In this document: positions 1 to 14,094 of the stretch, piece by piece
Layout of the letters: each line of letters opens with the position of its first letter
Position numbering within the stretch: position 1 is the stretch's first letter
IMG/VR virus record: IMGVR_UViG_2565956714_000002
Coordinates: 1-14,094 of that record
DNA from: a virus
Lineage: Duplodnaviria; Heunggongvirae; Uroviricota; Caudoviricetes
DNA length: 14,094 nucleotides
Direction: 5' to 3' (one strand)
Notes under the pieces: generated by a model
The model's database searches: none
The model's input: only the letters and a program-made list of their open reading frames with translations
Told to the model about the DNA's origin: nothing
Position numbers and translations under genes: made by a program

Positions 1-1254
1 ATGCTGGAACAAATGGGCATTGCCGCGAAGCAAGCCTCGTATAAATTAGCGCAACTCTCCAGCCGCGAAAAAAATCGCGTGCTGGAAAAAATCGCCGATG
101 AACTGGAAGCACAAAGCGAAATCATCCTCAACGCTAACGCCCAGGATGTTGCTGACGCGCGAGCCAATGGCCTTAGCGAAGCGATGCTTGACCGTCTGGC
201 ACTGACGCCCGCACGGCTGAAAGGCATTGCCGACGATGTACGTCAGGTGTGCAACCTCGCCGATCCGGTGGGGCAGGTAATCGATGGCGGCGTACTGGAC
301 AGCGGCCTGCGTCTTGAGCGTCGTCGCGTACCGCTGGGGGTTATTGGCGTGATTTATGAAGCGCGCCCGAACGTGACGGTTGATGTCGCTTCGCTGTGCC
401 TGAAAACCGGTAATGCGGTGATCCTGCGCGGTGGCAAAGAAACGTGTCGCACTAACGCTGCAACGGTGGCGGTGATTCAGGACGCCCTGAAATCCTGCGG
501 CTTACCGGCGGGTGCCGTGCAGGCGATTGATAATCCTGACCGTGCGCTGGTCAGTGAAATGCTGCGTATGGATAAATACATCGACATGCTGATCCCGCGT
601 GGTGGCGCTGGTTTGCATAAACTGTGCCGTGAACAGTCGACAATCCCGGTGATCACAGGTGGTATAGGCGTATGCCATATTTACGTTGATGAAAGTGTAG
701 AGATCGCTGAAGCATTAAAAGTGATCGTCAACGCGAAAACTCAGCGTCCGAGCACATGTAATACGGTTGAAACGTTGCTGGTGAATAAAAACATCGCCGA
801 TAGCTTCCTGCCCGCATTAAGCAAACAAATGGCGGAAAGCGGCGTGACATTACACGCAGATGCAGCTGCACTGGCGCAGTTGCAGGCAGGCCCTGCGAAG
901 GTGGTTGCTGTTAAAGCCGAAGAGTATGACGATGAGTTTCTGTCATTAGATTTGAACGTCAAAATCGTCAGCGATCTTGACGATGCCATCGCCCATATTC
1001 GTGAACACGGCACACAACACTCCGATGCGATCCTGACCCGCGATATGCGCAACGCCCAGCGTTTTGTTAACGAAGTGGATTCGTCCGCTGTTTACGTTAA
1101 CGCCTCTACGCGTTTTACCGACGGCGGCCAGTTTGGTCTGGGTGCGGAAGTGGCGGTAAGCACACAAAAACTCCACGCGCGTGGCCCAATGGGGCTGGAA
1201 GCACTGACCACTTACAAGTGGATCGGCATTGGTGATTACACCATTCGTGCGTAA
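1..1254 (+). CDS. proA: Gamma-glutamyl phosphate reductase (glutamate-5-semialdehyde dehydrogenase), complete, 417 aa
   Basis: Uninterrupted ORF from ATG at 1 to TAA at 1252-1254. The translation ([30 protein letters not shown] ... [14 protein letters not shown]) is recognised from memory as enterobacterial ProA. The position immediately upstream of thrW fits the known proA-thrW arrangement in E. coli. Confidence 0.95.
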
Positions 1255-1368
1255 ATAAAACCGGGTGATGCAAAAGTAGCCATTTGATTCACAAGGCCAT
1301 TGACGCATCGCCCGGTTAGTTTTAACCTTGTCCACCGTGATTCACGTTCGTGAACATGTCCTTTCAGG

Positions 1369-1444
1369 GCCGATATAGCTCAGTTGGTAGAGCAGCGCAT
1401 TCGTAATGCGAAGGTCGTAGGTTCGACTCCTATTATCGGCACCA
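1369..1444 (+). tRNA. thrW: tRNA-Thr, anticodon CGU, 76 nt including 3' CCA
   Basis: The sequence GCCGATATAGCTCAGTTGGTAGAGCAGCGCATTCGTAATGCGAAGGTCGTAGGTTCGACTCCTATTATCGGCACCA has a 7-bp acceptor stem (GCCGATA/TATCGGC), a D-loop AGCTCAGTTGGTAGAGC, anticodon CGT at 1402-1404 and a T-arm GGTTCGACTCC. It lies 114 nt after proA. Confidence 0.92.
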
Positions 1445-1460
1445 TTTAAATCAATAAGTT
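1400..1460. other. Probable prophage attL region (3' part of thrW plus junction)
   Basis: The integrase stop codon lies only 14 nt past the tRNA CCA end. P22-type integrases use the 3' end of thrW as attB. Exact core boundaries cannot be set without the attR end of the prophage. Confidence 0.35.
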
Positions 1461-2622
1461 ACACATCATTAGTACCTTCCTTATTTTTTGACTGGGACAA
1501 ATTTGGGACCGATGGGTTCAGGATCGAGTCTATTTGCCGTGCGTGTTCGGTAAGGTGATTAGGTGCAAGGTGAGCATATCGACGAACCATTTCGATAGAC
1601 TCCCAGCCTCCCATTTCCTGTAACACTGACAACGGGACTCCGGCTTGAACCAGCCAACTTGCCCAGGTGTGTCTCAAGTCGTGAAATCTGAAATCATCAA
1701 TACCAGCCCGTCTCAGCGCCGCTTTCCAGGCTGTGTTTGCGTCATACCGCATCTTCCTTACTGTTGGCGCTTTCGTTCCGTCTGGTTTGGTACAGCTTTC
1801 CTTGTACACAAATACCCAACGGTGATGATTCCCGATTTGTTTTTTCAATACGCGACATGCAGTATCATTCAGCGCAACGCCAATTGCGCGGTTTGATTTA
1901 CTCTCTTCCGGGTTTATCCATGCCACCCGGCGCTGCATATCTATTTGTTGCCATTCAAGGTTGATGATGTTCGAGCGTCTTAAGCCTGTTGCCAGTGCAA
2001 ATTCAACAACAGACTTTAATGGCTCCGGACATTCATCAATCAGCCTTTGTGCTTCATGGGGCTCCAGCCAGCGGATCCGTTTATTCTTTGGTTGAGGCAC
2101 TTTAATAATTGGTGCCTTATCCAGCATTTTCCATTCACGCTCTGCGGCTCTTAGTAGGGCCTTTATAAATGAAAGATGCGTAGCCTTCGTTGCAACGGAC
2201 GCTGGTTTTGGCGTGTATTCTGGAACAGGTTTCCCTTTTTTTCTGCATGCTTCTGCCCTGAGTTTCCAGTTTTCCTCATGACGCCGGTTCGTCATTTTCT
2301 GCATTGCTGAATAAATTTTTGATTCAGTAATGTCTCTTAGTTGCATTCCTGCGAAATGTTGAAGCCAGAATCCGATCCGGCTTTTGTCATCGTCCAGTGA
2401 TTTTTTATGTGCTTTCTCTTCAAGCCACCTGACACACGCTTCCTCGAACGTTATATCAGGTATTTCACCAAGTTTGCTGACCCGCCATGCTTCAGCCTTT
2501 AGCTTGTCATGGAGTTCTGTCGCCTGCCTTTTGTCCTTTGTTCCAAGAGACTGTTTAAATCTTTTACCGTTCGGCAATGTGAAACTGGCGTACCATATTT
2601 CACCTCTGCGGAAGAGTGACAT
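1459..2622 (-). CDS. int: Phage tyrosine integrase, P22 Int type, 387 aa
   Basis: 387-aa ORF with start preceded by AGAGGAAAG. The N-terminus [50 protein letters not shown] and the C-terminal catalytic region [40 protein letters not shown] (tyrosine recombinase R...HxxR...Y motifs) are recognised from memory as P22-family Int. It is adjacent to thrW, the P22 attachment tRNA. Confidence 0.93.
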
Positions 2623-2849
2623 TTTCTTTCCTCTGTTATGCCATCACCCGCGCTCACCTGGACAGTATGCAGCGGAGACTGAAGAGCCGCAATGCAGGCT
2701 TGTCGTGTTGTGAGGTAAGGAGATTTATTCTTAGTGGGATCTTTGCGTGTTGCCTGAAGACGCCCTGTGCGTATCCAGTTAATGGCAGTCGGTCTGGATA
2801 TCTTGAGAAAATGACAGGCCTCATCGAGTGTGAGGCTGTATGGCTCCAT
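2499..2849 (-). CDS. xis: Excisionase (P22 Xis-like), 116 aa
   Basis: Start chosen at the internal ATG at 2849 ([37 protein letters not shown]...) because it has a strong RBS (AGAGGTGAAATA-ATG) and overlaps the upstream stop as TAATG. The six-frame ORF extends further to 2933 without an RBS. The 3' end overlaps int by 124 nt in another frame. Confidence 0.8.
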
Positions 2850-3154
2850 TATTTCACCTCTTGCTGTGACATTGTTGAGAAATGGATACCAGCTCGTTGC
2901 TGCCAGACGATCCAACCGAGAGTCATATCCCATGCCATGTATTCGTTATCGCCGTTTTTTGCTCTCCGACGATCTACTAAGTCACCAAAACGCTTTTCCA
3001 TGAATAATTCATAAGCTTCGCGTTCATCTGGTTCTACTTCCAGAGATAGGAGTGCGATTTCATAAGCACGGCGCTCAATATCGTCTCGCACGTCAAGGCT
3101 GCTGATACGCTCTTTAATTTCTTTAATCAGTTCTTTGTCGGTAAAAGTGGTCAT
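2849..3154 (-). CDS. yfdT: Hypothetical early-left protein, 101 aa (YfdT-like by length and position)
   Basis: 101-aa ORF with start overlapping the upstream stop (TAATG) and a GGAG RBS. It is the fifth gene of a block whose sizes and order match CPS-53 yfdP-Q-R-S-T. The symbol rests on that synteny, not on sequence identity. Confidence 0.55.
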   Translation of the reverse strand: MTTFTDKELIKEIKERISSLDVRDDIERRAYEIALLSLEVEPDEREAYELFMEKRFGDLVDRRRAKNGDNEYMAWDMTLGWIVWQQRAGIHFSTMSQQEVK

Positions 3155-3516
3155 TATGCTCCAGCCTCCGGTGCTTTTGGCATTACTGCCCAGTGAGTGA
3201 TATTGACGTTTTCAAGGTCCCCGACCTGAAATGTCCACTGCCATTCTCCGGTTTCTTTTTGTCCCCAGGTGTACCAGAGAGAACGCCAGCCAATCAGCCA
3301 GCCTTCTCCGTTAGCATCGAATAACAAAACACTTTCATTTGCTGGTGGCAGTTCAGTTGACACTGGTATTACTTTGTTTTCCAGTGCCGCACATTTAGCT
3401 TCAAGCGCGTCGAATTTACGTACCAGGTACTCAGCATTTGTTTCGTTCACTTTCAGATCTCGCGGTACACATTTCCCGCGAAGAAACCCTTCCATTTCGA
3501 AAACATTCATGCGCAT
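3154..3516 (-). CDS. yfdS: DUF551-like phage protein, 120 aa (YfdS-like)
   Basis: 120-aa ORF with a GGAG RBS 4-5 nt upstream of ATG 3516. The C-terminal segment WQWTFQVGDLENVNITHWAVMPKAPE resembles the conserved DUF551 C-terminal motif. Length and position match yfdS. Confidence 0.6.
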   Translation of the reverse strand: MRMNVFEMEGFLRGKCVPRDLKVNETNAEYLVRKFDALEAKCAALENKVIPVSTELPPANESVLLFDANGEGWLIGWRSLWYTWGQKETGEWQWTFQVGDLENVNITHWAVMPKAPEAGA

Positions 3517-4043
3517 TTGCGTAACTCCGATAACTCGTTAAAACGTTCCATAAACATCCCGTAGGCATGGCTAGGTGCCAGTGGAATCACGTTGAACATC
3601 TCTGTTGCCGGGATGCCTTCCAGTACAGGCCAGAAAGAGCCATCATCAAGCCCGAGATCGCGGCGTTCGGTTGCCAGCATGATAAGATCGGCATATTTCA
3701 CGGGCGTACTCATAACTGGGGGTAACCCGTATTTCTCACGGATTACGGCGTCAATTTTTTCTTCCATCCGTTTATAGTCAGGCAGAAGGCGTTTCAGTGG
3801 AGCGGGAATATCCTGGCAATACGCTTCTGTTGCATCATGCATTAACGCTTCAAAAGCAAATTCCTGCGGCACCAGCTGGCTGCAAAGCACCGCATGTTGG
3901 GCGACACTGTAGAAGTGAGAAAGATGACCGGCAAAGCGGCAGATATTTGAAAGGGAAACCGCGATATCGTTAATCACGATGTCGTCTTTATTTATCTTGT
4001 CATAATAAAAATGCTTCCCGGAAAAAGTTTTAATAAATGACAT
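3507..4043 (-). CDS. yfdR: HD-domain phosphohydrolase, 5'-deoxynucleotidase family (YfdR-like), 178 aa
   Basis: Start set at ATG 4043 (MSFIKTF...), which has the RBS GGAGAACAAA-ATG. The GTG at 4070 used by the ORF track has no RBS. The HD signature is present (HAVLCSQLV ... ALMHDATEAY). Length and context match E. coli YfdR. Confidence 0.8.
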   Translation of the reverse strand: MSFIKTFSGKHFYYDKINKDDIVINDIAVSLSNICRFAGHLSHFYSVAQHAVLCSQLVPQEFAFEALMHDATEAYCQDIPAPLKRLLPDYKRMEEKIDAVIREKYGLPPVMSTPVKYADLIMLATERRDLGLDDGSFWPVLEGIPATEMFNVIPLAPSHAYGMFMERFNELSELRKCA

Positions 4044-4170
4044 TTTGTTCTCCACGTATATGCGCTGCACCGCGCTGAGTTTGGGTAAAAGGAAGCCCTC
4101 ACCATCCGGTGATTATTGAGTTAATTACGTTTCCATAAATGCCCCCGCAGGGGCATTTGCAGTAATGAAA

Positions 4171-4995
4171 TCAGGCGGTGAAAGTACCAATAAAGGTTTC
4201 TACTTTGCTGTCTTTGAATTTTTCAACAAGCAGATCACGAAATTCGTTAGCCATTTCTTCCTGCACTGCTTCCAGCTGAATAATGCGCAGAACCAGTACA
4301 GGGCGATCACCAGTGATAATGCTGAGGCGTAATTTAAACGGACGTTCTTTCAGGCCTTCAAACGGAACGCATTTAAACTCAAATGCTACTGGCATAATGT
4401 CTTTGGTTTTCGCTTCGACAGACTCCATCAGAGAGCGTTTGCCGCTGAAGTCATTGTCTTCAAAATCAGCGGTCTGGTTTGCTTCAATCGTGATTTTACG
4501 GACCGCCGCAGCCGCTTTTGTTGCCTGAATGGCGTCACCATTAGCATCAAAGCCCACAAGGTAGTCGGCCCAGTCTTCAATCCATTCTGCCAGTGACTTC
4601 TGGGAGTTACGCTCGCCGTTAACAGACAACAGGGCAGAGAACGGTGCTGTCTTTTTCAGTTTGAGAGTGGCGGTGTTATCTGCGTGACCTAGTTCATCAA
4701 TAGTACCCAGGTTAAACACACTGACGGCACGCATATTATCAGCATCGATAAAGCAGCGGGTGCCTTCATCTGCAAGATCTTTAGAATAACGGGTAAAATC
4801 ATCGATGCTGGCAGTGGAAAGCGCACCACGGAAACGGAAGCGATTTAAATTAAATTTTTCCAGATCATGAATGCGGAAATTCTCAGGCAATGCCACAGCA
4901 TCGGCACCAATCTTACTGATAATTTCATTAACACCCTGAGCAGAAATAAGGGCATGGATTTGATTAATTGCGGTTGCGTCTAAGTTCTGAGACAT
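4171..4995 (-). CDS. yfdQ: DUF2303-family phage protein (YfdQ-like), 274 aa
   Basis: 274-aa ORF with RBS GAGGA 6 nt upstream of the ATG. The N-terminus [13 protein letters not shown] and the length match YfdQ of CPS-53 as I recall it. Confidence 0.75.
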
Positions 4996-5060
4996 AATAA
5001 GTCCTCACTATATAAAGATATTCAGTGATGAGATAAATAATCAGTTAATTAAGAACGATA

Positions 5061-5423
5061 TTAATGACCTGCTGCGCGTAGTTTTCCGTCAGGTTCACCG
5101 GCAAGAGTCAGTAATTGTCCCTGGTCTTCCTGCAGAATAGTCAGGCGACCACCGCGATTGACATACATCGGCGTTTCGGTGGTGTCTTCTTCGGAAATTT
5201 TCCCGCGGTTAGTCGGGCGAACATATGAGAGTTTGTGTTTGATTTTCACACGGTTCTCATCAAATGGTTCGATTTCCAGGTTGAGTGAGACCTTACCTTT
5301 GGTTTTCGTGTTCATCACACCGGAAGCGACTTCACTGAGAACTGCGCCGATTTTGGTTTCAAATACGCCGCCGTCCAGCTCCCCGATAAATGCCTGCACA
5401 TCAGTACTGCGTTCGCTAGCCAT
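5061..5423 (-). CDS. yfdP: Hypothetical early-left protein (YfdP-like), 120 aa
   Basis: Start set at ATG 5423 (MASERSTDVQAFIGELDGG...) with RBS GAGGAA 7 nt upstream. The 197-aa version in the ORF track is an N-terminal read-through into noncoding leader. It is the first gene of the leftward operon. Confidence 0.7.
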   Translation of the reverse strand: MASERSTDVQAFIGELDGGVFETKIGAVLSEVASGVMNTKTKGKVSLNLEIEPFDENRVKIKHKLSYVRPTNRGKISEEDTTETPMYVNRGGRLTILQEDQGQLLTLAGEPDGKLRAAGH

Positions 5424-5471
5424 TTTGCTGTTCCTCATCATATCGACCCTGCAAGGTCGGTTGGTTTCTCC

Positions 5472-5570
5472 ACAAAACAGAGAAGAACACCTGCGGTGGC
5501 AGCCGCCCGGATGGATTGGGTTATGAGCCCGTCGTCCGGTGATGCTCTTCTCTGTTTTGTAAAAAGAGCG
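5472..5570 (-). promoter_or_regulatory. BoxA-like motif followed by a large hairpin in the leftward early leader (candidate antitermination or processing element)
   Basis: On the minus-strand transcript the sequence reads CGCUCUUUUUACAA, then a perfect 15-bp stem (arms at 5472-5486 and 5546-5560) enclosing 59 nt. CGCUCUU is the core of nut and rrn boxA. Function is inferred only. Confidence 0.3.
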
Positions 5571-6024
5571 GTACCAGCCGGAAGCAAGTGTACAAACTGG
5601 TACCGCCAAAGCAGTGGCTGTTGTGGTGGGGTTGTCACTCAGGCGTATGGTCAACCTGACAATCCGGTGTCCTCAACGGGGAAAGAGTAACCCCGCCATA
5701 CTTACCGCCGCGCCATTTCGCGGATTACCACAACGCTGAGAGCACTTAGCCAGTTACGGCACCACACTTTGTCGCGGCTCCATAAATGCCCTCATCGTTG
5801 CACCCTGGTCTCTTCCCAGGCGTCAAACCGAATCGCCACGCTGGTTAGGCGTCTTATCAGCATCATCATTGACTTGCACATTCCGGCTACCTGGTTTGTT
5901 TGCCCGAGCAAGGAGTGGATTGTCCCCTTTAACGTCCCCAGACCGCTAACGACGCATGTGCCATACGCCGTGTTACAACCAAATTTTTTTTGAATCTTGC
6001 CTGCCTCATGTTTCTTTTGGATAC

Positions 6025-6052
6025 ATTATGTATCTCATGGGTACATTGTCAA
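6025..6052 (-). promoter_or_regulatory. Candidate pL-type leftward early promoter
   Basis: Read on the minus strand: TTGACA (6052-6047), 16-nt spacer, CATAAT (6030-6025). It overlaps a 17-bp operator-like dyad. Confidence 0.45.
6029..6045. promoter_or_regulatory. Operator-like 17-bp dyad (OL candidate), TGTATCTCATGGGTACA
   Basis: It shares the pattern TGTAY-N7-GTACA with two sites in the cI-cro intergenic region. It overlaps the candidate pL -10 and spacer, and also the separate perfect palindrome GATACATTATGTATC at 6020-6034. Confidence 0.45.
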
Positions 6053-6056
6053 GTAT

Positions 6057-6078
6057 AAAAAAACCTGCCGAAGCAGGT
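6057..6078 (-). terminator. Intrinsic terminator downstream of the repressor gene
   Basis: On the minus strand: ACCUGC-UUCG-GCAGGU (6-bp stem, UUCG tetraloop) followed by seven U (6063-6057). It begins 14 nt after the cI stop. Confidence 0.55.
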
Positions 6079-6091
6079 TCATATATATTGA

Positions 6092-6766
6092 TTAGGCCTT
6101 TATTGTGTATCTTCTTGGTTTTCCCGAGAAAATCACTGTACCAATTATAGAGCAATTACCGTTAATCTTAATGTAAGGCTCAGGCCAGTTTGGGTTTAAT
6201 GCTTTGAGATAACGCTGTGTTCCATCTTCTATCAATCGCTTGAAGGTGGTTTCGCCTGTATCGTGCATCAATGCAATAACGTCGTCACCGTGGCAGGCAG
6301 GGACTTCGGGATCAACAAAAATCATGTCTCCCGGGCGGTACTCATCAATCATTGAATCACCAATCACCCGCAAGATATAAGTCATTTCGCCACAGGGTAC
6401 AGGGCAGGGATAAGTTTCTGCTGTGCTCAAATCAACCTCAGAATAGCCAACTTCTTTCCATGCTCCGGCCTGTACCCATGATATGACAGGGACTAACGTT
6501 ATTTGTTTGTTAGTGATTGAAACATCAGGTTTTTTTGTGATGTTCGTTGTCTGGTGTTCTTGATCAAGCCATCCGACAGGCAGGTCGAAACATTTTTCGA
6601 TGTGCCGTGCCATGCTGTCACCGATATTTTTAGTAGCGCCATCCCCCATAAACCTGCTGGTTTGGGTTGGCTCGCGATCAATCATGGTGGCAAAGGATGA
6701 ATTTCCGCCAACACCATCTCTCAGTTTTCTGGCGTTAGACCGCCGGATGTCATGGATTGTTTTCAT
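6092..6766 (-). CDS. cI: CI-type prophage repressor with N-terminal HTH and C-terminal S24 (LexA-like) autopeptidase domain, 224 aa
   Basis: The C-terminal region VIGDSMIDEYRPGDMIFVDPEV ... GETTFKRL aligns by eye with lambda CI and LexA (Ser in GDSM, Lys in FKRL). A candidate Ala-Gly cleavage site lies in WVQAGAWK. It is divergent from the cro-like gene. There is no Shine-Dalgarno before the ATG at 6766, which suggests a leaderless mRNA. Confidence 0.9.
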   Translation of the reverse strand: MKTIHDIRRSNARKLRDGVGGNSSFATMIDREPTQTSRFMGDGATKNIGDSMARHIEKCFDLPVGWLDQEHQTTNITKKPDVSITNKQITLVPVISWVQAGAWKEVGYSEVDLSTAETYPCPVPCGEMTYILRVIGDSMIDEYRPGDMIFVDPEVPACHGDDVIALMHDTGETTFKRLIEDGTQRYLKALNPNWPEPYIKINGNCSIIGTVIFSGKPRRYTIKA

Positions 6767-6783
6767 AACGAAATTAAAACCTT

Positions 6784-6800
6784 TGTACCGATAAGGTACA
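6784..6800. promoter_or_regulatory. Operator-like 17-bp palindrome TGTACCGATAAGGTACA (OR site)
   Basis: Perfect inverted arms TGTACC/GGTACA with a 5-bp spacer, in the cI-cro intergenic region, overlapping the predicted pRM -35 position. Confidence 0.5.
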
Positions 6801-6806
6801 AGTATC

Positions 6807-6834
6807 TTGAAGGTTCATTTCAATCATGTAATAT
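6807..6834 (+). promoter_or_regulatory. Candidate pR-type rightward early promoter
   Basis: TTGAAG (6807-6812), 16-nt spacer, TAATAT (6829-6834), reading into the cro RBS GGAGG at 6842-6846. Confidence 0.45.
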
Positions 6835-6850
6835 GTATACCGGAGGTACA
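6834..6850. promoter_or_regulatory. Operator-like 17-bp site TGTATACCGGAGGTACA (OR site)
   Basis: Matches the TGTAY-N7-GTACA pattern. It overlaps the pR -10 and start region and the cro RBS. Confidence 0.45.
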
Positions 6851-6856
6851 TATTGT

Positions 6857-7057
6857 ATGAAAGCGTATTGGGACTCTTTAACCAAAGAACAGCAGGGCGA
6901 GTTGGCCGGAAAAGTTGGCTCAACACCTGGCTACTTACGGCTGGTTTTCAATGGTTATAAAAAAGCCAGTTTTGTGCTGGCTAAAAAACTTGAGCAATGC
7001 ACGTCAGGTGCAATTACGAAATCTGACTTAAGACCGGATATCTATCCGAAAGATTAA
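6857..7057 (+). CDS. cro: Cro-like / YdaS-family small DNA-binding regulator, 66 aa
   Basis: Start at ATG 6857 with GGAGG 10 nt upstream. The protein MKAYWDSLTKEQQGELAGKVGSTPGYLRLVFNGYKKASFVLAKKLEQCTSGAITKSDLRPDIYPKD has an HTH and the C-terminal DLRPDIYP motif typical of YdaS/Cro-like proteins. The 101-aa version in the ORF track starts inside the operator region and lacks an RBS. Confidence 0.8.
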   Translation: MKAYWDSLTKEQQGELAGKVGSTPGYLRLVFNGYKKASFVLAKKLEQCTSGAITKSDLRPDIYPKD

Positions 7058-7088
7058 CAGAACACCTTCAATTTTTAACCACAGAACG

Positions 7089-7652
7089 ATGAGGCTAACC
7101 GTGGGTAAGCATCACTGGAAAGTAGAAAAACAGCCTGAGTGGTACGTGAAAGCTGTCAGAAAAACGATCGCGGCGTTGCCGGGGGGTTACGCTGAAGCTG
7201 CTGAGTGGCTGGATGTAACAGAGAACGCTTTATTCAACCGCCTTCGTGCAGATGGCGATCAGATTTTCCCGCTGGGATGGGCAATGATTTTACAGCGCGC
7301 GGCTGGCACTCACTACATTGCGGATGCTGTCGCACAGTCTGCTGGTGGGGTGTTTGTATCGCTTCCTGAAATTGAGGAAGTAGAGAACGCCGATATAAAC
7401 CAGCGCCTGCTGGAAGTCATCGAACAGATCGGGAGTTACTCAAAGCAGATTCGTTCGGCAATTGAAGATGGGGTAGTGGAGCCACACGAGCAGACAGCAA
7501 TTAATGATGAGTTGTATCTGTCAATTTCGAAGCTCCAGGAGCATGCAGCACTGGTCTACAAAATCTTTTGCGCTCCAGAAAAGAGTGACGCCCGCGAGTG
7601 TGCAGCTCCGGGCGTCGTGGCGTTTTGTGTCTGTGGAGAAACTAACGCATGA
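7089..7652 (+). CDS. CII-like regulatory protein (YdaT / phage CII family), 187 aa
   Basis: It follows cro as ydaT follows ydaS in Rac. An HTH-like segment is present (GGYAEAAEWLDVTENALFNRL). An alternative GTG start at 7101 has a better RBS (GAGG). The family assignment is from memory and is moderate. Confidence 0.55.
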   Translation: MRLTVGKHHWKVEKQPEWYVKAVRKTIAALPGGYAEAAEWLDVTENALFNRLRADGDQIFPLGWAMILQRAAGTHYIADAVAQSAGGVFVSLPEIEEVENADINQRLLEVIEQIGSYSKQIRSAIEDGVVEPHEQTAINDELYLSISKLQEHAALVYKIFCAPEKSDARECAAPGVVAFCVCGETNA

Positions 7653-13672: not shown

Positions 13673-14094
13673 CCTCGCGCATACAGCCGGGCAGTGACGT
13701 CATCGTCTGCGCGGAAATGGACGAACAGTGGGGCTATGTCGGGGCTAAATCGCGCCAGCGCTGGCTGTTTTACGCGTATGACAGTCTCCGGAAGACGGTT
13801 GTTGCGCACGTATTCGGTGAACGCACGATAGCGACGCTGGGGCGTCTTATGAGCCTGCTGTCACCCTTTGACGTGGTGATATGGATGACGGATGGCTGGC
13901 CGCTGTATGAATCCCGCCTGAAGGGAAAGCTGCACGTAATCAGCAAGCGATATACGCAGCGAATTGAGCGGCATAACCTGAATCTGAGGCAGCACCTGGC
14001 ACGGCTGGGACGGAAGTCGCTGTCGTTCTCAAAATCGGTGGAGCTGCATGACAAAGTCATCGGGCATTATCTGAACATAAAACACTATCAATAA
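13591..14094 (+). CDS. insB: IS1 InsB reading frame, 167 aa (expressed mainly as the InsAB' transposase by -1 frameshift)
   Basis: The translation [25 protein letters not shown] ... HYLNIKHYQ matches IS1 InsB, with the stop at 14092-14094. Confidence 0.93.
13648..13654 (+). other. IS1 programmed -1 ribosomal frameshift heptamer A AAA AAC
   Basis: AAAAAAC lies in the insA/insB overlap (TTAAAAAACTC), the known IS1 frameshift motif. Confidence 0.85.

Follow-up and report, generated by a model that had tools for sequence, protein, structure and literature searches.

The P22-type integration cassette and yfdP-Q-R-S-T block of a thrW prophage remnant in Escherichia coli share the gene order of SfV and SfIV

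For the phages SfI, SfIV and SfV, a 46-bp attP has been reported (PMC3851460). Work on the yfd genes of E. coli K-12 demonstrated that YfdR binds DnaA, that binding of the purified protein is Phe46-dependent and competes with DiaA and DnaB, and that multicopy yfdQ and yfdR together with either yfdS or yfdT inhibit chromosomal initiation (PMC4776307). In the same study, deletion of yfdQRST gave no replication phenotype, and initiation in vitro went ahead in the presence of purified YfdR alone; its authors also pointed out the SfV homologues of the yfd genes and cited reports of K-12 becoming more sensitive to H2O2 or MMS when yfdQ or yfdS is deleted (PMC4776307). According to another study, lambdoid phages commonly have a yfdR/Q/P cluster in the early-left operon (PMC12315714).

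Here we analyzed a window of 14,094 nucleotides (the whole stretch IMGVR_UViG_2565956714_000002:1-14094). Very probably, a lambdoid prophage of SfV/SfIV type has integrated in thrW of the E. coli strain concerned (assembly GCA_000457305.1), and the region under study is its attL-proximal arm. Two standard modules make up the arm: a P22-type cassette for site-specific recombination, with a 46-bp att core, int and an overlapping xis, and yfdP-Q-R-S-T, a widespread early-left block. All elements named in the original prediction, namely thrW, a leftward int, xis and then five genes, were located (Table 1), and the levels of identity, the limits of the modules and the order of the genes are firm.

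Table 1. Features of the thrW prophage arm and its surroundings, in window coordinates.
Feature	Coordinates	Strand	Evidence
thrW, tRNA-Thr(CGT), host attachment target	1369..1444	+	ARAGORN; Rfam tRNA 71.8 bits
attL core, the 46-bp thrW 3' end, regenerated by phage DNA	1399..1444	.	identity to SfV/P22 attP
int, P22/SfV-type tyrosine integrase, 387 aa	1459..2622	-	Pfam and blastp
xis, P22-type excisionase, 116 aa	2499..2849	-	blastp, phrog_2907, HTH_17
first ~57 nt of xis, kept in K-12 CPS-53 as ypdJ; K-12 exchange junction	2793..2849	-	K-12 homology 2793-5442
yfdT homologue, 101 aa	2849..3154	-	96.0% K-12 YfdT, 100% SfV orf28; phrog_660 (function unknown)
yfdS homologue, 120 aa, DUF551 C-terminal domain	3154..3516	-	98.3% K-12 YfdS; DUF551
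yfdR homologue, 178 aa	3507..4043	-	98.9% K-12 YfdR
yfdQ homologue, 274 aa, DUF2303	4171..4995	-	98.5% K-12 YfdQ; DUF2303 8.7e-91
yfdP homologue, 120 aa	5061..5423	-	99.2% K-12 YfdP, 100% SfV orf32; phrog_204 (function unknown)
structured leader of leftward operon	5424..6018	-	RNA fold z = -5.1 vs shuffles; inverted repeat
long hairpin in leader	arms 5472-5496 and 5536-5560		inverted repeat I1
terminator-like hairpin in leader	~5563-5607, then CUCUUUUU		
candidate pL promoter TTGACA-16-CATAAT	6007..6052	-	11/12 promoter positions match; consensus only
cI-type repressor (LexA/S24 type)	6092..6766	-	Peptidase_S24 1.5e-26
IS1 inserted in Q antiterminator gene	13342..14094	+	IS1 end sequence

In DNA comparisons the prophage homology has its left limit at 1399 for both SfV and P22, and the 46-bp core is identical in the attP of SfV (4001-4046) and of P22 (21293-21338). 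The core adjoins int, as expected of a thrW module of the P22/SfV type. Assignment of the integrase and excisionase to the P22 family at thrW was upheld. Int is 89.9% identical to P22 Int and 98.4% identical to SfV Int (blastp, ungapped, all 387 aa) and matches Pfam Phage_integrase at 3.2e-48 across profile positions 1-171 of 172. Similarly, Xis is 87.1% identical to P22 Xis (blastp, full-length, ungapped) and matches the phrog_2907 excisionase profile at 1.1e-50 as well as the Pfam family HTH_17. Nucleotide identity to the attP-int-xis segment of P22 is 80.5% over 1399-2849, and the 124-nt overlap of xis and int is that of P22. No significant blastp match linked Int and Xis to IntS and TorI (Int vs IntS, E = 0.94). 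yfdT and xis are joined seamlessly at a TAATG overlap of stop and start codons, the xis ATG being preceded by a GAGGTG Shine-Dalgarno sequence. A 144-aa xis ORF (to 2933) was rejected as a mere in-frame extension over the 3' end of yfdT; P22 homology stops at 2849.

The five genes beyond xis had been recognized by size and order as the CPS-53 block, and this identification is correct. They lie on one strand and encode, from yfdT to yfdP, proteins of 101, 120, 178, 274 and 120 aa whose blastp identities to the K-12 proteins range from 96.0 to 99.2%, full-length and ungapped. At the DNA level, 2793-5442 is 97.3% identical to K-12 CPS-53 over 2650 nt; the E-values of 0 for the DNA matches to CPS-53 and to P22 exclude chance. 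YfdR differs from its K-12 counterpart at only two residues (G158S, D170E) and has an HD signature at residues 69-70. Its YfbR-like/HD_3 matches do not reach the Pfam cut-offs; the phrog_318 profile (deoxyribonucleoside 5' monophosphate phosphatase) scores 5e-110 and PDB 2gz4 4e-14, and RefSeq names the protein '5'-deoxynucleotidase'. By these matches YfdR is a predicted HD-domain 5'-deoxynucleotidase. YfdQ matches PDB 9o7m ('YfdQ Protein', 3.9e-44), a 36-chain assembly of a YfdQ homologue, and fold comparison of YfdQ gave no lead on function. Two private substitutions at conserved sites, L94F and P102L, lie beside the invariant GHADN motif, and YfdQ of this copy may be impaired by them. A Pfam scan of the YfdT homologue gave no match, and the yfdP homologue starts at an ATG inside a longer ORF (5061-5654).

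The original prediction described the joining of these modules as a mosaic. The mosaic is not new: the same int-xis-yfd order has already been published for SfV, SfIV and SfII (98% nucleotide identity), and the combination is ordinary. Of 5426 complete E. coli genomes, 1172 (about one fifth) contain the xis-yfdT joint, which several phages also have. Absence of this junction from SfV/SfIV-type phages was tested as a possible refutation of the arrangement; they do carry it. The module combination is the common, ancestral-looking form. In mEp460, PhiR29 and Stx2c phages, the yfd block is linked with different integrases.

Modular exchange of integration cassettes between lambdoid prophages, as had been suggested, is nevertheless real, and both of its junctions were mapped. 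At the first, K-12 ypdJ consists of the first 18 codons of a P22-type xis, is 89% identical to the xis-frame ORF and has ATA instead of ATG as its start codon; the relatedness of the ypdJ region to xis was upheld on testing. The second junction lies upstream of gtrA, where gtrAB of SfV and K-12 are 82.5% identical. The K-12 block had been placed at argW next to a different integrase and excisionase. torI is indeed adjacent, but intS lies at the opposite end of the prophage, and the P22-type xis stub is still there too. Because that stub was kept, CPS-53 is the derived form, with torI/intS in place of xis/int. In CPS-53, a decayed relative, the segment from the 3' part of xis through int to attP was swapped for torI, attP(argW) and intS, leaving ypdJ behind. 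The reverse direction is very unlikely; there, the yfd block of a CPS-53-like argW phage would recently have passed to a P22-like thrW phage, and the window would be the derived recombinant. Beside xis, P22 has eaC and further ea genes instead of yfdT, and its homology ends exactly at the xis start; therefore one block or the other was joined to xis at some time. However, a run of P22-type xis codons with its start destroyed persists beside yfdT in CPS-53, which makes the yfdT-xis joint older than the torI/intS arrangement, and the occurrence of the joint in so many genomes and several phages likewise argues against a recent capture.

The copy studied here is a dead 12-kb prophage remnant. IS1 truncates the prophage and joins a 52-aa Q fragment, which matches Phage_antitermQ, to the host yaiX/yaiP region; on the source scaffold a complete 768-bp IS1 with no target-site duplication is followed by yaiP. 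The DUF968 gene is frameshifted, and the right prophage end has been deleted or displaced by IS1. An attR with a duplicated thrW 3' segment had been expected. It is absent from the local sequence, where IS1 cuts the prophage at 13342: a search of the window and of the 20.8-kb source locus found one copy of the core only. attR is missing here because IS1 truncated the prophage, not because the family differs: in the intact relative NZ_CP182387, the only place where the expectation was confirmed, the core is duplicated as attL and attR, the latter 42.4 kb away.

In this copy, the yfd module is no more than the gene set of a cryptic prophage, as it is in CPS-53. The yfd genes are intact while Q and DUF968 are broken, which, along with the H2O2 and MMS sensitivities reported for K-12, would fit retention of the block in remnants for host benefit (stress tolerance) and not for phage function. 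We consider this unlikely, as the block is 97-98% identical in the active phages SfV, SfIV, PhiR29 and Stx2c phages, and YfdQ here bears the two private changes described above. Conservation of the yfd genes in the remnant is explained by recent phage origin.

Upstream of yfdP, the structured leader matched no Rfam family at threshold. Rightward homology ends within it, at 5442 for K-12, 5608 for SfV and PhiR29, and 5628 for mEp460. The candidate pL is overlapped by two 20-nt operator-like repeats (family D1) that recur at oR (6832-6851); pL and its operators are predicted here from consensus only. The cI region is 97.7% identical in nucleotide sequence to that of SfV, and a terminator follows cI (6080-6061). 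No N-type antiterminator or N homologue was identified in the prophage, and the leader contains a terminator-like hairpin; read-through into yfdP is therefore assumed.

From this arrangement we infer pL control, an operon structure and a role of the yfd block in phage development. When CI repression is lost, the leftward promoter just downstream of cI would fire, and the structured leader followed by yfdP through int would be transcribed as one operon. The YfdR enzyme would bind domain I of DnaA and, together with YfdQ and YfdS or YfdT, would restrain initiation from the host oriC during the early part of the lytic cycle; meanwhile, Xis and Int would excise the prophage. A DnaA function for the proteins in the window is carried over from the 96-99% identical K-12 proteins. 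According to the original prediction, a YfdQ-YfdR pair is reported to bind DnaA and to inhibit initiation when overexpressed. A literature on this link does exist, but it is YfdR alone that binds DnaA, and inhibition, seen in multicopy, needs yfdS or yfdT in addition to the two genes named (PMC4776307). Since the effect is known from multicopy or overexpression only, deletion has no phenotype and YfdR alone does not inhibit initiation in vitro, a physiological role in host-replication control can only be proposed.

The same two negative results, together with the YfbR-like HD domain of YfdR and its phrog_318 and RefSeq names, speak for a different reading, in which the block serves mainly nucleotide-pool or DNA metabolism through the dNMP phosphatase activity of YfdR, and DnaA is bound only as a by-product of overexpression. 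We regard this reading as a serious but somewhat doubtful possibility. The Phe46 dependence of DnaA binding and the competition with DiaA and DnaB argue against it, as does the requirement of the inhibition phenotype for YfdQ and for YfdS or YfdT, both without an enzyme signature.

Prophages that lack a Rec module and are rich in Chi sites form an already published class (PMC12315714; Bobay et al. 2013), defined by at least 8 Chi sites in the active orientation and few in the other. Membership is judged here from the 12-kb remnant and one relative, neither being a viable phage. The remnant has 12 Chi sites (8 on the + strand and 4 on the -) vs 0.58 expected, and the intact relative has 21 (15 vs 6 by orientation), all within its early 17.6 kb. 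Searches of every ORF between cI and xis against Pfam, PHROG and NCBIfam found no SSB, nuclease, annealing-protein or anti-RecBCD gene. The position of the block at the early-left site usual for Rec modules, the lack of recognizable Rec genes, and the 36-chain assembly of the YfdQ homologue, large oligomers being typical of annealing proteins, would suit a homologous-recombination system that has gone unrecognized and replaces the missing Red/Erf module, a role for the yfd genes that we consider extremely unlikely.

The replication module has an O-like initiator only. As a long shot, YfdPQRST might be the missing piece for phages of this kind, which have no helicase or helicase loader: by covering the face of DnaA domain I to which DnaB and DiaA bind, YfdR would silence oriC and leave host DnaB, or else DnaA, available to the phage origin. 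If true, this would tie a lifestyle with O only, no Rec module and many Chi sites to the yfd block. The block also occurs in Stx2c-type phages; should those carry the usual loader, a strict O-only link would be weaker.

Compared with known systems, P22 shares the identical att core, Int and Xis of the same lengths and the same int/xis overlap, whereas it has ea genes after xis, an Erf/Abc module for recombination and not a single Chi site. K-12 CPS-53/KplE1 at argW has yfdP-Q-R-S-T in the same order, and its yfdO'/yfdN/yfdM region is 97.2% identical (9454-10286). In contrast, CPS-53 integrates at argW through IntS and TorI, which are unrelated to Int and Xis of the window, and retains only a stub of xis. 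It has no equivalent of 5443-9453, comprising pL, cI, cro, cII, ash and the 5' part of the O-like gene; its yfd genes have therefore lost their native control region. Phages of the Chi-rich class resemble the window in an early-left operon that holds genes of the yfdR/Q/P type but lacks recombinase and anti-RecBCD genes, in a replication module with an O-like initiator only and in the lack of an N homologue; LLS differs in its immunity and structural modules. The serotype-converting Shigella flexneri phages SfV (NC_003444, Allison et al. 2002) and SfIV (NC_022749, Jakhetia et al. 2013) are 98.1-98.2% identical to the window in DNA sequence over 1399-5608; they have the attP/thrW core, int, xis and orf28-32 (yfdT-P) arranged and overlapping as in the window. 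Whereas SfV carries orf33, the window has the leader segment 5609-5994 instead. A gtrA-gtrB-gtr(type) cluster beside attP/attR is expected of serotype-converting phages of this type; the nearest intact E. coli relative has no gtr genes at its right end, and its head and tail genes are lambda-like. Across the cI/cro/cII/ash/replication region (5995-9207), SfV and the window are 97.7% identical.

Proteins of the left arm were compared by blastp, and its DNA by blastn, with K-12 CPS-53, P22 and SfV. The original prediction that a P22-type int/xis pair at thrW is joined here to the yfd block of CPS-53 held up: gene sizes, order and coordinates agreed exactly with the ORF calls, all five Yfd proteins aligned ungapped and over their full length with their K-12 counterparts at 96.0-99.2% identity, and the integrase belongs to the P22 family, with P22 Int and Xis being 89.9% and 87.1% identical to the window proteins. 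Pfam and PHROGs were in agreement on the domain calls, both for the pair (Phage_integrase and excisionase) and for YfdS, YfdR and YfdQ (listed below). IntS and TorI of CPS-53 showed no significant similarity to the window Int and Xis (E = 0.94 for Int against IntS). YfdT and YfdP had no match in the Pfam and PHROGs scans, and searches of YfdP, YfdS and YfdT against PDB sequences returned noise only. None of the five Yfd proteins matched a PADLOC defence model, which leaves a known defence system without support.

Features of the left arm, in window coordinates; identities are to the K-12 proteins (blastp)
Feature	Coordinates	Direction	Product	Remarks
proA	1-1254			window start, before thrW
thrW	1369-1444		tRNA-Thr(CGT)	
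int	1459-2622	leftward	387 aa	directly past thrW
xis	2499-2849	leftward	116 aa	
yfdT homologue	2849-3154	leftward	101 aa	96.0% identity
yfdS homologue	3154-3516	leftward	120 aa	98.3% identity; DUF551
yfdR homologue	3507-4043	leftward	178 aa	98.9% identity; HD/YfbR-like dNMP phosphatase
yfdQ homologue	4171-4995	leftward	274 aa	98.5% identity; DUF2303
yfdP homologue	5061-5423	leftward	120 aa	99.2% identity
leader	5424-6018	leftward (-)	595 nt	past candidate pL
candidate leftward promoter	6052-6025			TTGACA-16-CATAAT; near-consensus, 11/12 positions
terminator	6080-6061			directly past cI stop codon

The DNA is homologous to P22 (80.5%) between 1399, a position within thrW, and 2849, exactly the xis start codon. 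Homology to K-12 CPS-53 (97.3%) covers 2793-5442 and therefore reaches 57 nt into xis. The yfdT stop and xis start codons overlap in the sequence TAATG, preceded by GAGGTG, and the gene pairs yfdR/yfdS and yfdS/yfdT overlap as well. Thus, the two modules are fused at a gene boundary and form one tightly packed leftward unit. An extended xis ORF of 144 aa (147 aa in the SfV annotation) was rejected in favor of the 116-aa protein of P22 length, since P22 homology stops at the shorter ORF's ATG, the GAGGTG Shine-Dalgarno stands before that codon, and the extension merely overlaps yfdT coding sequence. The attP sequences of P22 and SfV match 1399-1444 at all 46 bp, which agrees with the 46-bp attP described for SfI, SfIV and SfV (PMC3851460).

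The corresponding joint in K-12 carries a trace of the same excisionase. The 46-aa gene ypdJ (12095-12235 of L002, the NC_000913 segment 2464000-2478000) is 89% identical to the window xis-frame ORF; it contains codons 1-18 of Xis, the ATG having become ATA, and similarity ends thereafter. Thus, ypdJ is a stub of a P22-type xis, and its retention shows CPS-53 to be derived. Across the circular phage map, SfV and K-12 are homologous once more (82.5%) over gtrB, gtrA and about 125 nt of the sequence upstream of gtrA. Since sequence is shared on both sides, the exchanged unit consists of the 3' part of xis, int and attP(thrW) on the one hand and torI, attP(argW) and intS on the other.

Upstream of yfdP, two 20-nt repeats (6007-6046) overlap the candidate leftward promoter, and one further copy is found in the cI-cro intergenic region at 6832-6851 (oR). 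Promoter and repeats together look like pL/OL. The leader has a much more stable fold than its shuffled versions (z = -5.1) and includes a hairpin with 25-bp arms (5472-5560) as well as a terminator-like hairpin (~5563-5607). Rfam returned no family for the leader between pL and yfdP, even when the threshold for the transcribed strand was relaxed to E <= 1. No N homologue, N-type antiterminator or known put-like RNA was identified and, thus, read-through into yfdP is an assumption. SfV differs from the window at 5609-5994, where it carries orf33.

K-12 has no equivalent of window 5443-9453, which comprises the leftward promoter, the genes cI, cro, cII and ash, and the 5' portion of the O-like gene; in CPS-53, yfdP abuts the truncated replication gene yfdO (L002 9586). 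The K-12 yfdPQRST genes are therefore without their native pL/cI control region, and this loss may account for the missing replication phenotype of the chromosomal yfd genes. It is in this state that K-12 yfdQRST have been studied for DnaA control, which bears on how the absent deletion phenotype is read.

A YfdQ-YfdR pair had been said to bind DnaA and to inhibit replication initiation when overexpressed. The source is Noguchi and Katayama 2016 (PMC4776307), whose findings divide the claim: specific DnaA binding is that of YfdR and depends on Phe46 in DnaA domain I, while inhibition of initiation in vivo results from multicopy yfdQ and yfdR together with either yfdS or yfdT. In vitro, initiation was inhibited by extracts oversupplied with YfdQRST but not by purified YfdR alone, and deletion of the yfd genes gave no phenotype. 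The same authors noted the SfV homologues and suggested a role in the ancestral phage. Window YfdR differs from K-12 YfdR only by G158S and D170E, with the HD motif kept, and on sequence grounds the DnaA activity of the K-12 protein can reasonably be expected to carry over. A physiological role of the yfd genes is unproven, inhibition of initiation having been seen with multicopy genes or oversupplied proteins.

In window YfdQ, an invariant GHADN motif is flanked by two substitutions private to this copy, L94F and P102L. Leucine and proline occupy these positions in K-12, SfV, mEp460, PhiR29, the intact relative and the representative of a 10,812-member cluster, and among 34 diverse homologues at least 90% keep P102. 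The substitutions may reflect gene decay in a dead prophage. A PDB entry entitled 'YfdQ Protein' (9o7m) contains 36 chains, all of one 274-aa homologue (E = 3.9e-44 against window YfdQ); no accompanying paper was found in the literature searched, and the entry may already explain DUF2303.

The source locus (scaffold KE705258.1, assembly GCA_000457305.1; 100% identity to the window) contains a complete 768-bp IS1 inside the Q antiterminator gene at 13342, of which 13342-14094 falls in the window, with no 9-bp target-site duplication. Host acetyltransferase and yaiP genes lie directly beyond IS1, and the att core is present as a single copy in the 20.8-kb source locus. Because IS1 is joined directly to host genes, the late genes and attR have been deleted or displaced. 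An IS1-mediated deletion or rearrangement took them, possibly along with host DNA between thrW and yaiP. Furthermore, compared with the intact gene of NZ_CP182387 (329 aa), the DUF968/HNH gene has lost 1 bp at 12894 and is thereby split into two ORFs, 12213-13025 and 12917-13207. The prophage/IS1 junction had no exact match among species-representative genomes. No record matched the 52-aa Q'-IS1 fusion ORF, and the 96-aa DUF968 C-terminal ORF occurred in many unrelated contexts.

In E. coli NZ_CP182387, the attL and attR cores of the closest intact relative are 42.4 kb apart. A left arm and early region like those of the window are joined there (L004, 4033500-4083400) to lambda-like siphovirus head and tail genes, and a GIY-YIG gene, an AraC regulator and an IS fragment lie near attR. 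SfV instead has a Mu-like tail and gtr genes in these places. This is further mosaicism among early regions that are 98% identical.

Chi (GCTGGTGG) occurs 12 times in the prophage part of the window (3341-12851; 8 sites on the + strand and 4 on the -), against 0.58 expected, and is absent from the host and IS1 parts. The intact relative (L004 5424-47837) has 21 Chi sites, 15 versus 6 by orientation, all in its early 17.6 kb, whereas P22 has 0. No Rec module was found in the prophage. A single O-like initiator (8672-9529, +), with HTH_36 and a DnaD-like C-terminal region, makes up the replication module, which has no helicase or loader. Together, Chi enrichment, lack of a Rec module and O-only replication are hallmarks that fit the LLS 'no Rec module, high Chi' class (PMC12315714). 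The window module matches that of the 34 lambdoid phages classed as 'O-only'; according to PMC12315714, how these phages replicate is not understood. Farther upstream, 8009-8085 and 8110-8197 (+) match the Rfam Hfq-binding RNA isrK (63 bits) and C4 antisense RNA (82 bits), both above the gathering score. They fall inside a long ORF (7649-8485), in the part that encodes its Ash-family domain and immediately upstream of that part. This region resembles the antisense control element of P1/P7 immI and would belong to the early-right operon.

Of 5426 complete E. coli genomes, 1172 contain the xis-yfdT joint (2499-3154) at coverage of at least 80%, and 48 genomes share the greater part of the window at proA-thrW. 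Published work already covers the int-xis-yfd arrangement, the att site in thrW, the binding of DnaA by YfdR and the Chi-rich class that lacks a Rec module. Overall, the observation is confirmed and its interpretation partly supported; the arrangement is well known, and the prophage that carries it is decayed. Discovery value is slight, with modest value in the direction of the CPS-53 cassette swap, readable from the ypdJ stub, the control region lost from K-12 and the active relatives.

Among known phages, SfIV and SfV are 98.1-98.2% identical to window 1399-5608, and the match to SfII is partial. The SfV annotation holds the same int, xis and orf28-32, and the SfIV paper described the conserved Int/Xis and a 'cluster of unknown genes' common to both phages (PMC3851460). 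In PhiR29/Kati, the yfd block is joined to a 74%-identical integrase, in Stx2c phages to another integration cassette, and in mEp460 it stands in an unrelated integration arrangement. The active relatives SfV, SfIV and PhiR29 offer a natural system in which to ask whether the yfd block controls host replication during phage development.

Follow-up and report, generated by a model that had tools for sequence, protein, structure and literature searches.

The pL leader of an SfV-type prophage is probably a chain of conserved RNA modules with a DicF-type small RNA and a processing cassette

The interval between the cI gene and the first leftward gene (positions 5424-6091) of a prophage of the SfV/cdtI/Ayreon type at thrW is probably the 5′ untranslated part of the pL transcript, built as a chain of conserved RNA modules that make up a DicF-type small RNA (sRNA) and RNA-processing cassette, and not a nut/N or put site. 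The analysis covered a 14-kb window, i.e. the whole stretch of DNA of 14,094 nucleotides. In order of transcription, module A would be followed by a clamp hairpin, module B, a GC hairpin with U-tract, module D, and finally a small hairpin with the ribosome-binding site. The terminator and module D would represent the constant unit of this chain, and modules A and B optional inserts in a variable slot, which holds small genes in other phages. The features are listed below with their positions in the window.

6766-6092: cI gene, its terminator at 6080-6061, with pL directly downstream.
6052-6025, minus strand: pL, TTGACA-16-CATAAT, sigma-70 type, matching at 11 of 12 positions in the promoter scan.
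5790-5972, minus strand: module A, a structured RNA of about 185 nt with the invariant core GGUAGCCGGAAUGUGCAAG and four covarying helices.
5725-5807, minus strand: first of the long clamp hairpins, in which about 16 bp enclose an inner hairpin (fold of -36.6 kcal/mol, z = -3.0).
5612-5734, minus strand: module B, homologous to the sequence that directly precedes dicF in Qin, with 89-93% identity to positions 2607-2485 of the K-12 locus (L004).
5561-5612, minus strand: putative sRNA 3′ domain and intrinsic terminator, UUUGGCGGUACCAG-loop-CUGGUACCGC-UCUUUUU, with a perfect 10-bp inverted repeat (5568-5577 / 5597-5606).
5467-5566, minus strand: module D, a three-way-junction RNA of 100 nt (model R1, 114 bits, E = 2.5e-33).
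5560-5541 with 5491-5472, minus strand: helix P1 of module D, 20 continuous pairs including G-U, containing the 15-bp repeat noticed previously.
5539-5507, minus strand: P2 of module D, with the tip GGGCUCAUAACCC at 5530-5518.
5506-5493, minus strand: P3 of module D.
5444-5459, minus strand: small hairpin CGACCU-UGCA-GGGUCG, seen in folds, which separates module D from the ribosome-binding site.
5423-5421, minus strand: ATG of the first leftward gene, with the Shine-Dalgarno sequence GAGGA at 5436-5432, 8 nt upstream of the start.

Both the candidate pL at about 6025-6052 and the gene start at 5423, as proposed in a preliminary description made from the letters of this DNA, agree with these assignments, and a promoter is annotated at the position equivalent to pL in the Ayreon record. 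Judged from the promoter, transcription should start near 6018. The pL leader is of about 595 nt, and the promoter scan identified no promoter-like sites inside it. The first leftward gene is YfdP-like (phrog_204), with a DUF2303 gene next.

The interval was found to be non-coding and without an N-like gene, as had been described: the 19 ORFs of at least 20 amino acids were all short, overlapped RNA helices, and were not conserved, and the antiterminator N family was absent when the proteins of the window were searched against Pfam and PHROGs. Three candidate small-protein ORFs, at 5438-5638 (minus), 5496-5690 (plus) and 6009-5929 (minus), were rejected, with covarying helices overlapping them and element length varying by non-multiples of three. 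An intact protein gene across the interval in homologous prophages had been named as evidence against a non-coding leader; promoter-proximal ORFs are present in SfV and in some E. coli prophages, but the terminator and the hairpin are non-coding everywhere. The covariance scan with Rfam that had been proposed, together with ARAGORN, gave no match over the interval. Across the window and 19 loci, the Rfam matches were tRNA-Thr, C4 and isrK in the window and DicF in K-12, and the tRNA searches of the window (Rfam, ARAGORN) recovered thrW (1369-1444) alone. The leftward transcript is structured across the interval, with folding beyond chance at z = -4.7 for 5424-5600 and z = -5.1 for the full leader, and none of the shuffled sequences folded as well.

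The GC hairpin spans 5607-5561, with a 10-11 bp GC stem (arms 5606-5597 and 5577-5568), and was present in every fold computed. Together with its U-tract it would serve as an intrinsic terminator and as the 3′ end of a DicF-type sRNA. A hairpin with a T-tract precedes module D in 105 of 112 distinct copies, with a median hairpin energy of -22 kcal/mol, and the stems of the homologous terminators differ in sequence; termination is predicted. The preliminary description had read a boxA-like motif with CGCUCUU here. The string is indeed present, the minus strand at 5571-5558 being CGCUCUUUUUACAA, but CGCUCUUUUU is the descending arm and U-tract of the GC terminator hairpin, and the proposed boxA (5571-5561) corresponds to its tail, i.e. 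the last three stem bases and the U-tract.

The hairpin lies at exactly the position of DicF in the Qin prophage of K-12, where the RNA likewise belongs to a repressor-controlled leftward operon of a lambdoid prophage (ydfABC-dicF-dicB; RF00039). Position, stem and terminator tail are common to the two: UUUGGCGGUAyCAGUUU and CCGCyCUUUUU are found at the same position in both, with the stems reading GGCGGUACCAG...CUGGUACCGCUCUUUUU in the window and GGCGGUAUCAG...CUGCCGCCCUUUUU in DicF. Upstream, the 89-93% identity of module B extends over 107-123 nt, and the Qin stretch ends about 10 nt upstream of the Rfam DicF match at 2475-2424. Downstream, Qin likewise has a long helix, of 21 bp, which begins 3 nt past the DicF U-tract and closes a branched domain ending just before the dicB ribosome-binding site. 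The 190-nt DicF precursor has its 5′ end generated by RNase III, and this is the cut mapped in Qin, not one in the helix past DicF (PMC10448788), which speaks against the processing proposed below. An RNA of 190 nt ending at the DicF 3′ end would have its 5′ end about 6 nt upstream of the module B homology, and on this comparison module B would be the counterpart of the 5′ body of the precursor. A module B copy of 81% identity is also located just after Op(ban) in P7.

The loci differ in that the window has no ydfABC upstream, in that the next gene is yfdP-like instead of dicB, and in that module D is unrelated in sequence to the dicF-dicB spacer of Qin. Moreover, the hairpin of the window has another loop, and the DicF 5′ seed UUUCUGGUGACG is absent from it, being replaced by another. 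The Rfam DicF model (RF00039), which scores K-12 DicF at 76.7 bits, gave no match in the window at gathering score or at E ≤ 10. Because the model scores no hairpin here and the 5′ seed is missing, the sRNA may have other targets, or the element may be a terminator alone. In a crude RNAduplex test of the sRNA against ftsZ (-60 to +60), 0.86 of the shuffles were as good or better, in a setting of little power where DicF itself gave 0.13.

Module D begins 0-1 nt past the U-tract of the putative terminator. A perfect 15-bp stem enclosing a 59-nt loop had been described for it; the arms (5472-5486 and 5546-5560) are indeed perfect, with 59 nt between them, but the helix is longer (20-25 bp) and closes a three-way junction, not a simple loop. 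In the whole-leader fold P1 reaches 25 pairs by pairing of the U-tract with GGAGA, for which the sequence GGAGAAA is available at 5471-5465. Among 27 sequences, 97.4% of the cells were paired, when slid controls gave 39-54%, and 11 pairs showed double changes against 4.5±1.2 in shuffles. With model R1, the single module D copy of the window scored 114 bits when read on the minus strand, but 37.7 bits on the plus strand; because of these scores and the G-U pairs, the module D RNA is assigned to the pL strand. The elements fall into length classes of 100-104 and 123-127 nt, which rules out a conserved reading frame.

Module D was identified in 2,492 of 5,426 complete E. coli genomes (46%), in copy numbers that follow the number of prophages up to a maximum of five per genome, and in many other Enterobacterales prophages; over 100 variants were found, with a weaker relative in the ban operon of P7. 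Carriers include Stx2c, cdt-converting, and Shigella serotype-converting phages. In these copies, the terminator stands before module D (in the 105 of 112 variants given above) and the ribosome-binding site of the first gene after it, and the first genes belong to two unrelated families, one YfdP-like and the other represented in Salmonella phage F1055 by a gene annotated as 'recombination-associated protein'. Closer to the promoter, the leader has a variable slot, occupied by orf33 in SfV and by two ORFs in another E. coli prophage. Neither Rfam nor RefSeq has an RNA entry for the 150-nt unit of terminator and module D, and in some RefSeq records a hypothetical or YfdP CDS covers it. A terminator followed by a covarying three-way-junction RNA has in this way stood unannotated in 46% of complete E. 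coli genomes. Module A, too, is without annotation or Rfam family. Literature searches on the motif, on phage initiator-tRNA mimics, on ST64B sRNAs, and on SfV antitermination gave nothing on these elements. The sRNAs of the Pas sRNA preprint are those of the late region.

In the mechanism we propose, the terminator would halt many of the pL transcripts, and those reading through would fold the 20-25 bp P1, engulfing the U-tract. The P1 duplex would then be a likely substrate for RNase III, whose cleavage there would part the sRNA precursor from the downstream mRNA and leave the latter beginning some 50 nt ahead of its start codon. The preliminary description had listed a processing site among its options, and this is the one favoured here; P1 is long and conserved with covariation, and its cleavage is predicted. 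In the known RNase III processing sites of T7, lambda and rrn, long duplexes lie between RNA units. Module D resembles the T7 early sites, the lambda N leader, the rrn stalks and the metY-nusA leader, in all of which duplexes of about 20 bp or longer separate functional RNA units of one transcript; P1 has 20 pairs, or 25 when the U-tract:GGAGA pairing is counted. It differs from them in that the helix is capped by a conserved three-way junction, not by a simple loop. Termination efficiency in the present phage, like accumulation of the sRNA and cutting by RNase III, is inferred from the sequence.

Temperate phages without N appear to build their early-left operons on a modular plan, the DicF arrangement of sRNA, terminator, long helix and first gene. 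Because the sRNA part is exchangeable, such phages may deliver many different regulators of host genes. For the question of delayed-early expression past the first terminator in N-less phages, concrete sequences are now at hand.

Two clamps punctuate the RNA modules of the leader, at 5807-5725 and at 5566-5467. The 3′ strand of the first, GUGCUCUCAGCGUUGUGG, is similar to that of module D, and model R1 gave a weak match on it (5807-5725, 9.7 bits, E = 0.74). Module A, which precedes it, was present once in the window (5972-5803, E = 7e-37 in nhmmer), and an alignment of 14 divergent homologues contained 28 pairs, nine of them with compensatory changes. In mEp390, module A is located downstream of the repressor gene in the leftward early leader, and the leader of Phytobacter and Kosakonia prophages has it ahead of terminator and module D. 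In P7/P1 it adjoins tRNA-Ile, between this gene and ban in the ban operon, and in Uetakevirus phages it is found directly upstream of tRNA-Arg, the stretch homologous to the first clamp ending at the tRNA-Arg 5′ end. On a rather doubtful reading, module A could be a second new RNA family common to lambdoid, P1-like and P22-like phages, with RNA polymerase or RNA processing as its target in long early operons that contain tRNA or sRNA genes.

Membership in the put family, also suggested previously, was not supported. A covariance model built from seven put RNAs (R2) recovered both HK022 sites, putL with 93.5 bits and putR with 45.6 bits, and had no match over 5424-6091 at E ≤ 10. A stretch ACGGCG...CAUGCGUCGnnAGCG common to putL and the 5′ hairpin of module A was considered as a sign of put homology and treated as chance, with the put model scoring nothing and the G-U wobble unconserved in module A. 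An RNA that works like HK022 put without being its homologue is a separate matter: module A, or P2/P3 of module D, would bind RNA polymerase, carry it past the sRNA terminator or later ones, and replace N in processive antitermination. We consider this unlikely. The leader shares with put the setting of a cis-acting structured RNA in the early leader of an N-less lambdoid phage, and module D has two adjacent stem-loops, as put does. With no N gene, a strong predicted terminator nevertheless stands between pL and the first gene, and module A, which recurs in long early operons (the mEp390 leftward leader and the ban operon of P7/P1), begins about 45 nt past the predicted start and upstream of that terminator, as putL lies just downstream of PL (PMC9378689). 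However, module D is reached some 450 nt into the transcript, past the terminator that it would have to suppress. Module A precedes it in just 33 of 255 distinct module D contexts and hence cannot be required for passing the terminator. No second copy of either module was found in the rightward operon within the window, which includes cro, cII-like and replication genes, and further along the leftward operon of the window, a simple scan gave no strong intrinsic terminator.

The processing cassette preferred here accounts for P1, but a processing role alone fails to explain the conserved tip of P2: since RNase III requires just a long duplex, the near-invariant ACGGGCUCAUnnCCCAAUC is left unexplained. 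The most conserved part of module D is the 14-nt sequence CGGGCUCAUAACCC (5531-5518), and all four tRNA-fMet genes of K-12 have exactly this sequence as their anticodon stem-loop, with the three G-C pairs that are the mark of initiator tRNA; that a phage leader RNA should carry an exact copy of this arm at its tip is a testable oddity. In a census of about 97 elements that used the P1 strand, and not the tip, as its anchor, about 90% had a G-C stem capped by a 7-nt loop with UCAU, and 53 had the exact CUCAUAA loop; the tip of the P7 copy is GGG-UUCAUAU-CCC. Module D might on these grounds be a functional mimic of the initiator-tRNA anticodon arm, either within the leader or as a free RNA of about 60-90 nt excised at P1, with the tip engaging the 30S P site with IF3, MetRS, or a tRNA-fMet-cleaving toxin, for instance VapC, which cuts tRNA-fMet in the anticodon loop; early-left expression would then be controlled, or the toxin detected or diverted. 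This is improbable in our judgement. Loop positions 37 and 38 vary (AA, UC, UA), with a U37 that is not tRNA-like in 27 elements, and CAU or U33 is lost in about 10%. Module D is not a tRNA: just three anticodon-stem pairs are common to both, neither ARAGORN nor Rfam RF00005 detected a cloverleaf in it, and the metY-nusA leader showed no likeness to it outside the anticodon loop. An abundant tRNA would hardly be titrated by a leader RNA, and the literature searches gave no precedent. As a tentative and rather doubtful extension, module D with its upstream terminator would constitute a new class of phage regulatory RNA, excised by RNase III at the basal helix and showing an initiator-tRNA anticodon-arm mimic to the translation-initiation machinery or to a tRNA-fMet-directed nuclease, with module A possibly a second new family.

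A lambda-type nut site, with boxA and a boxB-like hairpin used by an unrecognised N-like protein, is very unlikely. The leader occupies the place of lambda nutL between pL and the first early-left gene, CGCUCUUU matches lambda boxA CGCUCUUA at seven of eight positions and has a GC hairpin with an A-rich loop behind it, and a 26-codon ORF rich in Arg and Lys is found at 6009-5929. However, the CGC of CGCUCUUU lies within the terminator stem, and CGCTCTT is kept in only 35 of the 112 distinct homologues, when the hairpin with T-tract is kept in 105; the others read CGUCCUUUUU, CGCCCUUUUU or GCACCUUUUUU, and a conserved, single-stranded boxA (CGCUCUUA or GCUCUUUAACAA) was not found among the 112. 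The nearest small hairpin tip (5530-5518) has a loop of 7 nt and stands at a distance of about 34 nt instead of 8-10 nt, and neither a boxB with a 5-bp stem and GNRA-like pentaloop at 8-10 nt nor an N protein with an arginine-rich motif was identified. The 26-codon ORF is not conserved; it runs into the covarying 5′ hairpin of module A and spans a mosaic boundary near 5990.

Least credible of all is a small mobile inverted-repeat element (MITE) of 89 bp, or the scar of a deleted N/kil region, both of which had been suggested, and for which the perfect 15-bp terminal repeats 89 bp apart and the variable promoter-proximal leader (orf33 in SfV, two ORFs in another prophage) might speak. All copies examined share one fixed context with no dispersal into unrelated ones, and their numbers track those of prophages. 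Changes in one arm are compensated in the other, with G-U pairs that are strand-specific, in keeping with the scores of the two strands, and the leader consists throughout of conserved modules that recur in other phages, not of decayed coding sequence.

At the end of the leader, homologues of the small hairpin keep the (U)GCAG loop on stems of differing sequence, with the variants GGCGGUGGCAGCCGCC, GCGCCUGUGCAGGGGCGC and GGCCGCCAGUGCAGAUGGCCGCC.

The 668-bp interval upstream of the first leftward gene (5424-6091) is non-coding. Its most likely reading is a cassette for a DicF-type sRNA/terminator and for RNA processing, with two conserved RNA motifs absent from Rfam. The prophage of the window is inserted at tRNA-Thr(CGU) (1369-1444) and contains an integrase, the leftward early operon, an immunity region (S24 cI at 6766-6092, a cro-like gene and a CII-like gene), and then replication genes. 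Over 5300-6200, identity was 98-99% with phages 2H10, cdtI, Ayreon and a set of Stx2c-converting phages, and at least 80% of the interval was found in 895 complete E. coli genomes. The following features were located:

6052-6025, minus strand: pL (promoter scan, TTGACA-16-CATAAT), directly after the cI terminator at 6080-6061
5972-5790, minus strand: module A, four helices with the invariant core GGUAGCCGGAAUGUGCAAG
5807-5725, minus strand: clamp hairpin of 16 bp
5612-5561, minus strand: hairpin replacing the DicF of Qin, UUUGGCGGUACCAG-(19 nt)-CUGGUACCGC-UCUUUUU, a perfect 10-bp GC hairpin with U-tract
5566-5467, minus strand: module D, with basal helix P1, arm P2 (CCGGG/CCCGG, internal loop, then GGG-CUCAUAA-CCC) and arm P3 (GCGG..CCGC, or a longer insert)

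On the basis of the promoter-scan match, leftward transcription is predicted to start near 6018, about 595 nt from the ATG at 5423, upstream of which lies GAGGA. Strong structure was predicted for the whole leader (z = -5.1) and for 5424-5600 (z = -4.7). None of the 19 ORFs of at least 20 codons overlapping the interval was supported, in agreement with the preliminary description, which had also placed the inverted repeat and the string CGCUCUUUUUACAA correctly. The sole N-like candidate within the interval, an Arg/Lys-rich 26-codon ATG ORF (6009-5929, minus strand, MRQARFKKNLVVTRRMAHASLAVWGR) beginning about 9 nt past the predicted transcription start, is probably not a gene, since part of it coincides with the covarying 5′ hairpin of module A and a mosaic boundary runs through it near 5990.

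Module A, which is not present in Rfam, occurs in one copy in the window, and compensatory changes were observed at 9 of its 28 pairs among 14 divergent copies. It is followed by the clamp hairpin, the 3′ strand of which resembles the 3′ strand of P1. A put-type antitermination element, suggested earlier for this leader, was not recovered by the put model, which finds both putL and putR of HK022. Module A may be an antiterminator non-homologous to put; against the put type, neither module A nor module D has a copy in the rightward operon, and module D is located after the terminator.

The boxA-like string is part of a terminator located where Qin has DicF. The window hairpin has the 5′ arm UUUGGCGGUAyCAGUUU and the tail in common with DicF. 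It is without the DicF 5′ seed and loop, and the Rfam DicF model gave no score on it. Among 112 distinct homologous leaders, a stable hairpin (median -22 kcal/mol) with at least four T's directly before the next element was found in 105, with varying stem sequences, whereas CGCTCTT was present in only 35, which are close relatives of the window. What is conserved is thus the terminator; the boxA-likeness of the string, which forms the terminator tail, is a by-product. A nut/N arrangement is not supported by conservation or spacing, and N is absent. At six loci from several genera (L007, L011, L026, L030, L033, L042), the terminator hairpin before module D is of a different type; GA(U/A)GAUAAUGUUCUG is shared by these hairpins, either in the 3′ arm or in the loop, so the DicF slot may be occupied there by a second sRNA family.

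The 15-bp repeat is the base of module D, a conserved three-way junction. Loci encoding relatives of the first gene (one genome per species) were combined with viral contigs scanned in two independent searches, one for the P2 tip motif and one for the 3′ strand of P1, resulting in over 100 distinct variants from Escherichia, Shigella, Salmonella, Enterobacter, Kosakonia, Phytobacter, Mangrovibacter, Leclercia, Superficieibacter, Pseudocitrobacter and others. All follow a common plan, i.e. P1 of 19-20 bp, P2, P3 and UGGAGAA, followed by a small (U)GCAG-loop hairpin and then the ribosome-binding site. In an alignment of 27 sequences, 97.4% of cells pair and double changes occur at 11 of 33 pairs, a number reached by none of 500 shuffles (4.5±1.2); with partner columns slid as a control, pairing falls to 39-54%. 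Frequent U-G pairs and the model scores (114 bits on the minus strand, 37.7 bits on the plus strand) assign the RNA to the pL transcript, and the element lengths (100-104 and 123-127 nt) are incompatible with a reading frame. Since the first gene after module D belongs to two unrelated families, YfdP-like or annotated as recombination-associated protein (Salmonella phage F1055), module D is not a gene-specific operator. The element has a fixed context and covaries as an RNA, and every module is conserved; this contradicts the earlier readings, a MITE or an N/kil deletion scar.

Hairpin and module D together (151 nt) were found in 2,492 of 5,426 complete E. coli genomes, in at most five copies each, and at these matches RefSeq holds no RNA annotation, listing either 'none' or a hypothetical CDS. 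In six E. coli RefSeq records (H37, H152, H159-H162), the CDS annotated over terminator and module D, either an extended YfdP or a 'hypothetical protein', is probably an over-call, the origin of which is illustrated by the 197-codon TTG ORF of the window (5061-5654). Between the ribosome-binding site and module D, a small hairpin (5444-5459, minus strand) keeps its (U)GCAG loop across genera on stems that differ in sequence, and is a further conserved piece.

All four initiator tRNA genes of K-12 have an anticodon stem-loop identical to the P2 tip plus one adjoining base (CGGGCUCAUAACCC, 5531-5518). In a census of some 97 elements, anchored on P1 and not on the tip, about 90% retained UCAU within a 7-nt loop that sits on G-C pairs. 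Loop positions 37 and 38 vary (AA in 60, UC in 27) and the motif is lost in about ten elements; the tip thus does not strictly mimic a tRNA. Its conservation goes beyond what processing alone would account for. Module D may conceal a new mechanism.

When the whole leader is folded, P1 grows to 25 bp through pairing of the U-tract with the conserved GGAGA. Qin has the same design: a 21-bp helix, beginning 3 nt past the U-tract of DicF, closes a branched domain whose end lies just before the dicB ribosome-binding site. Transcripts from pL stopping at the terminator would yield a DicF-type sRNA, and those reading through would form the long duplex, where a cut by RNase III would uncouple the sRNA precursor from the mRNA and set the mRNA 5′ end. 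In Buttiauxella (L013 1300-1500), a yfdP-like gene is preceded not by module D but by a homologue of the dicF-dicB spacer of K-12 Qin (L004 2424-2250; GUGGUGAAUGCGGCU..., CACCnGGAGGCACCnGGCAC), an arrangement by which the two structured post-sRNA domains appear interchangeable.

BLAST against phages and E. coli genomes divided the interval into pieces with separate distributions:

5971-5728: about 83% identical to DNA immediately upstream of the tRNA-Arg gene in Uetakevirus phages and prophages, and about 79% to the P1/P7 stretch between tRNA-Ile and ban
5734-5612: module B, with 89-93% identity to DNA from the ydfC-dicB interval of the K-12 Qin prophage
5608-5424: common to SfV, SfIV and many prophages, with a core 85% identical in Salmonella ST64B

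Owing to the module B piece, some match was obtained in 4,767 of the 5,426 genomes. The DicF precursor is 190 nt long with a 5′ end made by RNase III (PMC10448788); the Qin match starts about 6 nt inside this distance from the DicF 3′ end, and, approaching DicF from upstream, stops about 10 nt short of the Rfam match (L004 2475-2424). Within 1.6 kb upstream of module D, module A was present in only 33 and module B in only 17 of 255 distinct contexts, and the same promoter-proximal slot holds ORFs in SfV and another E. coli prophage. Terminator and module D form the constant unit, and the promoter-proximal part is a variable slot.

The P7/P1 ban operon (L005 5032-2501, minus strand) has, upstream of terB, a homologue of the dicF-dicB spacer from Qin. 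Relatives of three leader modules were also observed in it, and like the spacer homologue they are unannotated:

just after Op(ban): module B
between tRNA-Thr and terB: module D-like, a weaker copy in P7 (31.5 bits)
between tRNA-Ile and ban: module A

The P7 operon further contains a tRNA-like sequence (L005 about 3836-3746, minus strand; GGAGAGU...GGUUCGAUUCC...ACUCUCCGCCA) with a long variable arm and CUUGAAA loop, called neither by the record annotation nor by Rfam at gathering score.

Two Rfam matches lie back to back inside ORF 7649-8485 of the window:

8009-8085, plus strand: isrK (63 bits)
8110-8197, plus strand: C4 antisense RNA (82 bits)

The region 8009-8197 is a P1 immI / Gifsy-1 isrK-type antirepressor control region. 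The ORF (278 codons) gave a match to the Ash protein family, and SfV and Ayreon annotate it as 'immunity region'. Its Pfam Ash domain (aa 117-210) overlaps both RNA matches; either the call of the CDS or the overlap of RNA and protein should be looked at again.

Follow-up and report, generated by a model that had tools for sequence, protein, structure and literature searches.

Five candidate operators and a leaderless repressor mRNA in the ymfK/ymfT immunity region of an e14/SfV-type prophage

The window analysed here, a stretch of viral DNA of 14,094 nucleotides taken at its full length, carries a repressor gene and a cro-like gene that diverge from a 90-bp intergenic region, and in and around them the original prediction had placed three dyads of the pattern TGTAY-N7-GTACA. 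Are these dyads the operators of a lambda-like switch? Gene identities and conservation across relatives both back the predicted OR/OL region, with 17-bp dyads that overlap pR, pRM and pL (Table 1). We consider it highly probable that this is the lysis/lysogeny switch of an e14/SfV-type lambdoid prophage, in which YmfK would act on five 17-bp sites and be translated from a leaderless mRNA. A lambda-like switch of this kind is already known; the first reading was correct but ordinary, and no new principle is involved.

The repressor ORF matches Pfam Peptidase_S24 (E 1.5e-26) and PHROG_4, transcriptional repressor (E 7.5e-49), and the gene is 100% identical in nucleotide sequence to E. coli loci annotated ymfK. 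The roles predicted for the protein are those of an N-terminal helical DNA-binding domain (residues about 1-70) followed by a C-terminal self-cleaving S24 domain. The AlphaFold model has helices at 4-19, 22-28, 33-40 and 50-59 and then a beta domain, with four to five helices counted in residues 4-68 (pLDDT 82-90). No Pfam helix-turn-helix model scored above threshold in the N-terminal domain, which is similar to that of SPC32H Rep (5D50; PDB profile E 8e-9), while for the C-terminal domain lambda cI is the nearest match (PDB profile E 1e-17; Foldseek top match 3BDN). The protein has conserved Ala-Gly (100-101), Ser138 and Lys176 motifs, presumed to be catalytic. The Cro-like ORF matches Pfam YdaS_toxin (E 1.5e-5) and HTH_3 (E 6.5e-3), both under the curated cut-offs, and PHROG_35, transcriptional repressor (E 3e-15); it is annotated as cro in SfV and cdtI.

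Nucleotide identity assigns the region to the e14/SfV/cdtI/Stx2c/Ayreon prophage group, as its immunity region with ymfK (cI-like) and ymfT (Cro-like). Several E. coli chromosomes annotated ymfK/ymfT match it at 100% identity over 1201 bp, and SfV, SfIV, cdtI, Stx2c phages, Ayreon and 2H10 at 96-99%. With e14 included, these phages and the Stx2c-converting phages share the 1.2-kb region at 96-100% nucleotide identity and in the same gene order. Relative to the window, the e14/SfV group has single-base differences only, most of them in operator spacers or raising dyad symmetry. Similarity to the window stops just left of OL2, near 6009, in SfV and e14, but goes on past about 6009 in 2H10, Ayreon, cdtI and the Stx2c phages. 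Of 5426 complete E. coli genomes, 1926 (about one third) carry this immunity type at 95-100% identity. Within it the N-terminal 88 amino acids of the repressor are 99-100% identical, and because the repressor, Cro and the intergenic operators are all near-identical, homoimmunity would be expected. Parts of the layout had been annotated before: the "putative operator region" of the SfV GenBank record (2002) is exactly window 6783-6851, the Ayreon record (MF807953) labels as 'promoter' the same 28 bp as pL, and the repressor terminator is annotated as such in both SfV and Ayreon, where its position also corresponds. A search of Rfam gave no match in 6000-6860.

Table 1. Genes, candidate promoters and operators, and terminator of the immunity region (positions in the window)
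Feature	Position	Strand	Description
Repressor gene ymfK / cI of e14-SfV immunity type	6092..6766	-	224 aa; Peptidase_S24
Cro-like gene ymfT/croE	6857..7057	+	66 aa; YdaS/HTH_3-type helix-turn-helix
CII-like activator gene ymfL (context)	7089..7652	+	Phage_CP76 E 8.5e-15; PHROG_101 CII-like activator E 5e-73
Maintenance promoter (pRM-like)	6773..6801	-	-35 TTGTAC (6801..6796), 17-bp spacer, -10 TTTAAT (6778..6773)
Early rightward promoter (pR-like)	6807..6834	+	-35 TTGAAG (6807-6812), 16-bp spacer, -10 TAATAT (6829-6834)
Early leftward promoter (pL-like)	6025..6052	-	TTGACA-16-CATAAT
Intrinsic terminator of repressor gene	6061..6080	-	8-bp stem then T run; directly upstream of pL
OR3-like operator, candidate	6784..6800	.	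TGTACCGATAAGGTACA, perfect 6-5-6 dyad
OR2-like operator, candidate	6801..6817	.	AGTATCTTGAAGGTTCA, 9/12 arm matches; degenerate
OR1-like operator, candidate	6834..6850	.	TGTATACCGGAGGTACA
OL1 operator, candidate	6029..6045	.	TGTATCTCATGGGTACA; in pL spacer, overlaps pL -10
OL2 operator, candidate	6009..6025	.	TGTTTCTTTTGGATACA, 9/12 arm matches; weaker than OL1

All three predicted dyads (OR3, OR1 and OL1 in Table 1) lie where they had been placed, and TGTAY-N7-GTACA has no further occurrence in the window. Dinucleotide-preserving shuffles yielded a mean of 0.01 matches per window and none of 200 reached the observed count, which rules out a chance origin. When the window was scored with a position weight matrix (PWM), the top five matches were exactly the five proposed operator sites, the fourth being OL2 (score 12.7; 0.1 expected per shuffled window) and the fifth OR2 (score 7.0; 0.5 such expected per shuffled 14 kb). 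The consensus of the five 17-bp candidate sites is TGTACC-N5-GGTACA.

The OR3-like site is centred at -26 of the repressor start, where it fills the pRM spacer and overlaps the pRM -35. Directly abutting it, with 17 bp (about 1.6 helical turns) between the two centres, the OR2-like site lies over the pR -35, its own centre being at -43 relative to the start of the repressor transcript. The OR1-like site takes in the last base of the pR -10 and extends over both the predicted pR start and the Shine-Dalgarno of cro, GGAGG (6843-6847); its counterpart in K-12 e14 is fully symmetric, TGTACACCGGAGGTACA (TGTACA...). On the left, OL2 lies 20 bp from OL1, centre to centre, and covers the predicted pL start. 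The K-12 and SfV version of OL2 is TGTTTCTCTTGGGTACA, and the K-12 right arm reads GGTACA, as it does in most relatives, where the window has GATACA.

To see the sites across the family, we compared 33 non-redundant relatives drawn from Enterobacterales, Halomonadaceae and Salinivibrio, with repressor identity from 100% down to 42%, in a conservation alignment anchored on OR3. TGTACC-N5-GGTACA recurs in these relatives at matching positions: counted from the repressor ATG, the sites hold to -26, -43 and -76, and beyond the stop codon they lie at about 55 bp (and +20). The OR sites at -26, -43 and -76 are conserved in 32-34 of 34 loci: OR3 at -26..-30 in all 34, never with fewer than 10 of 12 arm matches, OR1 at -76..-80 in all 34, and OR2 at -43..-47 in 32. 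OL1, with a variable spacer, is kept at about 55 bp beyond the repressor stop in 30 of the 34. Arm conservation is 0.84-0.97 in OR3 and OR1 (0.94 and 0.97 for the OR3 arms, against 0.48 for the spacer between them; 0.96 for the OR1 right arm) and 0.75-0.81 in OR2, compared to 0.44-0.50 in the OR3 spacer and unconstrained flanks. This comparison across relatives shows selection on the three sites named at the outset. Since the Cro-like protein and the repressor N-terminal domain both co-vary with the motif, it is blind to which of the two proteins selects them.

The original count of only two OR sites has to be revised, as the degenerate third site, 6801-6817, is also conserved. It is improbable that the two perfect or near-perfect dyads are the only OR operators, with 6801-6817 conserved solely for the -35 elements of pR and pRM. 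Such an explanation would suit the nine of 12 arm matches and marginal PWM score of this site in the window, as well as the presence of CTTG (pR -35) and ACAAG (pRM -35, other strand) within the conserved block. However, the right arm GGTTCA(T) (6812-6817) is conserved although it falls within the pR spacer, a part of promoters with little constraint on sequence; the same arm is an exact GGTACA, the full consensus, in the most distant relatives (L022, L027 and L031-L037) and in LESphi3 (TGTACCGTCAAGGTTCT on the other strand); and the position of the site is fixed in nearly all loci. We retain 6801-6817 as a candidate OR2, weak in the window, part of whose conservation could stem from the two -35 elements that it overlaps.

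The promoter of the repressor gene was predicted to give a leaderless transcript, and this was borne out. The minus-strand TTTAAT precedes the ATG at 6766 by 6 nt, and no Shine-Dalgarno is present at a usable distance. Differential RNA-seq in MG1655 mapped a class I transcription start of e14 ymfK on the A of the ATG, for a leader of 0 nt (Romero et al. 2014, PMC4681348, Table S3), and over the stretch that runs from this ATG to the -10 inclusive, K-12 and the window have the same sequence. The repressor mRNA thus begins with its own AUG, as published for the identical promoter. In nearly all relatives a -10-like NNTAAT lies 6-7 nt from the repressor ATG, and the nucleotides between are not conserved (0.44). 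The supplement of PMC4681348 held no data on the ymfT and ymfJ transcription starts. The pR candidate is present as proposed, although with eight of 12 matches it falls under the promoter-scan threshold; conservation in relatives of the -35 CTTG and of a -10 reading TAATAT, CATAAT or TATAAT supports it, and the start would lie near 6841. The pL candidate has 11 of 12 consensus matches and is likewise conserved in relatives, its start being predicted near 6018.

Could the dyads be RNA or DNA hairpins, such as terminators or attenuators, rather than protein sites? A terminator scan does flag 6801..6783 on the minus strand, with a 7-bp stem followed by AGGTTTTAAT. But the stem of the OR3 dyad has only three G-C pairs, its 'T run' is the pRM -10, and it lies outside the repressor mRNA, the published start of which is downstream. 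OR1 and OL1 carry the same dyad without a T tract. Across relatives the arm sequence TGTACC/GGTACA is constant and the loop varies, with no compensatory changes, which is the signature of protein recognition and not of base pairing. Conservation of arm sequence rather than of pairing, together with a mapped start downstream of the stem, led us to reject the hairpin reading of OR3, and we consider hairpins extremely unlikely for the dyads as a whole.

There is practically no chance that the sites are host LexA (SOS) boxes, for which the E. coli consensus is TACTGTATATATATACAGTA: they are without its CTG-N10-CAG core and read TGTACC-N5-GGTACA. PGAP names the repressor 'LexA family protein', and e14 is SOS-inducible according to quoted literature, yet the protein resembles LexA in its S24 domain only, and even there lambda cI is the nearer match (E 1e-17 versus 1e-7 for LexA); its N-terminal domain, instead of a LexA winged helix, is a bundle of helices with homology to the N-terminal domains of SPC32H Rep and phage CI. 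Box sequence and N-terminal homology thus both disagree with membership of the LexA regulon. The operator motif instead tracks the phage repressor N-terminal domain across hosts, which also argues against LexA boxes. In phage BP-4795, the cI of which has 41% N-terminal identity and SQLTQ in helix 3, the intergenic sequences are unrelated.

A perfect 7-1-7 palindrome, GATACATTATGTATC (6020-6034; arms GATACAT and ATGTATC around a central T), had been proposed as a separate site for a second regulator. The palindrome is real, and is conserved as GGTACATTATGTACC in most relatives. Its arms, however, are the consensus right arm of OL2 and left arm of OL1, 3 bp apart, so that no second regulator is needed; any two adjacent palindromic operators yield such an everted repeat, and the OR3/OR2 junction, GGTACA/AGTATC, is likewise everted with 0 bp between. 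At its centre is the pL -10 CATAAT, which alone explains the conservation of ATTATG, and OR has no equivalent 7-1-7 element. A dedicated site for Cro or a host factor is therefore very improbable, and we read the palindrome as the OL2/OL1 junction.

With the five-site reading preferred throughout, the switch would work as follows. YmfK, a two-domain cI-like repressor with SOS-cleavable features, would most likely bind as a dimer to five 17-bp sites, three between the divergent repressor and cro genes and two past the repressor terminator. The cro-proximal site, at the pR -10 edge, start and cro ribosome site, together with the middle site over the pR -35, would shut pR, and pL would be shut when both left sites are occupied. 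Negative autoregulation would come from the perfect dyad at -26, which falls within the core of the repressor promoter. Positive autoregulation from the middle site is plausible because its position, -43, matches the activating position of lambda cI at OR2 (-42). The Cro-like YmfT probably acts on the same sites. We infer the assignment of proteins to sites, the order of affinities, activation from -43, cooperativity and OL-OR looping, which would span about 755 bp. The hierarchy of occupancy is not readable from the sequence, because the site nearest to consensus occupies the promoter of the repressor itself, opposite to the preference of lambda cI. In the searchable literature, which left the SfV-genome and e14-analysis papers outside, we found no binding experiment (EMSA, footprint or ChIP) for YmfK or YmfT on these sites, and in the searchable literature no operator mapping for YmfK, YmfT or CroE.

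Similar to the arrangement in lambda, the repressor and cro genes are divergent, three 17-bp pseudo-symmetric operators at OR lie over two back-to-back promoters, further operators lie over pL beyond the repressor gene, and the maintenance mRNA is leaderless. The repressor of both has two domains, and the C-terminal domain of lambda cI is the closest solved relative. The middle operator of lambda is centred at -42 of the maintenance promoter, and the two transcription starts are about 83 bp apart in lambda and about 75 bp apart in the window. The differences are that the operators have no sequence relationship to those of lambda, that the kinship of the repressor N-terminal domains is only distant, that the best dyad falls on the maintenance promoter and not on pR, that two OL sites instead of three are evident, and that the CII-like gene is of the 186/CP76 family. 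No N or cIII has been reported in SfV and SfIV (PMC3851460). Operators at OR are 17 and 33 bp apart, centre to centre, as against about 23-24 bp in lambda, and because spacings of 17, 33 and 20 bp are unlike those of lambda, the rules of cooperativity may differ. The 17-bp spacing of OR3 and OR2 is awkward for lambda-style cooperativity between adjacent sites. Given that the best-conserved symmetric site, at -26, directly abuts the weak site at -43, occupancy of the two could be mutually exclusive and create an unusually tight autoregulatory loop. We offer only tentatively, as a possible but on balance doubtful proposal, that the switch logic differs from that of lambda in this exclusion and loop and, separately, that one operator specificity has stayed fixed across phages.

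Two outside systems can be set beside the window. The N-terminal domain of SPC32H Rep (PDB 5D50), from a Salmonella phage, is homologous to that of the window repressor (profile E 8.4e-9 over residues 1-89; single-sequence E 4.7e-4), with the recognition helix SQNLVNRW where the window has PTQTSRFM. SPC32H Rep binds DNA in tetrameric form, and an antirepressor inactivates it (PMC9638917); by contrast, the window repressor keeps an S24 self-cleavage domain. Closer are the CI proteins of the Pseudomonas phage LESphi3 and of the Vibrio phage Va_PF430-3_p42, with N-terminal domains 55% identical to that of the window, a shared TQxSR helix 3 and homologous Cro proteins (32-42% identity). Both phages, from different hosts, have three TGTAC..GTACA sites in the same layout and a -10 located 6 nt from the repressor ATG, so that motif, layout and -10-to-ATG spacing are as in the window. 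Their C-terminal S24 domains are too diverged for BLASTP alignment, and LESphi3 carries an extra Ant gene. The BLASTP null had suggested that LESphi3 CI had exchanged its C-terminus for a non-S24, antirepressor-responsive domain, a candidate we rejected since Pfam finds S24 there.

By these comparisons, the TGTACC-N5-GGTACA specificity, the TQxSR helix, the Cro partner and the leaderless promoter appear fixed across phages of Enterobacterales, Halomonadaceae, Vibrio and Pseudomonas. This would be unexpected, as immunity regions usually diversify fast. The specificity would be the same even where the C-terminal domain has diverged beyond BLASTP recognition.

The practical product is an explicit five-site operator map with its consensus. 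This immunity type is common to phages that convert to Shiga toxin 2c, cytolethal distending toxin or a new Shigella serotype. As it is also present in about a third of complete E. coli genomes, the operators matter for medically relevant prophages: it is they that determine superinfection immunity and the SOS induction of these prophages and of the e14 division inhibitor.

A search of the 14,094-base window for TGTAY-N7-GTACA returned three dyads and none elsewhere, exactly where the original prediction had placed 17-bp operators (OL1, OR3 and OR1). In dinucleotide-preserving shuffled windows, the mean was 0.01 matches and the observed count was reached in 0 of 200, excluding chance. Two weaker candidates adjoin these dyads. 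OL2 has a PWM score of 12.7, with 0.1 such hits expected per window, and its counterpart in K-12 and SfV is TGTTTCTCTTGGGTACA. OR2, with 9 of 12 arm positions matched, ranks fifth among all PWM hits of the window; shuffled sequence of 14 kb is expected to give 0.5 hits of this level, so that the site would be marginal if taken alone. It is supported, however, by its constant position in relatives and by its right arm. That arm, placed in the pR spacer, a segment little constrained by promoter function, is exactly GGTACA in the most distant relatives (loci L022, L027 and L031-L037). Thus the earlier count of only two OR sites has to be raised to three.

Putative operators, promoters and genes of the immunity region (negative positions are relative to the repressor start)
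Feature	Position	Strand	Sequence or elements	Remarks
OL2 candidate site	6009-6025		TGTTTCTTTTGGATACA	covers predicted pL start
OL1 dyad	6029-6045		TGTATCTCATGGGTACA	in pL spacer, touches pL -10
pL	6052 to 6025	minus	TTGACA-16-CATAAT	11/12 consensus matches
Repressor gene (ymfK/cI)	6092-6766	minus		224 aa; Peptidase_S24 domain, E 1.5e-26
pRM	-10 at -12 to -7; -35 at -35 to -30	minus	TTTAAT; weak -35 TTGTAC	start 6766
OR3 dyad, perfect	6784-6800		TGTACCGATAAGGTACA	-34 to -18, centre -26
OR2 candidate site	6801-6817		AGTATCTTGAAGGTTCA	-51 to -35, centre -43
pR	-35 6807-6812; -10 6829-6834	plus	TTGAAG-16-TAATAT	predicted start ~6841
OR1 dyad	6834-6850		TGTATACCGGAGGTACA	-84 to -68
Cro-like gene (ymfT)	6857-7057	divergent from repressor		66 aa, YdaS/HTH_3-type Cro

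To place these sites in a comparative frame, we used a species scan (a single genome for each species, queried with aligned full-length homologues) that returned 79 loci, and analysed the 34 with full-length protein matches (L004-L037; 100% down to 42% identity), which belong to Enterobacterales, Halomonadaceae and Salinivibrio. Most loci show the strict pattern again at these three positions, and the five central bases vary by locus. When the twelve arm positions alone were scored against TGTACC/GGTACA, sites centred -26 to -30 and -76 to -80 from the repressor ATG were present in 34/34 loci, a site at -43 to -47 in 32, a site about 55 bp beyond the repressor stop codon in 30, and another, exactly 20 bp beyond that one, in about 20. 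When 33 non-redundant sequences were stacked with the -26 site as anchor, mean majority-base frequencies were 0.94 and 0.97 for the two arms of that site, 0.84 and 0.96 for those of the -76 site, and 0.75 and 0.81 for those of the -43 site; the spacer of the -26 site gave 0.48, the six bases from the -10 to the ATG 0.44, and 6779-6783 0.50. No compensatory changes in the dyad arms occur across the stack; the arm sequence itself is retained, as expected for protein recognition but not for a role as an RNA or DNA hairpin. In four Halomonadaceae loci (L031-L033 and L037), the first two OR sites share one base, their centres being 16 bp apart instead of 17, and the 125 bp after the repressor stop codon yielded no OL-type site. 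Many relatives carry a GC-rich conserved block, GGCGGCTACTTCGTGGGCGTCCTGCCTG, directly downstream of OL2, which is absent from the window.

A 7-1-7 palindrome at 6020-6034, previously proposed to be a separate site for a second regulator, does exist, but it is made up of the OL2 right arm and the OL1 left arm with 3 bp between them, and the pL -10 CATAAT spans its centre. Neighbouring palindromic operators necessarily yield such an everted repeat, as does the OR3/OR2 junction (GGTACA|AGTATC), and therefore no second regulator is required. On the other side of the region, a 14-nt inverted repeat (6824-6837/6847-6860, TCATGTAATATGTA/TACATATTGTATGA, 86% complementary) widens the symmetry of OR1 and links the pR -10 with the region of the cro start codon, and close relatives keep part of it (TAATATGTAC...GTACATATTA). 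The site recognised at OR1 may be longer than 17 bp, or else the outward repeat is coincidental.

Both predicted early promoters are present. The pR candidate, with 8/12 matches, is under the scan threshold, and its support is supplied by conservation. OR2 overlies the pR -35, and OR1 overlies the end of the pR -10, the predicted pR start and the cro Shine-Dalgarno GGAGG (6843-6847). About 370 nt of the predicted pL transcript (5655-6024, minus strand) lacks a convincing ORF; the first long minus-strand ORF after pL, 5061-5654, has internal ATGs.

Among solved structures, the repressor C-terminal domain is nearest to lambda cI (profile E 1e-17 versus 1e-7 for LexA), and its top Foldseek match is 3BDN. 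The first 70 residues are modelled as a helical bundle (helices 4-19, 22-28, 33-40 and 50-59; pLDDT 82-90), and this N-terminal domain is homologous to that of Salmonella phage SPC32H Rep (PDB 5D50). Ala100-Gly101, Ser138 and Lys176 are conserved and would serve self-cleavage. The gene next after cro is CII-like. Gene identities, operator conservation and promoter overlap together support the lambda-like OR/OL switch first suggested. In the scheme we infer for which protein binds which site, and in what order, repressor dimers at OR1 and OR2 most likely block pR and dimers at OL1 and OL2 most likely block pL. The maintenance promoter may be stimulated from -43, where a dimer would be placed much as lambda cI is at OR2, the centre of which is at -42 of pRM; a dimer at -26 most likely represses this promoter. 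RecA-stimulated self-cleavage of the repressor would lift repression, which fits the description of e14, the K-12 prophage, as SOS-inducible. Unlike lambda, the window has centre-to-centre spacings of 17, 33 and 20 bp, two OL sites instead of three, and its best dyad on the repressor's own promoter. By sequence, then, operator hierarchy and spacing appear to differ from lambda, among the least ordinary points of this region.

On the minus strand, the hexamer TTTAAT is found 6 nt before the repressor ATG, and examination of the sequence ahead of this start codon revealed no usable Shine-Dalgarno. The e14 ymfK is among five leaderless mRNAs of E. coli MG1655, with a class I transcription start at the first base of the gene and a leader length of 0 (Romero et al. 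2014, PMC4681348, Fig. 2, Table S3). Since K-12 and the window are identical from the ATG through the -10 hexamer, the leaderless repressor mRNA, proposed earlier from sequence, is an experimental fact for this promoter. Leaderless repressor mRNAs are probably a family-wide trait, because Pseudomonas phage LESphi3 and Vibrio phage Va_PF430-3_p42, like the window, keep a -10 about 6 nt from the repressor ATG.

Several E. coli chromosomes, on which the two genes carry the names ymfK and ymfT, match the 1.2 kb around the switch at 100% identity; this stretch occurs at ≥95% identity in 1926/5426 complete E. coli genomes and is 96-99% identical in phages 2H10, Ayreon, cdtI, twelve Stx2c-converting phages, SfV and SfIV. 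The region is therefore of the e14/SfV immunity type. With the cI and cro start codons as reference points, the 'putative operator region' of SfV record U82619 (26377-26445) equals window 6783-6851, exactly the outer edges of the two strong OR dyads. In the Ayreon record, an annotated promoter maps to 6025-6052 (pL) and a terminator to ~6050-6090 (repressor terminator). A literature search outside the SfV and e14 genome papers found no mapping of the sites bound by YmfK or YmfT. Similarity to SfV, SfIV and e14 begins at ~6009, just left of OL2, at a mosaic boundary (~6000-6010) beyond which 2H10, Ayreon, cdtI and the Stx2c phages are still similar; the outer edge of OL2 thus seems to be the limit of the immunity module.

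Elsewhere in the window, Rfam matches to isrK (8009-8085, plus strand, 63 bits) and C4 antisense RNA (8110-8197, plus strand, 82 bits) both lie inside ORF 7649-8485, a Phage_ASH family member equivalent to SfV orf37, annotated 'immunity region'. They resemble a c4 antisense element of the P1/P7 kind, and such an element could give this prophage a second layer of control, over immunity or an antirepressor. A tRNA-Thr (CGT) gene (1369-1444, plus strand) adjoins a 387-aa ORF (1459-2622, minus strand), a candidate integrase by position, and this is probably the prophage attachment site.

Across more distant phages, the operator motif follows the repressor N-terminal domain. In LESphi3 and Va_PF430-3_p42, this domain is 55% identical to that of the window, with helix-3 motif TQxSR, and both phages have three TGTAC..GTACA sites in the same layout (1400-1500 of their loci, L083 and L084), a homologous Cro (32-42% identity) and a cro Shine-Dalgarno embedded in the cro-proximal operator. 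Their repressor C-terminal domains are still S24, and that of LESphi3 is not alignable to the window's by BLASTP. Unlike these, phage BP-4795 cI (41% N-terminal identity) has helix 3 SQLTQ and unrelated intergenic repeats, and SPC32H Rep also differs in helix 3. In lambdoid phages, repressor and Cro share operators; here Cro varies together with the N-terminal domain, and so the comparison does not reveal which of the two proteins selects the sites. The switch belongs to an immunity region that is very common and already known: annotation of the operator region dates from 2002 and publication of the leaderless mRNA from 2014. To this, the analysis adds an explicit, comparatively supported map of five putative operators and a consensus. 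Also among its least ordinary points, a single operator specificity appears to have been retained across phages of several gammaproteobacterial families.
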